A stretch of DNA of 64,000 bases, taken from assembly GCA_041650515.1 (NCBI GenBank), contig JBAZLA010000001.1, forward strand, positions 82,710 to 146,709. Direction: 5' to 3'. Made by a program: the position numbers and the translations under genes. Origin of the DNA: Patescibacteria group bacterium. GTDB taxonomy: Bacteria > Patescibacteriota > Patescibacteriia > JACRDY01. Of this stretch, positions 1-64,000 are shown piece after piece. Positions within the stretch are counted from its first letter, which is position 1, and each line of letters opens with the position of its first letter. Below the pieces are notes generated by a model. That model searched no databases and was not told the DNA's origin. It worked only from the letters and a program-made list of their open reading frames with translations.

Positions 1-258
1 GATAAATCGCCTATTTTTACTGACAGACTATAAACAGCTTTTCCCCAATAAAATAAGTATGCAGTATACGGTATACAGCATATAAAATTAAATTCCACCG
101 TCCAAGAATTTAATTGCCACATACTGGATATATAATTCAAAACTATCCCAAAAATATTGACAGAAACTAGAATCTATGTTACGGTAATCAATCAACCAAA
201 AATAGGACCTAACTATAAAACTATTTTGGTTTAACGTACCCTGGGAAAGGAGGGTACC

Positions 259-573
259 ATGGACGAATTGTTCAAGGGGTTGGTGGAAACACTCAGGAGA
301 GTACTCCGAGCTGACACCACCTATCCATCACCGTCAATAATGGAAGTACTGCGTGATATCGTCTCGGTTATGATCAAAATAGCCGAGAGCCAAGAGTTGT
401 CGGAGGAGGCCAGGTTGGAAACATGCGGCTACCTTCTCCAGGTTTCCTCTGTCTTGCCAGCGCATTTTTTCGCGACGGCGACGGAACCGAAGTTTGGTTC
501 CGTTGAGTTAGATCTCGCTGCTTCGCTCATTGAATTGAGCAGAGCAGTCGCCCACATAAGTCTATCTCGCTAA
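259..573 (+). CDS. Small hypothetical protein (104 aa), moderately GC-rich
   Basis: ORF preceded by AAAGGAGGGTACC-ATG Shine-Dalgarno sequence and followed by an intrinsic terminator. No recognisable motif. Confidence 0.5.
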   Translation: MDELFKGLVETLRRVLRADTTYPSPSIMEVLRDIVSVMIKIAESQELSEEARLETCGYLLQVSSVLPAHFFATATEPKFGSVELDLAASLIELSRAVAHISLSR

Positions 574-574
574 C

Positions 575-610
575 CGACCCGGCGAGTTTAAACAATCGGG
601 TCTTTTTTTA
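575..610 (+). terminator. Rho-independent terminator
   Basis: Hairpin gacccggcgag...cgggtc followed by a T7 run. Confidence 0.6.
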
Positions 611-880
611 TTGCCTAAACCGCTAACCTTGATCAAACTAAAAATCTATGCTATCGTACGGATAGTTTAATTATTAACGATTTCCCACGGGTAGCAGATC
701 TGGGAAAATACCGACTAGCAGTTTCTGGCCAAATTAGACTAAATTTAGCTTAATTTCTCTCTTAATGACAACTATCTCTCCCAAGCTAAAACTACTTTAA
801 AATAGCAAGTAGTAGTCATTGCGGCATATTTTATTTTCGCCAAATAAACTACCTCTCTCTGGGAAGTCCGGAGAAATAAT

Positions 881-2404
881 ATGGATAGTCTCAACTATCT
901 CTTAATCCTGGCTGGCCTAATTCTCGGCGGAGCTGTGGGTTTTGCTGCTCGTCAATTAATTACTAGCCAAAGAATTGCCTCGGCAGAGCAGAGAGCAGAA
1001 AAACTCTTAACCGAAGCCAAAAATAAACAGCAGGAATTTTTGCTGAGCGCTAAAGAAAAGGCCCTAAAAATGATTGACGAGGCTAAGGCCGAAGAAACTA
1101 CCCGCCGAACCGAGCTTAAGGAAATGCAAAAAAGGCTCGAACAGCGGGAAAATAAATTTGATCAAAAACTGCTCGATTTAGAAACCCAACAACAAAAACT
1201 TTTCGACAAAGCCCAACAGATTGAAGATATCAAGAAAAAAATCCAAGAGATTAAAGAGGAGCAGATGGCTAAGCTGGAAAAAATCGCCAATCTGACCAAG
1301 GAGCAAGCAGTTGAAGTCTTGCTTAAAAACATTGAAGAAAAGAACCAGGAAACCCTAATGTCTCGCCTACGCAAACTAGATCAGGAAACTTCAGATGAAG
1401 TCGAGCGCAAAGCTAAAGAGATAATCACTGGCGCCGTCCAGCGCTGTGCCGCCTCTCACGCAACCGAGATCACAACCACCACCATTAGCCTACCCTCTGA
1501 TGAAATGAAGGGCCGAATTATCGGCCGCGAAGGTCGTAATATTAAAGTGATTGAACAACTCACTGGTACCGAAATTATTGTTGACGATACACCTAATGCC
1601 ATTACTGTTTCTGGCTTTTCACCAATCCGTCGACATATCGCTAAACAAGCGCTGGAAAAATTGATTTCTGATGGCCGCATCCACCCCGGTCGAATTGAGG
1701 AAGCGGTTGAAGAAGCCAAGAAAAATATCGCTCGCGATATCAAAAAAGCCGGCGAAGATGCTATGTATGAGCTGGGTGTCACTGGTCTCGACCCCAAATT
1801 GGTCCAAATTGTTGGTCGACTAAAATACCGGACTTCTTATGGCCAAAACGTTTTGCAGCACTCAATCGAAGTATCACACTTATCGGCATTATTAGCTGAG
1901 GAGCTAGATGCCAACGTCACCGTCGCCAAAAAAGCTGGCTTACTCCACGACATTGGTAAAGCGGTTGACCATGAAGTTCAAGGTACTCACCCCGAGATTG
2001 GCCGCGATATTGCCAAAAAGTTCGGCTTGCCTGAAGAAATTATTCAACCAATTCTAACCCACCATGAAGACAAACCACCGACACTTGAAGCGGTAATTGT
2101 TAAAGTAGCTGATGCCATTTCTGGGGCTCGGCCTGGCGCTCGTAAAGACACTTACGAAAATTATCTCCAACGATTAGAAGAACTAGAAAAAATCGCCACC
2201 AGCTTTGACGGCGTCGAGAGATCTTATGCCATTCAAGCCGGGCGAGAAATCCGCGTTTTTGTCATGCCCGAAGAATTAGACGATTCAGCCGCGGCTAAGG
2301 TTGCTCATGACGTCGCCAAAAAGATTGAAGAAGAATTAAAATATCCCGGCGAGATTAAAGTGACAGTCATCAGAGAAAAACGGGTGATCGAATATGCCAG
2401 ATAA
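881..2404 (+). CDS. rny: Ribonuclease Y
   Basis: N-terminal transmembrane segment, a long coiled-coil, a KH domain (GRIIGREGRNIK), an HD domain (LLHDIGKA...HH) and a conserved C-terminus. Confidence 0.9.
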   Translation: MDSLNYLLILAGLILGGAVGFAARQLITSQRIASAEQRAEKLLTEAKNKQQEFLLSAKEKALKMIDEAKAEETTRRTELKEMQKRLEQRENKFDQKLLDLETQQQKLFDKAQQIEDIKKKIQEIKEEQMAKLEKIANLTKEQAVEVLLKNIEEKNQETLMSRLRKLDQETSDEVERKAKEIITGAVQRCAASHATEITTTTISLPSDEMKGRIIGREGRNIKVIEQLTGTEIIVDDTPNAITVSGFSPIRRHIAKQALEKLISDGRIHPGRIEEAVEEAKKNIARDIKKAGEDAMYELGVTGLDPKLVQIVGRLKYRTSYGQNVLQHSIEVSHLSALLAEELDANVTVAKKAGLLHDIGKAVDHEVQGTHPEIGRDIAKKFGLPEEIIQPILTHHEDKPPTLEAVIVKVADAISGARPGARKDTYENYLQRLEELEKIATSFDGVERSYAIQAGREIRVFVMPEELDDSAAAKVAHDVAKKIEEELKYPGEIKVTVIREKRVIEYAR

Positions 2405-3218
2405 ACAACAAATTACTATCTTATTCTTCGGTGATATTATTGGCAAGATCGGTCGCCAAGCTCTGATCGCCGCTTTACCAAAATTAAAAGCGGAGTATCA
2501 ACCCGATCTAACTATTGCTAATGTTGAAAATCTAGCCCATGGCTTTGGCATCAACCAAAAATCATGGCAAGATATTTTAACAATTGGCATTGATTTTGGC
2601 ACCTCGGGTAATCATATCTTTGCTAAACCCGAAGGGTTAGAAATGCTAGAGAGCTCCCAAATACCAATCATCCGGCCAGCCAACTACCCCGATGGCACGC
2701 CTGGCCGCGGTTGGCAAATCGTCGACACGCCCAAGGGCCAGATATTAGTTATCAATCTTTTGGGCCGGGTTTTTATTGATAATGAAGACAAAATCGCCAA
2801 CCCTTTTCAAGTAGCTAAACAAATCATCGACGAGAATAAAAACAATCCCAAAATTAAAGCGGTAATTATTGATATCCATGCCGAAGCCACTTCGGAAAAA
2901 GTCGCTCTCGGTCTATTCTTAGATGGCCAAGTATCAGCAATTGTTGGCACTCATACCCACATCCCCACGGCTGACACTCGAGTACTTAATAACGGCACCG
3001 CTTATGTTACCGATCTGGGTATGATCGGCGCCAGAGATTCGGTGATTGGCGGCAGTGCCGGACCGATCGTCCAGGCTTTTTTTGAGACCGGTGATAAAGG
3101 CACCTACGAGGTACCCAAAAACGGTACCTGCGTTGTCAACGGCGTCTTGATTGAAATTAATCCCCAAACTAAATTAGCAACTAAAATTACTAGGGTAGAC
3201 AGTGAAATTGAAGTATAA
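2394..3218 (+). CDS. ymdB: YmdB-like metallophosphoesterase (TIGR00282 family, 2',3'-cyclic nucleotide phosphodiesterase)
   Basis: N-terminus ILFFGDIIGKIGR, plus GNH and GTHTH metal-ligand motifs. Lies immediately downstream of rny, overlapping it by 11 nt (classic synteny). Confidence 0.75.
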   Translation: MPDKQQITILFFGDIIGKIGRQALIAALPKLKAEYQPDLTIANVENLAHGFGINQKSWQDILTIGIDFGTSGNHIFAKPEGLEMLESSQIPIIRPANYPDGTPGRGWQIVDTPKGQILVINLLGRVFIDNEDKIANPFQVAKQIIDENKNNPKIKAVIIDIHAEATSEKVALGLFLDGQVSAIVGTHTHIPTADTRVLNNGTAYVTDLGMIGARDSVIGGSAGPIVQAFFETGDKGTYEVPKNGTCVVNGVLIEINPQTKLATKITRVDSEIEV

Positions 3219-3306
3219 TATAATGAGTTCAGAGAAAATCTAAGTATATACTTAAACAAATAACTATCAGCCCACTGTGGTGGCCTGAAGTAACTAAGGA
3301 GATTAT

Positions 3307-3585
3307 ATGAACAAAGCTGAATTAATCGATGTCCTGGCTCAAAAAACTAATGTTTCCAAAAAAGAAGTCGGCGATGTAGTTGAAAACATGGTCCAAACCA
3401 TCATGGACACACTTAAAGGCGGCGGCCATGTTACCTTGACTGGTTTCGGCGAATTTTCCGCCCGTACCCGCGCCGGCCGCGAAGGTATTAACCCCCGAAC
3501 TAAAGAAAAAATTACTATCCCCCCAGTCACGGTTGCTAAATTCAAAGCTGGCAAAGCGCTCAAAGATCTACTCAAAAAACAATAA
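3307..3585 (+). CDS. hup: DNA-binding protein HU
   Basis: MNKAELI...GFGEF...R.GRNP.T...I.....V.FK.GK.LKD signature. 92 aa. Confidence 0.9.
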   Translation: MNKAELIDVLAQKTNVSKKEVGDVVENMVQTIMDTLKGGGHVTLTGFGEFSARTRAGREGINPRTKEKITIPPVTVAKFKAGKALKDLLKKQ

Positions 3586-3595
3586 ATTACCTATT

Positions 3596-3630
3596 AAAAA
3601 TCAGTCCACCGCGGCGGACTGATTTTTTTA
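3596..3630 (+). terminator. Rho-independent terminator after hup
   Basis: Hairpin cagtccaccgcggcggactg followed by a T7 run. Confidence 0.7.
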
Positions 3631-3693
3631 TTTACAAATAAAAAAAGGCGGGCTAAAGATCTAGCGCCGCCGAGCACAACCCGAGAGGGTGCG

Positions 3694-4116
3694 CTATTGT
3701 GATTGTTCATCACGAAACCATTGGGTTATTAGATCTTCCCCAACGATTTCGCTGAGATCCTGGAACTGCGCGCCAACTTCCTCCAAGGAGAGTAACCCCT
3801 CCTTATAATTGGCAATAATCTGACCCACAATCACCGGGGCCACAATCTCCAGGTCTTCCTGGGACAGACGACCCATTACCCGAGCCGCCAGCTCGGGTTC
3901 CTCTTCATACATGGTAGCCAAGAGGTTTTCGAGAACATTCACCCGATGGTCGAGCTGGCCGTTTGCTTGCTGAAGACAGCGAGCGCCGGATTTTTCGACG
4001 TAAACCCAGAACGACAGCCCGAGCACTAACAGGATTAGCGCGATTGCCTTAACCGCCCAGACGACATCTGAATTTTCTTCTAAAACATCTTCGATCCAAG
4101 CATATCTACTAAACAT
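3694..4116 (-). CDS. Hypothetical membrane protein, moderately GC-rich
   Basis: ORF with TAGGAGGGGTT-ATG start (MFSRYAW...). The ORF track extends it to 4161. One transmembrane segment. A terminator hairpin lies downstream at about 3640-3675. Confidence 0.45.
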   Translation of the reverse strand: MFSRYAWIEDVLEENSDVVWAVKAIALILLVLGLSFWVYVEKSGARCLQQANGQLDHRVNVLENLLATMYEEEPELAARVMGRLSQEDLEIVAPVIVGQIIANYKEGLLSLEEVGAQFQDLSEIVGEDLITQWFRDEQSQ

Positions 4117-4384
4117 AACCCCTCCTAATTTCCAATCGTTTCCGGACCAAACGAAACACAATATTAAATGATATCACATTATTATGTTAATGTCAATAGT
4201 TACCCCAAGAAAAACACCTCTGTTGAGCAAAAAAATTAATTAGGGCGATCCAATATCATCGCATACCATTCGACTTACTTCGCTTATTTGAAGTAAACTC
4301 TGTCAAATGGTAAAAATAATTCAAAAAAGCGACCCGCCACAAAGGCGGACCGCTTACTAATTGATTATTACCAATTACTATCTA

Positions 4385-4966
4385 CTAACTACTAATCACC
4401 TTATCAATCAGTCCGTACTTCTTAGCCTCGTCTGAATCAAGATAAAAATCACGGTCAGTGTCTTTTTCAATTTTACTCAACGGCTGACTGGTGTGTTTAG
4501 CTAAAATTTTATTCATTCGATCGTGGATCTTTAAAATCCGCTCAGCGCGAATTTTAATATCCGCGGCCTGGCCTTCGGCGCCACCCATCACTTGGTGCAA
4601 CATTATTTCTGAATTAGGCAAAGTAAACCGCTTGCCTTTTTCGCCAGCGGCCAAAAGCACTGCCGCCATTGAGGCCGCTAAACCAATACAAATCGTGGTC
4701 ACCGGCGACTTAACATACTGCATCGTGTCATAAATTGCCAACCCCGCGGTGACCGAACCACCCGGACAATTAATATAGAGCTTGATATCTTTTTTCTGAT
4801 CCTGAGAATCCAAAAATAATAGCTGGGCAATCACCGTATTAGCCACACCATCATCAATCGGCGAACCCAGAAAAATGATCCGCTCTTTGAGGAGACGCGA
4901 ATAGATATCATAAGCCCGCTCGCCAAATTGGGATTTTTCAATTACCGTGGGAATTAAGTAAGGCAT
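4385..4966 (-). CDS. clpP: ATP-dependent Clp protease proteolytic subunit
   Basis: Conserved ClpP sequence around the catalytic serine (GGSVTAG) and His (MLHQ). An intrinsic terminator lies at about 4321-4360 on the minus strand. Confidence 0.9.
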
Positions 4967-5054
4967 AATTTTTAATTCTTATTTTCTAATTCTTAATTAA
5001 TATAGTAGCACCGTTTGAGTTCATAATCAAGAAAAAAGCAGGGCTGGATACCTG

Positions 5055-5294
5055 CTACCTTAGGGTGTCAACCGTCAGCTTGGACGGCACATCGGCGGTG
5101 TATACCGCCCGCTGTCTGCCAGCCACGACATCCTGGAGAACAATCATCTCGGTGCTGCCGGTGCCAAAGACAGCGCCGATCTCTCGCCCCAGGCGCAACA
5201 CCTCGGTGGGATTCTGGTAATCCGCCTGAGTCTCTAGACAGACCACCGCTTTGACGTCTTTGCCCCAATGTCGATTGGGCTCAACCTGTTTCAT
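5055..5294 (-). CDS. Small hypothetical protein (80 aa) in a GC-rich islet
   Basis: GCAGGAGGGCTGT-ATG start (MKQVEPN...). Local GC is clearly above the flanks. No recognisable motif. Confidence 0.4.
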   Translation of the reverse strand: MKQVEPNRHWGKDVKAVVCLETQADYQNPTEVLRLGREIGAVFGTGSTEMIVLQDVVAGRQRAVYTADVPSKLTVDTLR

Positions 5295-5429
5295 ACAGCC
5301 CTCCTGCGGCCAAAAATAAGTTGGTGCCAAATTGTAACACAAATATAAAAAATTTCAAATTATTTATCTCAACCTGAAAAAAATTTAGAAAAAAGTTTAA
5401 TTTTATTTAATCTACCATCTTTTATGATG

Positions 5430-5665
5430 GTGACAGGTTTGTGGGACTGTGTCCGGTGATGAAACTTATGTTTGACACTCAAGTTTAGGGAGCCTGTCCT
5501 GAGGAGCCCGCCACAAGCGGACGACGAAGGATTCGACTCTCCCCGGTTCCACACCCTTAAAGAGTCTTTAACCAATTATAAAAACTTTGCTACAATCTAA
5601 ATACCAAGTGTCAAGTTTGGATATATTATTCACAAATCCGCCTGTCTGGCGGATTTGTTTTTTGA
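5430..5665 (+). ncRNA. Candidate small noncoding RNA ending at an intrinsic terminator
   Basis: Non-coding stretch of about 235 nt, with long-range complementarity gtttgtggg...cccgccacaagcgg and a GGATTCGAC motif. It ends at hairpin aaatccgcctgtctggcggattt plus a T-run on the plus strand (5632-5665). Its identity is unknown. Confidence 0.25.
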
Positions 5666-5713
5666 TTAAAATAAAAAAACCAGTTGTTAGGGACAACCGG
5701 AAAACCCCAAATA

Positions 5714-6031
5714 CTATTTTTGGTCAGACCATTCGATGTCGCCTTCGGCTTCAACCCACCTTACACAGTTTTTCTGTAGAACCGAGGGATGATGCCGATC
5801 GTTCTCCAAACGGGGTTGCTCGATTCGGCCCTCGGCGAGCAGTCGGCGGACAATCTTTTCCGCCAGATCGGGGTTGGCACCCCAACACTGATCTCGATAC
5901 CGCTGAATCACCCTATCCCAATCAACGGGATTGGGGCAACGGGTGCCAGCAATGATTTTGTCTAAGGCATCGAGGGCTACTTTCCCCTCAATAATGTCTT
6001 GAATACACCACGAAAGACTTAGTCCAATCAT
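5714..6031 (-). CDS. Hypothetical protein (105 aa), moderately GC-rich
   Basis: TGGAGGGTTGTC-ATG ribosome-binding site. No recognisable motif. Confidence 0.45.
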   Translation of the reverse strand: MIGLSLSWCIQDIIEGKVALDALDKIIAGTRCPNPVDWDRVIQRYRDQCWGANPDLAEKIVRRLLAEGRIEQPRLENDRHHPSVLQKNCVRWVEAEGDIEWSDQK

Positions 6032-6203
6032 GACAACCCTCCATATATTCCAATTACATACAACGCGATAATACGATCTTACTTTGTATCATGCCATGAC
6101 TAAAAAGTCAAATATACTCACCAAAAAAATTAACAAAAAAATAGCCATTCTAGGCTACTCATTCCGCGTCGGCTGCTGGGTACTAGGTACTAAGTACTAG
6201 GCA

Positions 6204-7235
6204 CTATTCCACTATTTTCCACCCTTTATCTGTTTCCACAATATGTCCAGGAATGGTAAACCCAGCGGCTTTTTTGTGGCCACCGCCGCCAAACTTTTTA
6301 GCAATCTCGGCCACATCAACATCATCGCTAGTAGTTCGTAGGCTACCCTTAACTTTGCCGCCTTCTTCTTCGCGCAGAACCAAAATGGCTTTACTCGTGC
6401 CCAGACTGTTGAGAAAATTAGCCACACCCTCAGCGGCTTCTGGTAAGAGATGCTCTTCTTCCAAATCTTTGAGCGTAATCACGGTCGTTGCCAGACTAGT
6501 CTCGGGATCTTCTTGCAACCGGAGCAAAACTTTACCCCAAAGCCGCAAGATCGGCAGTTCTTTATTCTGCCAAGTGTTAGCCGTAATTTGCTGTAACCTA
6601 GCGCCTAGACGTAATAGTTCGGAACCGACTTCCATGGCGGTAAAAGTCGTTGCTGGATTGGTAAAATTTTGGGTGTCGGTCAAAATACCAGTTAATAAAC
6701 AAGTGGCCATATCTTTATTGACCTCGGCGCGCATTGCTACTAATAAATTATACAAAATCTCTGAAGTCGAAGAAGCCATTGGCACGACCAAAGAAATATC
6801 TTTAGCTTCATCCTGATTAGGATGGTGATCAATATTAATAAAAGTTGTCCCTTGCTTTTTAGCTTGATCTAATTTTTCCGCTAGACCAGAATTTTTAAAC
6901 TCACCAAAATCCAAGAGAAAAATTAAATCATAATCATTAATCTTAATTCGTTCTGGCTCGATTTCTAATTCCAACACCGCCGGCAGATAAGCCAAGCTCT
7001 GAGGAAAATAGTATAGAGAAAAAACCGTGCATTTTTTGCCCAGTGATTTTAAATATAAAGACAAAGCTAAAACACTCCCCGCCGAGTCGCCATCAGGCCG
7101 CGGATTACTATGACCCAAAATTAAAATATTCTTCGCTGCTTTAATTTTTTGGTTTACTTTTTGAGCTAAGTCCTTTTTAACCATAGATTTATTCAGTCTC
7201 TTTTTCGGCCTTAATCTCTTGAAGCAGCTGCTCAA
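6204..7235 (-). CDS. nrnA: DHH/DHHA1 phosphoesterase (NrnA-like oligoribonuclease/pAp phosphatase)
   Basis: DHH motif (IDHHPNQD), N-terminal DGDSAGS, and C-terminal GGGH motif (GGGGHKKAAG). Confidence 0.75.
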   Translation of the reverse strand: MSSCFKRLRPKKRLNKSMVKKDLAQKVNQKIKAAKNILILGHSNPRPDGDSAGSVLALSLYLKSLGKKCTVFSLYYFPQSLAYLPAVLELEIEPERIKINDYDLIFLLDFGEFKNSGLAEKLDQAKKQGTTFINIDHHPNQDEAKDISLVVPMASSTSEILYNLLVAMRAEVNKDMATCLLTGILTDTQNFTNPATTFTAMEVGSELLRLGARLQQITANTWQNKELPILRLWGKVLLRLQEDPETSLATTVITLKDLEEEHLLPEAAEGVANFLNSLGTSKAILVLREEEGGKVKGSLRTTSDDVDVAEIAKKFGGGGHKKAAGFTIPGHIVETDKGWKIVE

Positions 7236-7539
7236 CCTCGGCTACCTTAATCGCAGTTTTATCTAGACGCAATAATAGTTGTGGTGCGAACTGTAAATCG
7301 ATTTCTTCTGCCAATAGTCGCCGCAACTCTCGATAGTTACCTCGGACTAAACCATAAGCCACGCCAGTAGCGGCGGTCGGAGTGACGGTCAGCCAAATCT
7401 TGGCATATTTCAAATCCGCCGAAGTTTCAACTTTAACTACGGTTATCAAAACGTTTTTGGGTAATTCAATCTCGCGGATGATAATTTCACCCAGCTTTTG
7501 ACGAATCAGCTCGCTAACTTGTTCAGTTCGTTTAGACAT
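7189..7539 (-). CDS. rbfA: Ribosome-binding factor A
   Basis: RbfA-like sequence (MSKRTEQVSELIRQ...ITVVKVETSADLKYAKIW). The frame extends at the C-terminus and overlaps nrnA; the true stop may be earlier. Confidence 0.7.
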   Translation of the reverse strand: MSKRTEQVSELIRQKLGEIIIREIELPKNVLITVVKVETSADLKYAKIWLTVTPTAATGVAYGLVRGNYRELRRLLAEEIDLQFAPQLLLRLDKTAIKVAEVEQLLQEIKAEKETE

Positions 7540-7620
7540 AAGAATTAGTCATATTATAACATAAATTGCTAAATGTCCAGCTATCGGCTTTACTGACAGA
7601 CGACTGGCTGATATTATAAT

Positions 7621-7747
7621 GTCATTGCGAGGAGCTCCGACGTAAAGTCGGAGCGACGAAGCAATCTGGTAAATATCAGGAGATTGCTTCGTCACTCCAC
7701 TTCGTGGAGTTTACCCTGAGCGAAGCCGAAGGGCTCCTCGCAATGAC
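7621..7747. repeat. Family-B palindromic repeat (gtcattgcgaggagc ... gctcctcgcaatgac)
   Basis: Perfect 15-bp terminal inverted repeats enclose the internal hairpin gacgaagcaatct...agattgcttcgtc. It abuts the start codon of the next gene. Confidence 0.8.
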
Positions 7748-7749
7748 AT

Positions 7750-9081
7750 ATGAAAAAACTACTCAAAAAAATTCTACCTAAATCAATTCTTTCCACTTAC
7801 CATTATTGTTTGGCTTGGTTAGCCGCTTTGGTTTATGGTTTTCCCGCTCGAAAATTGATTATTATCGGCGTGACTGGCACCTACGGCAAAACAACAACTA
7901 GTTATCTAACGGCTCAACTACTGGAACTAGCTGGTTTTGAAGTTGGCCTAACCTCCACTGCTTTGTTTAAAGTTGGGCCAAAGGTTTGGCTTAATGACAA
8001 AAAAATGACCATGCTTGGCCGCGCCCAAACCCATCGTCTGCTACGCCAAATGGTCAAAGCCGGCTGCCGCTACGCAATTGTCGAGACCTCCTCCGAGGGT
8101 ATTCTACAACATCGCCAGATTGGCATTCATTATGATATCTTAATTTTTACCAATCTCTCGCCCGAACATCTCGAAGCCCATGGCGGTTTTGCCAATTACA
8201 AAGCAACTAAACTCAAGTTATTCAAAAATTTTGCCAAGACACCAACCAAAGAAATCTACGGCCAACCAGTTCCTAAGGTGTTAATCGGTAATTTAGATAA
8301 TGAACATTCGCCAGACTTTTTACAATTTAGAATTAATCATAAAATCGGTTTTGGCATCACGCCGGTCCAGCCCAACCTCGCGCCAGAAACCCTAATCGGC
8401 ACTGACATCCAAGCTGATCTAGCTGGCCTAAAATTTAAAATTAACCAACGTCAGTTTGCTTCACCACTACTAGGTGAATTTAATATTTATAATAACTTAG
8501 GCGCAATCGCCGCGGTCTATTCTCAAGGCGTGACTTTAGAAAAAATTTCTGAACTCTTGCCTCAGACTAAACCCTGTCCGGGCCGGTTGGACCTGATTAA
8601 TGAGGGCCAGCCTTTTACGGTGATTGTCGATTTTGCCTTCGAACCAAAATCCCTAGAAAAACTTTACAGCGTCGTTAAACTTTTTAAAAAACCCGATTCT
8701 AAAATTATCAATTTATTAGGTAGCGGCGGCGGCGGCCGCGACAAGGCACGTCGACCAATCCTTGGTGGGTTAGTTGCTCAGAATGCCGACCAAGTTGTTA
8801 TTACCAATGAAGATCCCTATGATGAAGATCCGTTGGAGATTATCAACCAAATCGCTGCGGGAGCTAGAGCCAAAGGCAAAGTTGAGAATCAAAATCTCTG
8901 GCTAATCTTGGATCGACGCGAGGCCATTAACCAGGCCTTAAGTCTAGCCCAAAAAGATGATATAGTTCTAATATCAGGCAAGGGCTGCGAACAAGCGATC
9001 GTGACTAAAAATGACCAACTAATCCCCTGGGACGATCGCCAGGTGGCCCGCGAAGAACTCAAAAAAATCGCTAACAGCTAA
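7750..9081 (+). CDS. Mur ligase family protein (MurE-like UDP-N-acetylmuramoyl-tripeptide synthetase)
   Basis: P-loop GVTGTYGKTTT, NLSPEHLEAHGGFANY, and C-terminal GSGGGGRDKARRP...ITNEDP motifs. Confidence 0.65.
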   Translation: MKKLLKKILPKSILSTYHYCLAWLAALVYGFPARKLIIIGVTGTYGKTTTSYLTAQLLELAGFEVGLTSTALFKVGPKVWLNDKKMTMLGRAQTHRLLRQMVKAGCRYAIVETSSEGILQHRQIGIHYDILIFTNLSPEHLEAHGGFANYKATKLKLFKNFAKTPTKEIYGQPVPKVLIGNLDNEHSPDFLQFRINHKIGFGITPVQPNLAPETLIGTDIQADLAGLKFKINQRQFASPLLGEFNIYNNLGAIAAVYSQGVTLEKISELLPQTKPCPGRLDLINEGQPFTVIVDFAFEPKSLEKLYSVVKLFKKPDSKIINLLGSGGGGRDKARRPILGGLVAQNADQVVITNEDPYDEDPLEIINQIAAGARAKGKVENQNLWLILDRREAINQALSLAQKDDIVLISGKGCEQAIVTKNDQLIPWDDRQVAREELKKIANS

Positions 9082-9087
9082 AACTAT

Positions 9088-9738
9088 ATGGAACAAAATA
9101 ACCCCAGATCTGATTATGGGTTTAAATCCAGACTCTGGCTCTGGTTGCTTATTTTTGCGGCTATCGTTTTTTTGCCGCTCGGCGGCCTAACCCTTTGGCT
9201 TTGGCTAAGCCAAACACCGGCCCCAACACCAGAACTAATAGTTAATGAGCAACTAGTTGACGAAAATATTAACGCCCCCACCTTTGGCGGCGGTTTGTCA
9301 CTAGCTGGCGAACGTGAAGCTCAGACCGAAGAGGAAGCTGAGACGTTCTTGGGCTATATCACCAGTATGGAAGAAAAGTTCGGCGTCTATTATCTTTATA
9401 TTGATTATATTCAATGGCTAACTGGTGATGAGGCTAAAGAAGCCGCTTTAGAAGATGGCGACTGTACTATCTTAGAAGCTTGTGCGCCCAATAATTTTTA
9501 TATTCGTAATGACAGTAAAAAGGTCCGCCGCTTAGAACTAGCCCCAGATATTGACATCCGTATGCAGACTTACAGCTACACTCCCGATGGTAATTATAAT
9601 ATCAGCGAAAAAATCGATGCGGTAACTTTTAAAGCCATTTTTGATAAAGAATCAGAGTCACTTCTTAAAAATAGCCCCTACCGAGTCGAAATTAAGGACG
9701 GCAAAATATTCAGAATCATTGAAAAATACGTCCCTTAG
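9088..9738 (+). CDS. Hypothetical membrane-anchored protein
   Basis: N-terminal transmembrane segment. No recognisable motif. Confidence 0.4.
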   Translation: MEQNNPRSDYGFKSRLWLWLLIFAAIVFLPLGGLTLWLWLSQTPAPTPELIVNEQLVDENINAPTFGGGLSLAGEREAQTEEEAETFLGYITSMEEKFGVYYLYIDYIQWLTGDEAKEAALEDGDCTILEACAPNNFYIRNDSKKVRRLELAPDIDIRMQTYSYTPDGNYNISEKIDAVTFKAIFDKESESLLKNSPYRVEIKDGKIFRIIEKYVP

Positions 9739-10202
9739 ATTAGCTAATTTTTCCCTCCCTGGGACAACCTGTGTATAACATCCGAATAAAAACAGCCTAT
9801 TTTAACCTCGGCTGTTTTTGATTATATCACCAATATCAGCCGACTAGTCTAAAAATTTAGCTAAAATAGGCTAAATTATCTATATTTTATCCACAGATGG
9901 CTAGCCCCTTGACAAGCCAGGCCTTTACCGCTTGACAGCTTTTTGGTGAACTGTTAATATATTGATTACTTTTGTACCTATTTTAGCTGATTATCTTCCC
10001 CTCGCAGGATCAAACTCCGAGGGAAAATTTTTGGCCATTTAGGACAAGAATCTTCTGTTTGCAGGTCAAATCCCCCGCTATTATAAGTCATTAATTTTAG
10101 AGTGGTGGGTAAAAGTTATTAAAAACTTTAAACAATTAAATAAAACCTCTAACTGGTCCACCGTAACCTAGTAGGTAGACCATCAAGAGAGGCCAATTTT
10201 TT

Positions 10203-13200
10203 ATGCTTGCTAAAAAAATCATTGACAAAAGCCAACCTCGTAAAACCTTTACGCCAGTCAAAGACGCGATGGAGCTGCCTAATTTAATTCAAATCCAAAA
10301 AGATTCTTATAACTGGTTTTTAAAACAAGGCCTCAAAGAACTGTTTGAAGAAGTCTCACCGATCAAAGATAATTTTGGCCGCAGCCTGGAACTTTATTTT
10401 ACCGATTATTATTTAGACGAGCCTAAATTTGATGAGGTAACTTCTAAGGAAAAAAACATTACCTACGAAGCACCCCTCCGAGCCAAAACTAAATTAGTTA
10501 ACAAAAAAATTAATAAAACCCAACAGCAAGAAATCTATTTGGGTGATTTTCCGTTGATGACCGACCGCGGTACTTTTATTATCAACGGCATCGAACGGGC
10601 CGTTGTTTCCCAGCTAATTCGTTCAGCTGGTGTCTTTTTTACTTCTGAAGCCTCACGCGGTCGACGTTGTTACGGTGCCAAAGTTATCCCTAACCGTGGC
10701 GCTTGGCTCGAACTAGAAACCGACGCCAATAATGTTATCTGGATCAAAATCGATCGCAAAAGAAAAGTAGCCGTCACCTCGCTGCTCCGTGCTTTCGGCT
10801 ATAGCAGCAATGAAGAAATCCATGATCTATTCAAAGAAGTTGATACTGATCCCGATATTAAATACATTGCTAAAACATTAGAAAAAGATACCGCCAAGGA
10901 TGTTAATGACGGATTAATTGAGGTCTACAAAAGAATTCGTCCGGGCGATCTCGCTACCCCGGACAACGCCCGATCATTACTTTATGCCATGTTTTTTAAT
11001 TTTGACCGCTACGATTTTGGCTCAGTTGGCCGCTATAAACTAAACGAACGATTTGGCTTTAAAATTCCTAATAATAAAGAAACTAGAATTTTACGCCGCG
11101 AAGATCTAATTGAAATTATCAAAGAAATCATCCGCTTAAATCTGTCCCAACGCGAACCAGATGACATTGATCACTTAGGCAACCGTCGCGTTCGCGCCGT
11201 TGGTGAGTTGATCCAAAATAAATTCCGCATTGGTTTGGCCCGGATGGAACGTATCGTTCGCGATCGTATGAGTACTCTCGACCCTCAGAGTATGATGCCC
11301 AGTCGTCTGATCAATGCCCGACCAGTTATTGGCTCAGTCAAAGAATTTTTTATGTCCTCACAGCTCTCCCAGTTTATGGATCAAACCAATCCACTGTCTG
11401 AGCTAGAACATAAACGCCGATTGTCCGCCATGGGTCCTGGCGGTTTATCTCGCGAACGAGCCGGCTTTGATGTCCGCGATGTTCACACTACCCACTACGG
11501 CCGTATCTGCCCAATCGCGACACCCGAAGGCCCAAACATTGGTCTCGTCGGTCATCTAGCAACCTACGCCCGAATCAATGATTATGGTTTTATCGAGACA
11601 CCCTACCGCAAAATTGAGCACATCGCGCTGGAAGAAATAAAAGACAAGGGTGGCAAAACGCTAGCCAAAAAAGGCGAAGCCGTTACTGGCGATAACTGGA
11701 AATTAATCAAAGAAAAATATCCTGAGTTAACTAACAAAACTAAACCGCTAGCTAGCGGCGAGGTGGTTTATCTCAACGCTTTAGCTGAAGAAAAGGCAGT
11801 TACTACTTCAGCCACCACACCAATCGACGATAGCGGCAACTTTTTGGCTGAAAAGGCCGAAGTTCGACGTTATGGCGAACCGGAGATGGATTTTGCCTAC
11901 AATATCGACTACATGGATGTTTCATCTCAACAAATTGTTAGTATTGCTACCGCCTTGATTCCTTTTCTAGAACACGACGATGCTATTCGCGCCCTAATGG
12001 GCACTAATATGCAACGCCAGGCTATACCTTGTATTAGATCCAATGCGCCGATTGTTGGTACTGGCGTCGAGAGACGGGCGGCCGTTGACTCTGGCCACCT
12101 GATCACAGCTGAGAACGACGGTAAAATTACCGAAGTTGATGCTAGCCATATCGAGATTCAAGAAACCAAGGGCCATTTAAAAAAATATCAGCTTAACAAA
12201 TTTATCCGCTCTAACTCTTCTACCTGTATTACTCAAAATCCCTTAGTTAAAAAAGGTGAAAAAGTCAAAAAAGGACAAGTCTTGGCTGATGGTCCAGCCA
12301 CTGATCATGGCGAACTGGCGCTGGGTCAAAATATTCTGGTCGCTTTTATGGCTTGGGAAGGTTATAACTACGAAGACGCTATTATTATTTCCCAAAGAGT
12401 AATGAGTGAAGATTCTTTTACTTCTATTTACATTGAAAACTATTCAATCGATGTCCGCGATACCAAGCTCGGACCAGAGTTAGTCACCTCGGATATTCCT
12501 AATGTTTCTGAAGAAAAATTAAAAAATCTGGATGCCGAAGGTATTATCCGCATCGGCGCTGAAGTTTCTTCGGGCGATATTCTGGTGGGTAAAATCACTC
12601 CCAAAGGAGAGACCGAACTCTCGGCTGAAGAAAAATTGCTTCGGGCGATCTTTGGCGAAAAAGCCCGCGATGTTCGCGACAGCTCGCTCTATCTTGAACA
12701 TGGTGAACATGGCAAAGTAATCGATATTAAATTATTTTCTCGTGAAGCTGGCGACAAGCTACCGTCTGGCGTCATCAAAACTATTCAGGTAACCATTGCC
12801 AATCTGCGCAAGGTCCAAGCTGGCGACAAACTCTCTGGTCGACATGGCAATAAAGGTGTAATTTCCAGAATTGTTCCGATCGAAGATATGCCTTTCTTAG
12901 AGGATGGCACGCCGATTGATATTATTCTCAGCCCTCTAGGTGTCGCCAATCGTATGAATTTGGGCCAAATTTTGGAAACCCACTTGGGTCTAGCCGCTAA
13001 GGCGCTAGGCTATCGTTTGGTCACCCCAGTCTTAAACGGCGTTACTGAAGAACAAATCAGAACTGAACTTAAAAAAGCCAACCTCCCTGAAGATGGTCAG
13101 CTTGTTCTTTACGACGGCCGAACAGGCAAATCATTTGATAATAAAATCACCGTTGGTATCCACTATATCCTTAAGCTTAATCATATGGTGGAGGATAAAA

Positions 13201-13550
13201 TCCATCAACGATCAATCGGCCCCTACTCCCTCATCACTCAACAACCACTAGGCGGTAAAGCCCAATTTGGTGGTCAACGATTTGGTGAGATGGAAGTCTG
13301 GGCATTAGAAGCCTATGGCGCGTCTAATATGCTGCAAGAAATATTAACCATTAAATCAGACGATGTTCCTGGACGCAGCAAAGCCTACGAATCGATAATC
13401 AAAGGTGAACCAATTAAACGTTTAAATATTCCCGAATCGTTCAACGTCTTGGTCCGTGAGTTAAAAGGGCTCTGCTTAGATGTAGAATTACTCAAAAATA
13501 TTGAGGAAGAAGATTCTCGAGCTGACAAAAAAGCAGACCATAAAAAATAG
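10203..13550 (+). CDS. rpoB: DNA-directed RNA polymerase beta subunit
   Basis: Full-length RpoB (1115 aa) with conserved regions, for example GDKLSGRHGNKGV and NMQRQA. Confidence 0.95.
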   Translation: MLAKKIIDKSQPRKTFTPVKDAMELPNLIQIQKDSYNWFLKQGLKELFEEVSPIKDNFGRSLELYFTDYYLDEPKFDEVTSKEKNITYEAPLRAKTKLVNKKINKTQQQEIYLGDFPLMTDRGTFIINGIERAVVSQLIRSAGVFFTSEASRGRRCYGAKVIPNRGAWLELETDANNVIWIKIDRKRKVAVTSLLRAFGYSSNEEIHDLFKEVDTDPDIKYIAKTLEKDTAKDVNDGLIEVYKRIRPGDLATPDNARSLLYAMFFNFDRYDFGSVGRYKLNERFGFKIPNNKETRILRREDLIEIIKEIIRLNLSQREPDDIDHLGNRRVRAVGELIQNKFRIGLARMERIVRDRMSTLDPQSMMPSRLINARPVIGSVKEFFMSSQLSQFMDQTNPLSELEHKRRLSAMGPGGLSRERAGFDVRDVHTTHYGRICPIATPEGPNIGLVGHLATYARINDYGFIETPYRKIEHIALEEIKDKGGKTLAKKGEAVTGDNWKLIKEKYPELTNKTKPLASGEVVYLNALAEEKAVTTSATTPIDDSGNFLAEKAEVRRYGEPEMDFAYNIDYMDVSSQQIVSIATALIPFLEHDDAIRALMGTNMQRQAIPCIRSNAPIVGTGVERRAAVDSGHLITAENDGKITEVDASHIEIQETKGHLKKYQLNKFIRSNSSTCITQNPLVKKGEKVKKGQVLADGPATDHGELALGQNILVAFMAWEGYNYEDAIIISQRVMSEDSFTSIYIENYSIDVRDTKLGPELVTSDIPNVSEEKLKNLDAEGIIRIGAEVSSGDILVGKITPKGETELSAEEKLLRAIFGEKARDVRDSSLYLEHGEHGKVIDIKLFSREAGDKLPSGVIKTIQVTIANLRKVQAGDKLSGRHGNKGVISRIVPIEDMPFLEDGTPIDIILSPLGVANRMNLGQILETHLGLAAKALGYRLVTPVLNGVTEEQIRTELKKANLPEDGQLVLYDGRTGKSFDNKITVGIHYILKLNHMVEDKIHQRSIGPYSLITQQPLGGKAQFGGQRFGEMEVWALEAYGASNMLQEILTIKSDDVPGRSKAYESIIKGEPIKRLNIPESFNVLVRELKGLCLDVELLKNIEEEDSRADKKADHKK

Positions 13551-13570
13551 ATAATCAATTATATAATATA

Positions 13571-16500
13571 GTGAATAACTTTATGTATAAAACAACCACG
13601 GCTGTTGACTTCGACGCTATTAAACTCAAATTGGCCTCGCCCGAAACTATCATCGGTTGGTCACATGGTGAAGTAATCCGACCAGAAACTATTAACTATC
13701 GCACCCAAAAACCCGAAAAAGATGGCCTCTTTTGCGAACGCATCTTCGGCCCTTCTAAAGATTGGGAATGCTACTGCGGCAAGTACAAAAAAATCCGCTA
13801 CAAAGGCATCGTCTGCGATAAATGCGGCGTCGAGGTTACTCGTTCTTTAGTGCGACGTGAACGCATGGGCCATATCAAGCTAGCCGCCCCAGTTTCTCAT
13901 ATTTGGTTTTTGCGTAGCGTCCCTTCCAAGATTGGTCTGGCCATCAATATGTCACCGCAAGCGTTAGAAAAAGTTATTTACTTTGCTAATTTTATTATTA
14001 CCAAAGTAAATGATGAGATTAAAGAACAGATTCTTGATCAGCTTAAAAAAGAATTCAAAGAAGCCAAAAAAACCATTGAAAACAAATTTATTAAAGATGT
14101 CGAAAAAGTTAAAAACGACCTAAAAGATAAATCAGAAACCACCGTCGACGAAGCAATCAAAAAAACTAACGAGCTGCGAGACGGCGATCTAGCTAAACTG
14201 CAGGAAGAGTTTAGCGAAACCGAAAAAGAAATTAAAGACATCAAAAAATTAAGAATAATTTCGGAGCACGAATATCAACAGCTCTCGCTCAAGTATGGCC
14301 CACTTTTCGAAGCAGCCATCGGCGCCGAAGCGGTCCAACAATTACTCAAGGAGATTAACGCCACTCAACTAATCGCTCAACTAGAAAAAGAAAAGGAAAA
14401 CACCCAGGGGGCCAAAAAAGACAAACTAGTCAAAAGAATAAAATTGCTTCGTAGCTTGGAAAAAAACCGGATCCGTTCAGAATGGATGATTTTGGATGTC
14501 GTGCCAGTAATTCCACCCGATCTCCGGCCAATGGTACCCCTAGACGGCGGCCGTTTTGCTACCTCCGATCTTAATGATTTGTATCGTCGGGTAATCAACC
14601 GCAACAACCGTTTAAAAAGGTTGCAAGATCTAAACGCGCCAGAAGTTATTGTCCGCAATGAAAAGAGAATGTTGCAAGAAGCGGTTGACGCGCTAATCGA
14701 TAATTCTGCTCGCCATAGTAAAACTGTTGTTGCCTCGACTGGTCAAAAAAGACAGCTCAAATCGATTGCCGATATTTTAAAAGGTAAACAAGGCCGTTTC
14801 CGCCAAAACCTCCTAGGCAAACGTATTGATTACTCCGGCCGTTCAGTTATTATCGTCGGTCCTGATCTAAAGATTAACCAATGCGGGCTGCCGAAAAAAA
14901 TGGCTTTGGAACTGTTCAAGCCCTTTATTATCTCCCGTTTGATTAAAGACGGTTTTGTCCATAATATTCGCTCAGCCAATAGATTTATTGAGAGTGAACG
15001 GCCAGAAGTTTGGGATATTCTAGAAGAGGTGACTCAAAATGCTCATGTTCTACTAAACCGCGCTCCAACTCTGCACCGTTTGGGTATTCAAGCTTTTCAG
15101 CCAGTCTTGGTTGAAGGTAAGGCGATCCAGCTCCATCCATTGGTCTGCTCGCCATTTAATGCTGACTTTGATGGTGACCAAATGGCGGTTCATGTACCCT
15201 TAACCGAAGAAGCAAAAAACGAAGCCAAAAACCTTTTACTCTCGACTCAAAACTTACTTAAACCAGCCACTGGCAAACCATCAACTCAACCAAATAAAGA
15301 TATCGTCCTGGGTATTTATTACTTAACTGCCCAACTCGATAAACCACGAACGAAATATTTCAGCTCTGCCAAAGAAGCCCAATTGGCTTACCAAAATGAC
15401 ATCATTGATCTCCGTGAACTGATTTTAGTTAAAGATAAATTCCGATCCAAGAAAGAAGAAAAGATTGAGACGACCGTTGGCCGGATTATTTTTAGTTCTA
15501 TTGTCCCCGCCAAACTGCCGTTCTATAACCAAACGGTTGATAGCAAAACAATCACTAAGATAATTTCTCTGATTATGGAAACTCAGCCCAGAGAAATGGC
15601 AGTTGATTTTTTGGATAAAATTAAAAAACTAGGTTTTAAGTACCTCACTCGCTCCGGCTATTCGTGGGGAATGGATAATCTACCAACGCTAGAAGAAAAG
15701 AGAGCAATCATTGAAGAGGGTGACCGCGTTACCGACGAAATCGAAGATCAATACCAGGCCGGTTTATTAACTAGCAAAGAGCGCCACAGTAAAATTATTG
15801 AGACCTGGACTTCGCTTAAAGATAAAATCGTTCATCTAGCAACTCAAAAACTCGATAAGAAAAGCCCCGTTTATGCCATGATTACTTCTGGCGCCCGTGG
15901 TAGCTGGGGCCAATTAACCCAAATGGTCGGTATGAAAGGTTTAGTTTCTAATCCGGCTGGTGAAATTATCGAGCTACCGGTCAAAAGTGCTTTTAAAGAA
16001 GGTTTTAATGTTTTGGAATTCTTTATCTCCACTCACGGCAGCCGAAAGGGTCTATCCGATACCGCTCTAAGAACTGCTAACGCTGGCTATCTAACTCGAC
16101 GTTTGGTTGACGTTGTTCAAGATGTAGTAATTAAGGAGCAAGACTGCGGTGATAGAGAAGGCGTTATTATTACTAAAAAAGAGAGCGAAGAGATGGTGGA
16201 AACCCTGGCTGAACGCGTCTTGGGCCGCTATTGTCTCGAAGATATCAAGGGTCCCAAAGGGAAATTAATTGCCAAAAAGAATGAAATTATCACCGAAGAG
16301 ATTGCCCGCCAATTAGAAGAGAACGACATCGAGCAAATCCGCGTTCGCTCGGTCCTCTCTTGTCATCTTAATAAATGTCTCTGCCAAAAATGCTACGGCT
16401 ATGATTTAGGTCATAACAAACTGGTTGAACCAGGTACGGCTGTCGGCATTATCGCCGCTCAGTCAATCGGCGAACCAGGCACCCAGCTAACGATGAGAAC

Positions 16501-17479
16501 TTTTCACACTGGTGGCGTCGCTGGCAAAGATATCACTCAAGGTTTACCACGAGTTGAAGAATTATTTGAAGCTCGACCACCAAAACACAAGGCCTTTGTC
16601 ACTGACGTTGATGGCATCGTCTCGATTGAAGAAATGCCCAAAACTGTAACCGATGCTTCAGGCAAGGTAGTACTCGCTGGCCGATTTGGTCAAAAAGTAG
16701 TTAAAGTCAATTTTAATCAAGTTGAAGAGGATGAATACAAACTAGAAAAAAACTGCCAAATAAAAGCCGAGGACAACAAAGTTATAGTAAAGGGTGGTCT
16801 GCTCTATATCGATAATGAAGGTAAAAAAGTGTCTGCCCGCCGAGAAGGTATTGTTAAACTCGAAAAAAACAAAATTAAAGTTGTCGTCGACAGTCTCAAG
16901 AGTAAAGAATTTATTATTCCCAGTGAATATTCAATCCTAGTCAAAAATGGCGATTTAATCGGCAAAGGTGATGTCTTAACCGATGGCAGTCTTGATCTTC
17001 AACAACTCTTTAAGCTTAAGGGTAAAGAAGCGGTCCAAAAATACATGCTTAAAGAAATTCAGCATATTTACTCTTCTCAAGGACAAAAATTAAACGACAA
17101 ACATGTCGAGATTATCCTTCGACAACTCTTCTCGCGCGTTTATATCCGCGATGCCGGCGATACTGAACTTTTGCCCGGCGAAATTATTGAGCTTGCCGAA
17201 ATTGACGAAGCTAATGATGAAGTAGAAGATAGTGGCAAACAATTAGCCAAATACGATGAATTATTCTTAGGCGTATCCAAAGTATCACTCTCCACTTCTA
17301 GCTGGCTATCGGCTGCCTCTTTTCAAGAAACTGCCCGAGTCTTAATTAATGCCGCTATCACTGGTAAGGTAGACCGGCTAGAGGGACTAAAGGAAAATGT
17401 TATCATCGGCCGTCGTATCCCCGCAGGTACTGGTTTTATTAATGATCAAGATGTCCCAACCGAAACACCCGAGGAATAA
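13571..17479 (+). CDS. rpoC: DNA-directed RNA polymerase beta' subunit
   Basis: Full-length RpoC (1302 aa) with zinc-finger CYCGKYKK...C.KCG and NADFDGDQM catalytic motif. Confidence 0.95.
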   Translation: MNNFMYKTTTAVDFDAIKLKLASPETIIGWSHGEVIRPETINYRTQKPEKDGLFCERIFGPSKDWECYCGKYKKIRYKGIVCDKCGVEVTRSLVRRERMGHIKLAAPVSHIWFLRSVPSKIGLAINMSPQALEKVIYFANFIITKVNDEIKEQILDQLKKEFKEAKKTIENKFIKDVEKVKNDLKDKSETTVDEAIKKTNELRDGDLAKLQEEFSETEKEIKDIKKLRIISEHEYQQLSLKYGPLFEAAIGAEAVQQLLKEINATQLIAQLEKEKENTQGAKKDKLVKRIKLLRSLEKNRIRSEWMILDVVPVIPPDLRPMVPLDGGRFATSDLNDLYRRVINRNNRLKRLQDLNAPEVIVRNEKRMLQEAVDALIDNSARHSKTVVASTGQKRQLKSIADILKGKQGRFRQNLLGKRIDYSGRSVIIVGPDLKINQCGLPKKMALELFKPFIISRLIKDGFVHNIRSANRFIESERPEVWDILEEVTQNAHVLLNRAPTLHRLGIQAFQPVLVEGKAIQLHPLVCSPFNADFDGDQMAVHVPLTEEAKNEAKNLLLSTQNLLKPATGKPSTQPNKDIVLGIYYLTAQLDKPRTKYFSSAKEAQLAYQNDIIDLRELILVKDKFRSKKEEKIETTVGRIIFSSIVPAKLPFYNQTVDSKTITKIISLIMETQPREMAVDFLDKIKKLGFKYLTRSGYSWGMDNLPTLEEKRAIIEEGDRVTDEIEDQYQAGLLTSKERHSKIIETWTSLKDKIVHLATQKLDKKSPVYAMITSGARGSWGQLTQMVGMKGLVSNPAGEIIELPVKSAFKEGFNVLEFFISTHGSRKGLSDTALRTANAGYLTRRLVDVVQDVVIKEQDCGDREGVIITKKESEEMVETLAERVLGRYCLEDIKGPKGKLIAKKNEIITEEIARQLEENDIEQIRVRSVLSCHLNKCLCQKCYGYDLGHNKLVEPGTAVGIIAAQSIGEPGTQLTMRTFHTGGVAGKDITQGLPRVEELFEARPPKHKAFVTDVDGIVSIEEMPKTVTDASGKVVLAGRFGQKVVKVNFNQVEEDEYKLEKNCQIKAEDNKVIVKGGLLYIDNEGKKVSARREGIVKLEKNKIKVVVDSLKSKEFIIPSEYSILVKNGDLIGKGDVLTDGSLDLQQLFKLKGKEAVQKYMLKEIQHIYSSQGQKLNDKHVEIILRQLFSRVYIRDAGDTELLPGEIIELAEIDEANDEVEDSGKQLAKYDELFLGVSKVSLSTSSWLSAASFQETARVLINAAITGKVDRLEGLKENVIIGRRIPAGTGFINDQDVPTETPEE

Positions 17480-17491
17480 ATCTATAGTCTC

Positions 17492-17521
17492 AAAACCCTC
17501 CGCTTCGGCGGAGGGTTTTTG
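17492..17521 (+). terminator. Rho-independent terminator after rpoC
   Basis: aaaccctccgcttcggcggagggttttt. Confidence 0.8.
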
Positions 17522-17715
17522 TTTAGTCAATAAAAAAACCGCTCACTAGAGGAGCGGGTCCAAGGATAAACACAAAGCAAGCTATTTTCCCAAGCGGGGT
17601 TTTATTCAGCACATCCCAGACCACAATCAAATCTATTTTTTAGAAACACTAAAACAATAAAACCAGCGGGGGCTTGAGGGCGTTGCGGCGCCGAGTCCCG
17701 TTCCAGCCTCTCTAA

Positions 17716-17844
17716 TTTGTCATCCTGAGTGTAGCCCCTAACCCATGTGTCAGGGGCGAAGCGAAGGATCAGCCTAATTAACATAATATCATTAGGACAC
17801 CCAGCTGATCCTTCGTCCCGCCACGCGGGACTCAGGATGACAAA
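17716..17844. repeat. Family-B palindromic repeat (tttgtcatcctgagt ... actcaggatgacaaa)
   Basis: Terminal inverted repeats of 15 bp. The internal hairpin ctgatccttcg... is shared with other copies. Confidence 0.75.
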
Positions 17845-17973
17845 TTGAAATGGTCTCACGGAGTTTATCTTAAATGAAGTGAATGACTTAGAATAAAAAG
17901 ACAGAAAAAGTAATAACTCTAGCAAAACTTACCTCAAAATGATATAATATTATAGTAAAAAATAGTTTTAAAT

Positions 17974-20409
17974 ATGGCTAGAAGAAAAAGACCAGGTCGC
18001 CCCAAAGGCACAACCAAACATCGCTCTCGCAACGAAAAAAACTACGACCAAAAAGAGTACGAGCCGCTCCTCTCGGCCGAAACCAAACGTGGCATTGCCA
18101 TTATTTTTTTGCTGGCTCTAGGAGCCATCTCTTTGCTTGGATTGTTCGGCTTAGCCGGCACGGCCGGTATCTATATCAAAATCTGGGTCACCCATCTTTT
18201 CGGCTGGGCAATTTGGCTCTTCCCAATTATCCTATTCTTATCAGCTTATTTTTTAATTGTTGCTTCACGCTATTCGACCGGCTTCATCAACTATTTTGGG
18301 CTGCTGATATTCACCCTAAGTTTTAATGGACTGCTCCACTTGCGTATCCCCCTAGAAGAAGCGGGGCAGGCCGTTACTACTGGCCGGGGCGGCGGCTATT
18401 TGGGATTATTTTTATCTTATCCGCTGCAAAAAATAATGGGCTTTTGGGCGACGCTAGTTGCCCTAGTTGCCCTATTACTGATCGCCTTGCTTTTAACCTT
18501 TAACACCTCCTTATCTGATATTGCTGAAAAAAGTTTTATTTTTAACTCAGTTTTTAAAAAGATCGGCGGACTATTCCATCGACGGGCCGTAACCGAAAAT
18601 AATGAAGAAGATGAGGAATATTATGGCGATGAAGAAGATGAGGAAGGATCACCAACTAAAACCGAAGAAAAAACTACTGAACCAGAACGGATAGAAACTG
18701 AAGCCGCCAAGATTTTTTCAGCTAAAAAAATAATTGATAAACCTCAGCCAATTTTGGCTAAAAAATTCAAAAAAATCGACATTCCGCTAGATTTGCTAGC
18801 TGACCGCAAGGAAAAACCAACCAGCGGTGACATCCGTGTCAATCAAGAAAGGATTAAAAAAACTTTGGAAAATTTTGGTATTCAGGTAGAAATGGGCGAA
18901 GTTAGTGTCGGGCCAACCGTTACTCAATATACCCTTAAACCATCCGAGGGGGTCAAACTATCACAAATCACCACTTTGCATAATGATTTAGCTCTAGCTC
19001 TGGCGGCCCACCCGATCCGAATTGAAGCACCAATCCCCGGCAAGTCTTTAGTGGGTATTGAGGTACCTAATCAGACTATCGCCACGGTCAGCCTGCGCGA
19101 GATCCTCTCTTCCAAAGAGTTTGCCTTGCGCAAATCTAACCTAACCATGGCATTGGGTAAAGACGTCGCTGGCAAATCCTGGGTTGCTAATTTAGACGCA
19201 ATGCCCCACCTGTTGATTGCCGGCTCGACCGGCTCGGGTAAAACTGTTTGCGTTAATTCGATTATCGTTAGTCTACTCTTCCAAAATAGTCCCAACACCT
19301 TGCGTCTAATCCTCGTTGACCCCAAAAGAGTCGAACTACCAACCTACAACGGCATCCCCCATTTACTCACTCCAGCGATTACGGATGTTAAAAAAACAAT
19401 CAACGCTTTAAAGTGGACAATCGGCGAAATGGATCGTCGGTTTGAGCTACTCGCCAAAGTTGGCCAACGCGATATCCATAGTTATAACCGAACCTATGGC
19501 GAAAAGATGCCCTATTTAGTAATGGTAATCGACGAATTAGCGGATCTAATGACTTCCGCCGGCTCAGAAATCGAGAATTATATTATTCGTTTAGCCCAAA
19601 TGGCTCGCGCCGTTGGTATCCACCTAATCCTAGCTACTCAAAGACCATCGGTCGATATTATCACCGGCTTAATCAAGGCTAATATCACCTCCCGTATTGC
19701 TTTTGCGGTTGCTTCAGCGGTTGATTCCCGCACTATTCTAGACCATTCGGGGGCAGAAAAATTACTCGGTCGTGGTGATATGCTTTATGTTTCAGCCAAC
19801 CTATCCAAGCCAAAACGACTACAAGGAACCATGGTATCTGACGATGAGATCCGCCGAATTGTTGAATATATCAAAAGCCAAAACGGTGAACCAGAATATA
19901 ATGACAATATTACCGAGAGACAATCAGCTCTAGTCGGCGGCTTAAACTATAGCGACGAAGGCGGCGACGAACTGCTCGAAGATGCTAAGGATATGATTGT
20001 CAAAACTGGCAAAGCTTCAGCCTCTTACCTCCAACGTCGATTTAAAATTGGCTACGCTCGGGCAGCCAGAATTTTAGACCTGCTAGAAGAACAAGGTATT
20101 ATTGGCCCATCTGATGGCGCCAAGCCACGCGAAATTCTGGTCACCGAAATTGATGAAGAAGATGTACCCGATGATTTTATTGAAGACGATGGCAGTGAAG
20201 CTGAAGGTGGTGAGGTCCAAGAATCGGCAGTGGTTGAAGAAAAAACTGAGGAGATAATCGAAACCGAAAAGAATGAAGAAGAAGTTGAAGAAGAAAGTAA
20301 AGAAGAAGTTGAAGAAGAAGTTGAACCAATAAAAACCAAAACTCAAAATAAAAAAGCTGAAGATAAGGTCAACAAGATAACTGAGGTTAACGAGGACGAA
20401 TTGATTTAA
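17974..20409 (+). CDS. ftsK: DNA translocase FtsK/SpoIIIE
   Basis: N-terminal polytopic membrane domain, an acidic linker, Walker A (AGSTGSGKT), and a C-terminal gamma/winged-helix domain. Confidence 0.9.
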   Translation: MARRKRPGRPKGTTKHRSRNEKNYDQKEYEPLLSAETKRGIAIIFLLALGAISLLGLFGLAGTAGIYIKIWVTHLFGWAIWLFPIILFLSAYFLIVASRYSTGFINYFGLLIFTLSFNGLLHLRIPLEEAGQAVTTGRGGGYLGLFLSYPLQKIMGFWATLVALVALLLIALLLTFNTSLSDIAEKSFIFNSVFKKIGGLFHRRAVTENNEEDEEYYGDEEDEEGSPTKTEEKTTEPERIETEAAKIFSAKKIIDKPQPILAKKFKKIDIPLDLLADRKEKPTSGDIRVNQERIKKTLENFGIQVEMGEVSVGPTVTQYTLKPSEGVKLSQITTLHNDLALALAAHPIRIEAPIPGKSLVGIEVPNQTIATVSLREILSSKEFALRKSNLTMALGKDVAGKSWVANLDAMPHLLIAGSTGSGKTVCVNSIIVSLLFQNSPNTLRLILVDPKRVELPTYNGIPHLLTPAITDVKKTINALKWTIGEMDRRFELLAKVGQRDIHSYNRTYGEKMPYLVMVIDELADLMTSAGSEIENYIIRLAQMARAVGIHLILATQRPSVDIITGLIKANITSRIAFAVASAVDSRTILDHSGAEKLLGRGDMLYVSANLSKPKRLQGTMVSDDEIRRIVEYIKSQNGEPEYNDNITERQSALVGGLNYSDEGGDELLEDAKDMIVKTGKASASYLQRRFKIGYARAARILDLLEEQGIIGPSDGAKPREILVTEIDEEDVPDDFIEDDGSEAEGGEVQESAVVEEKTEEIIETEKNEEEVEEESKEEVEEEVEPIKTKTQNKKAEDKVNKITEVNEDELI

Positions 20410-20446
20410 ATTTACTACAAATTTACGAATCTTTGCGAATATACGT

Positions 20447-21166
20447 ATGATTAGTTTTACCGCTAAAAAAATCAAAGACACTCAGACCATAGCCGAAATT
20501 CTGACCCAAAGTCGTAAAGAAAAAAATTTTGATCTGGCTAAAGTTGAAAAAGAAACCAAAATCAACAAAAAATATCTACTGGCGCTAGAAAACGGCGAAT
20601 ACCAAAAACTACCCAGCGCAGTTTATATCCAAAATTTTATTAAAAGCTATGCTCGTTATCTTGGTCTAAATACCGAGCAAATTCTACAAATTCTCGGCCA
20701 AGAACTAGAAATTTTCTCTAAAATTAAAGAGGGCAAAGAAAAAAGTAATCAAGAAAAGGTTAAACCAACTAAAATTCTGATTACACCCAAGAGTTTACAA
20801 CGTCTAGCAGCTATCGTCTTAATCGTCGCTTGCCTAGCCTACCTTGGCTGGGAAATTAACAAGATATTCTTACCACCCGAGCTAAACATCGAAACACCAA
20901 CACCCGATTTAGTAACATCAGAAAAATCAGTTATAGTTAGAGGGACCACTGACTCGGGGGTCAGGATTACTATCAACAGCCAAGAAATTTTGGCTGACCA
21001 AAACGGCCAATTTGAAAAAGAGATTGATTTACAAGCGGGTTTGAATACAATCCAGATTAGTGCCAAAAAAAGACTCAGCCGGTCTCAAATTGTGACTAGA
21101 CAAATATTGGTCCCGGAGAATAAACCTTTAGAAATTATTGAGGGACAAGCGCCGACCAACCAATAA
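20447..21166 (+). CDS. RodZ-like helix-turn-helix membrane protein
   Basis: N-terminal XRE-like helix-turn-helix (KKYLLALENGEY...IKSYARYLGL), then one transmembrane segment and an extracellular domain. Confidence 0.5.
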   Translation: MISFTAKKIKDTQTIAEILTQSRKEKNFDLAKVEKETKINKKYLLALENGEYQKLPSAVYIQNFIKSYARYLGLNTEQILQILGQELEIFSKIKEGKEKSNQEKVKPTKILITPKSLQRLAAIVLIVACLAYLGWEINKIFLPPELNIETPTPDLVTSEKSVIVRGTTDSGVRITINSQEILADQNGQFEKEIDLQAGLNTIQISAKKRLSRSQIVTRQILVPENKPLEIIEGQAPTNQ

Positions 21167-21240
21167 AAGTTTAGATAATTTTAATCTAAGACCTAGTAGA
21201 GTACAGCTAACAATTAATACTTAATCCCTAATCAAAATAT

Positions 21241-22251
21241 ATGGCTAAAAAAACAACTGAGGAAAAAGCTAACAGATCCCAAGCCGCCGAAGAAGCAATT
21301 ATGCAAATTAAACAACGCTTTGGCGACGGCTCAATTATGAAACTAGGCGAGGCTAAAACAATGAATGTCGAAGCAATCAGTACCGGCTGTCTCTCACTTG
21401 ATATCGCTCTAGGAGTCGGCGGAGTACCACGCGGTCGGATTATTGAAGTCTACGGCCCAGAGTCTTCCGGCAAAACCACCTTAGCACTGCACGTCGTTGC
21501 TGAAGTACAAAAACTAGGTGGTATTGCGGCTTTTGTTGATGCCGAGCACGCTCTAGACCCAAGCTACGCCAGCAAAATCGGCGTAAATATCGATAACCTA
21601 CTCATTTCCCAGCCGGATACTGGTGAACAAGCATTGGAGATCGTTGAGACTCTGGTTCGATCCAACGGTGTTGATGTAATTGTGATCGACTCAGTCGCTG
21701 CGCTTACTCCTCGAGCAGAAATTGAAGGCCAAATGGGCGATCAACACATGGCACTGCAAGCTCGGCTAATGTCACAAGCGCTGCGTAAACTAGCCGCCAT
21801 CGTTGGTAAAACAAAAACCGTAGTTATTTTTATTAACCAAATTAGACACAAAATCGGCGTTTTCTTCGGTAATCCCGAAACGACCACCGGTGGCACCGCC
21901 CTCAAATTTTACTCCTCGCTGCGGGTCGAAATCCGCCGCGCCGAACAAATTAAACTGGCCGACAGTGTTATTGGTAATCGCGTAAAAATAAAAGTAGTCA
22001 AAAATAAAGTCGCGCCGCCGTTCCGAACTTGCGAATTTGATATTATGTATAACGAAGGTATCTCGCTCAGCGGCGATATCTTAGATACCGGCATCGAACA
22101 AAAAGTAATTATCAAGAACGGTAACACCTATCAATATGGCGTTAACAAATTAGGAGTGGGTCGAGAAAATGCTAAACAATTTTTACGCGATAACCCTAAG
22201 ATGATGCAAGAGATTAGACAAAAGATTTGGGCAGAATTTAAAAAAGAATAG
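21241..22251 (+). CDS. recA: Recombinase RecA
   Basis: GPESSGKTT Walker A, IDAEHALD, and the rest of the conserved RecA core. Confidence 0.95.
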
Positions 22252-22355
22252 TCCATGATGCCTGGTAGGGGCGGCTCTAGAGCCGCCCCTACTTTTGATA
22301 ATAAAAAAAGGCGGAAGTGGGGTTTACCCTCTCCCGCCAGCCGTTATAAAACGGC

Positions 22356-24899
22356 CTACTCCTCACAGGTTAAGACGATAGCATCAAGCCAAAAGTCAGC
22401 GGCTTGATCACCAAACTCAAATGTCAGTTTAGCCGATGCATCATCGCCTAGAACCGTGAAGTCGTGACTATAGGTTTGCCAGCCACTACTCAGATTGACG
22501 CTCTGCCAGAGACCAAGGCCTTGATAGGGGCTATGGTCTTGCTCCAGCGAGATAATCAACGGTAAGCTGTTGCTGGCCGCGGCAGCATAGCTGAGCTGAC
22601 ACTGCCAACCGACCTGGACCGACAAACTCTGTTTGAATTGACCTTGCCAAGCGTACTGATTAGCAGTGGCGTTTGATAGCCACCAGCTACAGTCGCCACT
22701 GAAAGCGCTGGAGCAATCCTGGCTGATTTCCACTGTATTGTTGTGGTCTTCTACTTGCCACGGATATAGGCCGCCGATCTCGGCACCGCCATTACCAAGC
22801 AGATTATTTGGGTCGTCCAGCGGCTCATCAATCACCGACAGATGTAAGCCGTCGAAATAATAAGTGCCGGTCTGACCACTGAGATAGAAGACCAACTTGG
22901 CGTTGGTGTCAGTCTGCGCTGGTGAAAAACGGTAACGATAGCGATGCCACTCTGGCATCAGGGCAAAAGTGTAGCCGCTATCCAGATTCTGCCCAGGTGA
23001 ATGGTTTTGGATCACCGTTACCTTGGGAGTCTGATAAGCGCTACCTTTAGCCCAGAAGATCAGTTCATAGACCTGACCAGCCTGGAGTGATTGCGTCTGG
23101 TAAAGCTGAACGCCGCTGATCGCGCCGCTCTTGCTAACCAGAACTTGGTAAGCCCGCCGACCATCAACGGCACCAATAGTGGTCACCTGACCAGTACCCG
23201 TACCCTGAGTACCGCCGGCGCTGCGGAAAGCCCAACTAGTTGCCCCACTCTCAAAGCTGGGATTACGCAACAAGTTGATAGTTGGACTAGGCACGATGCC
23301 GACTATCTCAAAGTAGAGGTTATCGAAGCTCAAATCGCCGACAGCGTCACCGTAGAAAAAACGGATGGCCGCCGTTGAATCACTGCGACGAGTGGTGAAG
23401 TACCCACTAAACTGTTGCCACTGCCGGTTGATTTGGAAAGTCTGTTCTGGCGCTAGAACGTCACCCAGGCTAATGATGTAACCGTAGTGATCGTAGGTCC
23501 GACGCGGGGTCAAGGCGATGGTAACGTTGCGCTCGGCCACACCGCTAGTCGTCCGAGCTTCGGCCTCCCAGTAGTAGATAGCATTGGCTTCGATCTGTAG
23601 CGGCCAATCCTCATGATTGGTAAGCTGGGCGTGATAACGCGAAACCTGGGTACCGAGTTTGGTGGTCCCACTACCAATAGCGCAGTTATCGGGTCGCAGA
23701 TCATCATTGCAACTAGCGGCCAAACGTGGACCGCCAGTATCACAATAGTAAGTCTGCCAACCCCAAGCGCCGCAGATATCGCTCCGGCCATTAAGTAACG
23801 CACCAGCGTAGAAATTCTCCCAGCCCCAATCGCGAGCTTGGATCCGATCAACGCAGGTGAGAGCAACCGGCGGAACTTCTTCCTGTTCCTCCATTTCGGC
23901 GCGAAAATCGCCAAAAAAGACTTCAATCGGACTAGCATAGCGCAGTTTGCCCAACTCGAAGTATTGGCAAGTACCACCATCAGGGCAAGCAACTTCATTG
24001 CTGATCGGTGGACCCAGATCAATTGGGCCGAAGAGACTAGGCGAGGCGGAATAGCAGGTATAAGGACTCGCTCCCTTATAGACGCACCAGAAACCTTCCT
24101 TAATTAGAAAGGCTTTTTTTTCTTCCGGGCTCCAAACTAAGGCTGTCTGGCCGTCAGTGCCGTAGTATAAGCCCTGCAGATCCTGGAGCCAAACCCCATA
24201 CCAATCGTGGACGTATTCTCCGCCCCCATTGTTAGATGGTAAGCCAAGTTTGGCATAACCACCAGCATCGAGGTAAACATCCAGAAAAGCTGGGGAGATT
24301 TCCTCATCCCAACCGTCTGGGAAGAAACCGGGGCCGTGGGGGGTATTCCCGGAGACGTAACGATGCGCACCATCGTCTTCGGAACAATCGCAGCCAGTAG
24401 GTACGCCGCCGTTTGGCACATCCACAAACGACGAGGGAATCGAATTGCCAGATACACTACCTTGCACCTGGTAGTGAATATGGGCCCCGGTTGATCGTCC
24501 CGTAGTGCCGCACGTCCCAAGGATGTATCCTTGCGGCACTTCTTGATCTATCACCACAAGCACATCTTCCAGATGAGCTACGCGGCTATAGAACCCATCG
24601 CTATGCTTCACTACTACGGTGTTTCCCCAGCCACTATTGTAGCTACCGTCGTTCGAAACGGCTACTACAGTCCCAGCTACCGAAGTCAGTACCGGGCGAC
24701 CGGGATCATTATTACTGTTAAAATCCCAACCATACTTCAAGACGTCTGAAGTATGGCCACCCTGATTGTTGCCTTGGGTTACCCACCAGGTTTCACTGAC
24801 TGAGAAAGGCAGTTTGAACGCGGGGGCCGCACTACCCTGGCTGACGCTTAGGAGTAATGCAACAGCCACCAACCACAAACTGATGCTGAACCGTTTCAT
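22356..24899 (-). CDS. Secreted M23-family peptidase with large C-terminal (carbohydrate-binding-like) extension
   Basis: Signal peptide, then an M23/LytM core (HSDGFYSRVAHL...GTTGRSTGAHIHYQV), then about 650 aa of Trp/Gly/Cys-rich extracellular sequence. GC is modestly above the core. Confidence 0.65.
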   Translation of the reverse strand: MKRFSISLWLVAVALLLSVSQGSAAPAFKLPFSVSETWWVTQGNNQGGHTSDVLKYGWDFNSNNDPGRPVLTSVAGTVVAVSNDGSYNSGWGNTVVVKHSDGFYSRVAHLEDVLVVIDQEVPQGYILGTCGTTGRSTGAHIHYQVQGSVSGNSIPSSFVDVPNGGVPTGCDCSEDDGAHRYVSGNTPHGPGFFPDGWDEEISPAFLDVYLDAGGYAKLGLPSNNGGGEYVHDWYGVWLQDLQGLYYGTDGQTALVWSPEEKKAFLIKEGFWCVYKGASPYTCYSASPSLFGPIDLGPPISNEVACPDGGTCQYFELGKLRYASPIEVFFGDFRAEMEEQEEVPPVALTCVDRIQARDWGWENFYAGALLNGRSDICGAWGWQTYYCDTGGPRLAASCNDDLRPDNCAIGSGTTKLGTQVSRYHAQLTNHEDWPLQIEANAIYYWEAEARTTSGVAERNVTIALTPRRTYDHYGYIISLGDVLAPEQTFQINRQWQQFSGYFTTRRSDSTAAIRFFYGDAVGDLSFDNLYFEIVGIVPSPTINLLRNPSFESGATSWAFRSAGGTQGTGTGQVTTIGAVDGRRAYQVLVSKSGAISGVQLYQTQSLQAGQVYELIFWAKGSAYQTPKVTVIQNHSPGQNLDSGYTFALMPEWHRYRYRFSPAQTDTNAKLVFYLSGQTGTYYFDGLHLSVIDEPLDDPNNLLGNGGAEIGGLYPWQVEDHNNTVEISQDCSSAFSGDCSWWLSNATANQYAWQGQFKQSLSVQVGWQCQLSYAAAASNSLPLIISLEQDHSPYQGLGLWQSVNLSSGWQTYSHDFTVLGDDASAKLTFEFGDQAADFWLDAIVLTCEE

Positions 24900-24990
24900 C
24901 TTCGTATCCTTTCCTGTTGGAGTTTGATGTGAATGAACTAATTTGGAGTATAAAGAAAGACCCCTTATCAGGGTCTAAAATAATTATGAA
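24897..24990. repeat. Leader repeat, copy 1 (5' region of the M23 peptidase gene)
   Basis: About 90% identical to 26305-26400. It includes the ATG, the AGGAAAGG ribosome-binding site, and a hairpin agaccc...gggtct. Confidence 0.7.
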
Positions 24991-25032
24991 AAATTATTAA
25001 ATTAAAAATTAAATATTATTTTTATTTGATTG

Positions 25033-26238
25033 TTAATTATCAAAAACAAACCAACAAAAAGAATACTTCTCGCCAACATCTATAAGTTGATTAGTATCAC
25101 GGTTAAAAAGAAAACTTTTTGGTTCACCTTGGTCATATTCTCTAAAAGTCAAAAAATCACCATCGGGCGAAAAAGATAAATCACGCAAACCCCATCGACT
25201 CTTATAAATTTCTTTTATATTTTCACCAGATAGATCAGAAATAAAAATAGCTTCGTTAATAATTTCATTATTTTCTTTTTGGTCACCAATAAAAATACTA
25301 TAAGCTAACAGATTTTCATCGCTGGAGATCGCAACATTAAAAGCACTATTATTAATAACCCTAATAAATTTCTTCAAATTTTTATCTAAAAAATAAATAC
25401 CTTTTTTGCTACCTGAATCAAGTCCATAGAAAAGGAACTGTCCATCTTTAAGCCATTGAACACTAGAGCCGGAAATATTTTTTTCAATCTGACCAGTTTT
25501 AGCTCTGATAATCTTAATCAACCCATAAGGATTAAGGGGACTGCCGCCTAGATCAAAGGCTAAATATTGACCATCGGGCGATTCTTTACCTATCACCCAT
25601 TCATCAATATATATATTATTATTTAATGGGCTGAAATAAATTTTATTTATATCTTCCAACTCAACTCTATCGAAATCAACCTTTAAATTAGCCTGATAAA
25701 TATCTGTGCCCCGTTCTATATCTTTATTATTCTTACGATAGCCAAATAATATTCGATTAGGGTATTTAACACTAACAACCTCAATAAATTCTACTCCTAA
25801 CAATTGATTAAGGTTAATCTCTTTGCTACCTCTGGGTCCAGTAGATGATCTAATTAGATAATAAATGTTATTTGCCCGCTTCTGAGCTTTCACTACCAGC
25901 CAATCTCCTGCGCTGTCTAACCAACCGATAATTCTCTCAATTCTAATTGCCGTATCGATCTCCGCCACCTCTGATGTATTATTCTCGGAATCGACTACAT
26001 ATAAACGGTCATTCTTTAAATAAGCCAATTTAAATCTTTTATCTTCTTTCAATCTTTTTTCTTCCAAAATATCAGAAAGATATAAATCATTGACACTGCT
26101 AGTATTGATAACATCGTCAACCACCGATTGATTAATATTGGTTGAATGGAGATAGCTAAACAGCCAATATAATAAAACCCCGCCGCAAACAATTGCAGCG
26201 ACTAAGGTGCTAAAGAATATTTTTTTGTTCTTATCCAT
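25033..26238 (-). CDS. Hypothetical membrane-anchored protein, probable beta-propeller (TolB/PD40-like repeats), AT-rich
   Basis: N-terminal transmembrane segment. It has repeated DG.YLAF / SPDGD.L.F-type motifs. GC is about 32%. Confidence 0.4.
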   Translation of the reverse strand: MDKNKKIFFSTLVAAIVCGGVLLYWLFSYLHSTNINQSVVDDVINTSSVNDLYLSDILEEKRLKEDKRFKLAYLKNDRLYVVDSENNTSEVAEIDTAIRIERIIGWLDSAGDWLVVKAQKRANNIYYLIRSSTGPRGSKEINLNQLLGVEFIEVVSVKYPNRILFGYRKNNKDIERGTDIYQANLKVDFDRVELEDINKIYFSPLNNNIYIDEWVIGKESPDGQYLAFDLGGSPLNPYGLIKIIRAKTGQIEKNISGSSVQWLKDGQFLFYGLDSGSKKGIYFLDKNLKKFIRVINNSAFNVAISSDENLLAYSIFIGDQKENNEIINEAIFISDLSGENIKEIYKSRWGLRDLSFSPDGDFLTFREYDQGEPKSFLFNRDTNQLIDVGEKYSFCWFVFDN

Positions 26239-26304
26239 ACAAACAATATAACATATTAAATCTAAAATATTTCTAAACTTTTGGCAATGACAGAATGGCT
26301 AAAA

Positions 26305-26400
26305 TAAGACACTTTTCATCTTCGTACCCCTTCCTGTTGGAGTTTGATGTGAATGAACTATTTTGGAGTATAAAAAAAGACCTATTATCTGGGTCTAAAA
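26305..26400. repeat. Leader repeat, copy 2
   Basis: Duplicate of 24897-24990. It carries a vestigial ATG-AAA-AGT start followed by a stop. Confidence 0.65.
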
Positions 26401-26439
26401 AAATTGTTAAATTATTCTAAAGAAAAGATTAAGTTAGAT

Positions 26440-27231
26440 CTAGTCAATAAATTGGAAGGAATCCATTATTTCAGAATCAAAACACTTAGGAAATTTTAAG
26501 CCAATAATACATTCTTGGCCCATGCTCCAATAAGCAATCTTTTCGTTCGCAGGATTAGATTTAATAGCAATTGAATAATTAATTGGACATTCAGTTAGGC
26601 TTAAATCTTTTCCATCCCCGTTCACAATAACATCATAAGTGACAGAATCATCAACCTTCCTTTTGCCGCCATAACTACAACCTGAACCATATTTTTCTTT
26701 GATAAAATGGTCTAGATTATTTTCTGCTATCTTCTGAATAGTTATGTACCAAGAGTTATTTTCGGATATACCACTATCATCAATTGAATTAATAATTTTT
26801 ACACATTGGTTATTATATTTTTTATAATAATAAGCTTCTCTTATAAAAATATTATTGCCGCGACTAAGAGTTGTGTAGGGTACTAAAATATAATCACTAT
26901 CAACGTTTTCGCATTCAAAATAATTACCATCATAATAATGAAAATAAGGAACAGCCAATACGGGGAACTTAAATGTGATTCCCAATTTCGTATTCCGATA
27001 AGTATTCCAGCACTCCGTATCCAGCTCGTCAGCACAGTCGGTTTTAGTCGGCGGAATAATCTGACCGCTCAGTGACGCTGATTGGTTAGTTGGTTGATTA
27101 ACATCAATACTATTAACCGCCAACGGCTGACCTGAAAAAAAAGCAGTCTTAATAAACCAAACAACGCTAGCCAAACCAAAAAGCATCAGAAAGATGAGGA
27201 CCGCGAAGATAAGTTTTGTTTTGAGATTCAT
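26440..27231 (-). CDS. Hypothetical secreted/membrane-anchored Cys-containing protein, AT-rich
   Basis: N-terminal signal/transmembrane segment. No recognisable motif. Confidence 0.4.
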   Translation of the reverse strand: MNLKTKLIFAVLIFLMLFGLASVVWFIKTAFFSGQPLAVNSIDVNQPTNQSASLSGQIIPPTKTDCADELDTECWNTYRNTKLGITFKFPVLAVPYFHYYDGNYFECENVDSDYILVPYTTLSRGNNIFIREAYYYKKYNNQCVKIINSIDDSGISENNSWYITIQKIAENNLDHFIKEKYGSGCSYGGKRKVDDSVTYDVIVNGDGKDLSLTECPINYSIAIKSNPANEKIAYWSMGQECIIGLKFPKCFDSEIMDSFQFID

Positions 27232-27305
27232 ATGTTCATTATTGATTAACCGCCATTATAATAAAAAAAGTTAGATTAAAAAAATCTAAACTTTTTCTTA
27301 AGCGG

Positions 27306-28994
27306 TTACATCTCCTCAACGGTCTCAATCCCTAGAAGCGCTAAGCCACTTTGAATGGTGCTGGCCACCTTATCAATCAAAACCAACCGGGCCGACATTA
27401 ATTTGGGCTGGGTTTGGTCAATTACCTTACAAGCGTGATAAAAATGGTTAAATTCTGAGGCTAAATTTAGCAAATAATTGGCAATTAGCGATGGCCGATA
27501 TTCATCGGCGGCTTTAGTGATAACATTGGAAAAACGGCTCAACACTTTAATTAACCGCCGTTCTTCAATGTTGGCTAACAGACTATAATCAACTTTGGCC
27601 ACTAATTTTTTATGACCAGACTTGCGGCTAATCGATCTAATCCGCGCATAAGTATATTGCAAATATGGCCCAGTATCACCTTCAAAATCAAGTACGGCGT
27701 CCCAATCAAATTTAATTGGCCGAGTATTGTCGACACTGAGCATCGCAAATTTGATCGCGCCAAAAGCCACCACCTCAGCCACTTTGGCCTTATTTTTTAA
27801 ACTAGCGTTGCGCTTATTAATCTCCGCCAAAACGCGTTTGATTGTTTCATTACGCAAATCTTCATAAACAATTACATTACCCAGGCGCGAAGCCATCTTA
27901 CCATCTTGGAGCGAAACCAAACCATGCGCCACGTGATAATTTCTATCCCAACCGGGATAGCCGAGCACGGCCATTGACTTAAACAGCTGGCGAAAATAGA
28001 ATTCCTGCTCCGAGCCAACCACAAAAAGCAACTTAGTAAAATTGGACACTTTCTTCCGACGTAGCTCAGCTAAGCCATAATCTTTGGTTTGATAGAGCGC
28101 TGTACCATCGGACTTAAGCAAAATAAAAACGCCCAAATCGTATTTATCCAGATCAATAACCCAAGCGCCCTGATCTTTTTTGAGTTTGCCGGCTTTAATC
28201 TGGGCTTGAACGTATTTCTTACCTGGCGCTTCACAAACACTCTCGGGGAAAAAATAATCCACCTGGCAATTTAGCTCTTTTTTAATCTCTTGCGAACCAG
28301 CATAGCTCTGGGCGCACAGCTTTTTCCAAATCTTAACCAATTTAGGGTCCCGCTGATCCAGCCGGCGATTGTACTCTTGGCACTCGGCTTCATATTCTGG
28401 CTTCTCCGCTACCTTTTGTGCAGCCTGGGCGTAGATTTCACCAGCCCATTTATTAAAACCGGCTTTGGGCACAGCGCCTTGGTAAAATTTCTCAAAATAC
28501 CATAGCCAACGCGCAATATTAATGCCCACATCGCCATAGTAACTATAAGTTTTGGTTTTATAGCCGACAAAAGCCAAAATCCGCCGGATTGATTCACCCA
28601 AAGCGGCATTACGCACATGACCAATATGGAAAGCCTTAAGTGAATTAGCCTGAAAAACATCCATCAGTACCGTACCGCGTGAGCCCTTAAAACTAACCGG
28701 ACCAGATAAAACTTGGGTGGTTATCTTTTCTTGATCAATAAAAAAATTAAGATACGGACCAACAGCCTGCACCTCCCGCACCAAACCCTGAGGCGACAAA
28801 CTAGCCACAATTTTTTCCCGCAACACTGCGGCTAGCTGAACAGGATTTTGTTTGGCTGCTTTAGCCAGCTCAAAACAAGCAAAAGAAAAATCGCCCATCT
28901 CAATCTGCGGCGGCTCACTCAGCTCAACCTCAATCCCCGGCCCGAGATTGGTCTGTAAAATTCGAATAATTTCGTCTCTAACTTTATGCAACAT
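27306..28994 (-). CDS. argS: Arginine--tRNA ligase
   Basis: HIGH motif (FHIGHVRNA), a class I core, and a C-terminal DALR anticodon-binding region. Confidence 0.9.
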   Translation of the reverse strand: MLHKVRDEIIRILQTNLGPGIEVELSEPPQIEMGDFSFACFELAKAAKQNPVQLAAVLREKIVASLSPQGLVREVQAVGPYLNFFIDQEKITTQVLSGPVSFKGSRGTVLMDVFQANSLKAFHIGHVRNAALGESIRRILAFVGYKTKTYSYYGDVGINIARWLWYFEKFYQGAVPKAGFNKWAGEIYAQAAQKVAEKPEYEAECQEYNRRLDQRDPKLVKIWKKLCAQSYAGSQEIKKELNCQVDYFFPESVCEAPGKKYVQAQIKAGKLKKDQGAWVIDLDKYDLGVFILLKSDGTALYQTKDYGLAELRRKKVSNFTKLLFVVGSEQEFYFRQLFKSMAVLGYPGWDRNYHVAHGLVSLQDGKMASRLGNVIVYEDLRNETIKRVLAEINKRNASLKNKAKVAEVVAFGAIKFAMLSVDNTRPIKFDWDAVLDFEGDTGPYLQYTYARIRSISRKSGHKKLVAKVDYSLLANIEERRLIKVLSRFSNVITKAADEYRPSLIANYLLNLASEFNHFYHACKVIDQTQPKLMSARLVLIDKVASTIQSGLALLGIETVEEM

Positions 28995-29047
28995 AATAGT
29001 TTAATCTTACTGTAATTTAGGCTAAAAATCAATTGTCTTCACCCTGT

Positions 29048-29200
29048 GTCATTGCGAGGAGCAAAGCGACGAAGCAATCTCCTGAATAATCCACCAGATT
29101 GCTTCGTCGCTCCGCCAGTTGGCGGAACTCGCTTGGGGCTGGCTCCTTATATTGTCATCCTGACCCCCTCGGCAAAGTTTATCCTGAACGCAGCGAAAGT
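29048..29200. repeat. Family-B composite repeat
   Basis: Left arm gtcattgcgaggagc with hairpin gacgaagcaatctcctgaataatccaccagattgcttcgtc, then a second module ttgtcatcctga... Confidence 0.7.
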
Positions 29201-29251
29201 ATAAAAAAAGTGGTCACGTCGACCACTGGTCCTCCAAATCCTCCTGCATTC

Positions 29252-30397
29252 CTAACCGATGTACGACAGCGTATGGCAGCTAGAACAAACCACGATTCGC
29301 CGCCAATCGACGTCGCCGCTCCGGAATGGCTGCAGCGTTTTCTGATCACACTGCTGACAGCGACCATCATAACTGAAGCCGTTAATGTCGTCCCGCGTCG
29401 CCGCAGACATTGGATCAGAAGCAAAAGTCACGTGGCAGTCAGCACACTCCGCCACTCGCCGAGGTCCTTCTTGGGTGATAATCACCCGGGTACGGGGGAA
29501 GTCACAGCCGCCCCAACACCGACACTTAATCGGAAACTCCCGGACACTCTGCAAGCCGTTAGTGGGTGGCTCGTCAGCTTCCTCGGGCTGATCAGTGTCC
29601 GGCTCCTCCGAATCTTCATCGGCCCAGGGACGAAACTTGTGACTACGCCAACAGGTGATCACCGGTCGACGACCTTGTTTGGTCGCCTCCTCACTGATGC
29701 CACCCTGACCGACCCGTTCACCACATTGAGGGCAACGATGGTTATGGGTCTGGCCAGAATCAGACATCGGCAAGGCCAACCAATCAATCAGCTCAACCGG
29801 GCGATCACCTTGCTTGCGGTAGATTTTGCCGCAACTACCGCAGACGACGACGTCACGCTCGCCCTGCTGAGTCTCAATCCGCCGGACCTTGTTGGCCCGA
29901 CTGTCCCAACTGTTGGGACCGTTACTGCAGTAAGGACACTCGTGCCGTGGTTCCCGGCTGGCGGCTGTGGCCAGACTATTCCAATCCGGCCGAGCGTCGG
30001 CTCTGCGGTAATCACGTTTACAACGACCACAGCGCCGAACCGGTTGGTAACCGGTTAACGTCATGGCATTGGCTTCGTGATTACCTTTCCAGTTGCCGCA
30101 GTAGGGGCAACTGTCACAGAACGGCCCATCGGTCTTGCCCAGCGGCAAGTCCTCAAGCCGTATACCTGCCGGCTTGTTAACCGGTGCCGAAGCGGCGAAC
30201 CGGCTAACCCGTGCCGACTCGCTGCGACGATCACCGTGAGCATGAGCCGGCCAAGCCTGGCCCGGGTAGTTTTTCCGCCAGAACGCCTGCATCTGACGCT
30301 TGCGTCCTGACTTCTGCGACCGCTGAACTTTCCAGCCACGCCGCTTATTACACCCCTTCTCGCTGTACCGGTTACACCGGTGTTTTTTGGATTTCAA
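29252..30397 (-). CDS. Cysteine-rich zinc-ribbon-repeat protein with basic N-terminus (GC-rich island)
   Basis: At least nine CxxC-type pairs at regular spacing (CDSCPYC, CGRC, CPYC, CGSCG, CPQCG, CADCH, CQQCD, CSSCH). Start is TTG, preceded by GAGAGGAGGAATC. GC is about 60% against a flank of about 42%. The antisense 319-aa ORF is compositionally implausible. Confidence 0.55.
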   Translation of the reverse strand: MKSKKHRCNRYSEKGCNKRRGWKVQRSQKSGRKRQMQAFWRKNYPGQAWPAHAHGDRRSESARVSRFAASAPVNKPAGIRLEDLPLGKTDGPFCDSCPYCGNWKGNHEANAMTLTGYQPVRRCGRCKRDYRRADARPDWNSLATAASREPRHECPYCSNGPNSWDSRANKVRRIETQQGERDVVVCGSCGKIYRKQGDRPVELIDWLALPMSDSGQTHNHRCPQCGERVGQGGISEEATKQGRRPVITCWRSHKFRPWADEDSEEPDTDQPEEADEPPTNGLQSVREFPIKCRCWGGCDFPRTRVIITQEGPRRVAECADCHVTFASDPMSAATRDDINGFSYDGRCQQCDQKTLQPFRSGDVDWRRIVVCSSCHTLSYIG

Positions 30398-30467
30398 GAT
30401 TCCTCCTCTCCGGCCTGGCCGGTGAAATTAGACAATAGGTTTACTCTTTCTTAACACAATCAAATCC

Positions 30468-30620
30468 AAAAAGCAAGAAAGCATACGACCCGGCAGGCCT
30501 AAACAAGAAAACAAAAAAACATACGCGCCTCCCCCGTAGGTCTTTGACCTTTTACGGGGTCGGCGCTAAACAAAAAACAAGATTTGTTTTCTTGTTTTCT
30601 TGTTTTCTTGCTTTTTTGAT
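30468..30620. repeat. Family-D element (catacg-hairpin units plus ttttcttg microsatellite)
   Basis: Two units aagcatacg.cc[hairpin]ctaaacaa.aaaac, then (ttttcttg)x4. Related to 61361-61530. Confidence 0.65.
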
Positions 30621-31186
30621 TATTCGCTCACCCGTTCTAAATAATCATTGGTCTCGGTATTGATCCGAATCAAATCGCCTTGTTTAACAAACAACGGGAC
30701 ATTAACGGTTAAGCCGGTTTCCACAACAGCTGGTTTAAGCACTTTGCCTTGAGCGGTGTCACCACGCGCCCCATCAACCGTATCGGTTACTTGGAGAACG
30801 ATTTTTTTGGGTATATCAATACTCACCGGCCGATCTTCAAAATATAAAACATCAACCTCAACACCTTCTTTTAGATAACCAACTTTTTCAGCGCTCACAT
30901 CCAAACCTAGATCAAACTGCTCATAGGTCTGGGTATTCATAAAATAAGCGGCATTTTCATCTTTGTATAGATAACTGGCTTTACCGCGCTCCAAATCAGC
31001 CTCTTCGGCCTTATCCGTGCCCTTAAAAGTTTTTTCCAAAACAATACCGGTGACCAAATTTTTAATTTTAAAACGCAAAATACTCCCACCGCGGCCCATA
31101 TGAACCTGCTGAGTGTAGATAACCACATAAGGCTGATTATCCACCTTCATCACGGTGCCCATTTTGATATCACTTATCTGAAGCAT
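30620..31186 (-). CDS. efp: Elongation factor P
   Basis: EF-P three-domain sequence (KMGTVMKV...GRGGSILRFK...). The ORF track extends it upstream to 31219. Confidence 0.85.
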   Translation of the reverse strand: MLQISDIKMGTVMKVDNQPYVVIYTQQVHMGRGGSILRFKIKNLVTGIVLEKTFKGTDKAEEADLERGKASYLYKDENAAYFMNTQTYEQFDLGLDVSAEKVGYLKEGVEVDVLYFEDRPVSIDIPKKIVLQVTDTVDGARGDTAQGKVLKPAVVETGLTVNVPLFVKQGDLIRINTETNDYLERVSE

Positions 31187-31222
31187 AAGGTTCAAAAAAG
31201 CAAGAAAGCAAGAAAACAAGTC

Positions 31223-31594
31223 TTACTTTTTACTTTTGTCTATTTTATTATTTAAATTATTAATTTCTCGCCAAAGCATGGCGCCGATCTCTCCTGCTAA
31301 CTTACAGACTAAATCGTAATCACTATTCTTTAAATAGCCCTCAACTAAAGAAAAATGCAACAAATATTTTGATTCCTTAAGCGAACCGTAGGAGCTCTCT
31401 AAAAAATTTAAGCGAATTAACGGCCGGCGACGGGCATACCCTTCAATATAGTTGAGAATAACCGACAGGGCGGCCCGCCTTAATTGAGAAACCGACCCAA
31501 AGAGTTCACTTTTAGGAAATAGACTGCTCAAGCGATAAGCCGAATGAACGTATTTATCCATCTTGATCTTCAAATTTTCCTGATACTCATTCAT
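31223..31594 (-). CDS. Four-helix-bundle protein (TIGR02436 / bAvd-like)
   Basis: FG..SQLRRAA.SV..N..EGY.R and GYL...DYD signature. The ORF track extends it upstream (to 31717) across a lysine-rich repeat-encoded stretch that overlaps rpsR. Confidence 0.55.
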   Translation of the reverse strand: MNEYQENLKIKMDKYVHSAYRLSSLFPKSELFGSVSQLRRAALSVILNYIEGYARRRPLIRLNFLESSYGSLKESKYLLHFSLVEGYLKNSDYDLVCKLAGEIGAMLWREINNLNNKIDKSKK

Positions 31595-31632
31595 ATTGTT
31601 TTCTGGCTTTTTTGCTTTCTTGTTTTCTTGAT

Positions 31633-31896
31633 CTACCGGCTGGTAAATGGCAAGATACACATCACCCGAGCGCGCTTGATAGCCATCGCTAGCTTCCGCT
31701 GATGAGTGGCGCAACAACCGCTCCGACGCTGAGGGGCAATTTTACCATAAGAGGAAATAAACCGACGTAGTAACTGAGCATCTTTGTAATCAATATCAGT
31801 GTAAGTATTGAGACAAAAATAACATTCCTTCTTCTCCGGCGCTTTTTCCTGTCGTTTGTTTGATCGATTGTTTGATCTAGTATTTGGTCTAGGCAT
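31633..31896 (-). CDS. rpsR: 30S ribosomal protein S18
   Basis: CYFC...IDYKD..LLRRFIS..GKI..RR.SG.CA..QRKLA.AIKRAR. Confidence 0.8.
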   Translation of the reverse strand: MPRPNTRSNNRSNKRQEKAPEKKECYFCLNTYTDIDYKDAQLLRRFISSYGKIAPQRRSGCCATHQRKLAMAIKRARVMCILPFTSR

Positions 31897-32039
31897 AATT
31901 TAGTCTGCGGGTCTTAGTACGCAGTCTGCAGGTGAGGTATGCCGTACTTAGGTATTAAACCCTACAGACTGCATACCGTGACCTGCCTACTGGATAAAAA
32001 CTCCACTAATATGAATTATTAATTGAAAGTTTTAGCAAG

Positions 32040-32474
32040 TTAAAAGGGGATATCTTCCACTTTAATTTCTTCTTCAATCACTTCGTCAGCTGGCGCGGCT
32101 TCAGCCTTGGGGGCTGGACTAAAAGTCGCGTTACTACCACTCTGACCAGCGCGATCGAGCATAATCATGTTGTCCAAAATAATCTCAGTGCGATAACGGC
32201 GAACGCCATCTTGGCCTTCCCAGTCGCGAGTCTGCAATCGACCTTCAACATAAACTTTGCTGCCCTTTTTTAGATACTGACCGCAGATCTCGGCTAGCTT
32301 TCGCCAAGCCACAATATTGTGGTACTCGGTTTTTTCTTGTCGCTGACCAGAGGCGTCTTTCCAGACAAAGCTGGTAGCAACGCTAAAAGAAACAGTCGCT
32401 GTCCCCTGTGGCGTAGTCCGCATCTCGGGGTCGCGGGTGAGGTTGCCAATGATCATGGCCTTGTTGAGATTCAT
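32040..32474 (-). CDS. ssb: Single-stranded DNA-binding protein
   Basis: OB-fold core (NKAMIIGNLTRDPE...) and C-terminal acidic tail ending in DIPF. Confidence 0.9.
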   Translation of the reverse strand: MNLNKAMIIGNLTRDPEMRTTPQGTATVSFSVATSFVWKDASGQRQEKTEYHNIVAWRKLAEICGQYLKKGSKVYVEGRLQTRDWEGQDGVRRYRTEIILDNMIMLDRAGQSGSNATFSPAPKAEAAPADEVIEEEIKVEDIPF

Positions 32475-32535
32475 ATTTTTTGCCTTTCGCTAGACCAACT
32501 AGTTGGATCGGTCGATCTAGCTAACTGGTCTTTAT

Positions 32536-33045
32536 TTATAAGATTGAATCGTCAATTAACTCATCCAGTTTTTTGTCCAAATCTTCTAGGCTCACCTTGC
32601 CTGGCTTCTCGGCTTCTTTTTTCTCTTCTTCTTTTTTATCGACTTTTTCTTCGGCGACGATCTCGGCTTTCAGCTTATCTTCGATCACCTTTAGCTCACG
32701 ATCTTTGCGTTCTTTCTCGGCAATCTTCTCCTCAGCGGTTTTTTCATGTTTGGCAACAATTAAATAACGTAATACCTCGGGAGCTAGTTTGAGAGAACCG
32801 TGCAATTTCTTCAGCTCTTCTGGTAATAAATTAAACTCACAGAGCCAATAATAACCGTGGAAAACTTGTTTGATAGCATAAGACAATTTTTTCTTGCCCA
32901 GATTCTCCTCCAAAGTTATCCGACCGTTATGCTCGGCTAAGATCCCTTTAATCTTATTGATTACGCCGGGCATCTCGTCATCGGTGTATTGCGCCGGAAT
33001 AATTGTCAACATCTCGTAGTGCTTTTGATTTTGCTCTTCGATCAT
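32536..33045 (-). CDS. rpsF: 30S ribosomal protein S6 with K/E-rich C-terminal extension
   Basis: S6 core (YEMLTII...KKKLSYAIK...GYYWLCEF). Part of the rpsF-ssb-rpsR operon. Confidence 0.8.
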   Translation of the reverse strand: MIEEQNQKHYEMLTIIPAQYTDDEMPGVINKIKGILAEHNGRITLEENLGKKKLSYAIKQVFHGYYWLCEFNLLPEELKKLHGSLKLAPEVLRYLIVAKHEKTAEEKIAEKERKDRELKVIEDKLKAEIVAEEKVDKKEEEKKEAEKPGKVSLEDLDKKLDELIDDSIL

Positions 33046-33327
33046 AATATAATTTGATTATTAATTATCTAAACTTTTTATTAATAAGATCTAAAAAACT
33101 CCCCAGTGTTCTATGGGAAGCTAAAATAAGCCCTCAGAACACCTTTAATTTACTCGCATATTGCTGTAAATTTAGCCAAATTTGGCCAGTGGAAAAGGTA
33201 GGTTCAAGTTGAATAACCCTAGATTATCACACTCAAGCAGATTTTTCAAGGGTCCCGTAGCGACAATTTATGAATTGCCGCTACCTTTTGTTTTCTTGTT
33301 TTTTGGCTTTCTTGTTATAATACCCCC

Positions 33328-34512
33328 ATGCTATATTATTTTATTCTCGGCAAAAATCCAACCCTGTCCACCTTGGAAATCACCGCTTGGCTCAAAAAAG
33401 AAAAGTGGGAATTTAAAATAAACCAAAATTCCGCCGAAGTTTTGTTAATGGAGATTAAAACCCCATTTGAACCAGCTAAGCTACTCGACCAGCTTGGTGG
33501 CACAATCAAAATCGGCCGGGTGCTAACTGAGGCCGAAATCAACAAAATCACCCCAGAGCTGATAGCGAGTCAGCTCACCCCAGTCGCCGGCAAATTCCAT
33601 TTTGGTTTTTCTACCTATACTCTAGCTAAATCTAACTTCCACCTACCCAAAAACTTTGGTCTAGAAGTTAAACGTCTACTAAAAGAAAAAAACATCTCCT
33701 GCCGCTTAGTTACCTCCAAAGAAAAAAATCTCTCCTCGGTGGTTGTCCAAACCAATAATCTACTCAAGAACGGTGCGGAGATTTGTCTCTTAACTGACTG
33801 GGACAAAGTTTATATTGGGCAAACTCTAACAATCCAAAAATTCGCTGAGTATTCTCAGTTCGATTATGGCCGCCCGGGCCGCGATGCCCACTCCGGCATG
33901 TTGCCACCAAAAATTGCTAAAATGATGATCAACTTAGCCCAGCTGCCGACATCAGCTATAATACTCGACCCCTTCTGTGGCAGCGGCACTATTTTGCAGC
34001 AAGCTAGCTTGATGGGTTACCAAAACTTAGTCGGCTCGGATATCTCAGCTAAGGCAACCGTTGACACTCAAAAAAATTTTGAATTTACTAATAGCCCCGA
34101 ACCGACTCTTTATCAACTTGATTCCCGAACACTCTCCACTAGGCTCAAACCAAAATCGACTGTCGCTATTATAACCGAGCCTTATCTTGGTCCCACGCTT
34201 GGCGGCCACGAACCAATGTCTAAAATTAAAAAAATTATTAGTGAACTATCAGACCTCTATTTAAAATCATTTATTGAGTTTAAAAAAATTCTCCAACCAG
34301 GCGGTCGAGTGATTATTATTTTCCCAATCATCAATGGCCTGCCAGCAATGAATAATGAACAGCTAGAGCAAATTCAAAAATTAGGTTTTAAAAATACTCT
34401 CGAAATACCAGCCGAGCTGAATAATCTAACCATTACCCCTCGCCACTCCATTATTTATGCTCGCCCCGACCAAAAAGTGCAGCGGGAAATCTTTGTCTTT
34501 ACTCAAAAATAA
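33328..34512 (+). CDS. THUMP-domain RNA methyltransferase (Trm11/RlmL-like, N2-guanine class)
   Basis: N-terminal THUMP-like region, then DPFCGSGTI motif I and a D.S motif of UPF0020 methylases. Confidence 0.6.
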   Translation: MLYYFILGKNPTLSTLEITAWLKKEKWEFKINQNSAEVLLMEIKTPFEPAKLLDQLGGTIKIGRVLTEAEINKITPELIASQLTPVAGKFHFGFSTYTLAKSNFHLPKNFGLEVKRLLKEKNISCRLVTSKEKNLSSVVVQTNNLLKNGAEICLLTDWDKVYIGQTLTIQKFAEYSQFDYGRPGRDAHSGMLPPKIAKMMINLAQLPTSAIILDPFCGSGTILQQASLMGYQNLVGSDISAKATVDTQKNFEFTNSPEPTLYQLDSRTLSTRLKPKSTVAIITEPYLGPTLGGHEPMSKIKKIISELSDLYLKSFIEFKKILQPGGRVIIIFPIINGLPAMNNEQLEQIQKLGFKNTLEIPAELNNLTITPRHSIIYARPDQKVQREIFVFTQK

Positions 34513-34592
34513 GTAAGGGCAATTCATGCCTGCCCGCCTCTGGTGGGAATTGCCCCAACAAAAAAAGCCGACCTCGCTGGTCAGTTTTTATT

Positions 34593-34759
34593 CTGTCATC
34601 CCGAGCTGACCTCGAGCGACCCTGAGCAAAGTGAAGGGAAGTCGAGAGGGAAGTCGAGGGATCTAATCTAAGGTACCAGCCAAAGTTTAATGTTGTTTTA
34701 GATTCCTCCACTCGTCCCGTAAAGGTGCTTCGCGCCCACGGGACTCGGTCGGAATGACA
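34593..34759. repeat. Family-B repeat (tgtcatcccgag ... ctcggtcggaatgaca subtype)
   Basis: Inverted termini. Internal gagggatctaa...tagattcctccactcg shared with copies at 41626 and 52407. Confidence 0.7.
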
Positions 34760-34769
34760 AACAAAAAAT

Positions 34770-34815
34770 GCCCTAAAATAAAAAAAGGAGGCTGATGGCG
34801 CAAGTGCCGGCCTCC
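34770..34815 (-). terminator. Rho-independent terminator (minus strand)
   Basis: ggaggccggcacttgcgccatcagcctcc followed by a T7 run on the minus strand. Confidence 0.65.
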
Positions 34816-34854
34816 GTAAATGACCATTTGGGGCTGGTCAAAGCCCTGCCGTGT

Positions 34855-35298
34855 TCAGTCGGCGCGGACGTCTTCCCGGCCCGGGAAAAACTTGAGCTCC
34901 GAGGGCACAGAAAGTGTCGGCGTCACGATGGTGGTCATAAACCCAAACTGCCGGCTCTTGGCGATGTGCCGGGCGATGAAGTACATCATCGCCGAATTGA
35001 ACTGGCTGGCCAGTTCCGCCAGCTTGTCTTCCGGCACGGGTACTTCCTCGGTGTGGAGTTCGACCCAGACCATCGCCTGTTCGCCGTGGTCGCCGAGACT
35101 GACGATCGGCGGATCGACACAGATGTCTTCCGCCTTGCACGGCATTTCCACAACATCGTTGCCCTGATCGTCATCAACCATGGCGAAGATGTCGTTGGTC
35201 TCGATCAGCGTCCTGGCCAGGCCCCCCAGCTCATGGGGGCGGTGTACCAGACCGGTATCACGCGCCGCAATGCTGGACATACGAATTACGATACGCAT
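34855..35298 (-). CDS. Acidic hypothetical protein (147 aa) in a GC-rich island
   Basis: AAGGAGGAAACC-ATG. Plausible composition. The overlapping plus-strand 215-aa ORF is R/H-rich antisense noise. Confidence 0.5.
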   Translation of the reverse strand: MRIVIRMSSIAARDTGLVHRPHELGGLARTLIETNDIFAMVDDDQGNDVVEMPCKAEDICVDPPIVSLGDHGEQAMVWVELHTEEVPVPEDKLAELASQFNSAMMYFIARHIAKSRQFGFMTTIVTPTLSVPSELKFFPGREDVRAD

Positions 35299-35640
35299 TG
35301 GTTTCCTCCTTGGTTATCACATTTCGACCACCTGAAATCAAACTCTCAAGCCATTGCTGGCTCAATTATCCGACTCCGCCTAAAAAACCCGGAAAAAAGT
35401 AGCCCTATTTACTCTTTTCCCGCTCTTTTAGGTACTAATTGAGAGCGTTGAATAATTATGAAACGCTCTCATCCTGAGCAAAGCGAAGGATCTCTTACGG
35501 TTTGACTACCACGATAATCACTTAGCTCGGTATGAGATAATTAAATCATTCAATAGTTAAAATTAGGAACTTTAGACCTTAACATATTTTCCATTATCTG
35601 TCAACAATTCTCTTTGCCCAAGGAAAATATTACCATCTTC

Positions 35641-35720
35641 CTCCCCTTACCAAGGGGAGGGTTGGGGTGGGGTCGTCCCTCCCCTTACCAAGGGGAGGGC
35701 AGGGTGGGGTTGCCGGGGAA
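35641..35720. repeat. Tandem direct repeat, 2 x 40 bp, each with hairpin ctcccc-ttaccaa-ggggag
   Basis: cctccccttaccaaggggagggttggggtggggtcgtc repeated twice, then the terminator-like ggccgggaaactgatcggcc. Confidence 0.6.
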
Positions 35721-35810
35721 ATAAAAAAGGCCGGGAAACTGATCGGCCCATGGGGCTTAGCAGCGCCCGGCGAGATTAGATCACGATGACGCAATTACTG
35801 CCCCTCCTTC

Positions 35811-36023
35811 CTACCGATGTTTTGGTACCGGTCCGTCAGCAAACATTAGCCAAAAGAAAGGTAATAAACAAATTGCCCCTCCCATTTTGGCCATCTCGCG
35901 ACCGCCATTATATGCCCAGCGGCTAAGGCGCCAGAGCGTCAGCCAATAAAGCACATAAAGCGTCGGCGGCGGTAAGATAATCAACCAGTACACCCAGTAA
36001 TTGGTAAAGACATCTGTCTTCAT
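35811..36023 (-). CDS. Small hydrophobic protein (about 70 aa), GC-rich
   Basis: GGGGGGAGCT-ATG start. Two predicted transmembrane segments. Confidence 0.3.
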   Translation of the reverse strand: MKTDVFTNYWVYWLIILPPPTLYVLYWLTLWRLSRWAYNGGREMAKMGGAICLLPFFWLMFADGPVPKHR

Positions 36024-36135
36024 AGCTCCCCCCAAGTTAGAAGACCCTACTTATATTGTAGCCCCTTTAAAAAGAAAAAGAAGAGACAGTTTCTAATCTT
36101 GTCGATAATATTCAAAAAAAACAAAATACTAGATA

Positions 36136-36325
36136 CCCCTGGGGTCTGGGGCGAATATGGCGCCAAGTCCCGCTCCAACCTTTCTTGATTACGCCGAGGG
36201 GTGGGACGGGTAAATCCGTAGGCGGATTAACAATGAATTGCGCCTTATAAGCCCCAGGGCTTTTTTGCCCGCCTAGACTCGCTAGGCGAGGCTGGCTACT
36301 TTTTTAGTCATAAAAAAGTAGACAA
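36136..36325 (+). repeat. Family-A structured repeat, copy 1
   Basis: Closing stem ccctggggtctgggg...gccccaggg followed by a T6 run. Conserved blocks are ggcgccaagtcccgc, ttgattacgcc and gggacgggtaaa. It ends with a covarying palindrome ctactttttta-gtca-taaaaaagtag. Confidence 0.6.
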
Positions 36326-36526
36326 CTTCATAGACGGGAGAGGAATCCCTCCGCTCGGATTTCACCCCGAGCCCTTCGGCGGAGTTCATCAACAAACTGA
36401 TTCTTCGCCTCGCCCTGCGGGCTCGCTCAGAATGATGAAATAAAAGAAAACAAAAAAACCACCAATATCCTATCCGCGGCTTTTTTATTCTTAATGATGT
36501 TCCTATCCTCCTACCGTCCTATCCTC

Positions 36527-37615
36527 CTAATTACTAAACCTAAAATAAACCGTATCCCCATCTTGCACTACATAGTCTTTACCCTCGAGGCGGACCAGAC
36601 CGCGCTCTTTACAACCCGCTTCACCGTATTGAACAAAATCCTGCCAATTGCAAACTTCCGCCCGGATAAAACCTTGCTGGATATCCGTGTGAATTTTCCC
36701 CGCGGCCTCGGGCGCCTTAGCTCCCCGCGTCACGGTCCAAGCGCGCGTTTCGTCTGGACCAGTAGTCAGGAAAGTAATTAAATTCAAAATCTGATAACTT
36801 TTTTTGATCAATTTATCCAAACCGCTTTCATTCATGCCTAATTCTTTGAGATACTCCTTTCTTTCCTCATCATCTAGCTCTGCCAACTCCGCTTCAATTT
36901 TGGCTGAGATACAAACCACTCGCTCTGGATCAAGGCCTTCTAGTACGGGCAGGGCAGTGCCCTGCCCCCTACCCACCGCTGATTCGTCAACATTCATCAC
37001 ATAAATCACCGGCTTGTTGGTCAATAAATTCAAATCATGCAACGACTTTTTTTCTTCCTCATTTAAACCCAAATCGCTGACTAATTTACCCTGATTCAAA
37101 CCATCTTTAACGCGATTAACCAATTCAATATTAAATTCATCTTCTTTACTCGCGCCGCTCTTGGCTTTTTTATTTAATTCCGATAACCGGTGGGACACCG
37201 TTTCCAGATCTTTAATTGCTAACTCAGTATTAATCGTGGCAATATCCGACTGCGGGTCAACCTTATTATTAACGTGAATAATATTGGGATCAAAAAAATC
37301 GCGCACCACTTGGACAATCGCGTCCACCTCGCGAATATTAGCCAAAAATTTATTGCCTAGTCCTTCGCCAACGCTGGCGCCTTTGACCAATCCGGCGATA
37401 TCCACAAACTCAATCACCGTCGGCACAATTTTGGCTGACTTGGCCACCATGGCTAATTTTTCCAGCCGTTCGTCCGGCACCGCCACCACGCCAACGTTTG
37501 GTTCGATGGTGCAAAAAGGATAATTAGCAATATCAATTTGTTTTTTGGTCAGCGCTTTAAATAACGTTGATTTACCAACGTTGGGCAGGCCGACAATTCC
37601 GATGGCCAAAGACAT
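36527..37615 (-). CDS. ychF: Ribosome-binding ATPase YchF
   Basis: GIVGLPNVGKSTLF, NxxD, and a C-terminal TGS domain. The ORF track extends it upstream to 37672. Confidence 0.85.
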   Translation of the reverse strand: MSLAIGIVGLPNVGKSTLFKALTKKQIDIANYPFCTIEPNVGVVAVPDERLEKLAMVAKSAKIVPTVIEFVDIAGLVKGASVGEGLGNKFLANIREVDAIVQVVRDFFDPNIIHVNNKVDPQSDIATINTELAIKDLETVSHRLSELNKKAKSGASKEDEFNIELVNRVKDGLNQGKLVSDLGLNEEEKKSLHDLNLLTNKPVIYVMNVDESAVGRGQGTALPVLEGLDPERVVCISAKIEAELAELDDEERKEYLKELGMNESGLDKLIKKSYQILNLITFLTTGPDETRAWTVTRGAKAPEAAGKIHTDIQQGFIRAEVCNWQDFVQYGEAGCKERGLVRLEGKDYVVQDGDTVYFRFSN

Positions 37616-37626
37616 AAATAATAATT

Positions 37627-39315
37627 TTAATCGCTTAGAATTCTCCAGCCAGAAACAGTATAATGCTGCCAAATATAATTATCTGCTCCTTTTTCTTCCC
37701 GTTGTTTTTTCAGCCAATCTTCAACTGCAAACCAGTTGATGCCTTCTTCTTCTGTTGGACAGAATTTTGCATCCCAAACACTTTCGGTAGTAGACATCAT
37801 CTCACCATTATAAAGTTGCTTTTGAACTATTTCTTGTCTGTAATTTTTGTACCAACAGCTCCAATGGGCTAACTCAATACGCTTATAACCTTCCGCCTCA
37901 AAACCATTCACCCATTTATTTATTTCCGGCTCCAGTCTGGAAATCTGTTCATAAGCATCGGCCGAGAAACTATGTAAATATTCAATGTCTAATTCTGTGG
38001 TCTGATCAGCCAGATAACGGTCAATGTTAGTCTTGGCGATTTTAGCTTCCATATTTATGCCGGTCATAAACATCAAATAAATAATGGAGATAACCAAACC
38101 CGCTTTGACATAAGAATGATAATTCTTCTTGGCTAAACTAAAGACGGCCAAAGTGATCAGAATCAGGGCGAGATAAATGATAAAATGCCAAACTAAAAAT
38201 CGGAGATGTGTCAGGCCATAGACTTCTTGATAAAGCCACAGACGCTTGAGAGCGGAAGCCACGATCACCATGGTTTGCAGAATAAAAACCAAGATTAATA
38301 TCACCACCCGATCAACCTCATGATTTTCTTTTTTTCTATAGATAATGTAGCTGATCAGCAAAACTAAAGCGGTAACAAAAGCCAGCTGAAAAAATCCTTG
38401 ATGAACATACTCGGCGTAAGTGATGCCCCGTTGAGTGATAATCTCGTGACCGCCGAAAAAAAACATCATCTGAGCCATGATAAAAGTCAGAAAGAATAAA
38501 TTTAAAATCACCAAAAAAACCGTCGTGACTAGATTATCTTTAGACAAAGTATCGCCGGCAGAGGTTTCTGTCGCTAAATTTTTGGCATGATCTTCTTTGA
38601 ACCGAGGCTGAGACGCAAAAGCATAAAATATTCCACCAGCAAATAACAAGACCAACAAGTCTCTAAAAACTTCCCCGATTAGACGTTCGTCCAGTTTAAA
38701 GTCAAAAATACTTGTTACCCATTCTCTATATAATAAATCAGCTTCAATAAATAACGAGCCAAAAATAAAAATAAAGGGAACGCTGATCAAAATAGCCAGG
38801 ATAATTTTTTTAGTGGTTTCCTCTTTTTTGGAACCAGCCTGACTTTTAATAATTCCTTTCCAGGGTGCGGTGATTTTCGCCAGCCAATAGCTGACAAAAA
38901 TCAAAATTTCTTTAGGAAAAATTGATCTTACTTTTTTGAGCGGATAGTGCTCCGGCGCTAGCCAGAAAAGTAGCAAAACAGTCAAAAAAATACTGGCCAA
39001 AGGCGCGACAACATGAACAAAAGCATTCTCATAAACAAAAACCGACCCGGCATACCAAAGAATAGGCAGACAAAACCACATCGGCCAGAGAGTAACTAGA
39101 GACTTGGTGTTAACTAGTCTAAGAATTAGAATAATAAAGATAAACAGAGCGACAAATAGAAAAAAATTAAGGCCTAATTGGTTGCCCGTGTCTATGATGG
39201 GAAACAAAAGGTGGCAAGCAACAGCCGTCATCAAAGCCATTAAAGCGATAACATAATTGTTGATTCGAGTCATATAAACATATTTAATACTACATTTAAT
39301 TATTTGACGGTTCAA
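37627..39315 (-). CDS. Large polytopic membrane protein (about 12 transmembrane segments) with C-terminal soluble domain
   Basis: Hydrophobicity pattern only. No catalytic motif recognised. Confidence 0.45.
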   Translation of the reverse strand: MNRQIIKCSIKYVYMTRINNYVIALMALMTAVACHLLFPIIDTGNQLGLNFFLFVALFIFIILILRLVNTKSLVTLWPMWFCLPILWYAGSVFVYENAFVHVVAPLASIFLTVLLLFWLAPEHYPLKKVRSIFPKEILIFVSYWLAKITAPWKGIIKSQAGSKKEETTKKIILAILISVPFIFIFGSLFIEADLLYREWVTSIFDFKLDERLIGEVFRDLLVLLFAGGIFYAFASQPRFKEDHAKNLATETSAGDTLSKDNLVTTVFLVILNLFFLTFIMAQMMFFFGGHEIITQRGITYAEYVHQGFFQLAFVTALVLLISYIIYRKKENHEVDRVVILILVFILQTMVIVASALKRLWLYQEVYGLTHLRFLVWHFIIYLALILITLAVFSLAKKNYHSYVKAGLVISIIYLMFMTGINMEAKIAKTNIDRYLADQTTELDIEYLHSFSADAYEQISRLEPEINKWVNGFEAEGYKRIELAHWSCWYKNYRQEIVQKQLYNGEMMSTTESVWDAKFCPTEEEGINWFAVEDWLKKQREEKGADNYIWQHYTVSGWRILSD

Positions 39316-40351
39316 CCGTTAGACCCAACCTTTGCTTGACCCGTGTCAAAGTATAATCAACATCCTTCACCGTTGCTCCCTTACTCGTGCCCCAGATTTT
39401 AGTGCCCAGTTCTAAATTAACTACATTGAAGCGACTATCGGCCACTTTACTATTTTTGACCAGAAAGTCAACCAAATCCAACCATTTTTCTTTTTCCTCA
39501 ACTGGCTGACCCAATAAACCGGCATGATTATCACCTTGATAAAATAATAAGATACTCAAGATATCGGCGATGAAAAACCGATGTTGGCGGCCAAGGGCTA
39601 TTGGTCGAGCCAGATAACCTATTGCTGGCACAGTAATATGGAGATAATTAATCAATGGTAATAAATTATTTTTGATCAAATCGGCTTTTATTTTCTGGTA
39701 ATCACCATAATAGCAAACTAAACTATGAGCCAAATCAAACGTTAGGCCAACGCTATCAAGACTTTTTAACTGCGAAAAAAATTCGCCAAAATCATTTAAA
39801 TCTGAGCCAAGTTCATAATAACCATTAGCAAACCGAGGTAAACTTTCAAAATTAATAATTACCCTTTTAGCTTGAGTCAGAGGCGCAATCTCGTTTATGA
39901 CCTGTGCTAAACGCGCCAGCTCGGCTTTTTTATCACCCCGGCTGTGACCGATATGGAGTGTCAGGATAGATGGATACTTTTGATCATCAACTTGACCAAT
40001 CTGCGCTAGTTGACTAGTTAAATCAATCTGATCCGCAATTAGTGCTAGACTAGTTTTTGATTCTTGAGCATAGTTAATCCGATTAAACTGAAAATCAAAA
40101 TCGGTCAAACCATGCAGTCGGATGCCATGAGTGCCATTAGTTAATGGCATTCGATGATTAATATAGGTCTGCAAAAATTTTGCCACTCGTTGTGGCTTTA
40201 ATTGCAAAGTAGGCCAATCAATCACCGGCCGACCAACAAAAGGCCGTGGTTCCACTCCGCTGATTTGCGCTAAAATCTGAGGCACACGCCTAGATATCAA
40301 TGAATAAAGCTGAAGTGATTTATAGGTTGACGAGGGTAAAATAATATTCAT
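39296..40351 (-). CDS. Hypothetical protein, possibly TIM-barrel (weak UvdE/xylose-isomerase-like motifs)
   Basis: LHIGHS..D, FDLAHS and NYLHIT resemble the metal-binding motifs of UV-damage endonuclease / AP-endonuclease-2 folds. The resemblance is weak. Confidence 0.3.
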   Translation of the reverse strand: MNIILPSSTYKSLQLYSLISRRVPQILAQISGVEPRPFVGRPVIDWPTLQLKPQRVAKFLQTYINHRMPLTNGTHGIRLHGLTDFDFQFNRINYAQESKTSLALIADQIDLTSQLAQIGQVDDQKYPSILTLHIGHSRGDKKAELARLAQVINEIAPLTQAKRVIINFESLPRFANGYYELGSDLNDFGEFFSQLKSLDSVGLTFDLAHSLVCYYGDYQKIKADLIKNNLLPLINYLHITVPAIGYLARPIALGRQHRFFIADILSILLFYQGDNHAGLLGQPVEEKEKWLDLVDFLVKNSKVADSRFNVVNLELGTKIWGTSKGATVKDVDYTLTRVKQRLGLTVEPSNN

Positions 40352-40401
40352 ATTGGTCTATATTGTAACTGACTTCCAATAAAAACAAAAGTTTATACTA
40401 A

Positions 40402-41166
40402 CTACTCAATTGACTTCGAACTAATTCCCCACAAAAATTCAAACAGCTGCTTGAGGCTAAACGCCAAATCGGGTGAAAAAATAATAAAAGCAGCGTTCTC
40501 CTTGGAAGTAGAGATTACCCCAATATTATTTTCATAAACATAAATACTGGATTGAAGATCAACATATTCTGGTAAATATTTTATCTGCCGCAGATATTCT
40601 TGTTCTTGCACAAAAACAGCCGGGATATCAATCGATTTAGATTTTATTCTGAGCGAACGGCATTTCAAACCCTTGCTAACGCGCCTCTTGACCCAGCTCT
40701 CCATCCACTTAGGATCAACGGTCTGCAAAGTCAATTGCGGCGGCGAGAAATAAACGTATTCCTTTTTAGTCGTGGCCAAGATATCTTCATAAACTTCACG
40801 AGCGGAAAAAGGACCACTATGTATTTGGACAAATGGCTTTTTGTTTTTAGCAGCGTAGATAGCCAAAAAATCCGGCAATAAATCCTTTAATTGCTCTTTC
40901 TGGTGCTCAACCTTTTTGTAGAGCTCTTTAGGATGAGTCGGAATGAAAATCTTCCTTTTACCCTGCAGAATTGAGGTAATGTAGCCTCGTTCAGCTAAAA
41001 CCCGCAAATTATCGTAAATAGCGGTCCGACCCAGCTTTAAATCAACCGCTAATTCATAGGCGGTCGCTTCGCCGCGACTAAGCGCGGCCAAATAAATTTG
41101 GGCTCTTTGTTCGTCTAAACCAGTGGCTAAAAGCCAAGCCAAAAGATTGTTATTCATATATTTCAA
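40402..41166 (-). CDS. TrmB-family transcriptional regulator
   Basis: N-terminal winged helix-turn-helix (QIYLAALSRGEATAYELAVDLKLGRTAIYDNLRVLAERGYI) plus a C-terminal TrmB-like domain. Confidence 0.6.
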   Translation of the reverse strand: MKYMNNNLLAWLLATGLDEQRAQIYLAALSRGEATAYELAVDLKLGRTAIYDNLRVLAERGYITSILQGKRKIFIPTHPKELYKKVEHQKEQLKDLLPDFLAIYAAKNKKPFVQIHSGPFSAREVYEDILATTKKEYVYFSPPQLTLQTVDPKWMESWVKRRVSKGLKCRSLRIKSKSIDIPAVFVQEQEYLRQIKYLPEYVDLQSSIYVYENNIGVISTSKENAAFIIFSPDLAFSLKQLFEFLWGISSKSIE

Positions 41167-41625
41167 TTATTTTTGACAAAATTACTGTTTATTTATGTCT
41201 AAATTAAGCCAAATATATACTCCTATCGCCTATTATTTAAATATATTTTACCAAATATCCAGCTTTTAGTATAGTCAAATTAGTAAAGTAATTTTTAAAA
41301 TAAACACGGTCTGATTAAAACCTAAGAATATGAACGCAATTCATTCGCCTAAAATCCAATTCTTTACCTATATGAGCTCGCCTAGGCGGCAGAAGTCGCG
41401 CTGATTTTTATGGTTGGGTGTGTCCGAAGCCCTAAATAATAGATCCGCCTTCTGCTGGCGATTTTTTGTTGCCTCGGAAACATCCTAACAATCATTTAAG
41501 TGTTAAGCCATTGGCACCAACACTCACTCAGGGGGGGACAATAAAAACAAGAATTTATTCTGGGAGATGAGACAGCCATCATCTCCCTCTTTTTTTCTAA
41601 ACTAAAGAGACCTATATTTATTCAC

Positions 41626-41752
41626 ATCATCTCGAGCGAGCCCACGGGACGAGTCGAGAGATCTAAAGGGATATTTCCAATTATGTACTATCGAATAGAC
41701 AGATCCCTCCACTCCGCCCCGACATACGTCGAGGCTTCGGTCGGGATGACAG
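41626..41752. repeat. Family-B repeat (ctcgagcgag...ggtcgggatgaca subtype)
   Basis: Shares gagtcgagagatctaa...agatccctccactccgccccgac..gtcg.ggcttcggtcgggatgaca with the copy at 52407. Confidence 0.7.
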
Positions 41753-41787
41753 ACAAAAAACACCATTGATTTCTCAATGATGTTCTT

Positions 41788-41864
41788 TGGTGGACCCGAG
41801 GGGATTCGAACCCCTGACCTTCTCCATGCCATGGAGACGCGCTAGCCAGCTACGCTACGGGCCC
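41788..41864 (-). tRNA. tRNA-Ala (anticodon GGC), CCA encoded
   Basis: Cloverleaf folds. G3:U70 Ala identity pair. Anticodon loop aUGGCau. T-loop GGTTCGAATCC. Confidence 0.85.
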
Positions 41865-41869
41865 ATGCT

Positions 41870-42652
41870 TTAATCTTGTTTTTCGCGATAAACTTTTTCG
41901 ATGGCTCTAAAAGAACGTGAATTAAACGGCTTAAACTCATAATCTTCTGCTAACCAAGCCGGGCGAGCAAGATTATCGGGTGCGTCAGGTATATTCAACC
42001 GAGCTAAACTTGCCTGATACCTAGTCTCTACACCATGACGATAATCAACCATTAAACCAACTAAGGCTTTTCTCAACTCATCAAAGTTATTGCCACTAAA
42101 CAATTGCTCAATTGCTTGATAGGTATCCTTAACTGCTGGAATATCCAAATATTTTTGAAACTCTTCTGGCCTAAGTATATAACAAGCGATCAAATCCGCT
42201 TGATACTGGCAACCCGGTCCGCTAGATGGCAAAAGCTCTTTCCCATCCTGATGGGCAATACTAGCCAACTGATCCTCGAGAGAATGCCCGACTTCATGAA
42301 AAAAACAATCCGGTAATTCGTTACCATCCCAATAATCCATATTAATCGTCACCATGTCAAAATCAATCTGCATATCCGGTCGTCGAGGAGTATTACCGCC
42401 TGGGTTATAGCTATCGTTATGGTCCAACCAAACTTTAACCGGGTGATCCAAAAATGGCGCTAAGTGATCAGCCATTTTGGTAAAAAGCGCCCGTGTCTCT
42501 GGCTGATTATGATATTCCTTAAAACGCAGCTCGGCCTGACCGTTCTGATAGACTGATGCCTCTCCTTGCTCTGGGGCCTTGGCCTGATCGCTACCACCTC
42601 GGGCCTCAGGGTGAAAGAATCGACCAAACAATCCTCGTCCTGCTTCGCGCAT
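41870..42652 (-). CDS. Putative zinc metallopeptidase (HExxH)
   Basis: FFHEVGHSLED motif. Start codon uncertain (no clear Shine-Dalgarno sequence). Moderately GC-rich. Confidence 0.45.
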   Translation of the reverse strand: MREAGRGLFGRFFHPEARGGSDQAKAPEQGEASVYQNGQAELRFKEYHNQPETRALFTKMADHLAPFLDHPVKVWLDHNDSYNPGGNTPRRPDMQIDFDMVTINMDYWDGNELPDCFFHEVGHSLEDQLASIAHQDGKELLPSSGPGCQYQADLIACYILRPEEFQKYLDIPAVKDTYQAIEQLFSGNNFDELRKALVGLMVDYRHGVETRYQASLARLNIPDAPDNLARPAWLAEDYEFKPFNSRSFRAIEKVYREKQD

Positions 42653-42764
42653 ATCTTATATTATTTTAGTAATAGCTATTTTAGCAGACTTTTAAAAAAA
42701 ATCAACTCAGTTGACAGAATAAGTGATTAATCTACAATAACAACAATCCAAGGAGGTTTTAGTT

Positions 42765-43100
42765 ATGAATGCCGGTATTGAAAATCCGGAAATATATCTC
42801 GCGTTGTTGCGAGCTACGGCTAATGCGCAAATTCTATACAATCGGGCGGTCTTCTGCCTGATGCACCACGCCTGTAGCCACAGCCACCAACCAAAATTAG
42901 AAACTCCCATGATGGCTTTTGCCGATCTCTGGCAAACTGCCAACACTACGCTCCGGCGGCAAAAAGCTCGAGAGTTTCTACAAGCCGCCACCCGGCTCGA
43001 ACTCGGCTGGGTCTGGCCGGATCAACCGACCGAGGAAGAACCAACCGAGAGGCAACTGGCCGATGCTTTCGCCAATCTGCTTAAGCATCTCAATCATTAG
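42765..43100 (+). CDS. Hypothetical protein (111 aa), GC-rich island
   Basis: AAGGAGGTTTTAGTT-ATG, with a terminator gacccatccgggtc followed by a T8 run downstream. Confidence 0.5.
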   Translation: MNAGIENPEIYLALLRATANAQILYNRAVFCLMHHACSHSHQPKLETPMMAFADLWQTANTTLRRQKAREFLQAATRLELGWVWPDQPTEEEPTERQLADAFANLLKHLNH

Positions 43101-43293
43101 ACCCATCCGGGTCTTTTTTTATACCCCTACGAATTTTTATCATGTCATTGCGAGCGTAGCCCCCGACCCGTGTGTCGGGGGCGGAGCGAGTCGAAGGATA
43201 GTTTATAAAAAAGACCCGGAAGAAAGAGCCCCAATGGGTTTTCTCCGGGTGGCGAATCTTTACGATCCGCTAGTTTTCAGTTGTCCGTGTGCT

Positions 43294-43728
43294 TCAGCAG
43301 TTGAGCACGGTGACGATCCCCACGGAGGAGTTGAAGCCCAGGCTGGACAGGTAGCTTTCGTCCACGGCGGCGACTTCCTCACGGATTTCCTTCGAATTGA
43401 CGTCGTTCTCGTTGACGGCAATATCGTTGGAAACGCACTCCGTTCCTTGATCCATCGGCGCGACGTCGTTGTTCGCATCCTTCGACTGTGCGGCGGTGAT
43501 CACGTTGACCAGGGAAGCGGGCGGCGACACATCAACGGTCGCCGAGAGATTGGGCGCCGCGTAGTTCGCAGCCAACCCGAAGATAATCGCCTGATGGTTC
43601 GCAACGACGGCCGGAGTCTCATCGGTGGCCTCGTTCGCGACCTGAACCGGAGCGGCCTGCGCGACGGTCAGCCCGACCATCAGCACCGCCAAACAACACA
43701 ACGCAATGCACAAAAACAGTTTTCTCAT
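43294..43728 (-). CDS. Secreted hypothetical protein (signal peptide), GC-rich island
   Basis: AAAGGAGAAGAACCG-ATG and an N-terminal signal peptide (MRKLFLCIALCCLAVLMVGLTVAQA). Confidence 0.5.
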   Translation of the reverse strand: MRKLFLCIALCCLAVLMVGLTVAQAAPVQVANEATDETPAVVANHQAIIFGLAANYAAPNLSATVDVSPPASLVNVITAAQSKDANNDVAPMDQGTECVSNDIAVNENDVNSKEIREEVAAVDESYLSSLGFNSSVGIVTVLNC

Positions 43729-44168
43729 CGGTTCTTCTCCTTTTCGAAGAATTTTTGCCCCACCCTGGCTGATTGAAACCCTAGGGTTCCGAATCTGATA
43801 CCAAAGCGGTGCGCCTCCTGATTACCCTAGCAATCCCCTACCGATCGATCCAAATTAACCAAACTAGCTGTCATGGGGGTTGACTACTTCCCACTGACTA
43901 GCTCCCAAGGGTTAGTTGGGTCTCATGCTTGTTGAGGGATAACAGATCTAGTGCTAGTCTGGCTAGCAGTTTGATCAATCGTGATCGAATCGGTTTTGAA
44001 GGTTGCTTTTGGGTTATCATAATAATACTAATTTTATTTTTATTTAGCAAATAAAAAATTGCTTCGGCCGCCGGTAACCAATTGACAGAATGATTTATAA
44101 ATAATAAAGTGAGTTATTCGGTCTAATTTTGGAATTTGGAATTTTCAACTTTCTTGGAGGGCAGTAAA

Positions 44169-44645
44169 ATGACGACCTTTTCATCTTTAGTTGACTCTTT
44201 GGTTGGCTCGGTGGTGGGCACCAAGTCGTTTGGTATGGCCGTGGCGGATCTGTTGGCCTACCTGGCCAAAATGCAGCCGCTGCAGGATCCCAAACAACAG
44301 CGGTTGCTGCAGGCCGCCGAAGCATCCTTCCGCGACGCACCAGCAATGAAACCCTGGCTCGCCTGCGTCGCAACTTGGCAAATTCTCGAGGATATTTTCA
44401 CCGAATTGGCTGACACCCAATCAGCCTTTGAGGATTCGCACCCTGGCTCCGAAGAAGAGACCAGGGTAGATCAAGTCACCAGTGATCTATCAGATGTCCT
44501 GAACGATCTACACGATCTAAAGGGGATCGACGATCTCCAAGACGACCAACTAATGGCCGAGGAGGTTCGCCGCTTGACTCACAAATGTTTCCTGGCGATC
44601 AACGCCTGGCTGGAAATCATGGGTTGGTTACCTCAGGAGGGATAA
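44169..44645 (+). CDS. Hypothetical acidic protein (paralog pair member 1)
   Basis: TGGAGGGCAGTAAA-ATG. Followed by terminator gagggtaaccatcccctc-T7, which is nearly identical to the one after 44751..45197. Confidence 0.5.
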   Translation: MTTFSSLVDSLVGSVVGTKSFGMAVADLLAYLAKMQPLQDPKQQRLLQAAEASFRDAPAMKPWLACVATWQILEDIFTELADTQSAFEDSHPGSEEETRVDQVTSDLSDVLNDLHDLKGIDDLQDDQLMAEEVRRLTHKCFLAINAWLEIMGWLPQEG

Positions 44646-44750
44646 CCAACCGACGTCACAACCCCGAGGGTAACCATCCCCTCTTTTTTTATTGACAAAT
44701 CACTAAAAATAATATTAGATAAGCATAACTTTAACTGCGAGGTCACGAGA

Positions 44751-45197
44751 ATGGAAGAAGGGTTTAGCCGGTTACTCAATACCCTGCGGCAATCCGCCGC
44801 CGCACTCGAGCGCAGGGACGCGCTTATGGAGATCATGGGAATATTCCAACGCTTGGAAATATTCCAATCCTGCCAGAACTTATTGGCAGGACTCATAGCG
44901 TGTTTTGGTCTCTGTCCCCGACTACCGGGACTTGGCCAGCGGCTGTTTCTCCGCCACCTCTTCGTGGCACTCAGCCAGCACCTCGGCACCGAGGTCCAAA
45001 AGCGGGAAGCGGCAACCCCGCCGACCTGGGAAGAACCAGCGGGCTACCCCGATATGGTGGTCGCCCTCACCAAGGCCATGCAGGTCCTGGAAAAGGATGC
45101 CAACCTGGAAACCATCCACGGAGCAGCCGCAGACGGCTTTGCCGCTCTGTTCCAATGGCTCGGTTGGCTCGGAGCCTTTTCCGGCACAACAGACTGA
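44751..45197 (+). CDS. Hypothetical protein (paralog pair member 2)
   Basis: Followed by gagggtacccactccctc-T7 terminator, a duplicate of the upstream one. Weak Shine-Dalgarno sequence. Confidence 0.4.
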   Translation: MEEGFSRLLNTLRQSAAALERRDALMEIMGIFQRLEIFQSCQNLLAGLIACFGLCPRLPGLGQRLFLRHLFVALSQHLGTEVQKREAATPPTWEEPAGYPDMVVALTKAMQVLEKDANLETIHGAAADGFAALFQWLGWLGAFSGTTD

Positions 45198-45350
45198 CTA
45201 GCACCACGTTGCTGGCCAGCGAGGGTACCCACTCCCTCTTTTTTTATTGCTAAACGACGCAGGTTATATAACCTAAATTTATTTTACGACACAAAATCTA
45301 ATTTAAATATAAACAAATAATCAAATAACCAGCAGAAATTATCAACCAAT

Positions 45351-45400
45351 TGTTCCACGTGGAACATTCCGTAGGGGCAGGTCGCGACCTGCCCCTACGG
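45351..45400. promoter_or_regulatory. Perfect palindromes: TGTTCCACGTGGAACA (16 bp) + ccgtaggggcaggtcgcgacctgcccctacgg (32 bp)
   Basis: The first palindrome recurs at 47355-47372. Candidate operator/recombination site upstream of the cupin-like pair. Confidence 0.45.
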
Positions 45401-45459
45401 ATTTGACATCCACCAACCGATGTCCTAAAGTTAAAAATCAACCCAGGAGGATTTTCAAA

Positions 45460-45852
45460 ATGTTTAAACGGGAAGTTTTTCTCAAAGAAAAGTTGGCTGG
45501 CTGTCAGCCAACTGATCTGAGGATCTATTACTCTGGCGGGATTGTCAGCGCCCACATGAGCAAAGACAACCGCCGCTTCAGCCACGGGGCAGTCACCAGC
45601 CTCATGCCGGAATATGAGATTGAGGTCGGGGAGAAAGAAACCGTGGTTGTCCTGAAAGGGACTCTCAAGGTTCGCTTTCTTCACAAGAACGCTCCGGCGG
45701 ATGAGCCACGCTTTGACGAACGCTGGACCAAGGTCCATACCGGCGAAACCGTGGTCTTCGAAGCCGGAACTGGCGTCATTCTCGCCTGCGATCAGGAAGA
45801 GCCAGTCGAATTCTGGTGCGAATACGGCGACGCGCCAACCAACTCGGAGTAA
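45460..45852 (+). CDS. Small beta-barrel (cupin-like?) protein, paralog 1
   Basis: CAGGAGGATTTTCAAA-ATG. Shares GTL.IRF ... K.H.G..V...AG..V motifs with the 45968 gene. Followed by a terminator. Confidence 0.5.
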   Translation: MFKREVFLKEKLAGCQPTDLRIYYSGGIVSAHMSKDNRRFSHGAVTSLMPEYEIEVGEKETVVVLKGTLKVRFLHKNAPADEPRFDERWTKVHTGETVVFEAGTGVILACDQEEPVEFWCEYGDAPTNSE

Positions 45853-45967
45853 ACCCTTTTCTGGTAAACTCCACCTACCCCCCCCCACCTCGTGGGGTTT
45901 TTTATTTCTATTGACATTAAAGCTATTAAAAATTAAAGTTAAATTAACAAATAGGAGGTTGCAAAAA

Positions 45968-46354
45968 ATGGGAAGTTTCTTGGATCCAGAAATAAACACC
46001 AAGCCGGAAATTAAGAACAACGGTGGACTAATTAAAGTCTACTACTTCAATCAGTCTCAGTGTTATTTAGGGATCGTGACAGGGGGAGCTGAATATCAGT
46101 ACACCCCGGATAAAGATGAACCCATCGAAGTCACGGTCGGAACTCTTCAAATTCGCTTCCCACTAAAATACCCTAAACCACGTCAGTACCCGTGGTGCCA
46201 AAGGCTCCGAAAATACCACGTCGGCCAGAGAGTTACACTTCAAGCTGGCGTAACTGTCTGCCTATCAACGCTGGAACTTTCAGGAGCCGCTTTCAATGCC
46301 CATATTGGGCCCTATCCAACCATCGTCAAAGAGGATGGGCCTCAAAAGGGCTAA
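45968..46354 (+). CDS. Small beta-barrel (cupin-like?) protein, paralog 2
   Basis: TAGGAGGTTGCAAAAA-ATG. Paralog of 45460..45852. Followed by terminator atcccccatcgggga-T7. Confidence 0.5.
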   Translation: MGSFLDPEINTKPEIKNNGGLIKVYYFNQSQCYLGIVTGGAEYQYTPDKDEPIEVTVGTLQIRFPLKYPKPRQYPWCQRLRKYHVGQRVTLQAGVTVCLSTLELSGAAFNAHIGPYPTIVKEDGPQKG

Positions 46355-46485
46355 ATATAGGCAAATATCCCCCATCGGGGATTTTTTTATTCCCTCCCCC
46401 TGCTAAGGGGGAGGTGGCCGCAGGCCGGAGGGGGTCTTTGGGGTGGGAGGAGTATCAAAAAACACCCCATTTCTAGAGTGATCTT

Positions 46486-46562
46486 TGGTGGGCGTAAGTG
46501 GGCTCGAACCACTGACCTCTGCAATGTGAATGCAGCGCTCTAACCAGCTGAGCTATACGCCC
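46486..46562 (-). tRNA. tRNA-Val (anticodon CAC), CCA encoded
   Basis: Acceptor gggcgta/tacgccc. Anticodon loop uUCACau. T-arm agtggTTCGAGCccact. Confidence 0.85.
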
Positions 46563-46823
46563 TTATTTATCGTCTTTTTTAATTGCTTTGCTTAAATAAA
46601 CTGTAACTAAAACCACTACTACAGTTATTACTACAGCATAAATAAACTTCGCTACTAGCGAACCACCATTTTCTAAAGGAAAAATATAGTCAATCAGACC
46701 CTTAATTGCTTCGTTCCAGGCTAAACCCGCAACTAAGCCAAAAGCCGCAATAACATAGCTCAAGGTCCGCTGGCGGATCTCCTGCCTCAAATTTGGATCT
46801 TTTGGTGCTTGTTCTTCAGCCAT
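46563..46823 (-). CDS. Small membrane protein (about 86 aa)
   Basis: Start MAEEQAPK... The upstream part of the tracked ORF overlaps tRNA-Ala. C-terminal transmembrane segment. Confidence 0.35.
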   Translation of the reverse strand: MAEEQAPKDPNLRQEIRQRTLSYVIAAFGLVAGLAWNEAIKGLIDYIFPLENGGSLVAKFIYAVVITVVVVLVTVYLSKAIKKDDK

Positions 46824-46845
46824 AAATTTTTGTTCAGCGCTTTTT

Positions 46846-46919
46846 TGGACTCGAGGGGGATCGAACCCCTGATCTCCGCAATGCGAATGCGGCGCTCTAC
46901 CAACTGAGCTACGAGCCCT
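46846..46919 (-). tRNA. tRNA-Ala (anticodon CGC)
   Basis: G3:U70. Anticodon loop uUCGCau. T-arm aggggTTCGATCcccct. Confidence 0.85.
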
Positions 46920-47023
46920 CAAAAAGAGCTAAACAGATTAATAATTAAATACTCGGGCATTGTCTCCGCCTTACCACTAGAAATGACCACAAATCTGGCC
47001 TTAAGCTTATCCAACTCGTCTAA

Positions 47024-47095
47024 CGTCCCCGATAGGAATTGAACCTATATCTAGGGCTTAGGAGTCCCTTGTTCTATCCGTTGAACTACGGGGAC
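47024..47095 (-). tRNA. tRNA-Arg (anticodon CCU)
   Basis: Acceptor gtccccg/cggggac. Anticodon loop cUCCUaa with one A:G mismatch at the stem base. T-arm ataggTTCAATTcctat. Confidence 0.75.
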
Positions 47096-47107
47096 ATCAG
47101 GCGAATT

Positions 47108-47151
47108 GGGCTTAGGAGTCCCTTGTTCTATCCGTTGAACTATTGGGGCAT
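47108..47151 (-). pseudogene. tRNA-Arg(CCU) 5'-half duplicate (fragment)
   Basis: Copies acceptor-5', D-arm and anticodon arm of the adjacent gene. Flanked by inverted ggcgaat/attcgcc. Confidence 0.7.
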
Positions 47152-47215
47152 ATTCGCCTCTATGAGGAATGAAATCCTTCGCTCCGCTCAGGACGGAGCC
47201 TACTTATTTTCTTAC

Positions 47216-47264
47216 CGCCCCCATGAGGAATCCCACCCTCACGGGTGGTGGCCCGTTAGGGCCA
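47216..47264 (-). repeat. tRNA-Arg(CCG) 3'-end duplicate (cgcccccatgaggaatc) + double mini-hairpin module
   Basis: 17-nt copy of the tRNA 3' end, followed by ccaccc-tcac-gggtgg and tggccc-gtta-gggcca hairpins. Confidence 0.7.
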
Positions 47265-47278
47265 GAACCTTAAATATC

Positions 47279-47350
47279 CGCCCCCATGAGGAATCGAACC
47301 TCAATTTTGGGATCCGGAATCCCACGTCCTATCCATTAAACGATGAGGGC
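47279..47350 (-). tRNA. tRNA-Arg (anticodon CCG)
   Basis: Acceptor gccctca/tgggggc (one G:U pair). Anticodon loop uUCCGga with G37. T-arm tgaggTTCGATTcctca. Confidence 0.8.
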
Positions 47351-47548
47351 CGAGTTGTTCCACGTGGAACAATTTGTATGGAAAATTCATGAATTGCCAA
47401 TGCACAAACTAAGTTTTTGTTTATAATTAGATTAAATCTAGCGTCGTAAAATTATTTAATCTACTTTTTAAATAATTTTAATCTAATTTTGGCTAAACAA
47501 ATTATTAGTGGTATAATTCTAGCTGATAATTAATAGAAAATCAATTTT

Positions 47549-48595
47549 ATGGAACTGCTTTTTGGTCTGGTTGTCCTAGCATTAACTGGCGCCGTTGTTA
47601 TTTTAATTTATCTTTTGCTGAAAAAAAAGCCGGCTAACCAAAACGACAGTGGTTTAGTGTTGATTCAAAATCAATTAAATGAGCTAACCCGCACAATTGA
47701 TACGCGAATTGGCGAATCATCAAAATTAATGCACGACTCCGTCCGGACTCAGTTTACCGAATCGCAAAAACTAATTAAAGAGATCACTCAAGAGCTCTCA
47801 CTGGTTAAAGAAACTGGCAAACGCGTTGAGGGCTTTGCCGATCAACTGCAGAATCTTCAAGATATTCTCAAAAATCCAAAACAGCGTGGCATCCTGGGCG
47901 AATATTATTTAGAAACTGTTCTTAAAAACATTTTACCACCAGCCTCGTATCAAATGCAATATAAATTCAAGAATGGCGAAATCGTTGACGCGGTAATTTT
48001 TATTAAAGAAAAAATTATTCCCATTGATTCTAAATTCTCACTAGAAAATTATAATAAAATTTTGGAAGAACGCGACGTTAGCAAAAAAGAAGAACTAGAA
48101 AAAATATTTAAACAAGATCTCAAAAACCGGATTGACGAAACGGCAAAATATATTCGACCAAATGAAAACACGATGGATTTTGCTTTTATGTTTATTCCAT
48201 CCGAAGGAGTTTTTTATGATCTATTGATTAACCAAGTCGGCGCGATCAAAGTTAATACTGCTGATTTGATTGAATACGCTTTTAAACAAAGACACGTCAT
48301 TATTGTTTCACCAACTTCCTTTTTTGCTTATCTACAAACTGTTTTACAGGGTCTGCGCGCGCTGCAGGTTGAAGAAAAAACGCAAGAAATTATTAAGCAG
48401 GTTAATAAACTAGGAAAACATCTTAGCAACTATCAAACTTATTGGGATTCACTAGGCAAAAACTTAACTACCACCGTATCAGCTTATAACAAAGGTTCGC
48501 ACGAGTTTCGCCAGATTGATAAAGACATCATCAAAATTGCTGGGCAGGGGACTGAAACGGAAATTCCGGAGATTGATAAACCCAAGGAAGAATAA
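47549..48595 (+). CDS. rmuC: DNA recombination protein RmuC
   Basis: N-terminal transmembrane segment, a coiled coil, and an RmuC core (DFAFMFIPSEGVFYDLL). Confidence 0.75.
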   Translation: MELLFGLVVLALTGAVVILIYLLLKKKPANQNDSGLVLIQNQLNELTRTIDTRIGESSKLMHDSVRTQFTESQKLIKEITQELSLVKETGKRVEGFADQLQNLQDILKNPKQRGILGEYYLETVLKNILPPASYQMQYKFKNGEIVDAVIFIKEKIIPIDSKFSLENYNKILEERDVSKKEELEKIFKQDLKNRIDETAKYIRPNENTMDFAFMFIPSEGVFYDLLINQVGAIKVNTADLIEYAFKQRHVIIVSPTSFFAYLQTVLQGLRALQVEEKTQEIIKQVNKLGKHLSNYQTYWDSLGKNLTTTVSAYNKGSHEFRQIDKDIIKIAGQGTETEIPEIDKPKEE

Positions 48596-48821
48596 TATAA
48601 ATAAATAGTAAAATAATTTTAAAAGCTATAAAAATCAAAGTGCTAATAACCAAGCCACCCACTTTGTGAAAGTTGCTCCCAGCTGCTAACTAATTAAAAC
48701 CTACTGATTTAAATCTTGACTGAATAGAATAAATCCGCTAAACTAAGCCTACTTTATACTATTAAAAAACTAACTATTTCCGGCTGCTGGGCACTAACCA
48801 CTAGCCACTAACCACTAGCAT

Positions 48822-49091
48822 ATGCCAATTAAAGAAGCTTCCAAAAAAGATCGACGTCAAACAGTCAAACGCACTACCCATAATCTTCAGATCAAAACCA
48901 AGATTGAGCTCTTAGGTAAACAGATCAAGAAGGCCCTGGGTAACAAAAACATCGCTGAAGCAGAAAAAATATTTAAAGAATTGCAAAAATCAGTCGATAA
49001 AGCGGTTAAAATCAAGATTTTTAAAAAGAATAAAGTTAACCGGATAAAATCGCAAGTAACCAAAAGAATAAACACCCTCAAGAAGAAATAA
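48822..49091 (+). CDS. rpsT: 30S ribosomal protein S20
   Basis: Basic alpha-helical S20 signature (MPIKEASKKDRRQTVKRTTHN...). A terminator lies at 49100-49140. Confidence 0.85.
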   Translation: MPIKEASKKDRRQTVKRTTHNLQIKTKIELLGKQIKKALGNKNIAEAEKIFKELQKSVDKAVKIKIFKKNKVNRIKSQVTKRINTLKKK

Positions 49092-49099
49092 ACTACCAA

Positions 49100-49140
49100 A
49101 AAATGTAGAGGTACGTCTACTAAACGCCTCTACATTTTTA
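49100..49140 (+). terminator. Rho-independent terminator after rpsT
   Basis: aaaaatgtagaggtacgtctactaaacgcctctacattttt. Confidence 0.7.
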
Positions 49141-49161
49141 TTTCTCTAAAAATCAATTAAA

Positions 49162-49602
49162 CTACTCAATAATCGGCTCAGCCAAATCTATCTCCGGATA
49201 ATTTCTAAATTGAGCTGCCAGGTCCTCAGCGTTTTTCATCAAAGGTACTGCTACTCGATACCAACTTTTAAATTCGTCCATATCCGGAAAAGCTAACTCA
49301 TAATTATCAACCCCTAGCTCTTTTAGGATTTCCTGCATCCTCTGCTGACTAGTTGCTTCTTTAAATTGAACCGCCAAATAACCAGCCCGCTGCTCAGTCT
49401 TTACCTCGCTTTGCGACTGGTCTTGATTAAGACTAGTTTCGACATACTGGATCTCATTAGTGCCACTTTTAGATGTTGGCCAAGTAATCTGATAAAACAT
49501 CAGCCCAGCCACAACCACCAAAAAAATCAGAATTAAAGATAATAAAACAGTATTAACGAGCGACGGTTTAATAAAATGCGATTTGATTTTTTGTAAACAC
49601 AT
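49162..49602 (-). CDS. Hypothetical membrane-anchored protein
   Basis: One N-terminal transmembrane segment. No recognisable motif. Confidence 0.4.
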   Translation of the reverse strand: MCLQKIKSHFIKPSLVNTVLLSLILIFLVVVAGLMFYQITWPTSKSGTNEIQYVETSLNQDQSQSEVKTEQRAGYLAVQFKEATSQQRMQEILKELGVDNYELAFPDMDEFKSWYRVAVPLMKNAEDLAAQFRNYPEIDLAEPIIE

Positions 49603-49604
49603 AG

Positions 49605-50567
49605 TTAATTTATTATTTTACTTAATAAAAGATCAAAAATTACCGGCACAGTGGCGTAATTAGTCTTTATTCTAACATCAGCGTCTAACAATTGTCTATA
49701 GATATCTTTTAACTTAGCCGCCGAAAAATTTTTGATTTGGCCAAGAGCCTTCTGGGCAACAAACGGGTGTACACCCAGCTGACTAGCCACCTGAGTTTTA
49801 GTTATTTGACGATTGGCTTCCGCTAGCTCCCGAGTCTGAAGCAAAATCCGAAACTGTCTGGTGAGCATGGTCAGAATATAAAGCTCATCAGCGCCAGAAT
49901 CAAACTGTTCCGACAGCAGCTGGTGGGCTAATCGACTATTTTTGGCAGCAATCGCATCAATTAGATGAAAAATATTATCATCGAATCTACCCCTAACTAA
50001 TTCGGTGACATCTTTTTCTTCAATAGAATTATCACCAGCGTAAGCTATTAATTTATCAATCTCTGAATTAAGCTGCCACAAGTCATTACCAACCAGACCA
50101 GCTAACCGTTCTAAAGCCGTCGAGCTAATCTTACCACCACGATTTCTAAACTCCACCCGCAACCAATTACGAAGCTCACTGTCTTTTAATAACTCAAACT
50201 CCTGAGCATATTTTTCTTTGATTAAACGCTTGGATAGAACACCGTCTCTTTTAAAATCATCAGTCTCTAAAAATATTAACAAAATATCTTTAATCAAATC
50301 TTCCTTACCCAGAATTTCCAAAATCTGTTTGGTCAATTCCTGGTCCGGCTCGTTGGATAATAAATTATCAATAATCACCATCCGCTTACGCGCCAAAAAC
50401 GGGGGAGTGGCGACCGCCTGGTTAAATTGAGCAATATCCAAATTTTTGCCTGACAAATAAGTTAAATTTAAAGACGATTCGTCAACCTCTTTGACGAACT
50501 TCTCTTTGAGCTCATTTAATTTTTGCCGCGCCCGGAAGGTATCCGGCCCGTAGAGGAAGAAAATCAT
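49605..50567 (-). CDS. holA: DNA polymerase III delta subunit
   Basis: MIFFLYGPD..F...KL... N-terminus, with delta-subunit helical domains. The upstream extension in the ORF track runs into a family-B repeat. Confidence 0.8.
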   Translation of the reverse strand: MIFFLYGPDTFRARQKLNELKEKFVKEVDESSLNLTYLSGKNLDIAQFNQAVATPPFLARKRMVIIDNLLSNEPDQELTKQILEILGKEDLIKDILLIFLETDDFKRDGVLSKRLIKEKYAQEFELLKDSELRNWLRVEFRNRGGKISSTALERLAGLVGNDLWQLNSEIDKLIAYAGDNSIEEKDVTELVRGRFDDNIFHLIDAIAAKNSRLAHQLLSEQFDSGADELYILTMLTRQFRILLQTRELAEANRQITKTQVASQLGVHPFVAQKALGQIKNFSAAKLKDIYRQLLDADVRIKTNYATVPVIFDLLLSKIIN

Positions 50568-50578
50568 ATTTGGTTGAC

Positions 50579-50669
50579 CGTCATTGCGAGCGTAGCGAAG
50601 CAATCTCCTGAATAATCCACCAGATTGCTTCGTCGCCCCCCGATAAATCGGGGAGCTCCTCGCAATGAC
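50579..50669. repeat. Family-B repeat (gtcattgcgagcg...gctcctcgcaatgaca)
   Basis: Carries hairpin gacgaagcaatctcctgaataatccaccagattgcttcgtc, identical to copies at 29070 and 54310. Confidence 0.8.
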
Positions 50670-50732
50670 AATAACAACAGTTTAGCTCAAAATCTAGCGA
50701 AAATCAACTAAATATGCTAGGTTAAACTAAGT

Positions 50733-52409
50733 ATGCCTAAATGTTTAATCTGCCAATCTAACTTTACCATCGAGCCTGACGACCGGATTTTTTATCAAAA
50801 AATCAATGTACCCGAGCCGGTCGAGTGCCCAGCTTGCCGCCAGCAGCTGCGCCTTTGTTGGCGTTGCGAACGCAGCCTGCACTTCCGACCCTGCGACCTT
50901 TGTGGTAGACAGCATATGTCTAGCTATGGTGCTCACACTACCTTTCCGGTTTATTGCCTAGACTGTTGGTATGGCGACAGCTGGAATCAACTTCAAAACG
51001 GCCGCGATTTTGACTTCTCTCGCCCGTTTTTTGAACAATGGGGTGAACTCCAAAAAATATCAGCTCGACCGAGCCTTTTTATTACTCAAGGTACGGTTTT
51101 TAACAGCGACTATTGTAACGCCGTCACGGCGATTAAAAACTGCTACCTGGTTTTTAGCGCTTTTGAATGCGAAGATTGTTATTATTCCAGCTTTATTCGC
51201 GAATCGTATAATCTTTTTGATTGCACTGAGGTATATTCGTCTGAACGATGTTACGATTGCATCAATTGCGACCAATGTTATGGCGTAATTGCTAGCGATA
51301 ACTGCAAAGTCTGCCGCGACTCGGCTTTTCTCTGGGATTGCCACGGCTGCAGTGACTGTTTGTTGTGTACCAATCTACGTAATCAAAAATTCTGTATCAA
51401 TAACCAGCAACTAACCGAAGCCGACTATCGCGCCAAAAGAGCCCAGATTGATCTGCGGTCCAAAACAATCTATGACCAGAGCACTCAAAAATTAAAGGAG
51501 CTCAAAAAACAAGCGATTCATAAATACTGCCAAGGATTTAATAATATTAATTGCTCTGGCGATTATTTGACTCGCTGTAAAAATTCTAAATACGCCTATG
51601 ACTGCTTCGAAAATGAGGATTGCAAATACGTCACCCGGCTTAATAGCGGCAAAGATTGTTTTGATGTCGACCATTTTGGCTCAGATGGAATAGAGCTAGT
51701 CTACTATACTGCCAGTTCTGGCACCCGCTCGTTTAATAATAAGTTCTGCAACCAAGTCTGGAGCACTGTCCAGAATATGGAATACTGCGATATGTGTCAG
51801 AACGGCTCGCATGACTGTTTCGGCTGCGCCTGTCTAAATAAAAAGCAATATTGCATCCTCAATAAACAATACTCACCAGAAGAATACGCCAAGCTTAAAG
51901 AAAAAATAATCGCCCACATGCGCCAAACCCCGTATAACGGAACGGGGCAAGCCGGTGAATATGGCCGTTTTTTCCCGCCCCACCTTTCCCACGTTCCTTA
52001 TACTGATTCATTTGCGCAAGACTATTACCCACTAACTAAGGAAAAGGCGCTAAAACTTGGCTTTCGCTGGGAAGACGATGACTCTAAATACCAACCCGCT
52101 TCCTGCCCATTGCCAGATGATTTGAATGAAATCAAGAATGATATTACCAAAGAAATTTTAGTCTGCACCAACTGCGGCAAGAATTACAAAATCATTAGTC
52201 AGGAATTGGAGTTTTATAAAACCCTCAATCTGCCCCTACCCGACCAATGTTTTAACTGCCGACTACTGGTTCGTTTGGCTCGCAAAAATCCCCGCGTACT
52301 CTATGATCATACCTGTTCTAAATGCGGCAAGATGCTAAAAACTACTTATTCTCCAAACCGGCCAGAAAAAGTTTATTGTGAAGAGTGTTATCAGAAGGAA
52401 ATATATTAA
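50733..52409 (+). CDS. Cysteine-rich repeat protein, tandem paralog A (558 aa)
   Basis: N- and C-terminal zinc-ribbon pairs (CxxC...CxxC). Internal repeats have the form xCxxCxxSxxxx(N/D)C. C-terminus is VYCEECYQKEIY. Confidence 0.6.
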   Translation: MPKCLICQSNFTIEPDDRIFYQKINVPEPVECPACRQQLRLCWRCERSLHFRPCDLCGRQHMSSYGAHTTFPVYCLDCWYGDSWNQLQNGRDFDFSRPFFEQWGELQKISARPSLFITQGTVFNSDYCNAVTAIKNCYLVFSAFECEDCYYSSFIRESYNLFDCTEVYSSERCYDCINCDQCYGVIASDNCKVCRDSAFLWDCHGCSDCLLCTNLRNQKFCINNQQLTEADYRAKRAQIDLRSKTIYDQSTQKLKELKKQAIHKYCQGFNNINCSGDYLTRCKNSKYAYDCFENEDCKYVTRLNSGKDCFDVDHFGSDGIELVYYTASSGTRSFNNKFCNQVWSTVQNMEYCDMCQNGSHDCFGCACLNKKQYCILNKQYSPEEYAKLKEKIIAHMRQTPYNGTGQAGEYGRFFPPHLSHVPYTDSFAQDYYPLTKEKALKLGFRWEDDDSKYQPASCPLPDDLNEIKNDITKEILVCTNCGKNYKIISQELEFYKTLNLPLPDQCFNCRLLVRLARKNPRVLYDHTCSKCGKMLKTTYSPNRPEKVYCEECYQKEIY

Positions 52410-52543
52410 ACTTCCCGTCATCGCGAACGAAGCGTAAGCGGAGTCGAGGGATCTAATGGTTAATTACCAATATTCTCGGAATATCCCATTAGATCCCTCC
52501 ACTCCGCCCCGACGATTACGTCGGGGCTTCGGTCGGGATGACA
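52407..52543. repeat. Family-B repeat between the Cys-rich paralogs
   Basis: gtcatcgcgaacgaagcg...gtcgggatgaca. Same subtype as 41626. Confidence 0.75.
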
Positions 52544-52553
52544 ATAAAGACCT

Positions 52554-54212
52554 ATGCCCAATTGTAAAAACTGCCAACAAAATTTCACCATTACCGAGGC
52601 CGATCGGCAGTTTTATCGCAAAATGGAAGTGCCAGAACCAACTATGTGTTTTCCCTGCCGACTGCAAAACCTCATGGCCTATCGCAATGAGAGAGTTCTT
52701 TATCCAGCTATTTGTGGTCTGTGCAAAAAATCTATTCTCGCTGCTTATCCGCCGACCCATCCTACACCTATTTATTGCTATGAATGTTGGCACACGGATA
52801 AATGGGACTCTACCACTTATGGTCAAGATTATGATTCTGACCGATCATTTTTTGAGCAATATGAAAAACTGCAAAATACAGTACCGCCCTTTGCCTTATC
52901 GGTTTTTGGCAGTATCAACTCCGACTATACCAATTGCGCCTCTTGGAATAAAAACAGCTATTTGGTCTCCGGCGCTAATTATAACGAAGACGTACTGTAC
53001 GGCAACTACGTCAACTATGATAAATATTCTTTGGATATTTCTTTTACTCATAAATCTGAGCTTTGCTACGAGATTACCGACGGCGAAAACAATTACCATG
53101 TTCGTTTTGCTACTGATAGCTCTAATTGCTCCGACTGCTCCTTTATCCACGACTGCCGCAATTGCGTCGATTGTTTTTGTTGCACTAATCTGCGCAATGC
53201 TAAATATTGTATTCTCAATAAACCATATAATGAAGCAGACTACCGGAAAAAAATGGCAGCCATCGATCTGGGCAGCTACCAAACCGTGCAACAATATCTT
53301 GGGGAATTTAAACAGCTCAAACTGCTGGCAGTTTATCAATATTATCATGGCAGTAAAAACGAAAACTCAACCGGTGATTATTTTTACTATACCAAAGACT
53401 GCCATTATTGCTTCGACGCCACCGAAGTTGAGGGTTGCGCTTATTTACAATGGTTTCATAAAGCGCGAAATTGTTACGACATCTTGGCTTGGGGTTTTGG
53501 TGCGGAAAATTGCTATAGTGGAGTAGAAGTCGGTGACAACGTTACCTTTTTAAAATTTACCCGCACCTGCCGCACTGGCTCAAGTAATCTGGAATATTGC
53601 CAAAATTGCATCGGTTGCACCGATTGTTTTGGCTGTTACTGCATGCACAATGTCAAATATTGTATTTTAAATAAACAATATTTGGAAAAAGAATACCGAG
53701 AATTAAAAGAAAAAATTATTGCCAAAACGAAAAGTAGCGGCGAATACGGCGAGTTTTTTCCAACTAAATATTCTTATTTTGGCTATAATGAAACTATCGC
53801 CAATGACTATTTTCCTTTAACTCGCGAGGAAGTACTCAAACGCGGCTGGCACTGGCAGGATAAAATGCCCGGAATTTATGACAAAGGCACCTTAACCGCC
53901 GACCAATTACCAAACAATATTAAAGAAGTTGAGGATAATATCACTAAAGAGATTCTGGTTTGTGCTAGCTGTGGCAAAAATTACAAAATTACTCTAGCCG
54001 AATTAAAACTCTATAAACAGATTACTGTGCCCTTACCTCGGCAATGTTTTGATTGTCGGCATTTAGCTAGACTAAAACAAAGAAACCCCCGACAATTATG
54101 GCACCGCCAGTGCCTGCGTCCCGGCTGCAAAAATGAATTTGAAACCACTTATGCTCCCGATCGCTCGGAGAAAGTTTATTGTGAGGAGTGCTATCAAAAA
54201 GAGATCTACTGA
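52554..54212 (+). CDS. Cysteine-rich repeat protein, tandem paralog B (552 aa)
   Basis: Same architecture and termini (MPNCKNCQ... / ...VYCEECYQKEIY) as paralog A. Confidence 0.6.
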   Translation: MPNCKNCQQNFTITEADRQFYRKMEVPEPTMCFPCRLQNLMAYRNERVLYPAICGLCKKSILAAYPPTHPTPIYCYECWHTDKWDSTTYGQDYDSDRSFFEQYEKLQNTVPPFALSVFGSINSDYTNCASWNKNSYLVSGANYNEDVLYGNYVNYDKYSLDISFTHKSELCYEITDGENNYHVRFATDSSNCSDCSFIHDCRNCVDCFCCTNLRNAKYCILNKPYNEADYRKKMAAIDLGSYQTVQQYLGEFKQLKLLAVYQYYHGSKNENSTGDYFYYTKDCHYCFDATEVEGCAYLQWFHKARNCYDILAWGFGAENCYSGVEVGDNVTFLKFTRTCRTGSSNLEYCQNCIGCTDCFGCYCMHNVKYCILNKQYLEKEYRELKEKIIAKTKSSGEYGEFFPTKYSYFGYNETIANDYFPLTREEVLKRGWHWQDKMPGIYDKGTLTADQLPNNIKEVEDNITKEILVCASCGKNYKITLAELKLYKQITVPLPRQCFDCRHLARLKQRNPRQLWHRQCLRPGCKNEFETTYAPDRSEKVYCEECYQKEIY

Positions 54213-54286
54213 GGGAGTACTTGCCCCGTGATCCGCCTTAGGCGGATTTTATGGGGCTATCAGAAGGAAATATATTAAATTCCACT

Positions 54287-54385
54287 GTCATTGCGAGCCC
54301 GCCGCAGGCGGACGAAGCAATCTCCTGGGTAAACCACCAGATTGCTTCGTCGCTCCCGCCTAAAGGCGGTCGCTCCTCGCAATGA
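54287..54385. repeat. Family-B repeat after paralog B
   Basis: Preceded by a duplicated gene-end fragment atcagaaggaaatatattaaa. Carries hairpin gacgaagcaatctcctgggtaaaccaccagattgcttcgtc. Confidence 0.8.
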
Positions 54386-54507
54386 CGCTAAAAAACTATA
54401 CCCACCTGCCAAAACTGCCAACCAGCAGTTTTTTGATTTGACATTATTTCTAAAAAGGCTAAGCTTAAACATACTCTCAATAGTTCTTTACCAAGTAGGA
54501 GGGGTTT

Positions 54508-54873
54508 ATGAAACCCAAACGCGGCAGCCAGAAGATCGAGGTGGATTTTCTGTACGTGGTGATGCCACGGGCACATCGAGTGGTCTTCGTTGCCACTCAA
54601 GACGTGCCCCACGGAGTCAACCTCGAAAAAGTGGTCCAAAAATATGTTTTAAATGAACTCAAAAAAGCGGGGGAAGGACATCGTTTCTTCTGGTATCGTC
54701 TCGACAACCACATGAGGCCGCCGAGGAACCGCCCTCGTCCAGGCGATTTCCATGTACTCCAGGTCTATTACGGATCGACGGCAAATCGGGACGCAACCAA
54801 GGATATGTCTCAACCAGATTCCAAATGGCTGCGACAGGCTGTCCATGCCCTGCTGCGGCAACTGGCGGCCTAG
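54508..54873 (+). CDS. Hypothetical protein (121 aa), GC-rich islet
   Basis: AGGAGGGGTTT-ATG. Has a downstream hairpin and T-run. Confidence 0.5.
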   Translation: MKPKRGSQKIEVDFLYVVMPRAHRVVFVATQDVPHGVNLEKVVQKYVLNELKKAGEGHRFFWYRLDNHMRPPRNRPRPGDFHVLQVYYGSTANRDATKDMSQPDSKWLRQAVHALLRQLAA

Positions 54874-54969
54874 CCGCTATCAGACACGCTGTGTCCAACC
54901 CAGTCATTACGACTGGTTTTTTATTAAAAAAAGTCGCGAAGCGACACCTTTATTTTTAATTCTTAATTT

Positions 54970-57789
54970 TTAATTTTTAATTTCTTTAGTCTCGCCCCAA
55001 TTATCTCCCACCTCGATTTTAACCTCAATCGGCACCCGGAGTTTATAAACATTCTCCATCGTTTCTTGAATCAATCTAGCCGCTTTTTTAACCACGCTAT
55101 TTTTGACTTCAAACACTAGTTCGTCGTGCACCTGCAAAACCATTTTAACTTCGTCGGGCTGGAATTCTTGCTTTAACTTCTGATCAACTTGAATCATGGC
55201 TAGTTTGATTAAATCAGCCGCCGTACCCTGGATCGGTGCGTTAATGGCCATCCGCTCGGCGGCGTTGCGCACCTGTGCCAGACCAGAACTGATCTCAGGC
55301 AAATAGCGCACTCGGCCAAAAAGCGTTTCCACATAACCATGCTCACGCGCCGAGGCTAAAGTCTCACGGATAAACTGCTCGACACCGCTAAAAGCCGAAA
55401 AATATTTGGTGATAAACTCCTGAGCTTGCTCGCGTGAAATACCAGTCCGCCAAGCTAGGCCGTAAGCACCCATGCCATAAAGCACACCAAAATTAACTTC
55501 TTTAGCATTGCGGCGCATCTCTTTGGTGACCTCCGAGAGCTTAACTCCATTGATCTCAGCCGCGGTGGCAGTATGAATGTCTTCATTATTTTGAAAAATC
55601 TCCAACATTTTCTTGTCCTCAGCTAAAGAAGCCACAATCCGCAGCTCAATTTGCGAATAGTCAGCCGCCAGGATCTGATAACCTTTTTCGGCCACAAACG
55701 CCCGACGGATCTGTCCACCCAATTCAGTCCGAATGGGAATATTCTGGAGATTAGGTTCAGACGAAGACAGGCGACCCGTTGAGGTAACAGTTTGATTAAA
55801 ACTAGTGTGCACCCGGCCAGTAATCGAATCAACTAGATCGGGCAGAGCTTGAGTATAGGTACTCTGGAGCTTAGCGAGCTCGCGGTGCTGGGAAATATAA
55901 TCAATTATTTCGTGCCGACCACGCAGTTTTTCCAGTTCGGCCGCAGCCGTCGAGATACCGGTCTTGAGTTTTTTTAGTCCACCAGTAGAGATTTTAAGCT
56001 TATCAAACAATACTTCTTTAAGCTGCAACGGCGAATCAATATTAAAGTCGGTACCAGCCAACTGATGAATTTTTTGGTCCGCGATCAGACGCTCTTTTTC
56101 AATCCGAGCATCAAGCTTAGCCAAAAATTTAGGATCAATTTTAACTCCGGTTAATTCCATTTGAACTAAAATCGGAATCAACGGCATCTCAATTTTTTCC
56201 ATCAGGCCCAAAATATTTTTGCGCTCCACTTCATTACTTAATTTTTGGTAAAGCTGATAGGTATAATCAGCATCTTCGCAACAATATTCAGCTACTCGCT
56301 CAACTGGCACTTGGTCTAACGTCAGCTGGTCTTTGCCTTTGGGACCGATTAAACTTTCAATCGGGATCATCTCATGCCCCAGCTCCGTAAAAGCCAAGGT
56401 ATCCAAATCATGCGCCCGGCTACCGGAGTTAAGTAGGTAAGAAGCAATCATGGTGTCGAAATAAACTCCTTGGACATCAATCCCAGCCTGCTGCAGAATC
56501 TCTAAATCATATTTCAAGTTGTGACCGATTTTTTGGACGTTCTTATCTTCTAAAATCTTTTTAATTTCATCGCCGATGGCCGGTAGCCGATGGCCGATGG
56601 CTAAATACCAACCCTCTCCAGCTCGCCAGCTAAACCCAATGCCAACCAACTTAGCTTCCAAGGTATTTAAACCAGTGGTTTCGGTATCAATCGCTATTAC
56701 TGCTTGTTTCTTTAATTCAACCAAAAAACTTTTTAAACTCTTGGCATCATCAACCAAATGATAACCTTTGGGCATTTTAAAATCACTGCGGGCACCAGAC
56801 TCCTGCACGGGCAGGGCACTGCCCTGACCCCTACCGACTGCAAATAAATCTCCCTGCTTTTGTTGCTGTTTACCACTCAGCTCGGGCAATCGATTTAATA
56901 GCGATTTAAACCCCAAATGTTGAAAAAGCATAAACACCGCTTGATTATCAAATCCGCGCACCGCCGCTTCCTGAAGATTAAACTTGATCGGCGCATCAGT
57001 CACAATCGTCGCTAAGTGCTTGGATAATAAGGCATCTTTCTCATGTTCTAACAGCAGTTCTTTGATCCGTGGCTTAATTTCTTCACCTTCTTGTTTTCTT
57101 GCTTTTTTGTTTTCTTGCTTTTTTGTTTTCTTGATTTCTTGATACAGGTTCTCCAACGTACCAAACTGTTGCAGCAATTCCGTAGCAGTTTTTTCACCCA
57201 CACCCTTGACCCCGGGCAGATTATCCGATGGATCACCCCGCAGGCCCTTATAATCAACCATCTGCGCTGGCGCTAAGCCATAACGCTCCTTGACGGCCGC
57301 GGCATCGTAGATAACCGTATCGTTAATGCCTTTTTTGAGCGTAAAAACGGCGGTGTCATCGTTAATCAACTGCAATGTATCCATGTCGCCAGTAACAATA
57401 ATATTTTCTACCTGCCCATCTGTCTGACGACAAATTGTGCCAATCAAATCATCGGCCTCATAATTATCTTCTTTGTAAATCGGAATATTAAACGCCCGAG
57501 CTAACTGCTCTACTACCGGAATCTGGGCATAGAGCTCGTCCGGCTGTTTTTGGCGGGTGGCTTTATACTCGGTATATTCTTGATGACGAAAAGTTTTTTT
57601 GCCTTTGTCTAAAGTCAGGACAACATAATCCGGCTTAAGATCTTTATAAATTTTGAGCAAAATCAAAGCAAAGCCGTAAACAGCATTAACCAACATCCCG
57701 TCTTTACTGGTCAGCGGCGGCAAAGCGTGGAACGCCCGATGGATCAGGGCATTGCCGTCAATAACAATTAGTTTTCCTTTCTTAGACAT
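54970..57789 (-). CDS. polA: DNA polymerase I
   Basis: 5'-3' exonuclease, 3'-5' exonuclease and polymerase (motif A DYSQIELR, motif C QVHDE) domains. A repeat-encoded K/Q/E-rich in-frame insertion sits in the inter-domain linker (57085-57145). Confidence 0.95.
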   Translation of the reverse strand: MSKKGKLIVIDGNALIHRAFHALPPLTSKDGMLVNAVYGFALILLKIYKDLKPDYVVLTLDKGKKTFRHQEYTEYKATRQKQPDELYAQIPVVEQLARAFNIPIYKEDNYEADDLIGTICRQTDGQVENIIVTGDMDTLQLINDDTAVFTLKKGINDTVIYDAAAVKERYGLAPAQMVDYKGLRGDPSDNLPGVKGVGEKTATELLQQFGTLENLYQEIKKTKKQENKKARKQEGEEIKPRIKELLLEHEKDALLSKHLATIVTDAPIKFNLQEAAVRGFDNQAVFMLFQHLGFKSLLNRLPELSGKQQQKQGDLFAVGRGQGSALPVQESGARSDFKMPKGYHLVDDAKSLKSFLVELKKQAVIAIDTETTGLNTLEAKLVGIGFSWRAGEGWYLAIGHRLPAIGDEIKKILEDKNVQKIGHNLKYDLEILQQAGIDVQGVYFDTMIASYLLNSGSRAHDLDTLAFTELGHEMIPIESLIGPKGKDQLTLDQVPVERVAEYCCEDADYTYQLYQKLSNEVERKNILGLMEKIEMPLIPILVQMELTGVKIDPKFLAKLDARIEKERLIADQKIHQLAGTDFNIDSPLQLKEVLFDKLKISTGGLKKLKTGISTAAAELEKLRGRHEIIDYISQHRELAKLQSTYTQALPDLVDSITGRVHTSFNQTVTSTGRLSSSEPNLQNIPIRTELGGQIRRAFVAEKGYQILAADYSQIELRIVASLAEDKKMLEIFQNNEDIHTATAAEINGVKLSEVTKEMRRNAKEVNFGVLYGMGAYGLAWRTGISREQAQEFITKYFSAFSGVEQFIRETLASAREHGYVETLFGRVRYLPEISSGLAQVRNAAERMAINAPIQGTAADLIKLAMIQVDQKLKQEFQPDEVKMVLQVHDELVFEVKNSVVKKAARLIQETMENVYKLRVPIEVKIEVGDNWGETKEIKN

Positions 57790-57941
57790 GGGTATATTTT
57801 ACCATTTCGGACCAAATAAAAAAACCGCCTAACTTCTCTAATTTGTCATCCTAAGCCCTTCGGAATGACAATTAAAAATACTTTATCCCTAACAACATTA
57901 AATTTTTCTAAACAAAAAATCACCCTTCAAGGTGGTTTGGA

Positions 57942-57990
57942 GGCCAGGAGGGGATTTGTCTCCCTACGGGAGATCCCCCATAGGGGGACA
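57942..57990 (-). repeat. tRNA-Cys 3'-end duplicate (ggccaggaggggatttg) + double mini-hairpin module
   Basis: 17-nt identity to 58313-58329, followed by tctccc-tac-gggaga and tccccc-ata-ggggga hairpins. Confidence 0.7.
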
Positions 57991-57997
57991 CCCCTGA

Positions 57998-58279
57998 TTA
58001 TCCAACTGAGTGATTACCTATTCTTAATTTAATAATTTCTTTCTGCTGGCTATTGTGTTTCAACTCATATTCTCTTTTAGCAGCTACCAAATTACTAACA
58101 TAAGCCTCATAATAAACAAGAGCTAACGGCCTTTTGTCTTTTGTTGATTTTACTTCACCCTGATTATGTTTTAAAAAACGGGAACTCAAATCAGAAGAAT
58201 AGCCAATATATAACCACCTCGGATCTCTTATACTCTGTAGGGCATAGACATAAAACATGCCATAAGTATAAAAAACCAA
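57998..58279 (-). CDS. GIY-YIG nuclease domain protein (small, about 86-93 aa)
   Basis: FYVYAL...YIGYSSDL..R...H..G. Likely start is MFYVYAL at 58258. Confidence 0.7.
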   Translation of the reverse strand: MVFYTYGMFYVYALQSIRDPRWLYIGYSSDLSSRFLKHNQGEVKSTKDKRPLALVYYEAYVSNLVAAKREYELKHNSQQKEIIKLRIGNHSVG

Positions 58280-58311
58280 AAGTTAAATATTTCTAAACTT
58301 ATCAAACCAAA

Positions 58312-58383
58312 AAGGCCAGGAGGGGATTTGCACCCCTGCATAGAGGTTTTGCAGACCTCTGCCTTACTACTTGGCTACCTGGC
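58312..58383 (-). tRNA. tRNA-Cys (anticodon GCA)
   Basis: Acceptor ggccagg/cctggcc. Anticodon loop cUGCAaa. T-arm aggggTGCAAATcccct. Confidence 0.8.
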
Positions 58384-58413
58384 CGAAAAAGAAAAAAAAA
58401 TTTAAACAATGAT

Positions 58414-58503
58414 CAGGTTTTGTCTCCCTACGGGAGATCCCCCACAGGGGGACAGACCTCTGCCTGGATTTTATCCGCCTTGGGCGGAACTTGGCTACCT
58501 GGC
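58414..58503 (-). pseudogene. Degenerate tRNA-Cys copy with insertions in D-loop and anticodon loop
   Basis: Shares ggccaggtagccaagt...aggcagaggtctg...caaaacct with the intact gene. There is a 30-nt double mini-hairpin inserted after anticodon position 34 and a hairpin ccgcccaaggcgg in the D-loop. The 3' half is missing. Confidence 0.6.
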
Positions 58504-58600
58504 CGAAATTATTAAATCTCACCCTATAATAACAAAACAACTATCAAAAATCAACCTTACTTTTTTATTATTACTCAAACAATATAGAATAATAAACCCA

Positions 58601-58793
58601 ACTGGGGTTTGGGGCGCCCGCCTAGACTCGACGTCTAGTCGAGGCTGGAATACGGCGCGCAGCCGAGCTCCGACCTTTTTTGATTACGCCAAGGAGCGAG
58701 GCGGGTAAAACGAGCTGGGGATGAACAACGAATCGCGCCTGATGAGTCCCAAAGCTTTTTTGTGTTACTTTTTTAGTTATAAAAAAGTAACAA
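58601..58793 (+). repeat. Family-A structured repeat, copy 2
   Basis: ggggtttggggcg...agtcccaaagc-T6 closing stem. Has ttttttgattacgcc and gcgggtaaaacgag blocks, and the terminal palindrome gttactttttta-gtta-taaaaaagtaac. Confidence 0.6.
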
Positions 58794-58902
58794 CCACTAT
58801 TTTTCCAAAAAAAAGAAGCAGGTGGGCTTCTGTCTAGTGTTGTATCCTCCTTGGAAAACACTAGCTAGAAGCTTCCTGCTTTTGGGGGTATATTGCAACC
58901 CC

Positions 58903-59718
58903 TTAGGCGTCATCCTCCTCCCACGGATACCGGTTGTCCGGTTCGGACTCGGGAACGTGTGGCCCCCGCCGTGGCGGTTCCTCGCATTGCTGCTCGGTCC
59001 GCCCGCGACGCCGGCGGCGGCGGATGATCAGCCAAACGACCAGCAACAGCACCGGGATGCCAATCCGCAGCGCCCAGGTCTTGATCGCCAGATTCCGCTG
59101 GTCCGATTTGGCCTTGGCGTGGCTGGCATTGATCATTTCCATCGCCGCTTGGATGTCAGCCGGCGTGGCTTCGACTGCGGCGTCCTCCTTGAGCCGACGG
59201 TTTTCGGCCAGCGCCGTTTCCAGCGCTGCAGCCTGATCAGCCTGCGCCTGAGCGAGCTGGCCAGCCGGGCTGTCGGGCAACGGATCCGCTTGGTCTTCCA
59301 AGCCCCGCGGATACCAGACCGACGCCGAAGCGCCGGAACTGGCACCCATCAGCTTGTAGCGACCAGAAGCGGACACGTTCCAGGTGGATTCACCGGGAGG
59401 CAATTCGGTCTTTTCTCCAGATCCCTGAAGGGCAAAGACCTTGCCCGAATGGACCGACACCGTCAGCTTGGGTGCCCGCAACGGGTCCATCCAGACGGTC
59501 CGCACGACTTCGTTTTTGGGCAAGCTGTACGGCCCGTTCCAGACGGGGTTTGGGGTTTGTGTTGCTGTCTGCTTCGCCGCGGAGTTGGTCTTGAGCGACT
59601 CGAGCTGCTTTTTGGCCAGCTCGATCAGCTTATCCAGACCAATCTTGGCTTCACCGGTCAGACCGCCGGCCGTCCGTTCGAGAAGCTCAATCTCCTCTTC
59701 GGACAGCGGCTGGCCCGC
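58903..59718 (-). CDS. Hypothetical protein with C-terminal transmembrane segment and poly-Arg tract; continuous in frame with the upstream gene across a TAG
   Basis: Open frame from the codon after TAG(59719-59721) to 58903. The post-stop sequence is coiled-coil-like (EEEIELLERTAGGLTGEAKIGLDKLIELAKKQLESL). The ORF track starts at a TTG (59523). GC-rich. Confidence 0.4.
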   Translation of the reverse strand, partial: AGQPLSEEEIELLERTAGGLTGEAKIGLDKLIELAKKQLESLKTNSAAKQTATQTPNPVWNGPYSLPKNEVVRTVWMDPLRAPKLTVSVHSGKVFALQGSGEKTELPPGESTWNVSASGRYKLMGASSGASASVWYPRGLEDQADPLPDSPAGQLAQAQADQAAALETALAENRRLKEDAAVEATPADIQAAMEMINASHAKAKSDQRNLAIKTWALRIGIPVLLLVVWLIIRRRRRRGRTEQQCEEPPRRGPHVPESEPDNRYPWEEDDA

Positions 59719-60414
59719 CTAGATCTTGGTGCGGATTGCCTCGAGCCGGACAATCTTCAGCGCCTGCTCGTAGTCGGCGTACTCCGCCGCGATCTCGGTT
59801 GCCACCGTCTGGGCCGGATTAACTTGATCAGTTGCCCACCAGAACGGGGTGTTGTGGCCACAGACCCGGACCCAAATCCCCGAAGGAAAAAGGCCGAGAA
59901 TCAGGATCACCAGGACCAACCGGACGCCGGACGCCGCGAGGCGTTTGGGCCACATGCCCGTGGGCAGGCCCCACGCACGGCCGATTGCCCAAAGGCAAAG
60001 TAGCACCAGAAACAGACCGACGATAAAGGTGACGCTGAAGTGGAGCGGGGTGAGGGTCAGCCCGATGATGATAATCAACGGGTAGACCAGGATGGTCGCG
60101 AGAGTCAGGGTCACCGCCCCCCAACCGCGCTTGGCGATTCGCGCCGCCAGATCGGCCAGGTAGAGGGAGATGCCTTTGACCTTGTCCTCGGTAAGACCGA
60201 GGAGTGCGCCCAGCTCCTTGACGACCTTGGTCACCTTTTCCTCGAGAAACAGGGCCAAAACACCGCCGACCAACCAGGCGAGTACTTTCTGCTTGCGGGT
60301 CATCGGCTTGTCGTCTTCGATTCCGAGCCAGGCGAGGAGCATGGTGAAAAACTGAACGTACGGATCTTTCGTTTCGCCGAGGGGATCGGCTGTGGGCTTG
60401 ATGTTCTCGGACAT
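59719..60414 (-). CDS. Polytopic membrane protein (231 aa), GC-rich operon
   Basis: GAAGGAGTACTGCC-ATG. About 5 transmembrane segments. Ends at an in-frame TAG. Confidence 0.5.
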   Translation of the reverse strand: MSENIKPTADPLGETKDPYVQFFTMLLAWLGIEDDKPMTRKQKVLAWLVGGVLALFLEEKVTKVVKELGALLGLTEDKVKGISLYLADLAARIAKRGWGAVTLTLATILVYPLIIIIGLTLTPLHFSVTFIVGLFLVLLCLWAIGRAWGLPTGMWPKRLAASGVRLVLVILILGLFPSGIWVRVCGHNTPFWWATDQVNPAQTVATEIAAEYADYEQALKIVRLEAIRTKI

Positions 60415-60456
60415 GGCAGTACTCCTTCGTTCGTTGCTATCGAGTTGATTCGTTGG

Positions 60457-61110
60457 TTACTTCTTCTTGGGCATTAGCGCGGACATCATGGACGACTGCA
60501 AATGATTGGACATGGCCGTCGCGAAACCCCGCAAGGGAGACCGCTTGATCCAGCCGTGGTCCAAACAATACTGCGTTCGTTGCCAATCGTCCTGCCGCTC
60601 CTTGCCCCAACTTCCCATGAGCAGATACAAATACGGCAAGTCGTCGCGACTCTTGGTCGCAGCGACTACCTGCCGGAAATGATCCTGCGCCCAGGTTGGG
60701 AGATGGGTATACCAGTTGTTGAAAGCCTCATCGGCCGCTTTCAGAGCCGCTTCATCAAGTTTAAAGACTTTGACGGTCTCTTTTTTGGTTCTCAGCTGAG
60801 CACCTTCACGCGCCGGCGGAAGCTCTTTGTCCACGATAACGCTTCCCTCCATGAGGGTATGCGCTTTCTTGGCTTCAACCTCCATCGAGGCGGCTTCGTC
60901 TCCGAAACCGAGTCCGCCAACAGTACCAACCGCTTGCGCTTTTCCGGCGCCAGCGATTGTCTGTTTTATGCCGAATAGGCGATCAAGTACGAAGGCGGCA
61001 ATAGCCGCTACCGTGAAATCGCCAGCATCCGGTACAAAATGACGCAGAAAGCTCTGGACACCAGACGCAGGTTCACTTGCCGCCGAAGCGGTTTTCTTGT
61101 CCTCGGACAT
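60457..61110 (-). CDS. Hypothetical protein (217 aa), first gene of GC-rich operon
   Basis: ACGGAGGATACGAAA-ATG. No recognisable motif. Confidence 0.5.
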   Translation of the reverse strand: MSEDKKTASAASEPASGVQSFLRHFVPDAGDFTVAAIAAFVLDRLFGIKQTIAGAGKAQAVGTVGGLGFGDEAASMEVEAKKAHTLMEGSVIVDKELPPAREGAQLRTKKETVKVFKLDEAALKAADEAFNNWYTHLPTWAQDHFRQVVAATKSRDDLPYLYLLMGSWGKERQDDWQRTQYCLDHGWIKRSPLRGFATAMSNHLQSSMMSALMPKKK

Positions 61111-61360
61111 TTTCGTATCCTCCGTTTCTATCCTGTTATAAACTCTGAAACGACCAAAGGACCACCCTCTAGCCGTTATATTCTCACGCTTATATATTTA
61201 GCAGATTAAAAAGTCGTCGAAACGACCCAAAATCCGCCTTTTTCAAGGGACAGTCAGACTCGCTTTAGCCCGAAAGCTAATTTGAGACTAACTTTATATG
61301 ATAGCATATTTAGAGATAAAAGTCAATGATTTAAACCAAAAAATGGCCAAAATTAGCAAA

Positions 61361-61530
61361 AAAACAAAAAAGCATACGCCCCGACATAACATCGGGGCTA
61401 AACAAAAAAGCAAGGTTATCAGCCTTGTTTTCTTGCTTTTTTGTTTTCTTGTTTTATTTTTTAGGCCGAGTGATCCGCCAATTCGGCGAAAAACGAGGCC
61501 GTATGCTTTCTTGTTTTATTGCTTTATTGA
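61361..61530. repeat. Family-D MITE-like element with terminal inverted repeats aaagcatacgcc / ggccgtatgcttt and internal (ttttcttg)n
   Basis: Inverted termini, internal hairpin ccccgacataacatcgggg, and a microsatellite ttgttttcttgcttttttgttttcttg. Confidence 0.65.
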
Positions 61531-61590
61531 CCTAAAAAACCGCCCGACCAGGCGGCCTTTTAATTTTTATTTGATATCTATCACTTACTA

Positions 61591-62010
61591 CTAACCGCTA
61601 CCAGTAATAGTTTTAAACACTAAAGTTAAAATAGCATAGCTAGAAAAAACCACTATAATTCCAATAATCGACCAAACCATAATTTCACGACCTTTTTTGA
61701 CTCGCTCCTCATTGCCACCGGAAAAAATCCAATAAAAACCACCCAGCACAAAAGCCAAAAAGGCTAACGCGCCAATTGGAAAGATCATAAAATAAGCAAC
61801 CTGAGCAGCAAAACCGGTTAGCCGCGCCGCCGTGTCATCACTAGCCGAGTCATTATAACTGCGATAGCCCATAGGATCGCCTAAACAGATCGTTCCATCT
61901 GGTGTGCCTTCTGGACATTTCACCTCATCAGCCGCTAGAACCGCTAAACTATTGAATAATAAAATAGCTAAACAAGCTGAAAATAAGATCAATTTGATTT
62001 TGTTTTGCAT
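61591..62010 (-). CDS. TrbC/VirB2-like pilin family protein (candidate)
   Basis: Signal peptide plus two hydrophobic helices (FAAQVAYFMIFPIGALAFLAFVLGGFYW, MVWSIIGIIVVFSSYAIL), arranged as in conjugative pilin. Size 139 aa. Confidence 0.4.
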   Translation of the reverse strand: MQNKIKLILFSACLAILLFNSLAVLAADEVKCPEGTPDGTICLGDPMGYRSYNDSASDDTAARLTGFAAQVAYFMIFPIGALAFLAFVLGGFYWIFSGGNEERVKKGREIMVWSIIGIIVVFSSYAILTLVFKTITGSG

Positions 62011-62139
62011 ATGGATTTTAAAATGATTCTAATCTAATTATAGGATATTTTAGAAAAAAGGGATAGGGGAGAAGGACATCCATCATCGCAAGCGAGCTCA
62101 CCAGATTTATTATTTTAAAGCTCTGGGGTAATAGATCCA

Positions 62140-62301
62140 ATGGGGGTTTGGGGGTGTTTGCGGCGCCAAGTCCCGCCCCGGCCTTTTTGATCTTTCCCCA
62201 GGGGCGGGACGGGTAGAACGGAATAAAAATGAACAACGCCCGCGCCTCAAACGCCCCCAAAACTTTTTTGATTACTTTTTTAGTTATAAAAAAGTAACAA
62301 C
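62140..62301 (+). repeat. Family-A structured repeat, copy 3
   Basis: gggggtttggggg...cgcccccaaaac-T6. Has ggcgccaagtcccgcccc and gggcgggacgggtagaacgg blocks, and the terminal palindrome gttactttttta-gtta-taaaaaagtaac. Confidence 0.6.
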
Positions 62302-62353
62302 TTTAAAAAACCGCCTCAACGGCGGTTTTAATCTTAATATTTTTTTCTAAGGG

Positions 62354-62911
62354 TTAATAAATCTCCACTCTCAACCGACGAACACCAAACGCTTTAGCCG
62401 CCTCACGGCTCTTCATCCAGACATCAACTCGATAATCATAGCGGGCATTCATCCGGTCTTGGACAGTAAAAACTTGGTCGCCGAAGTAATCCGGCATTTT
62501 GATCTCGGTGCCAAAGGGTAAAAAATTAGCCGCCACCACGTCCTCTTGATCATGGAGACAAACGTTAAAACCATTGGCGGTTCGACACGGATCATCATCA
62601 CACTGATCAACCGTGCTGGAATAAGCCGTGACCGTCACCCAAATCACCCGTTTAGGCTTAGGCGCGGCTTCTGGCAGAGAATTAACGAACTCTTCTGGCT
62701 CAGCCGCTAAGGCGGGAGTAAATAAACTTAGCTCCAAAACCGGGGTATCAGCATCAATCGCACCGGTCTGCCGAAGCGAGTGGGCGAGGCTCACTTGCGG
62801 AAAGGCAAACTCAAAGATAACTATCGCCAAAACCCCAATCTCCAAATGCTTATTTTGAGCTATTTTTAGGTATTTTTTGGCTGTTTTAACAAAACGTCTC
62901 AGGTATTCCAT
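62354..62911 (-). CDS. 3D-domain protein (RlpA/MltA-like double-psi beta-barrel)
   Basis: VTVTAYSS..DQCDDDPC.TANG ... FGT.I..P ... VQDRMNARY...VDVWM motifs. N-terminal transmembrane segment. Confidence 0.55.
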   Translation of the reverse strand: MEYLRRFVKTAKKYLKIAQNKHLEIGVLAIVIFEFAFPQVSLAHSLRQTGAIDADTPVLELSLFTPALAAEPEEFVNSLPEAAPKPKRVIWVTVTAYSSTVDQCDDDPCRTANGFNVCLHDQEDVVAANFLPFGTEIKMPDYFGDQVFTVQDRMNARYDYRVDVWMKSREAAKAFGVRRLRVEIY

Positions 62912-63118
62912 AATTTTATTTAAAAACCCCTAATATACCTTAGGGATTTTCTGATCCGCTATCTTAGCAGAACCAGCCAAAATTGTCAAGGGTAACAAAA
63001 CAACCGCGGCTTTTTCTAGCCACGGCTGCTAATTAGTTTTTGATAATAGTTTTAACCCTTTTTAGGCATCAATTCACCCAACTTTACCTTGATTATCCCT
63101 TAATAACACCCGACTGAC

Positions 63119-63168
63119 TGGAGCGGGTAATGGGAATCTCCCCCTACGGGGGATCACCCGTTAGGGTG
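63119..63168 (-). repeat. tRNA-Gly 3'-end duplicate (tggagcgggtaatgggaatc) + double mini-hairpin module
   Basis: 19/20 identity to 63231-63250, followed by tccccc-tac-ggggga and tcaccc-gtta-gggtga hairpins. Confidence 0.7.
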
Positions 63169-63230
63169 AGAACCCACCTTATCAGTTTACCGGCCCGCAT
63201 CTAAGAACTGGATAATTAGATCAATTTAGC

Positions 63231-63305
63231 TGGAGCGGGTAACGGGAATCGAACCCGTATTTTCAGTTTGGAAAACTGATGCACTAGCCGTTGTGCTATA
63301 CCCGC
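63231..63305 (-). tRNA. tRNA-Gly (anticodon UCC), CCA encoded
   Basis: Acceptor gcgggta/tacccgc. Anticodon loop uUUCCaa. T-arm acgggTTCGATTcccgt. Confidence 0.85.
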
Positions 63306-63497
63306 AAAATGGCTACCAATCTTTTATAAAGGCAGACGACACTCGCTCAAATAAATGAGCTCAAATTCTATTCTAGAAAGCTATTCCAAAATATCACAAA
63401 ATATGACAAGACACAATATATTATCAAAACATCGCACCTAGTGAAACAAAAATCCACCAACGAACATTGGCGGATTTTTTTAGGCAAAGCTGTTAAT

Positions 63498-63998
63498 CTA
63501 CTCTTTAACTAGTTTGATAAACTTAGCTACGGCTTCGTCTTGAGCCTGCTTCCGAATACCGACAATATGCTCTTTAACCCCTTTTCTGACCGTGGCTGGA
63601 TCGTCTTTAATATTAGTATAAAATCGATTAATAACATCCATGCCCATCGCCGCAATTGCCTGCATGCCGGCCCGCGCATCAGTCACTTGATATTTATCAC
63701 CCGCCGGCACCAATACCTGCCGGTCCAACAACTCTTTAATTATCGCCACGGCCGAATAATAATAGCGTTCGCCTTCGCTACCCTTTTCACCCGAGTTGGT
63801 GAGTAGATACTCTTCCAAGGCGGCTATTTTAGCTAATAACTGCTGCTCAATAATTTTATCAGCATCAGCTGGCTTATCTTGTTCCAGCTTACGCATTAAT
63901 AAAGCCACACCCACGGTTTCGGCTTTTAGTTCTTCAACTACTGCCGCTTCATCACTAACGCCCCGCCGCCTTTTGACGTGGCTATCTTCTTCGGCCAT
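63498..63998 (-). CDS. Hypothetical protein (166 aa)
   Basis: Complete ORF. The start codon lies 2 nt from the window edge. No recognisable motif. Confidence 0.4.
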   Translation of the reverse strand: MAEEDSHVKRRRGVSDEAAVVEELKAETVGVALLMRKLEQDKPADADKIIEQQLLAKIAALEEYLLTNSGEKGSEGERYYYSAVAIIKELLDRQVLVPAGDKYQVTDARAGMQAIAAMGMDVINRFYTNIKDDPATVRKGVKEHIVGIRKQAQDEAVAKFIKLVKE

Positions 63999-64000
63999 CA

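Follow-up and report, generated by a model that had tools for sequence, protein, structure and literature searches.

Partial tRNA copies at an arginine tRNA locus as probable traces of a selfish element in Patescibacteria

In the 64,000-nucleotide stretch of Patescibacteria DNA analyzed here (the window), a minus-strand operon of tRNA genes is interspersed with pieces of the same genes, which raises the question of how such partial copies arise beside intact ones. The original prediction attributed them to repeated integration and excision or to illegitimate recombination. The answer that we favor, with a confidence somewhat above even, is that the partial copies at this Arg locus are local traces of a Patescibacteria-wide selfish element that splits tRNA genes and leaves or supplies an intact copy. 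The locus contains the following features:

46463-46480, terminator-like hairpin with U-tract, after tRNA-Val(CAC)
46486-46562, minus strand, tRNA-Val(CAC), intact, last gene of the operon (ARAGORN and Rfam tRNA model)
46563-46823, minus strand, DUF5654 small membrane protein gene inside the tRNA operon (PF18898, E=3.8e-22)
46846-46918, minus strand, tRNA-Ala(CGC), intact (ARAGORN and Rfam)
47023-47096, minus strand, tRNA-Arg(CCU), intact (ARAGORN and Rfam)
47108-47151, minus strand, partial tRNA-Arg(CCU) copy, starting 2 nt before position 1 and reaching position 42 (44 nt, 93%), within 47100-47158
47154-47176, minus strand, apparent second copy of the Arg(CCG) T-arm and 3' end, degenerate, without double hairpin (70% over 23 nt, 9-nt exact core)
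47181-47199, no strand, isolated GC-rich hairpin GCTCCG-(7 nt)-CGGAGC, between both Arg(CCG) 3'-end copies
47215-47232, minus strand, tRNA-Arg(CCG) positions 57-73 copied exactly (GATTCCTCATGGGGGCG), with the next G, the right half of a pseudo-T-arm with the acceptor 3' strand
47233-47264, no strand, double hairpin in the pseudo-T-loop of the Arg(CCG) copy
47265-47274, minus strand, left half of the pseudo-T-arm, a partial T-stem 5' strand copy with TTC, TTTAAGGTTC (8/10 against parent ATTGAGGTTC)
47279-47350, minus strand, tRNA-Arg(CCG), intact, first gene of the operon (ARAGORN; Rfam RF00005, 56.2 bits)

The ARAGORN run and the Rfam tRNA model agreed on the four minus-strand tRNAs that had been predicted, Val-CAC, Ala-CGC, Arg-CCU and Arg-CCG, with Rfam scores of 56-70 bits (gathering 29). 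Beyond these four, searching the flagged 2 kb against Rfam with E up to 10 returned chance matches only. The neighboring genes are DUF5654 and RmuC, the former occupying the same position within the tRNA operon in relatives. The interval from tRNA-Ala(GGC) to tRNA-Val is a higher-GC stretch with poor ORFs. The 117-aa plus-strand ORF (47039-47392), called spurious from the outset, lies antisense to two tRNAs and the copies; its peptide repeats (LRSPLFYPLNY and RPHEES, each occurring twice) reflect the DNA duplications, and the label was thus justified.

When compared by blastn-short, two of the pieces align significantly to their parent tRNAs: positions 9-43 of tRNA-Arg(CCU) recur at 47108-47142 (35 nt, 100%, E=3.7e-15), as expected for the proposed duplication of its 5' half, and the 3' end of tRNA-Arg(CCG) recurs at 47216-47232 (17/17 nt, E=2e-4; 23 nt at 91%). 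No partial copy was detected beside tRNA-Ala(CGC) by the same search. The inverted repeat reported around the Arg(CCU) copy, GGCGAAT (47100-47106) and ATTCGCC (47152-47158), is present and closes the predicted fold of the copy (z=-2.3), but its significance is marginal, given that a 7-bp repeat within 60 nt is by a rough estimate (~0.08) barely beyond chance. The acceptor strand of this copy, GCCCCAA, is closer to the allele of relatives (GCCCCCG, GCCCCTG) than to the adjacent gene (GTCCCCG); judged by this strand, the copy is derived from a different allele than its neighbor. The 3'-end duplicate of tRNA-Arg(CCG) is real, but its first description was incomplete, as this copy, beginning 46 nt past its parent, belongs to a complete pseudo-T-arm in which a 32-nt double hairpin splits the loop between C56 and G57. 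The third piece, recognized by its catgaggaat, has an exact core but a weak overall likeness, and most plausibly represents an older T-arm/3'-end copy that has degenerated. The Arg locus holds ORF-less relics only, namely the hairpin-bearing T-arm and 3' end of Arg(CCG), the older decayed copy and the 5' part of Arg(CCU).

In three relatives, the orthologous locus keeps the tRNA order and carries different, lineage-specific fragments, with one relative almost clean. The fragments are thus genuine recombination products of a hotspot, as one half of the original prediction had it; the other half, repeated integration and excision, is unsupported, since the 46-nt gap leaves no space for an element and no recombinase is present at the locus. 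Fragmentation is not confined to the Arg genes, as at least four of the seven window tRNAs are affected, including those of the Cys and Gly loci:

57938-57996, minus strand, tRNA-Cys pseudo-T-arm, CAGGGGTG, double hairpin (57959-57988), CAAATCCCCTCCTGGCCT (18/18) and CCA, then a terminator
57998-58258, minus strand, GIY-YIG nuclease gene, 86 aa, stand-alone, UPF0213 type (PF01541 E=1.1e-12; PDB 1zg2 E=4.9e-8)
58313-58384, minus strand, tRNA-Cys(GCA), intact, unusual T-loop TGCAAAT, without encoded CCA (ARAGORN)
58415-58504, minus strand, pseudo 5' part of tRNA-Cys, positions 1 to about 41
58423-58452, double hairpin in the anticodon loop of the Cys 5' copy, between G34 and C35
58466-58488, D-loop hairpin insertion in the Cys 5' copy
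63119-63178, minus strand, tRNA-Gly(UCC) pseudo-T-arm, GGTGGGTTC, double hairpin (63139-63169) and GATTCCCATTACCCGCTCCA
63231-63305, tRNA-Gly, intact, with the pseudo-T-arm 93 nt downstream

At the Cys locus, the intact tRNA and its interrupted copy flank the nuclease gene, and the pseudo-T-arm looks like the displaced original 3' end. The Gly pseudo-T-stem is altered on both strands compared with the gene, from ACGGG/CCCGT to GTGGG/CCCAT.

The four hairpin pairs of the window each lie precisely inside a tRNA-arm loop of a partial copy. The one at the Arg locus, TGGCCC-TAAC-GGGCCA CCACCC-GTGA-GGGTGG, is dyad-symmetric, 32 nt long and predicted to fold as ssDNA at -14.7 kcal/mol (z=-2.5); zero matches to the hairpin-pair pattern are expected in shuffles. 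Across the 21 loci of a genome-collection scan, the stems show 96% Watson-Crick pairing at the positions left free by the search, versus 39% in other matches, and they covary, with four pair types at one position. The loop ends are T..C in 19/21 loci and G..A in 18/21, a dyad symmetry that makes both strands alike and so points to DNA rather than RNA; as it also renders orientation ambiguous, hairpin similarity within versus between genomes was left unused. The left flanks vary (TTC, GTG, CTG, TTTT, TAG, ATTA), with only a loose preference for a T-rich left side followed by NA(A/T); in IS200/IS605-type (or derived palindromic) elements, by contrast, a constant tetra- or pentanucleotide precedes the insertion. 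A simple target-site duplication was rejected, the flanks in tRNA loops not being direct repeats, and so were hypervariable hairpins, given that contigs with an identical nuclease protein are 100% identical through them. Many hairpin pairs lie outside tRNAs, in AT-rich heptamer repeats, other stem-loops, arrays and one 23S rRNA insertion, so that the hairpin element may move independently. One such non-tRNA stem-loop (L136) has a duplicated intact copy and a hairpin-bearing one, and the pseudo-copies at L037 combine near-identical flanks with different hairpin sequences.

Scans of sequence collections placed the double-hairpin/split-tRNA pattern at about 21 genome loci and in more than 120 metagenome stretches; for the genome collection, the pattern left the outer stem bases free, and almost all of the 21 loci carry a Patescibacteria label. 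One single-cell genome contains eight hairpin pairs, and the scan of viral contigs gave no match. The split T-arm lies downstream of an intact tRNA in 19/21 loci, at a gap of 12-55 nt (193 nt in one), and the copy following the hairpins is at least 17/18 identical to the adjoining intact tRNA in 15 of the 18 parsed cases. More than 12 different tRNA identities carry the structure in many genomes, D-loops are also broken among the loci examined, and in several modules the pseudo-T-stem is worn to 3 bp. Several downstream copies retain CCA and native flank beside an intact gene without CCA (the window Cys, L011, L032). The duplicated block extends into the trailer by 8 nt in L046, 6 nt in L035 and 2 nt in L001, which rules out a copy boundary at the mature 3' end, that is, an RNA-templated origin. 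Strain-level contigs were 100% identical across the modules and showed no ongoing movement; a near-identical genome pair with and without the insert was not found among them. A description of such an element in CPR was not found in the literature, and the element, widespread among Patescibacteria, is apparently undescribed.

The GIY-YIG gene recurs with the same company. All 12 genes examined, eight of which had been picked by protein similarity only, lie within 161 nt of a tRNA, and most are accompanied by hairpin-bearing partial tRNA copies. Conversely, in 480 kb chosen solely by the hairpin consensus, 20/82 hairpin pairs are at most 140 nt from a GIY-YIG gene and 15/82 abut one, these genes covering less than 2% of the sequence. 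The start codon follows the hairpins by 12-25 nt in several loci; nuclease-tRNA junctions free of hairpins occur at L020 and L201. Family members are 79-130 aa long, most of them 81-90 aa (86 members listed), and the closest solved structure is the stand-alone domain of UPF0213 BH0048. Since the protein comprises the catalytic domain only (UPF0213), with no separate DNA-binding domain, and is no SegB orthologue, sequence-specific cleavage stays a proposal. Its phage relatives are distant only and viral contigs have no match, and thus a viral origin was ruled out. At the Arg locus, neither the gene nor a remnant was found with the family profile in six frames of the window, where the single match was the Cys-locus gene; the link of the Arg fragments to a nuclease hence rests on the analogy with the Cys locus and other genomes. 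A resemblance downstream of tRNA-Arg(CCU), GTTGGATAA, was considered as a decayed nuclease and rejected, as the same profile search did not support it.

Two complete elements were identified, of 423 bp (L203) and 443 bp (L140), each a discrete insert in the order hairpins, nuclease, replacement tRNA, hairpins, and bounded by two near-identical hairpin pairs. In silico excision from hairpin pair to hairpin pair yields a canonical tRNA-Cys at L203 and a canonical tRNA-Glu at L140. At L203, the acceptor strands of the outer tRNA halves complement each other, and these halves are distinct from the inner tRNA, so that a foreign cassette was inserted there. At L194, excising the inner tRNA gave no callable outer Arg(CCG) tRNA, because the outer 5' half has a further D-loop insertion.

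We consider it rather probable that the fragments are relics of selfish cassettes in the tRNA genes of Patescibacteria (CPR), formed via nuclease breakage and recombinational repair. The analysis shows the anatomy and its recurrence, the covariation of the hairpins, the linkage of nuclease, tRNA and hairpins and the discreteness of the full insert, whereas nuclease specificity, homing and what the hairpins do are inferred. The full element of ~420-445 bp consists of a GC-rich dyad-symmetric double hairpin, a stand-alone GIY-YIG gene for 82-90 aa and an intact replacement tRNA, followed by another double hairpin. It occupies the D, anticodon or T loop of a resident tRNA gene, reducing the latter to truncated 5' and/or 3' pieces beside the working tRNA. 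The nuclease would break tRNA-gene DNA in or near loop motifs, for instance the T-loop motif GTTC-RAWTC (break at the hyphen). Repair by recombination could then copy the cassette from an occupied allele (homing); alternatively, the nuclease acting in trans on other tRNA genes could leave the broken end duplicated in short tandem copies. Survival would be limited to outcomes that retain one intact tRNA, and the loops of the leftover pieces would all gain a double hairpin, splitting the presumed cleavage motif and interrupting the repeat homology. A bolder version, which we put forward tentatively, is that the GIY-YIG protein (85-aa) and the double hairpin constitute a new minimal autonomous mobile element, targeting DNA structure (stem-loops at their loops, chiefly the three of a tRNA) and not sequence. 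It would enter essential tRNA genes by way of the replacement tRNA, in some lineages with a T-loop TGCAAAT without GTTC that may resist the nuclease, and would thus act as a drive or addiction system of nuclease plus resistant tRNA among the smallest of bacterial genomes.

Some of the same observations might instead reflect two unrelated processes: tRNA duplications by slippage or illegitimate recombination without any nuclease, and a double hairpin that is a palindromic selfish element in its own right, comparable to REP/REPIN or organellar GC clusters, and that enters exposed loops rich in T, with dead copies alone tolerating it. The GIY-YIG gene would then be a passenger with its own preference for tRNA neighborhoods. 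We regard this as unlikely. It would accommodate the hairpin pairs at non-tRNA sites (heptamer repeats, other hairpin loops, arrays and the rRNA insertion), the hairpin-free nuclease junctions, the window Arg(CCU) 5' copy and second Arg(CCG) copy, both without a hairpin pair, and the L037 hairpins, whose differences within near-identical flanks suggest independent insertions. However, the 15-20/82 hairpin pairs abutting or near a nuclease gene are far above chance, the complete elements are flanked by near-identical pairs on both ends, and L136 suggests that duplication and insertion are coupled. A selected function of the pseudo-arms, as signals for processing, stability or attenuation of the tRNA operon, as insulators or as untranslated regions controlling the nuclease, seems to us quite improbable, although stem covariation, the compensatory pseudo-T-stem changes (window Gly, L037), a perfectly conserved 17-18-nt copy next to differing bases, the position within the transcription unit, the full identity of strain-level contigs and the nuclease start shortly after the hairpins in several loci would agree with it. 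Dyad symmetry favors a DNA over an RNA role, hairpins lie on either side of genes and also in AT-rich repeats that look non-transcribed, several pseudo-T-stems have eroded to 3 bp, the orthologous locus varies among relatives with modules that can be absent, and similar organellar hairpin elements have no known function (PMC2800124).

Remnants of att sites, left by a phage, ICE or island integrating and excising through a site-specific recombinase, are largely refuted and very improbable. The copies, running from T-stem to 3' end or from 5' end to anticodon stem, do have boundaries like those of the identity blocks that Williams (2002) reportedly described for integrase att sites in tRNA genes, and the higher-GC, ORF-poor stretch between tRNA-Ala(GGC) and tRNA-Val would suit an island. 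Yet only 4-55 nt separate the copies from the parent gene, an interval that holds no element, no kb-scale insert is present, there is no recombinase gene at the Arg locus and no ORF between the fragments, D-loop breaks occur and viral contigs lack matches; moreover, no att site specific to one tRNA can account for a hairpin structure shared by more than 12 tRNA identities. Non-canonical archaeal tRNA introns sit in the D, anticodon and T loops, exactly where the hairpin pairs are inserted, and the pairs could thus be intron-like insertions in multi-intron or split tRNA genes missed by finders. To this we assign practically no probability, and for the examined loci it is refuted: deleting 128 hairpin pairs in silico restored no true full-length tRNA, so the hairpins are not introns, an intact paralogue is nearby in each case, the flanks contain no bulge-helix-bulge by inspection, and no Rfam intron family matched in the flagged 2 kb.

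Should the selfish-cassette reading be correct, CPR with minimal genomes and single-copy tRNA genes would tolerate a selfish element inside tRNA genes, with the working copy carried or regenerated, and the SegB-type link between tRNA and nuclease would reach from phages to bacterial chromosomes. It would also provide a bacterial counterpart of the unexplained organellar double-hairpin and GC-cluster elements, and a very small nuclease whose recognition of a target by structure or by a short loop motif is directly testable. The hairpin modules yield spurious ORFs and pseudo-tRNA pieces, and CPR annotation pipelines should recognize them.

Among known systems, the att sites used by integrases of islands and prophages share the direct repeat of a tRNA end beside an intact gene, but differ in that here no integrase or kb-scale insert is present, many tRNA identities are involved, junctions are marked by hairpins and D-loops are broken. 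REP/REPIN elements are bacterial and mobilized by RAYT transposases, HUH enzymes of the IS200-like TnpA kind whose gene is single-copy in the genomes with the repeats. In them, too, two inverted short palindromes form a larger dyad-symmetric unit with many copies per genome; however, REPINs are longer and neither loop-specific nor tRNA-linked, and the partner here is a GIY-YIG nuclease instead of an HUH transposase. A homing-endonuclease cassette carrying a duplicated gene end is reportedly known from fungal mitochondria, in Allomyces atp6 (Paquin et al. 1994). In such fungal cassettes, the insert replaces the displaced part of the gene and the old end is left downstream as a pseudogene fragment, which matches the window tRNA-Cys with its new 3' end, nuclease gene and old 3' end with CCA and terminator. 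Their hosts are protein genes, whereas the present cassette resides in a tRNA gene, can bring an entire foreign tRNA as replacement and has hairpin-marked junctions.

The closest description of the hairpins themselves comes from organellar mini-elements, that is, the double hairpins of chytrid fungal mtDNA, the GC clusters of yeast mitochondria and the repetitive hairpin-forming elements of sponges (PMC2800124; PMC4478555). By description, both are short GC-rich palindromes in AT-rich genomes, often as two adjacent hairpins, and the present unit, with its dispersed copies in an AT-rich genome, is of this type. Conserved stems and variable loops characterize the organellar elements, which are dispersed over intergenic sequence and the variable regions of rRNA; mobility is suspected for them, and they have no known function. 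In contrast to the CPR unit, they are organellar and have not been reported in the loops of truncated tRNAs or as the boundaries of a nuclease-plus-tRNA cassette.

For the nuclease, the comparison is with SegB of phages T4/T6, a free-standing GIY-YIG homing endonuclease encoded in a tRNA gene cluster (PMC2330249; PMC13096335). T6 SegB cleaves within tRNA genes at RAWTSGAAC and, together with homologous recombination, generates tandem tRNA+segB duplications, acting in trans as well (PMC13096335). Both systems have a GIY-YIG gene adjoining tRNA genes with no isotype preference. The SegB motif reads as the reverse complement of T-loop GTTCSAWTY, so that its cut would correspond to the T-loop on the other strand, where the CPR T-loop breaks fall, and SegB repair gives tandem tRNA and nuclease duplications with microhomology junctions. 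The phage protein has an added DNA-binding region, whereas the CPR protein is a chromosomal UPF0213-type catalytic domain of 82-90 aa, and for SegB loci, neither double hairpins nor truncated tRNAs with their loops filled have been reported. The fragments of the window are best read as relics of breakage and repair comparable to the products of phage SegB.

ARAGORN called seven tRNAs in the window. Four of them form the minus-strand cluster of the original prediction, and they were placed at exact coordinates, with the Rfam tRNA model in agreement (56-70 bits, versus a gathering score of 29):

46486-46562, minus strand, tRNA-Val(CAC)
46846-46918, minus strand, tRNA-Ala(CGC)
47023-47096, minus strand, tRNA-Arg(CCU)
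47279-47350, minus strand, tRNA-Arg(CCG)

The duplicated 5' part of tRNA-Arg(CCU) and the 3'-end duplicate of tRNA-Arg(CCG) claimed beside them were both confirmed by blast. Positions 47108-47142 are a mismatch-free, 35-nt copy of positions 9-43 of tRNA-Arg(CCU) (E=3.7e-15; 93% over 44 nt in a longer alignment), and 47216-47232 repeats exactly the final 17 nt of tRNA-Arg(CCG) (E=2e-4; 91% over 23 nt when extended). The 7-nt inverted repeat (GGCGAAT/ATTCGCC) said to flank the first copy is present and closes a predicted fold, but is alone barely beyond chance; similarly, a third fragment proposed near 47161 was found at 47154-47176, but with an identity of only 70%. The 117-aa plus-strand ORF is indeed spurious, being antisense to the tRNAs and their copies, with peptide repeats that reflect the DNA repeats. 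No nuclease gene or remnant was detectable at this Arg locus.

On the tRNA strand, the copy of tRNA-Arg(CCG) amounts to a complete pseudo-T-arm, TTTAAGGTTC [TGGCCC-TAAC-GGGCCA CCACCC-GTGA-GGGTGG] GATTCCTCATGGGGGCG, whose pseudo-T-loop is split at C56/G57 by a 32-nt pair of two perfect 6-bp hairpins. Since the only U-tract terminator-like site on the tRNA strand of the cluster follows tRNA-Val, the hairpin modules lie inside the operon. The effect is not confined to this locus, as had been assumed: blasting all seven tRNAs against the window recovered partial copies of tRNA-Cys and tRNA-Gly with similar hairpin pairs:

57959-57988, hairpin pair in the T-loop of a tRNA-Cys copy
58423-58452, hairpin pair in the anticodon loop of a tRNA-Cys copy, at the G34/C35 junction
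63139-63169, hairpin pair in the T-loop of a tRNA-Gly copy

A CCA and a terminator follow the interrupted 3' copy of tRNA-Cys and neither follows the intact gene, which makes the downstream piece look like the displaced original 3' end. The window holds roughly three times as many GC-rich hairpins (stems of 5 bp or more) as shuffled sequence does (155 against ~53), and further strong ones occur at 35640-35699 (twin CCTCCCCTT-ACC-AAGGGGAGG units spaced 17 nt), 22265-22292 (a 12-bp stem) and 46367-46414 (two hairpins 3' of tRNA-Val).

The locus was compared with its orthologs in the nearest relatives found, whose RmuC is 69-79% identical to that of the window. All keep the order DUF5654, tRNA cluster, RmuC, S20, holA, and the order of the tRNAs is also unchanged, while the fragments differ. 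In L194 (L-numbers denote loci retrieved from genome and metagenome collections), each Arg tRNA lies between imperfect 16-19-nt inverted repeats, nested in a split outer pseudo-tRNA, and ahead of tRNA-Ala stands a T-loop hairpin module; L198/L199 carry a different, partly degenerate fragment set, and L196 is almost clean. The acceptor strand of the Arg(CCU) 5' copy in the window matches the allele of the relatives and that of a leftover 3' end in L194 matches the allele of the window, a reciprocity that suggests allele replacement. The inverted repeats around tRNA-Arg, for instance CCCGCCTGCAACGCTAT ... TAGCATTGCGGGCAGG, constitute a second palindromic junction element in L194 (minus strand of 1-1016) and L198/L199, where the flanked genes are nested in the anticodon loop of the outer pseudo-tRNA; pseudo-tRNA pieces of L015 and L020 hold "empty" versions of a related palindrome, CCTGCCTGCCGGCAGGCAGG.

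A perfect 16-bp palindrome, TGTTCCACGTGGAACA, probably an operator or promoter element, occurs twice in the window (47356-47371, just upstream of tRNA-Arg(CCG), and 45351-45366; 0.01 expected by chance) and also precedes the tRNA cluster in L194, L196 and L198. A hairpin with a 15-bp stem (45368-45401) adjoins the second copy. The region from tRNA-Ala(GGC) to tRNA-Val (~41870-46400) has 49% G+C versus ~40% nearby, with ORFs overlapping on both strands, mostly without a Pfam match; it may represent a foreign island in decay. Two Cys-rich paralogous ORFs lie side by side (50733-52409 and 52554-54212; 558 and 552 aa) and have similar N-termini (MPKCLICQSNFTI... and MPNCKNCQQNFTI...) and C-termini (both ...KVYCEECYQKEIY).

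An intact ORF of 86 aa between the intact tRNA-Cys and its interrupted 3' copy encodes a GIY-YIG nuclease domain (PF01541, E=1.1e-12) of the stand-alone UPF0213 type (PDB 1zg2, E=4.9e-8). Its 86 relatives (79-130 aa) come from CPR (Patescibacteria) lineages wherever the source is named. Linkage was examined for 12 genes, namely eight homologues picked solely for their protein similarity (identities as low as 44%), the copy in the window and three from other loci. Every one of them lies 161 nt or less from a tRNA, and most are accompanied by truncated tRNA copies with hairpin pairs in D-, anticodon- or T-loops. Some of the adjoining tRNAs (tRNA-Cys at 58313-58384 in the window and in L057 and L203, tRNA-Met in L201) have in common an unusual T-loop, TGCAAAT, with G at position 55 and without GTTC. 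This T-loop may be a nuclease-resistant allele; canonical T-loops adjoin the gene in L060 and L068. In L202 (1040-1200), the stretch between tRNA-Asp and the nuclease gene holds three arrayed units, [CATGGCC-GTG-GCCATG + AATCCTTAAATGGTA], each with a hairpin of another kind and then a piece that resembles half a T-loop.

Complete elements were found in two loci. In L203, positions 1-34 of tRNA-Cys are followed by a hairpin pair and a few target-like bases, then by the GIY-YIG gene and an intact tRNA-Cys that differs from the interrupted one; another few target-like bases lead to a second, near-identical hairpin pair and to positions 35-76 with CCA. The acceptor strands of the outer halves are complementary (GGCCTAG/CTAGGCC) and their T-loop is canonical (TTCGATT); the inner tRNA differs in its acceptor stem and has the T-loop TGCAAAT. 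When the 423 bp that run from one hairpin pair to the other are removed in silico, ARAGORN calls a regenerated tRNA-Cys, and removal of a 443-bp insert from the D-loop of tRNA-Glu in L140 likewise regenerates a called tRNA; the full insert is a discrete unit. Deleting the hairpin pairs alone (n=128, in silico) restored no real tRNA anywhere. Thus, the hairpins are not introns, and the pieces carrying them are truly truncated.

The genome collection was scanned with a pattern fixing only GGTTC, the CCC/GGG cores and RANYCC. Among 56 loci, the free stem bases were complementary in 21, nearly all labelled Patescibacteria (seven from one single-cell genome); GC-rich repeats of peptide type account for the other 35. 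Pattern-free positions pair in 121/126 cases (96%) within the hairpin family versus 97/246 (39%) in the other loci, and the stems covary, with four pair types at one position. The first loop is T..C in 19/21 and the second G..A in 18/21, and therefore the element is dyad-symmetric and alike on both strands. In 19 of the 21 loci an intact tRNA precedes the split T-arm on the same strand, at a distance of 12-55 nt (193 nt in one), the tRNA identities including Lys, Leu, Met, Thr, Ser, Arg, Asp, Glu, Gly and Ala. In 15 of 18 parsed cases, what follows the hairpins matches positions 57-73 of the adjoining tRNA at 17/18 or better; the left part of a copy can be as short as GGTTC or exceed 13 nt, and the right edge may reach 2-8 nt into the trailer. 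In L037 (7380-7790), tRNA-Ile(GAU) and its leader stand in three tandem copies, and the two upstream pseudo-copies have near-identical flanks with different T-loop hairpin pairs, one also with a D-loop insertion.

A second scan used the hairpin consensus only, with unconstrained flanks, and matched at least 120 metagenome stretches (80 loci among the matches listed) and no viral contig. The matches listed (480 kb) contain 82 hairpin pairs, of which 20 are no more than 140 nt from a GIY-YIG gene and 15 abut one, with such genes covering less than 2% of the sequence. Hairpin pairs also occur, among these matches, away from tRNAs, in AT-rich heptamer repeats, in arrays and in a 23S rRNA insertion; L136 has an unrelated stem-loop in one intact copy and one copy with a hairpin pair in its loop. 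Many pairs stand between tandem heptamers (CAATTTT, CAGTAAA, CGAATTA, CAATATT) in L075, L076, L113 and L128, and L083 and L098 are arrays with 7-8 nt spacing; no tRNA is near the pairs of these six loci. The 23S rRNA insertion is in L145 (~7400-7460, minus strand). A DNA-level site of recognition or recombination would agree with the dyad symmetry and the stem covariation; just as plausibly, the double hairpin may be a palindrome that moves independently, like REP elements or GC clusters (PMC2800124).

The claim of repeated recombination at the cluster holds in that the locus is a recombination hotspot; integration and excision of integrative elements is the part that fell away. What the sequences show is the anatomy, recurrence and covariation of the modules, their linkage to the nuclease gene and the discrete nature of the full insert. 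We lean towards regarding the fragments as relics of a nuclease-and-hairpin cassette system, and are less sure of any specific homing or cleavage mechanism, which is argued by analogy. A literature search found no description of this structure in CPR bacteria.

The proposed mechanism draws mainly on SegB of phage T6, a GIY-YIG nuclease that is free-standing and encoded within a tRNA cluster, which is associated with tRNAs of all isotypes and able to act in trans; tandem tRNA+segB repeats with microhomology junctions require its nuclease activity and homologous recombination (PMC13096335). On the basis of these properties, and of T-loop breaks in the SegB cleavage motif, we propose that the CPR nuclease would break the DNA of tRNA genes. 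Repair would then copy the cassette from an occupied allele or make short tandem duplications, and only products retaining one intact tRNA would survive. By splitting the presumed cleavage motif and interrupting repeat homology, the double hairpin would stabilise the arrangement. SegB cleaves inside tRNA genes at RAWTSGAAC (PMC13096335). We read this motif as the reverse complement of GTTCSAWTY in the T-loop, and the T-loop breaks of the CPR modules (GGTTC/RAWTCC) coincide with the SegB cleavage motif.

Follow-up and report, generated by a model that had tools for sequence, protein, structure and literature searches.

A tandem gene pair from a large, unnamed Patescibacteria family of predicted zinc-capped solenoid proteins

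T4CPs recruit substrates whose genes often adjoin their own (PMC12102498). In Patescibacteria, 5,713 T4CP homologues have been counted in 2,918 genomes, only 148 of them near virB4; according to the authors of this 2025 survey, exaptation of these homologues cannot be ruled out, and the role of approximately two orphan T4CP homologues per genome was left open (PMC12102498). The same phylum encodes VirB2 pilins, which are small, secreted and ~25% identical, in tandem arrays of 2-11 divergent paralogues in a T4SS-related context near virB4 (PMC12102498). Zinc binding by the PF23477 domain has been shown by ICP-MS for small proteins of Methanosarcina mazei (PMC12704099), and the function of PF13451 proteins ('probable zinc ribbon / treble clef') is not known. 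In this report, we describe two adjacent genes, A and B, in a 64-kb stretch of Patescibacteria DNA (the window), whose products join modules resembling these two domains to a long solenoid; a search of the literature on the Pfam/TIGRFAM names and on tandem Cys-rich families from these bacteria turned up no account of their family.

Genes A (50733-52409, plus strand; 558 aa, 48 Cys) and B (52554-54212, plus strand; 552 aa, 39 Cys) are flanked by holA and polA, the spacer between holA and gene A being divergent. Their products align end to end at 42% identity (E 2e-146), share the N-terminal pattern MPxCxxCQxNFTI...DRxFYxKxxVPEP and end in the identical sequence EKVYCEECYQKEIY, which bears out the original prediction of adjacent, same-strand paralogues with conserved termini; the Cys content had been put at about 10%, and is actually 8.6% (48/558) in A and 7.1% (39/552) in B. 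A syntenic genome, L001, has an orthologue of each copy (65% identity for gene A, 74% for gene B). Because dS is saturated both for A versus B and for the window versus the L001 orthologues, dN/dS is uninformative in these comparisons, and the split between A and B is ancient.

Both genes fall in a large family, unnamed so far, whose members come almost exclusively from Patescibacteria. It comprises more than 6,000 matches and 2,504 clusters at 50% identity (E<1e-30), all of ~550 aa, and the species representatives hold more than 588 loci, nearly all of them in Patescibacteria. A survey of copy number across genomes indicated that tandem arrays are the rule: same-strand arrays of 2-8 genes occur at 115 of 155 loci, the densest packs eight copies into 13.6 kb, and one assembly has at least 13 family genes. 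Paralogue order is conserved between genomes, as in the window and L001 or in L042 and L070. Every pair whose dS can be measured has an omega of 0.05-0.15, one of them a duplicate within an array at 90% identity; the copies are old, and purifying selection acts on them. A membrane-like hydrophobic segment (a 19-residue Kyte-Doolittle window of at least 1.6) is absent from all 325 members analysed, and no signal peptide was found, the N-terminus being a zinc knuckle; the family thus consists of predicted cytoplasmic proteins of ~550 aa.

The family has a common build of zinc module, solenoid repeats R1 and R2, acidic helical linker and second zinc module. In gene A, these parts correspond to 50739-50972 (N zinc module, residues 3-80), 51030-51452 (R1, residues 100-240), 51483-51911 (R2, residues 251-393), the linker between R2 and the C module, and 52161-52394 (C zinc module, residues 477-554), all on the plus strand; gene B has the same architecture, with plus-strand zinc modules at about 52560-52793 and about 53964-54197. 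Structure prediction with AlphaFold gave confident models, with pLDDT of 86-89 (gene A: pLDDT 88.7, pTM 0.90; gene B: pLDDT 85.8, pTM 0.89). The terminal zinc-ribbon pairs that had been predicted are present at both ends, and the N and C modules are related to each other (hhalign probability 99.8%, E 4e-30). In each, a zf_Tbcl-like Cys4 ribbon and a Cys4 treble clef, with an Arg-rich helix (net +5) between them, are predicted to bind zinc, which makes four predicted zinc sites per protein. The treble clef of gene A has the spacing CxxC-x17-CxxC (C528, C531, C549, C552), invariant in 120 sequences, and the first knuckle of the C-terminal copy in gene B is C-x4-C. PF23477 matches residues 521-556 of gene A at 31.6 bits, above its curated cut-off of 27, and the best stretch of gene B (47-82) scores 23.3 bits, under the cut-off; TIGR04272 is below its cut-off in both, and genes A and B are likewise under the threshold of PF13451, which many family members match. 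In addition, the Cys of a terminal set are retained or missing jointly (57/75/78, the N-terminal counterpart of the treble clef, r 0.97-0.99; 481/506/509, r 0.7-0.98).

A short-strand solenoid, duplicated internally, forms the centre (R1 versus R2 profile match, E 9e-37). At its ladder positions, which come at every third residue, Cys, Ser and Val can replace one another; Cys recurs every 3 and conservation every 12 residues, with period-5 power of about 0.2, and Cys is replaced by Ser (38%) or by Val, Leu or Ile (32%). Among the ~50 central Cys columns, there is no covariation at r >= 0.45, and one central cluster, C203/206/209/212, is conserved. These features agree with the earlier guess of a Cys-ladder solenoid. 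Across the family, the Arg-rich helices carry a charge of +5, R1 of -5 and the linker of -7; the N-terminal Arg helix, at +3 in A and +2 in B, is weaker than the family median.

No characterised family accounts for A or B. Foldseek searches of both models against PDB gave nothing below E 1, and those against BFVD gave matches confined to the zinc-ribbon ends; sequence and profile searches of PDB yielded a single marginal match, to the second LIM zinc finger (E 1e-3). PADLOC had no match for A or B, PHROGs had one family of unknown function (7e-5), 2.9 million viral contigs gave one partial match and a metagenome scan with gene B found one close relative only, on a contig without flank. Several known folds were considered and set aside. 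The DnaJ-type zinc finger (PF00684, CxxCxGxG) has no match at E<=1 in A or B. For a radical-SAM/SPASM partner or an Fe-S ferredoxin-like protein, there was no Pfam or NCBIfam match, the central Cys lack covariation and the recurrent neighbours do not include a radical-SAM gene. A left-handed beta-helix hexapeptide protein would be expected to match Hexapep or a known structure, and neither search gave a significant match; a pentapeptide-repeat DNA mimic (PF00805) likewise has no Pfam match, and the periods are 3 and 12, not 5.

The neighbourhood of the arrays suggests a partner. A T4CP-like (VirD4/TraD-like) ATPase gene lies at 28 of 133 informative loci, on the same strand in 32 of 34 cases and at a median gap of 81.5 nt, and a TrmB-type regulator at 26 of 133, divergent in 24 of 27 cases; about one-fifth of the loci read as a divergent TrmB-type regulator, the array and a soluble VirD4/TraD-like ATPase; the enrichment of the ATPase was judged against a literature baseline rather than a matched control. 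An N-terminal membrane anchor, as in true coupling proteins, is almost absent among these ATPases, and five of them carry the treble clef themselves (for example, PF23477 at E 3.5e-11). We propose, tentatively and with low confidence, that the paralogues serve orphan hexameric T4CP-like ATPases as a set of adaptor or specificity subunits. The basic, conserved zinc modules would bind nucleic acid, the ATPase or both (the treble clef is found in some of the ATPases too), and the acidic solenoid, which varies more, would provide every paralogue with a client of its own. The pair in the window would then be a minimal two-member array, placed between holA and polA with no ATPase within 64 kb. Several observations count against this proposal: the window has no T4CP-like ORF, and the one TrmB-like gene in it lies 10 kb from the pair; about 80% of informative loci have no ATPase within 4 kb; arrays also occur among housekeeping genes (dnaK/dnaJ, holA/polA and, occasionally, pilB); and the N-terminal Arg helix is weak in A and B. 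A true DnaJ encoded next to the family at other loci does match PF00684.

Zinc ribbon and treble clef folds are common nucleic-acid binders, and it is possible, if unlikely, that the proteins act on their own as structural or regulatory binders or as nucleic-acid mimics, two Arg-rich zinc modules gripping DNA or RNA while the acidic solenoid fixes the distance between them, and the T4CP context being incidental. Conserved Arg-rich helices, flanked by Cys4 sites at either end of an acidic centre, would suit such a role, as would the location of the window pair between two replication genes and the missing ATPase at most loci; however, Pfam, NCBIfam and PDB profile searches found no DNA- or RNA-binding family match for A or B, the 2 to at least 13 conserved paralogues per 1-Mb genome are hard to explain in this way, and same-strand T4CP-like genes frequently adjoin at short gaps.

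The multi-paralogue arrays beside an NTPase could also be read as a conflict or defence module, in which a soluble HerA/FtsK/VirD4-like NTPase works with a panel of invader sensors under TrmB-type control. There are weak resemblances between the ATPase and both PADLOC mad8 (E 4e-18) and HerA models, and between the TrmB-like regulator and CRISPR-associated HTH regulators, but the family itself has no PADLOC match, is essentially absent from the viral contigs, has housekeeping neighbours and shows strong purifying selection and deep orthology, unlike the typical turnover of defence islands; we consider this reading quite improbable.

Substrate recruitment by T4CPs from adjacent genes (PMC12102498) raises the further idea that the proteins are exported effectors, recognised by the T4CP-like ATPase through their conserved termini, which could serve as a signal, and delivered to a host bacterium by a type IV secretion or pilus apparatus, pilB being an occasional neighbour; on the other side, T4CP genes of Patescibacteria are very rarely found close to virB4 (PMC12102498). 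The adjacent ATPases almost all lack the membrane anchor, and no signal peptide was found in the family. Proteins stabilised by four zinc sites and a solenoid are, moreover, poor substrates for an unfolding-dependent channel, and delivery to a host is, in our view, very improbable. Finally, the original suggestion of variant-surface Cys-ladder proteins, whose divergent tandem copies (42% identity) and regular CxxC spacing would reflect diversifying selection, can be virtually dismissed, since omega is low wherever dS is measurable and no member has a membrane-like segment or signal peptide, each copy has its own orthologue in conserved order, and the central Cys lack the pairwise covariation expected of obligate disulfides. 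A relationship to Giardia VSP-like CXXC proteins was rejected in view of the missing signal peptide and membrane anchor and the lack of rapid diversification.

The intergenic regions of the pair hold palindromic elements and repeated gene ends. A REP-like element lies in the spacer between holA and gene A, upstream of the latter (50579-50670; outer stem GTCATTGCGAG/CTCGCAATGAC and two inner hairpins; -47.9 kcal/mol, z -8.4), and another after gene B (54285-54386; -59.9 kcal/mol, z -7.9); the first is 82% identical to 54313-54394. Between the genes, a divergent variant (52411-52550; -76.4 kcal/mol, z -10.1) has an outer stem GTCATCGCGA/TCGGGATGAC, an inner hairpin with 22-nt arms and a second hairpin, and resembles the GTCATTGCGAG-type copies in its outer stem and its three-way architecture alone. 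The z-scores of the three range from -7.9 to about -10, and an Rfam scan of 50400-55000 found nothing real, with only a sub-threshold chance match at the intergenic element. The claim of a palindrome of one family after each copy thus stands insofar as such elements flank the genes, but the middle one is divergent and an extra one lies upstream of gene A. The same element family recurs in the window at 7621-7747, with half sites at 29048 and 43144, and the palindromes are therefore not specific to this locus; in L001, unrelated AT-rich palindromes occupy the same three slots.

Downstream of gene B lies a 'double gene end' scar (54213-54279, plus strand), in which three parts follow one another: GGGAGTACT (54213-54221), where the C-E-E-C codons recur in degenerate form; a hairpin TGCCCCGT...ATGGGGC (54222-54257; z -3.7); and TATCAGAAGGAAATATATTAAA (54258-54279), which encodes YQKEIY plus stop and is identical to the end of gene A. 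This 22-nt exact match (54258-54279 to 52389-52410; none expected by chance) is the copied gene-end fragment that had been placed at 54264. The structure is also kept after gene B of L001, and scars of the same kind follow 14-16 of 307 family gene ends (~5%); the gene-end copy is thus a separate phenomenon and, with an ancient A/B split and palindromes unrelated in L001, the first proposal of a common duplication unit that takes in the palindrome and the fragment is not supported. In the scars, 55 of 83 amino-acid-identical codons differ between copies, and the inverted arm corresponds to codons of each gene itself. Five explanations of the copied end were rejected: stop-codon read-through, which is in frame in the window but meets three in-frame stops in L001; a diversity-generating retroelement, no reverse transcriptase having been noticed nearby and the differences between copies being mostly synonymous codon changes; integron attC-type cassettes, the same family being repeated and many arrays having no palindromes; a simple recent duplication, given the codon differences; and a genome-wide REP with fixed terminal repeats, given that the arm follows each gene's own codons. 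Further downstream, a relic of the 5' end of a family gene (54396-54432, plus strand) overlaps a terminator-like hairpin found by a terminator scan (54411-54432); it reads ATA CCC ACC TGC CAA AAC TGC CAA against ATG CCC AAT TGT AAA AAC TGC CAA at the start of gene B, and 52533-52578 matches 54377-54422 at 76% over 46 nt.

Taking the adaptor proposal together with the scars, we speculate, as a rather unlikely combination, that the family is the missing partner of orphan, exapted VirD4-like ATPases in a phylum-specific cytoplasmic machine with a TrmB-type repressor, and that the scars mark a break or insertion hot spot in the conserved ...VYCEECY... codons. A panel of zinc-capped solenoid adaptors would supply a soluble hexameric translocase with different clients, either nucleic acids or proteins, and the genes of this panel would survive sequence-specific breaks or insertions only through end-duplicating repair. 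Some Patescibacteria devote about 2% of a ~1-Mb genome to this family (at least 13 genes in one assembly), and its confident model folds have no detectable solved relative. The adjacency offers a concrete, testable partner for the orphan T4CP homologues; if the ATPase link is true, it gives a way into unexplained Patescibacteria-specific cell biology, and if false, this is still one of the larger uncharacterised protein families of the phylum and a good target for structural genomics. The scars, in turn, may expose a mutational or mobile-element mechanism by which hairpins are inserted and gene function is preserved.

Compared with known systems, the C-terminal 36 residues of gene A match the PF23477/TIGR04272 proteins, such as M. 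mazei A00184 and A01980, in domain and spacing; those proteins consist of this one domain and are only some dozens of residues long, whereas here the domain is one of four predicted zinc sites in 550 aa, beside a 300-residue solenoid that matches no Pfam model. The likeness to zf_Tbcl (PF13451) lies in the first knuckle pair with its F-x-I-T...FY motif, in both terminal modules. The Tenebrio molitor antifreeze protein, a 12-residue Cys-ladder beta-helix, has a similar period, regular Cys and a narrow solenoid, but it is secreted and disulfide-bonded, whereas the family is predicted to be cytoplasmic and its Cys are replaceable by Ser, Val or Leu without covariation. The short strands at about every 6 residues in the model are reminiscent of the LpxD-type left-handed beta-helix, and LpxD is among the best Foldseek matches, yet with values of E about 5, TM <0.1 and rmsd 18 A; Cys recurs every 3 residues, unlike the hexapeptide pattern. 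Like the VirB2 pilin arrays, those of this family are tandem series of divergent paralogues in a T4SS-related context; in contrast to the pilins, its members are 550 aa long, predicted to be cytoplasmic, ~42% identical and encoded near orphan T4CP-like genes.

Genes A (50733-52409, 558 aa) and B (52554-54212, 552 aa) are same-strand ORFs flanked by two minus-strand genes, holA (49605-50603) on the gene A side and polA (54970-57789) on the gene B side. Their end-to-end alignment (42% identity, BLASTP E 2e-146), conserved N-termini and identical last 14 residues (EKVYCEECYQKEIY) bear out the original prediction of tandem paralogy; the cysteine content, put at about 10%, measured 8.6% in gene A and 7.1% in gene B. 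The gene A product is identical to a hypothetical protein in a Patescibacteria MAG (472-kb contig). ORF calling combined with a family HMM on 162 loci revealed tandem same-strand arrays to be the norm, with 1 to 8 copies per locus, up to 8 copies within 13.6 kb in the densest arrays and 8 + 5 copies over two contigs in one assembly; the window pair is an ordinary small case of this phylum-wide array habit. Median identity is 42% between adjacent paralogues and 38% between genomes, and divergence in the family is deep and fairly even. The pair is old, and both members are kept in the syntenic locus L001 (rmuC ... rpsT, holA, A-like, B-like, polA), where the A-like and B-like proteins are 65% and 74% identical to their window counterparts. 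The dN/dS ratio proposed as a check on genes A and B is obscured by saturated dS, as it is between the window and L001 orthologues; wherever dS is measurable elsewhere in the family, omega is 0.05-0.15, a 90%-identical in-array duplicate included. Together with the retention of orthologues and of paralogue order between genomes (e.g. L042 and L070), this low omega indicates that the copies are individually conserved, under purifying rather than the diversifying selection first suggested.

A word-seeded search returned more than 6,000 family matches, nearly all of ~550 aa; they are annotated as "hypothetical" or "zinc-ribbon domain containing" and drawn from Falkowbacteria, Gracilibacteria, Peregrinibacteria and other groups. 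When 1.84 billion representatives were searched exhaustively with a profile, 6,316 matched (2,504 below 1e-30). Scanning one genome per species confirmed at least 588 loci, the best 79 of which are Patescibacteria almost throughout, and the family was essentially missing from 2.9 million viral contigs. The sole Pfam match of genes A and B was PF23477 (zf_Tbcl_2; above threshold at the gene A C-terminus, below it in gene B), the sole NCBIfam match was sub-threshold (TIGR04272), and PDB sequence and profile searches gave only a marginal match to the second LIM finger. No description of the family was found in the literature searched; it is uncharacterised and without a detectable solved relative at Foldseek sensitivity.

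Profile-profile comparison showed that residues 3-80 are homologous to 477-554 (probability 99.8%, E 4e-30) and residues 100-240 to 251-393 (probability 99.9%, E 9e-37); these two internal duplications therefore define a layout of zinc module, central repeat R1, central repeat R2, linker and zinc module. AlphaFold2 models were confident for gene A (pLDDT 88.7, pTM 0.90) and gene B (pLDDT 85.8, pTM 0.89), with local scores above 90 at the termini and of 65-80 in R1 and R2, which are modelled as very short strands spaced about six residues apart. Each terminal zinc module has a conserved Arg-rich helix of net charge +5, R1 and the linker are acidic, and none of the 325 family members scanned has a membrane-like segment. 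In one member, P0146 (731 aa), a GNAT acetyltransferase domain (PF00583, E 3e-8) lies at the N-terminus, which reflects either an uncommon fusion or two genes called as one.

Among 323 full-length members, C4, C7, C32, C35, C528, C531, C549 and C552 are near-invariant, and the terminal columns 57/75/78 (r 0.97-0.99) and 481/506/509 (r 0.7-0.98) are each kept or lost as a set; in this alignment, the terminal cysteines behave as ligand sets. [quoted passage not shown] The central cysteines, 9 to 35 per protein, follow period 3 (spectral power 25 in R1), with a period of 12 for conservation and Cys-Cys spacings ranked 3 > 9 > 6 > 12. Variable central columns exchange Cys for Ser (38%) or Val/Leu/Ile (32%), and no pair among ~50 such columns covaries at r >= 0.45; the only well-conserved central cysteines are the cluster C203/206/209/212 plus C355, C365 and C374. 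This periodicity and free exchange without covariation mark solenoid ladder positions, as had been guessed, and are unlike the pattern of either discrete metal sites or obligate disulfides. Our data show that the product is a cytoplasmic solenoid protein with four predicted zinc sites, kept as a conserved paralogue set.

The palindromes upstream of gene A (50579-50670) and 3' of gene B (54285-54386) are 82% identical and share the outer stem GTCATTGCGAG/CTCGCAATGAC and a strong fold, and the resemblance of the intergenic element between the genes (52411-52550) to them is confined to the outer stem and three-way layout; fold z-scores range from -7.9 to -10.1. At 50567-50603, the mechanically called holA ORF begins within the palindromic element upstream of gene A, 'MLRYARNDG' being translated element; translation of holA probably initiates instead from an ATG at 50567 (MIFFLYGPD). 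Further copies of the GTCATTGCGAG three-way-junction palindrome lie at 7621-7747, which holds the CCCTGAGCGAAGCCGAAGGG core also seen in gene-end scars of other genomes, and as half sites at 29048 and 43144. In L001, AT-rich intergenic palindromes unrelated in sequence to the GC-rich ones of the window occupy the same three slots (5929-6000, 7648-7760 and 9518-9587). Given these unrelated palindromes, the scatter of the element family within the window and an A/B split that predates the window/L001 divergence, the proposal that the palindrome belonged to the duplication unit is not supported; the window palindromes are later occupants of intergenic slots and probably function as RNA-end or terminator structures.

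An exact copy of the gene A end does lie beyond gene B, as the original prediction held; its extent and position are corrected to 22 nt at 54258-54279, matching 52389-52410, with no such repeat expected by chance. It belongs to a scar, or double gene end, in which a second copy of a gene's last codons and stop follows the stop. The window scar (54213-54279, plus strand) opens with GGGAGTACT, in which the C-E-E-C codons recur in degenerate form, continues with the hairpin TGCCCCGT...ATGGGGC and closes with TATCAGAAGGAAATATATTAA, which encodes YQKEIY and a stop. Despite saturated synonymous sites in the genes, the L001 scar (9424-9519) has the same layout (GAGGAGTGCT, a hairpin, then TACCAGAAGGAGATATATTAA), its hairpin sharing the closing stem and differing in the interior. 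Repetition of a gene's own last six codons and stop 24-127 nt downstream was found at 14 of 307 distinct family gene ends (~5%), and an independent scan by pattern picked up 10 in sense and none in the antisense control; double gene ends are listed for the window, L001, L022, L074, L143, L117, L019 and L045, and further for L137, L028, L063, L119, L091, L034 and L024. The common form runs from the gene body through A (C-E-x-C codons), L1 (last six codons and stop), A' (the gene's own A repeated perfectly in inverted orientation over 10-12 nt) and a REP-like core (CCCTGAGCG...TCGAAGGG, found elsewhere in these genomes too, including window 7714-7733) to G-E-E-C codons and L2. L1 and L2 have gene-specific residues in common (e.g. 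YLKTVY/YLKTVY, CNQKESI/CNQKEVI), and 55 of 83 amino-acid-identical codons differ between them. In L143 the relic still overlaps the following gene by ATGA, as does the real end of the insert-free orthologue in L145; this identifies the relic as the ancestral end and places the present end within an inserted or duplicated segment of 64 nt. As a working idea, a site 21-32 nt ahead of the stop may be a hot spot for breaks or insertions whose repair duplicates the gene end, and the A:A' hairpin might later be kept through selection or templated correction. Beyond the third palindrome, which follows the scar, a relic of the 5' end of a family gene (54396-54432, ATA CCC ACC TGC CAA AAC TGC CAA), 76% identical to the gene B start region and overlapping a terminator-like hairpin, shows that the array lost or rearranged sequence there, and suggests that a third copy was lost or the A/B junction copied. 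A plus-strand 121-aa ORF (54508-54873) sits in a stretch rich in GC (up to 0.585) and has a good ribosome-binding site. It is an ORFan, matching none of 5.8 billion proteins apart from itself, and is missing from L001, where the scar abuts polA.

Clustering of 661 neighbouring ORFs identified two recurrent partners. A VirD4/TraD/TrwB-like (T4CP-like) ATPase is present at 28 of 133 informative loci, with 32 of 34 copies on the array strand and a median gap of 81.5 nt, and a TrmB-family regulator (~250 aa) at 26 of the 133, with 24 of 27 copies divergent and most lying 25-185 nt ahead of the array's first gene. The typical map is TrmB (minus), n family genes (plus) and ATPase (plus), as at L059, L062, L048 and L041; the remaining neighbours have housekeeping roles (dnaK, dnaJ, pilB, rseP, frr). 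The 64-kb window holds no T4CP-like ATPase gene, and its only TrmB-like regulator (40402-41166, minus) lies 10 kb from the gene pair and is 21-27% identical to array-flanking ones in other genomes; three minus-strand ORFs (36527-40351) follow it as a run. The ATPase genes are often tandem themselves, with two or three copies adjoining arrays (L112 3-3640; L093 2-3981; L027 476-4203; L061 2624-5974), and fall into three length classes: ~490 aa; ~600-770 aa, bearing a treble-clef finger; and ~745 aa, extended at the N-terminus by 330 aa that match no Pfam model. At L050, L042, L128, L064, L068 and L056, with Paceibacteria, Nomurabacteria and unclassified MAGs among the record titles, family and T4CP-like genes lie near dnaK and/or dnaJ, and at L050 they sit between the two.

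With low confidence, we infer from these neighbourhoods that the paralogues may serve orphan, soluble T4CP-like translocases as adaptor or specificity subunits; their conserved basic zinc modules would dock onto nucleic acid and/or the ATPase, and the more variable acidic solenoid would confer client specificity. The same basic modules would suit autonomous nucleic-acid binders, a rival reading that leaves the adjoining ATPase genes aside. The ATPase linkage would also fit a defence-type module of NTPase plus sensor, for which PADLOC returned zero matches to genes A and B. Exported effectors could likewise accompany a translocase, and would sit less easily with adjacent ATPases that nearly all lack a membrane anchor. 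The variant-surface proteins first envisaged are not supported by individually conserved copies devoid of membrane-like segments.

Its position links the family to TrmB regulators and orphan T4CP-like ATPases, and this link is the lead most worth pursuing. The array-adjacent ATPases are only distant relatives of the curated VirD4/TraD families, nearly all are missing the membrane anchor that true coupling proteins have at the N-terminus, and five bear the family's treble clef (e.g. PF23477 at E 3.5e-11). T4CP-like genes make up 38 of the 661 neighbours, a large excess over the ~two per genome that serves as a literature baseline rather than a matched control. A 2025 survey counted 5,713 T4CP homologues in 2,918 Patescibacteria genomes, just 148 of them near virB4, and its authors left open that such homologues were "exapted for other functions" (PMC12102498).

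Follow-up and report, generated by a model that had tools for sequence, protein, structure and literature searches.

Free-standing homing endonuclease genes such as SegB are expected to spread by break-induced gene conversion. In fungal mitochondria, mobile endonuclease ORFs come with a duplicated 3' end of the gene that they invade, as in the case of the Allomyces atp6 hybrid gene, and the double-hairpin elements (DHEs) of Allomyces are reportedly G+C-rich, present in multiple copies in intergenic regions and RNA genes, and accompanied by evidence of mobility. IS200/IS605 elements characteristically insert at sites that single-stranded DNA defines, and they do so without duplicating the target. 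The SegB gene of phage T4 is described as a free-standing GIY-YIG homing endonuclease gene in a tRNA gene cluster (PMC13096335, PMC2988022), and the mitochondrial DHEs of Allomyces go back to Paquin, Laforest and Lang (2000; cited in PMC3787672).

Results of our analysis of a 64,000-nt stretch of DNA (the window) make it probable that the units found beside its tRNA genes combine a free-standing nuclease cassette with a MITE-like double-hairpin module. These double-hairpin/GIY-YIG units apparently belong to a family of small selfish elements that is widespread in the ultra-small bacteria of the CPR/Patescibacteria and still undescribed; no earlier description of such an element was found in the literature.

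The window contains four abutting double hairpins (HPs), at 47233-47264, 57959-57988, 58423-58452, and 63139-63169 (plus-strand coordinates), each composed of two abutting perfect 6-bp stems with loops of 3-4 nt. An earlier note on this DNA had reported such hairpins at three tRNA sites and in a degenerate tRNA-Cys copy, and all four were recovered, as against a mean of 0.1 pairs in block shuffles of the window. The remaining three rows of the window's hairpin-pair list, two of which represent one site, are AT-rich or have a 2-nt gap. All four HPs are hosted by tRNA fragments, and the tRNAs beside them are all minus-strand genes. In the tRNA sense, each HP lies within a 7-nt loop of an incomplete tRNA copy that neighbours an intact tRNA, namely, the T-loop at tRNA-Gly, tRNA-Arg, and tRNA-Cys, and the anticodon loop in a second tRNA-Cys fragment. 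The copies with HP in the T-loop are located downstream of the intact genes, and their 3' ends duplicate those of the genes much as had been noted: 18 nt exactly for Arg(CCG), 20 nt with one mismatch for Gly, and 17 nt plus CCA for Cys. In each of them, the T-stem 5' strand and the first two to three T-loop bases precede the 30-32 nt HP (TTC-HP-GATT in Gly and Arg, TG-HP-CAAAT in Cys). Since the copy starts ahead of the hairpins in the tRNA sense, HP is an insertion inside the T-loop, and the layout proposed earlier, that of a tRNA 3' end followed by hairpins, has to give way to one in which HP interrupts a loop of a longer partial copy; 5'-side fragments occur too. The two DNA strands of a window HP fold in the same way, into one and the same pair of hairpins. 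The earlier remark that stems differ yet stay self-complementary agrees with our alignment, in which stem changes are compensatory across the window HPs and 25 related copies. A search of Rfam revealed no family matching HP and no intron family in the window, and no integrase, intron, or terminator signature was found for the HP units.

The tRNA-Cys locus of the window is a cassette of the HP/GIY-YIG family in which the nuclease gene is still present. Along the minus strand, the composite unit is preceded by a promoter-like site (58526-58554; TTGATT-17-TATTAT with a TG extension, a consensus match only), the -10 hexamer of which ends 22 nt ahead of the start of a 5' fragment of tRNA-Cys (58453-58504; positions 1-34, with GGCCAGGTAGCCAAGT...GGCAGAGGTCTG matching the intact tRNA-Cys). 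The D-loop of this fragment bears an extra single-hairpin insertion (TCCGCCcaaGGCGGA, 58474-58488, plus 58465-58473), found also in the relatives L176 and L178. Its anticodon loop is interrupted between positions 34 and 35, in agreement with the earlier note, by HP1 (58423-58452; sense TCCCCCtgtGGGGGA TCTCCCgtaGGGAGA), after which the tRNA continues for 8 nt (58415-58422; positions 35-42, CAAAACCT). A 30-nt AT-rich spacer, the intact tRNA-Cys(GCA) with no encoded CCA (58313-58384; ARAGORN; Rfam, 64.8 bits), and the gene of an 86-aa single-domain GIY-YIG nuclease of UPF0213 type (57998-58258; Pfam PF01541, E 1.5e-12) follow on the same strand. The 3' fragment of tRNA-Cys begins with the 5' strand of the T-stem and bases 1-2 of the T-loop (57989-57997, minus strand, TCAGGGGTG) and is interrupted in the T-loop by HP2 (57959-57988; -9.9 kcal/mol on both strands), which differs from HP1 in one loop base. 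It ends with the remaining T-loop, the T-stem 3' strand, the acceptor 3' strand, the discriminator, and an encoded CCA (57938-57958, minus strand, CAAATCCCCTCCTGGCCTCCA), which the upstream intact tRNA-Cys lacks. An intrinsic terminator (57913-57934, minus strand; CACCTTGAAGGGTG and then a T run) closes the unit. Relatives with only 71% PolA identity have the split tRNA-Cys arrangement in common, so it can be a stable feature of some age and need not be actively mobile.

The tRNA-Gly and tRNA-Arg(CCG) units share the layout of an intact tRNA, a short spacer, and a T-arm remnant with HP and a 3' end, and they look like ORF-less relics of the cassette; all their tRNA parts are on the minus strand. 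At the former, the intact tRNA-Gly(TCC) (63231-63305; ARAGORN/Rfam, 73.2 bits) is accompanied by the degenerate 5' portion of a second copy (63170-63198; GCGGG acceptor, anticodon-arm 3'-side remnant, T-stem 5' strand, and TTC), by HP in the T-loop of this copy (63139-63169; -10.8 and -11.2 kcal/mol on the two strands), and by a 3' fragment with CCA (63119-63138, GATTCCCATTACCCGCTCCA). A T-stem pair of the second copy is T-A as compared with C-G in the intact gene, and this compensatory difference suggests that the copy derived from a distinct functional allele. At the latter, the intact tRNA-Arg(CCG) (47279-47350; ARAGORN, Rfam) is followed, 5 nt further, by a remnant of the T-stem 5' strand with TTC (47265-47272, TAAGGTTC), HP in the T-loop (47233-47264; -13.3 and -13.0 kcal/mol on the two strands), and a 3' fragment (47215-47232), the 18 nt of which are the same as the intact gene's end. 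A 5' fragment of tRNA-Arg(CCT) (47107-47150, minus strand), upstream of the intact gene (47023-47096), has no HP and a differing acceptor, with GGCGAAT/ATTCGCC at its flanks; an event of this type probably left it behind.

Beyond the window, a scan with unconstrained stem positions gave 52 matches, with 12/12 complementary positions in 23 of them and 11/12 in 3; these 26 loci are mostly CPR-labelled, five being labelled Gammaproteobacteria. Covariation of the HP stems is strictly Watson-Crick, with G-T almost absent (pair 3 of hairpin A, for instance, is A-T in 17 copies, G-C in 8, C-G in 3, and T-A in 1), and the alternative pairing of the hairpin A 5' arm with the hairpin B 3' arm fails in the HP alignment. 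The consensus reads TCACCC-TNC-GGGTGA CCACCC-GNA-GGGTGG, and at least 120 copies of its core are present in metagenomes. They occupy T-, anticodon-, and D-loops, loops of other hairpins, AT-rich intergenic sites, and a 16S 5' fragment. The comparison of filled and empty sites indicates precise insertion without target duplication. Among relatives, the empty state occurs in L180 at Cys and in L178 at Arg, where only 5 nt lie between Arg(CCG) and Arg(CCT) and the HP unit is absent. HP is a sequence family under base-pairing constraint, abundant and mobile in behaviour; the recurring structured element of the earlier note, as well as its mobile-element reading, is supported by the 23 perfect copies, mostly from Patescibacteria, by the many kinds of sites, by the precise insertion, and by presence and absence in relatives.

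A link of HP to the adjacent GIY-YIG nuclease had also been proposed, and it is found again in other genomes. The window nuclease matches PDB 1ZG2 (BH0048; E 4.9e-8), has the motifs Y..Y.G..R..HN..YYE..RE.LK in common with 19 homologues, and consists of the GIY-YIG domain alone (~85 aa), without a DNA-binding domain. Across genomes, locus maps follow the order HP-ORF-tRNA(-HP): the HP-flanked gene encodes an 80-94 aa single-domain GIY-YIG protein and adjoins an intact tRNA, and the whole set has a 5' fragment of the same tRNA on one side and a 3' fragment on the other, these fragments being sometimes of a different allele. HP is present within 50 nt of about 29 of the 36 homologous ORFs (tblastn, fetched loci); most metagenome loci were ascertained via HP, the unbiased set being the seven loci retrieved by nuclease homology only, six of which have the same HP layout. 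The HP-to-ORF spacing is tight and recurrent, 8-24 nt ahead of ATG or overlapping the stop codon. Mean edit distances between HPs are 1.75 within a cassette and 7.1 between cassettes, which marks the two HPs of one cassette as sister copies. On these maps HP is physically linked to the adjacent GIY-YIG gene, and no other candidate for a mobilising protein was seen near HPs. The ORF/tRNA order differs between cassettes, and the two HPs of the window Cys locus do not share a loop, so that one insertion model cannot account for every form.

The flanking fragments look like the resident tRNA gene. The distal copy has CCA and the proximal gene lacks it in the window Cys locus, L017, L024, L033, and probably L030, and terminators come after the distal copy. 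In L162, L178, L176, L192, and L064, the outer tRNA represents another allele than the inner one. Of the 15 loci that align clearly, 10 have a 5' fragment identical to the inner tRNA, so that local duplication fits as well as replacement.

We propose that selfish cassettes or their relics reside within tRNA transcription units of CPR/Patescibacteria. A complete cassette would comprise an 80-94 aa single-domain GIY-YIG gene adjoining a full-length tRNA, bracketed by one or two dyad-symmetric HP copies of 30-32 bp, and a same-isotype tRNA gene, split into a 5' and a 3' fragment, would enclose it as a whole. The function of the tRNA would survive owing to an intact copy that is retained or brought in, while the interrupted resident pieces would remain, the 5' piece next to the original promoter and the 3' piece with CCA and the terminator. 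HP would enter the centre of the 7-nt D-, anticodon, or T-loop of the displaced fragments, precisely and with no target duplication. The nuclease may break DNA at tRNA loops or at extruded hairpins, and HP may be its target site, as the earlier note suggested, after which the cassette and HP could spread through homology-directed repair, by analogy to homing and to REP/RAYT. The Gly and Arg(CCG) units would be leftovers after loss of the ORF side, likely by recombination between repeated tRNA segments, and HP insertions, which fragment direct tRNA repeats, would be predicted to slow such loss.

HP might instead be a palindromic repeat, MITE-like and autonomous in trans, which has no functional tie to GIY-YIG, prefers the single-stranded centres of hairpin loops, and turns up in tRNA fragments for no other reason than that insertions into functional tRNAs are lethal and dead fragments, which other events created, are tolerant. 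At 64 of the 107 distinct consensus HP sites (~60%), no GIY-YIG homologue was detected within 150 nt and no tRNA is predicted within 600 nt, so HP mobility could be nuclease-independent; the loops of unrelated hairpins and AT-rich palindromic sites also hold HPs, and multiple loops of one fragment may each bear an insert (L062, L182, and the window Cys locus). We nevertheless consider this reading unlikely in view of the recurrent HP-ORF spacing, the sister HPs of single cassettes, the six of seven nuclease loci that bear HP although found without reference to it, and the nuclease being the only mobilising candidate seen. A role of the HP-bearing tRNA copy as a functional RNA, co-transcribed with the tRNA as a processing signal, exonuclease block, or insulator against mispairing by tRNA fragments, appears improbable. 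It would agree with the location of the units between promoter and terminator of the tRNA transcription unit, with an HP orientation that, in anticodon and T-loops, is mostly constant with respect to the tRNA, and with the GNA or GNNA loops (GNRA included) of hairpin B on the sense strand. However, the covarying stems are virtually free of G-U pairs, the identical folding of both strands is expected from a DNA palindrome, the outer two pairs of the enclosing T-stem are mostly broken, HP is reversed in D-loops and many non-tRNA sites, its presence varies among relatives, and it has no Rfam match.

Elements and prophages that integrate into tRNA genes leave a duplicated 3' end, with the distal copy retaining the native CCA and terminator, and tRNA loops are classical crossover regions; the duplicates could accordingly be attL/attR-type scars with the hairpins as recombinase-binding arms. 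This seems very improbable to us. As the earlier note had remarked, the units carry no integrase, and none was found in any locus with inspected flanks, where the cargo is limited to 0-450 bp with just the small nuclease gene and tRNAs. Such cargo, and an HP that sits centrally in what would be the crossover loop, do not fit the classical integration/excision footprint considered in that note. Moreover, the consensus HP had no matches among 2.9 million viral contigs, fragments of the 5' side, upstream of tRNAs, are no less common, and a protein-binding palindrome would not predict compensatory stem changes. GIY-YIG enzymes are typical intron homing endonucleases, and HP could be viewed as an eroded group I intron or a mini-intron of tRNA genes, with the nuclease as its former homing endonuclease. 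Patescibacteria have tRNA group I introns at position 35/36 of the anticodon loop (PMC13011429), and this is where HP is most often found in tRNA-Glu fragments. Against this reading, which we hold to be hardly credible, HP has just 30-32 nt and two simple hairpins, the ORF lies outside it, non-genic sites hold it as well, the window gave no intron family match, and in every complete-context case the HP-bearing copy is truncated or mutated beside an intact intron-less tRNA.

The preferred reading, a nuclease cassette with a double-hairpin module, invites comparison with the known systems. With SegB of T4 it shares a small intron-less GIY-YIG gene among or beside tRNA genes, variably present in relatives. 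Unlike SegB, the present protein is a ~85-aa catalytic domain of UPF0213 type with no DNA-binding domain, and its cassette is chromosomal in CPR bacteria and splits a tRNA gene, with tRNA fragments, a full replacement tRNA, and double-hairpin repeats. In analogy to the atp6-type ORFs of Allomyces, the cassette may keep its host gene working by supplying a replacement segment while the displaced native end stays downstream; here, however, the target is a tRNA and not a protein gene, and the loci also contain 5' fragments, complete replacement tRNAs, and hairpin inserts in displaced fragments. The attL/attR duplicates resemble our units in the partial direct tRNA repeat beside an intact gene and in the native sequence downstream of the distal copy, but differ in having an integrase, in more than the almost absent cargo seen here, and in lacking the hairpin at the loop centre and the 5'-side fragments. 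Many dispersed short palindromes and a small nuclease gene flanked by repeat copies are common to our units, to REP/BIME with RAYT (TnpA-REP), and to IS200/IS605, whereas the enzyme in the present case is GIY-YIG, not an HUH Y1 transposase, and is known by its physical association with a repeat that consists of tandem perfect mini-hairpins and is most strongly associated with tRNA genes. The DHEs and related G+C-rich palindromic mobile repeats are, like HP, short, G+C-rich, and built of two adjacent stem-loops, with variable sequence, conserved structure, many copies, insertion in intergenic regions and RNA genes, and evidence of mobility. The 17 papers found that deal with DHEs are all on organelles. 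The present HPs are bacterial, have their own consensus, favour the centres of tRNA loops, and are physically coupled to GIY-YIG; they are likened to DHEs by structure and behaviour.

Perfect 6-bp hairpins with loops of 3-5 nt occur 149 times singly in the window, while the same hairpin scan detected only four gapless, G+C-rich pairs: at 47233-47264 in the tRNA-Arg(CCG) unit, at 57959-57988 in the T-loop of the tRNA-Cys unit, at 58423-58452 in the anticodon loop of the tRNA-Cys 5' fragment, and at 63139-63169 in the tRNA-Gly unit. As four such pairs compare with 0.1 abutting pairs in shuffled window sequence, the double hairpins (HPs) which an earlier note had reported beside tRNA copies are real and not due to chance. 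The note's description needs one correction: on the tRNA sense strand, the copy starts ahead of the hairpins rather than behind them, since the T-stem 5' strand and two to three T-loop bases precede the HP. On this strand, the copies read GGTGGGTTC / HP TCACCCtaacGGGTGA TCCCCCgtaGGGGGA / GATTCCCATTACCCGCTCCA (Gly), AAGGTTC / HP TGGCCCtaacGGGCCA CCACCCgtgaGGGTGG / GATTCCTCATGGGGGCGG (Arg(CCG)), and CAGGGGTG / HP TCCCCCtatGGGGGA TCTCCCgtaGGGAGA / CAAATCCCCTCCTGGCCTCCA (Cys). Therefore, the HP of 30-32 nt has been inserted into the centre of a T-loop, and the partial tRNA copy to which this loop belongs is found 5-320 nt downstream of the intact gene. The fourth HP separates anticodon-loop positions 34 and 35 in a tRNA-Cys 5' fragment upstream of the intact tRNA-Cys. 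ARAGORN and Rfam assign seven tRNA genes to the window, all on the minus strand. There is nothing between the tRNA repeats at the Gly and Arg loci, and only the gene of an 86-aa GIY-YIG protein at the Cys locus.

Several other palindromes and tRNA fragments were found in this region. A 44-nt 5' fragment of tRNA-Arg(CCT) (47107-47150), without a double hairpin, precedes the intact gene (47023-47096) by 10 nt, differs from it in the acceptor sequence (GCCCCAA vs. GTCCCCG) and is bordered by the inverted repeats GGCGAAT/ATTCGCC; a separate hairpin, GCTCCGtcctgaCGGAGC, is present nearby, at about 47176-47193. The 16-nt palindrome TGTTCCacgtGGAACA occurs twice (45351-45366 and 47356-47371), once directly upstream of tRNA-Arg(CCG), and by its sequence looks like an operator site. 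Two hairpins of identical sequence, TCCCCTtaccaAGGGGA, are found at 35642-35658 and 35680-35696, 38 nt apart. About 2 kb past the 3' end of the window, on the same contig (at about 1617 of the fetched locus), a tRNA-Pro-like 5' fragment has its D-loop broken by an HP (GGGGTGTAGCGCAGTT / HP / GGCTAGCGCG).

With a pattern that prescribed the T-loop flanks and the CCC/GGG ends of the stems and left the other stem positions free, a scan of GTDB (one genome per species) returned 52 loci. The six unconstrained stem positions were fully complementary in 23 of them, and 11 of 12 positions paired in three more; by inference, six Watson-Crick pairs would be expected about once per 4,096 matches in random sequence. 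The remaining loci are ordinary chance matches in G+C-rich genomes. The good matches come mostly from metagenome-assembled or single-amplified genomes of CPR bacteria (Patescibacteria), with about nine copies in one single-amplified genome; five of the good loci carry Gammaproteobacteria as the submitters' own label. In 29 copies, the stems covary with the use of Watson-Crick pairs only, G-T pairs being virtually absent: pair 3 of hairpin A is A-T in 17 copies, G-C in 8, C-G in 3 and T-A in 1, pair 2 of this hairpin is C-G in 26 and G-C in 3, and pair 1 of hairpin B is C-G in 17 and T-A in 11. These pairs were counted with an explicit parser, as the MAFFT alignment misplaced the second loop; the few other pairs in hairpin B represent two mis-parsed tetraloop copies (GTAG and GAAG). 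The sense-strand loops have the form TNC or TNNC in hairpin A and GNA or GNNA in hairpin B, and thus the HP looks alike on both strands, each of which folds into the same two hairpins (-10 to -13 kcal/mol, z-scores of -2.6 to -4.5). The strict Watson-Crick symmetry and the lack of wobble pairs suggest a constraint that acts on DNA rather than on RNA. A single long hairpin, formed by the 5' arm of A and the 3' arm of B, was rejected, as the outer-arm pairing fails in 11 of the 29 copies at one position, although this structure competes energetically with the two-hairpin fold once flanks are included.

The search with the consensus core (TCACCC-N3-4-GGGTGA CCACCC-N3-4-GGGTGG), with no flanks required, gave at least 120 exact-core copies in JGI metagenomes, with 107 distinct contexts among the matches listed. 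The sites in these contexts comprise T-loops (position 55/56), anticodon loops of tRNA-Glu or tRNA-Asp fragments (position 35/36), D-loops, loops of unrelated repeated hairpins (e.g., GTAACGAGGTCTTT / HP / CCTCGTTAC), AT-rich intergenic regions, often inside 7-mer tandem arrays, and a 16S rRNA 5'-end fragment (AGAGTTT / HP / GATCCTGGCTCA). A viral origin was rejected, as the consensus has no match in viral contigs. When flanks were joined at the exact junction and queried against all fetched DNA, matching empty sites were found at offset 0, and therefore the insertion is precise and occurs without target-site duplication. The 7-nt direct repeats seen at some AT-rich sites belong to tandem-repeat arrays. 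In five metagenomic loci (L058, L097, L136, L147 and L084), the HP is often placed at a unit boundary of such arrays (CAGTAAA, CAATATT, GATTTTT, CAAACTT); these arrays may be traces of recurrent insertion and excision, or simply favoured targets.

Certain of the loci concern rRNA genes. In one (L068), an ORF of the family of the window nuclease (1801-1998) lies within a 16S rRNA gene (338-2218), whose Rfam match spans 1,881 nt as compared with the 1,533-nt model, and in two others double hairpins interrupt a 16S 5'-end fragment (L081, 1733-1762; L102, 1061-1090). Hence, judging from sequence, the same elements seem to exploit rRNA genes as well.

The nuclease ORF of the window (57998-58258, minus strand, 86 aa) lies between the intact tRNA-Cys and the HP of the Cys unit. 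Its product is a single-domain GIY-YIG protein (PF01541, E 1.5e-12, residues 8-79) that matches the UPF0213 protein of PDB entry 1ZG2, belongs to no NCBIfam family and has only a marginal match in PHROGs. The catalytic motifs Y, Y-G, R, H-N and E are conserved across 20 ORFs. The homologues have 79-94 aa and 47-71% identity to the window protein, and all those with an informative organism name come from CPR lineages; the window protein, of 86 aa, has no sequence-specific DNA-binding domain linked to the GIY-YIG domain. A tblastn search with the window nuclease against all fetched loci gave 36 matches, about 29 of them within 50 nt of an HP, which usually precedes the ATG by 8-24 nt; HPs bracket the ORF in at least 10 loci. 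Because most of the mapped loci had been ascertained through the HP, additional loci were retrieved by nuclease homology alone, and six of these seven have double hairpins in tRNA-fragment loops beside the ORF. In one locus (L184), the order is as in the window, namely, tRNA-Cys, ORF, HP and 3' fragment. The two HPs of a cassette are near-identical (mean edit distance of 1.75 vs. 7.1 between cassettes).

Feature maps and sequences of L062/L083/L126, L107, L161 and L162 reveal a complete form of the cassette that recurs. On the promoter side, a tRNA 5' fragment that ends at loop position p is followed by HP1, a few tRNA bases and the GIY-YIG ORF; then come a full-length tRNA of that isotype and, behind a short spacer, a few tRNA bases up to p and HP2, after which the 3' fragment extends from p+1 to the tRNA end and is followed by a terminator. 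The cassette of L192 is also complete: the outer tRNA-Cys (GGCCTAG/CTAGGCC) is split at 34/35, and a different tRNA-Cys allele (GACCTGG/CCAGGTC) is brought by the cassette. The family is heterogeneous, in that the order of ORF and tRNA varies, HPs occupy different loops, and other palindromic inserts take the same positions in L176, L178 and L188.

Several features of the sequences indicate that the resident tRNA gene was displaced and survives as the HP-bearing fragments. The distal 3' copy has CCA and the proximal intact gene lacks it in the window Cys unit, L017, L024, L033 and probably L030, while the reverse arrangement, with CCA only in the proximal gene, was not seen. The terminator comes after the distal copy, and a promoter-like site stands before the 5' fragment, not before the inner tRNA. 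The outer fragments differ from the inner tRNA by compensatory acceptor or T-stem changes in five loci (L162, L178, L176, L192 and L064), and therefore the outer and inner tRNAs are different functional alleles; in the T-stem of the window Gly copy, a compensatory T-A replaces a C-G pair. The 5' fragment equals the inner tRNA in sequence in 10 of the 15 loci with clear alignment, and thus local duplication or homogenisation occurs too. Reverse transcription of mature tRNA was rejected as the source of the CCA-bearing copies, which hold the 5' side of the T-stem and whose identity enters the trailer in L012, L037 and L052.

The tRNA-Cys locus upstream of polA was compared with those of three relatives. 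In L178 (71% PolA identity), the same split design is present with two identical HP variants. In L176 (71% PolA identity), the outer tRNA-Cys has the sequence of the window's tRNA-Cys and is interrupted by an inner tRNA-Cys that differs from it, as well as by other palindromic inserts rich in G+C. In L180 (67% PolA identity), the tRNA-Cys is plain, with CCA and followed by a terminator, although in the opposite orientation and with inexact synteny. The GIY-YIG ORF is polymorphic at this polA-linked locus: the window has it, and L178 and L176 lack it. Relatives thus show the filled, the ORF-less and the empty state. At another locus, only 5 nt separate tRNA-Arg(CCG) from tRNA-Arg(CCT) in L178, while in the window the HP unit and an additional 5' fragment lie there.

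Other inserts were noted in these relatives. The D-loop of the tRNA-Cys 5' fragment carries a single-hairpin insertion, TCCGCC-loop-GGCGGA, in the window (58465-58488), L176 (about 5621-5637) and L178 (about 5491-5504); as these relatives have only 71% PolA identity, this portion of the split locus either is old or represents a second site-specific palindromic element. In L176 (380-1020, minus strand), copies of tRNA-Gly and tRNA-Pro have quite different G+C-rich inserts at the same T-loop position, those of tRNA-Gly forming a tandem array with a unit of about 105 nt and a 20-nt tRNA 3' end; several unrelated insert families share the target position and the duplication design in this relative. 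In L178 (700-1100, minus strand), a further GIY-YIG cassette precedes tRNA-Phe; the D-loop of its 5' fragment is broken by the palindrome CCTGCCTGCCGGCAGGCAGG, which also occurs beside an HP in L021, and a second, apparently disrupted GIY-YIG ORF follows the tRNA-Phe.

The repeat family is structured, covarying, precisely inserted, and physically coupled to split tRNA genes and a small GIY-YIG gene that is itself conserved; the outer and inner tRNAs differ as alleles, and the family is present or absent among relatives. We tentatively propose, as a possible though doubtful reading, that the GIY-YIG gene and the HP form a new prokaryotic mobile system, in which a putative structure-specific nuclease would recognise the extruded 30-bp HP or tRNA-gene stem-loops rather than sequence, insert the HP without target duplication, and drive the swap of resident tRNA alleles for a linked "rescue" tRNA, that is, a natural cleave-and-rescue selfish element in the smallest bacterial genomes. 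Apart from this wider reading, the interpretation favoured here as probable is more modest: the nuclease may make breaks at tRNA stem-loops or extruded hairpins, and repair from a filled copy would spread the cassette and the HP, with the conserved T-arm flanks GGTTC/GATTCC supplying homology across tRNA isotypes. ORF-less units, such as those of Gly and Arg in the window, could result when the 5' fragment recombines with that part of the inner tRNA to which it is identical; the product would be exactly a tRNA, spacer, stub, HP and 3' fragment. The HP inserts, by cutting direct repeats into pieces of at most 20 nt, might slow down the loss of the cassette.

According to the main rival explanation, the HP is an independent MITE that simply piles up in dead tRNA fragments. 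About 60% of the HP copies among the matches listed lie away from any nuclease gene, as this explanation would have it; we consider it unlikely. The family resembles MITEs and REP-like elements in that its short, non-coding copies are numerous, keep their structure and occupy unrelated sites; the target-site duplication of classical MITEs was absent from the filled vs. empty comparisons. The readings of the units as functional RNAs, integrase scars or intron remnants fit poorly. An integrase scar would be suggested by duplicated tRNA 3' ends, but no tyrosine or serine recombinase gene lies between the tRNA repeats in the window or the mapped loci, and identity from the loop to the 3' end is not uninterrupted, the distal copy having the 30-32 nt insert at the loop centre. 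As to a group I intron, Rfam at the gathering threshold finds only tRNAs in the window, the insert has only 30-32 nt, and the host tRNA copies are truncated. A hammerhead-like three-way junction, a bulge-helix-bulge intron and a tmRNA-like minihelix were rejected from the sequence, as core motifs are absent, each of the two hairpins is complete in itself and the T-stem around them is not kept. An intrinsic terminator was rejected as well: tRNA sequence and not a T run follows the HP, and the real terminators are located further downstream.

CPR genomes are tiny and streamlined, and yet a compact element made of nuclease and hairpins has remodelled their tRNA loci again and again. If the interpretation favoured here is right, this would explain many odd tRNA fragments and pseudo-tRNAs of CPR bacteria and improve tRNA annotation. 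It would also offer a route for the horizontal exchange or replacement of tRNA alleles, and a concrete, testable role for the widespread, functionally obscure GIY-YIG proteins of UPF0213 type. The strictly Watson-Crick, strand-symmetric HP is also a simple DNA substrate that biochemistry can test.

Our literature search did not find the arrangement of GIY-YIG gene, double hairpin and tRNA fragments described in bacteria, and a paper on tRNA introns of Patescibacteria (PMC13011429) mentions neither GIY-YIG proteins nor hairpins, pseudogenes or duplications. Among known systems, none of the analogues considered here has, at once, a GIY-YIG protein reduced to its domain, a double hairpin that is symmetric between strands, and a tRNA gene that is split while a replacement copy is supplied. 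Free-standing GIY-YIG homing endonucleases, such as SegB of phage T4 in a tRNA cluster, are among the closest: the catalytic domain with conserved residues and the presence or absence among relatives are shared with them, whereas the linked sequence-specific DNA-binding domain of such enzymes is missing from the window protein. The REP/RAYT and IS200/IS605 hairpin systems are analogues of the HP with its nuclease; the GIY-YIG ORF, flanked by HPs in at least 10 loci, may encode their cognate enzyme. The cassette has its analogue in endonuclease ORFs of mitochondria that bring along a duplicated gene end. The double-hairpin elements of mitochondria, which also consist of two adjacent stem-loops and are G+C-rich, mobile and variable in sequence, resemble the HP in structure; under the favoured interpretation, the HP-bearing cassettes would be a bacterial counterpart of both these elements and the gene-end-duplicating endonuclease cassettes.
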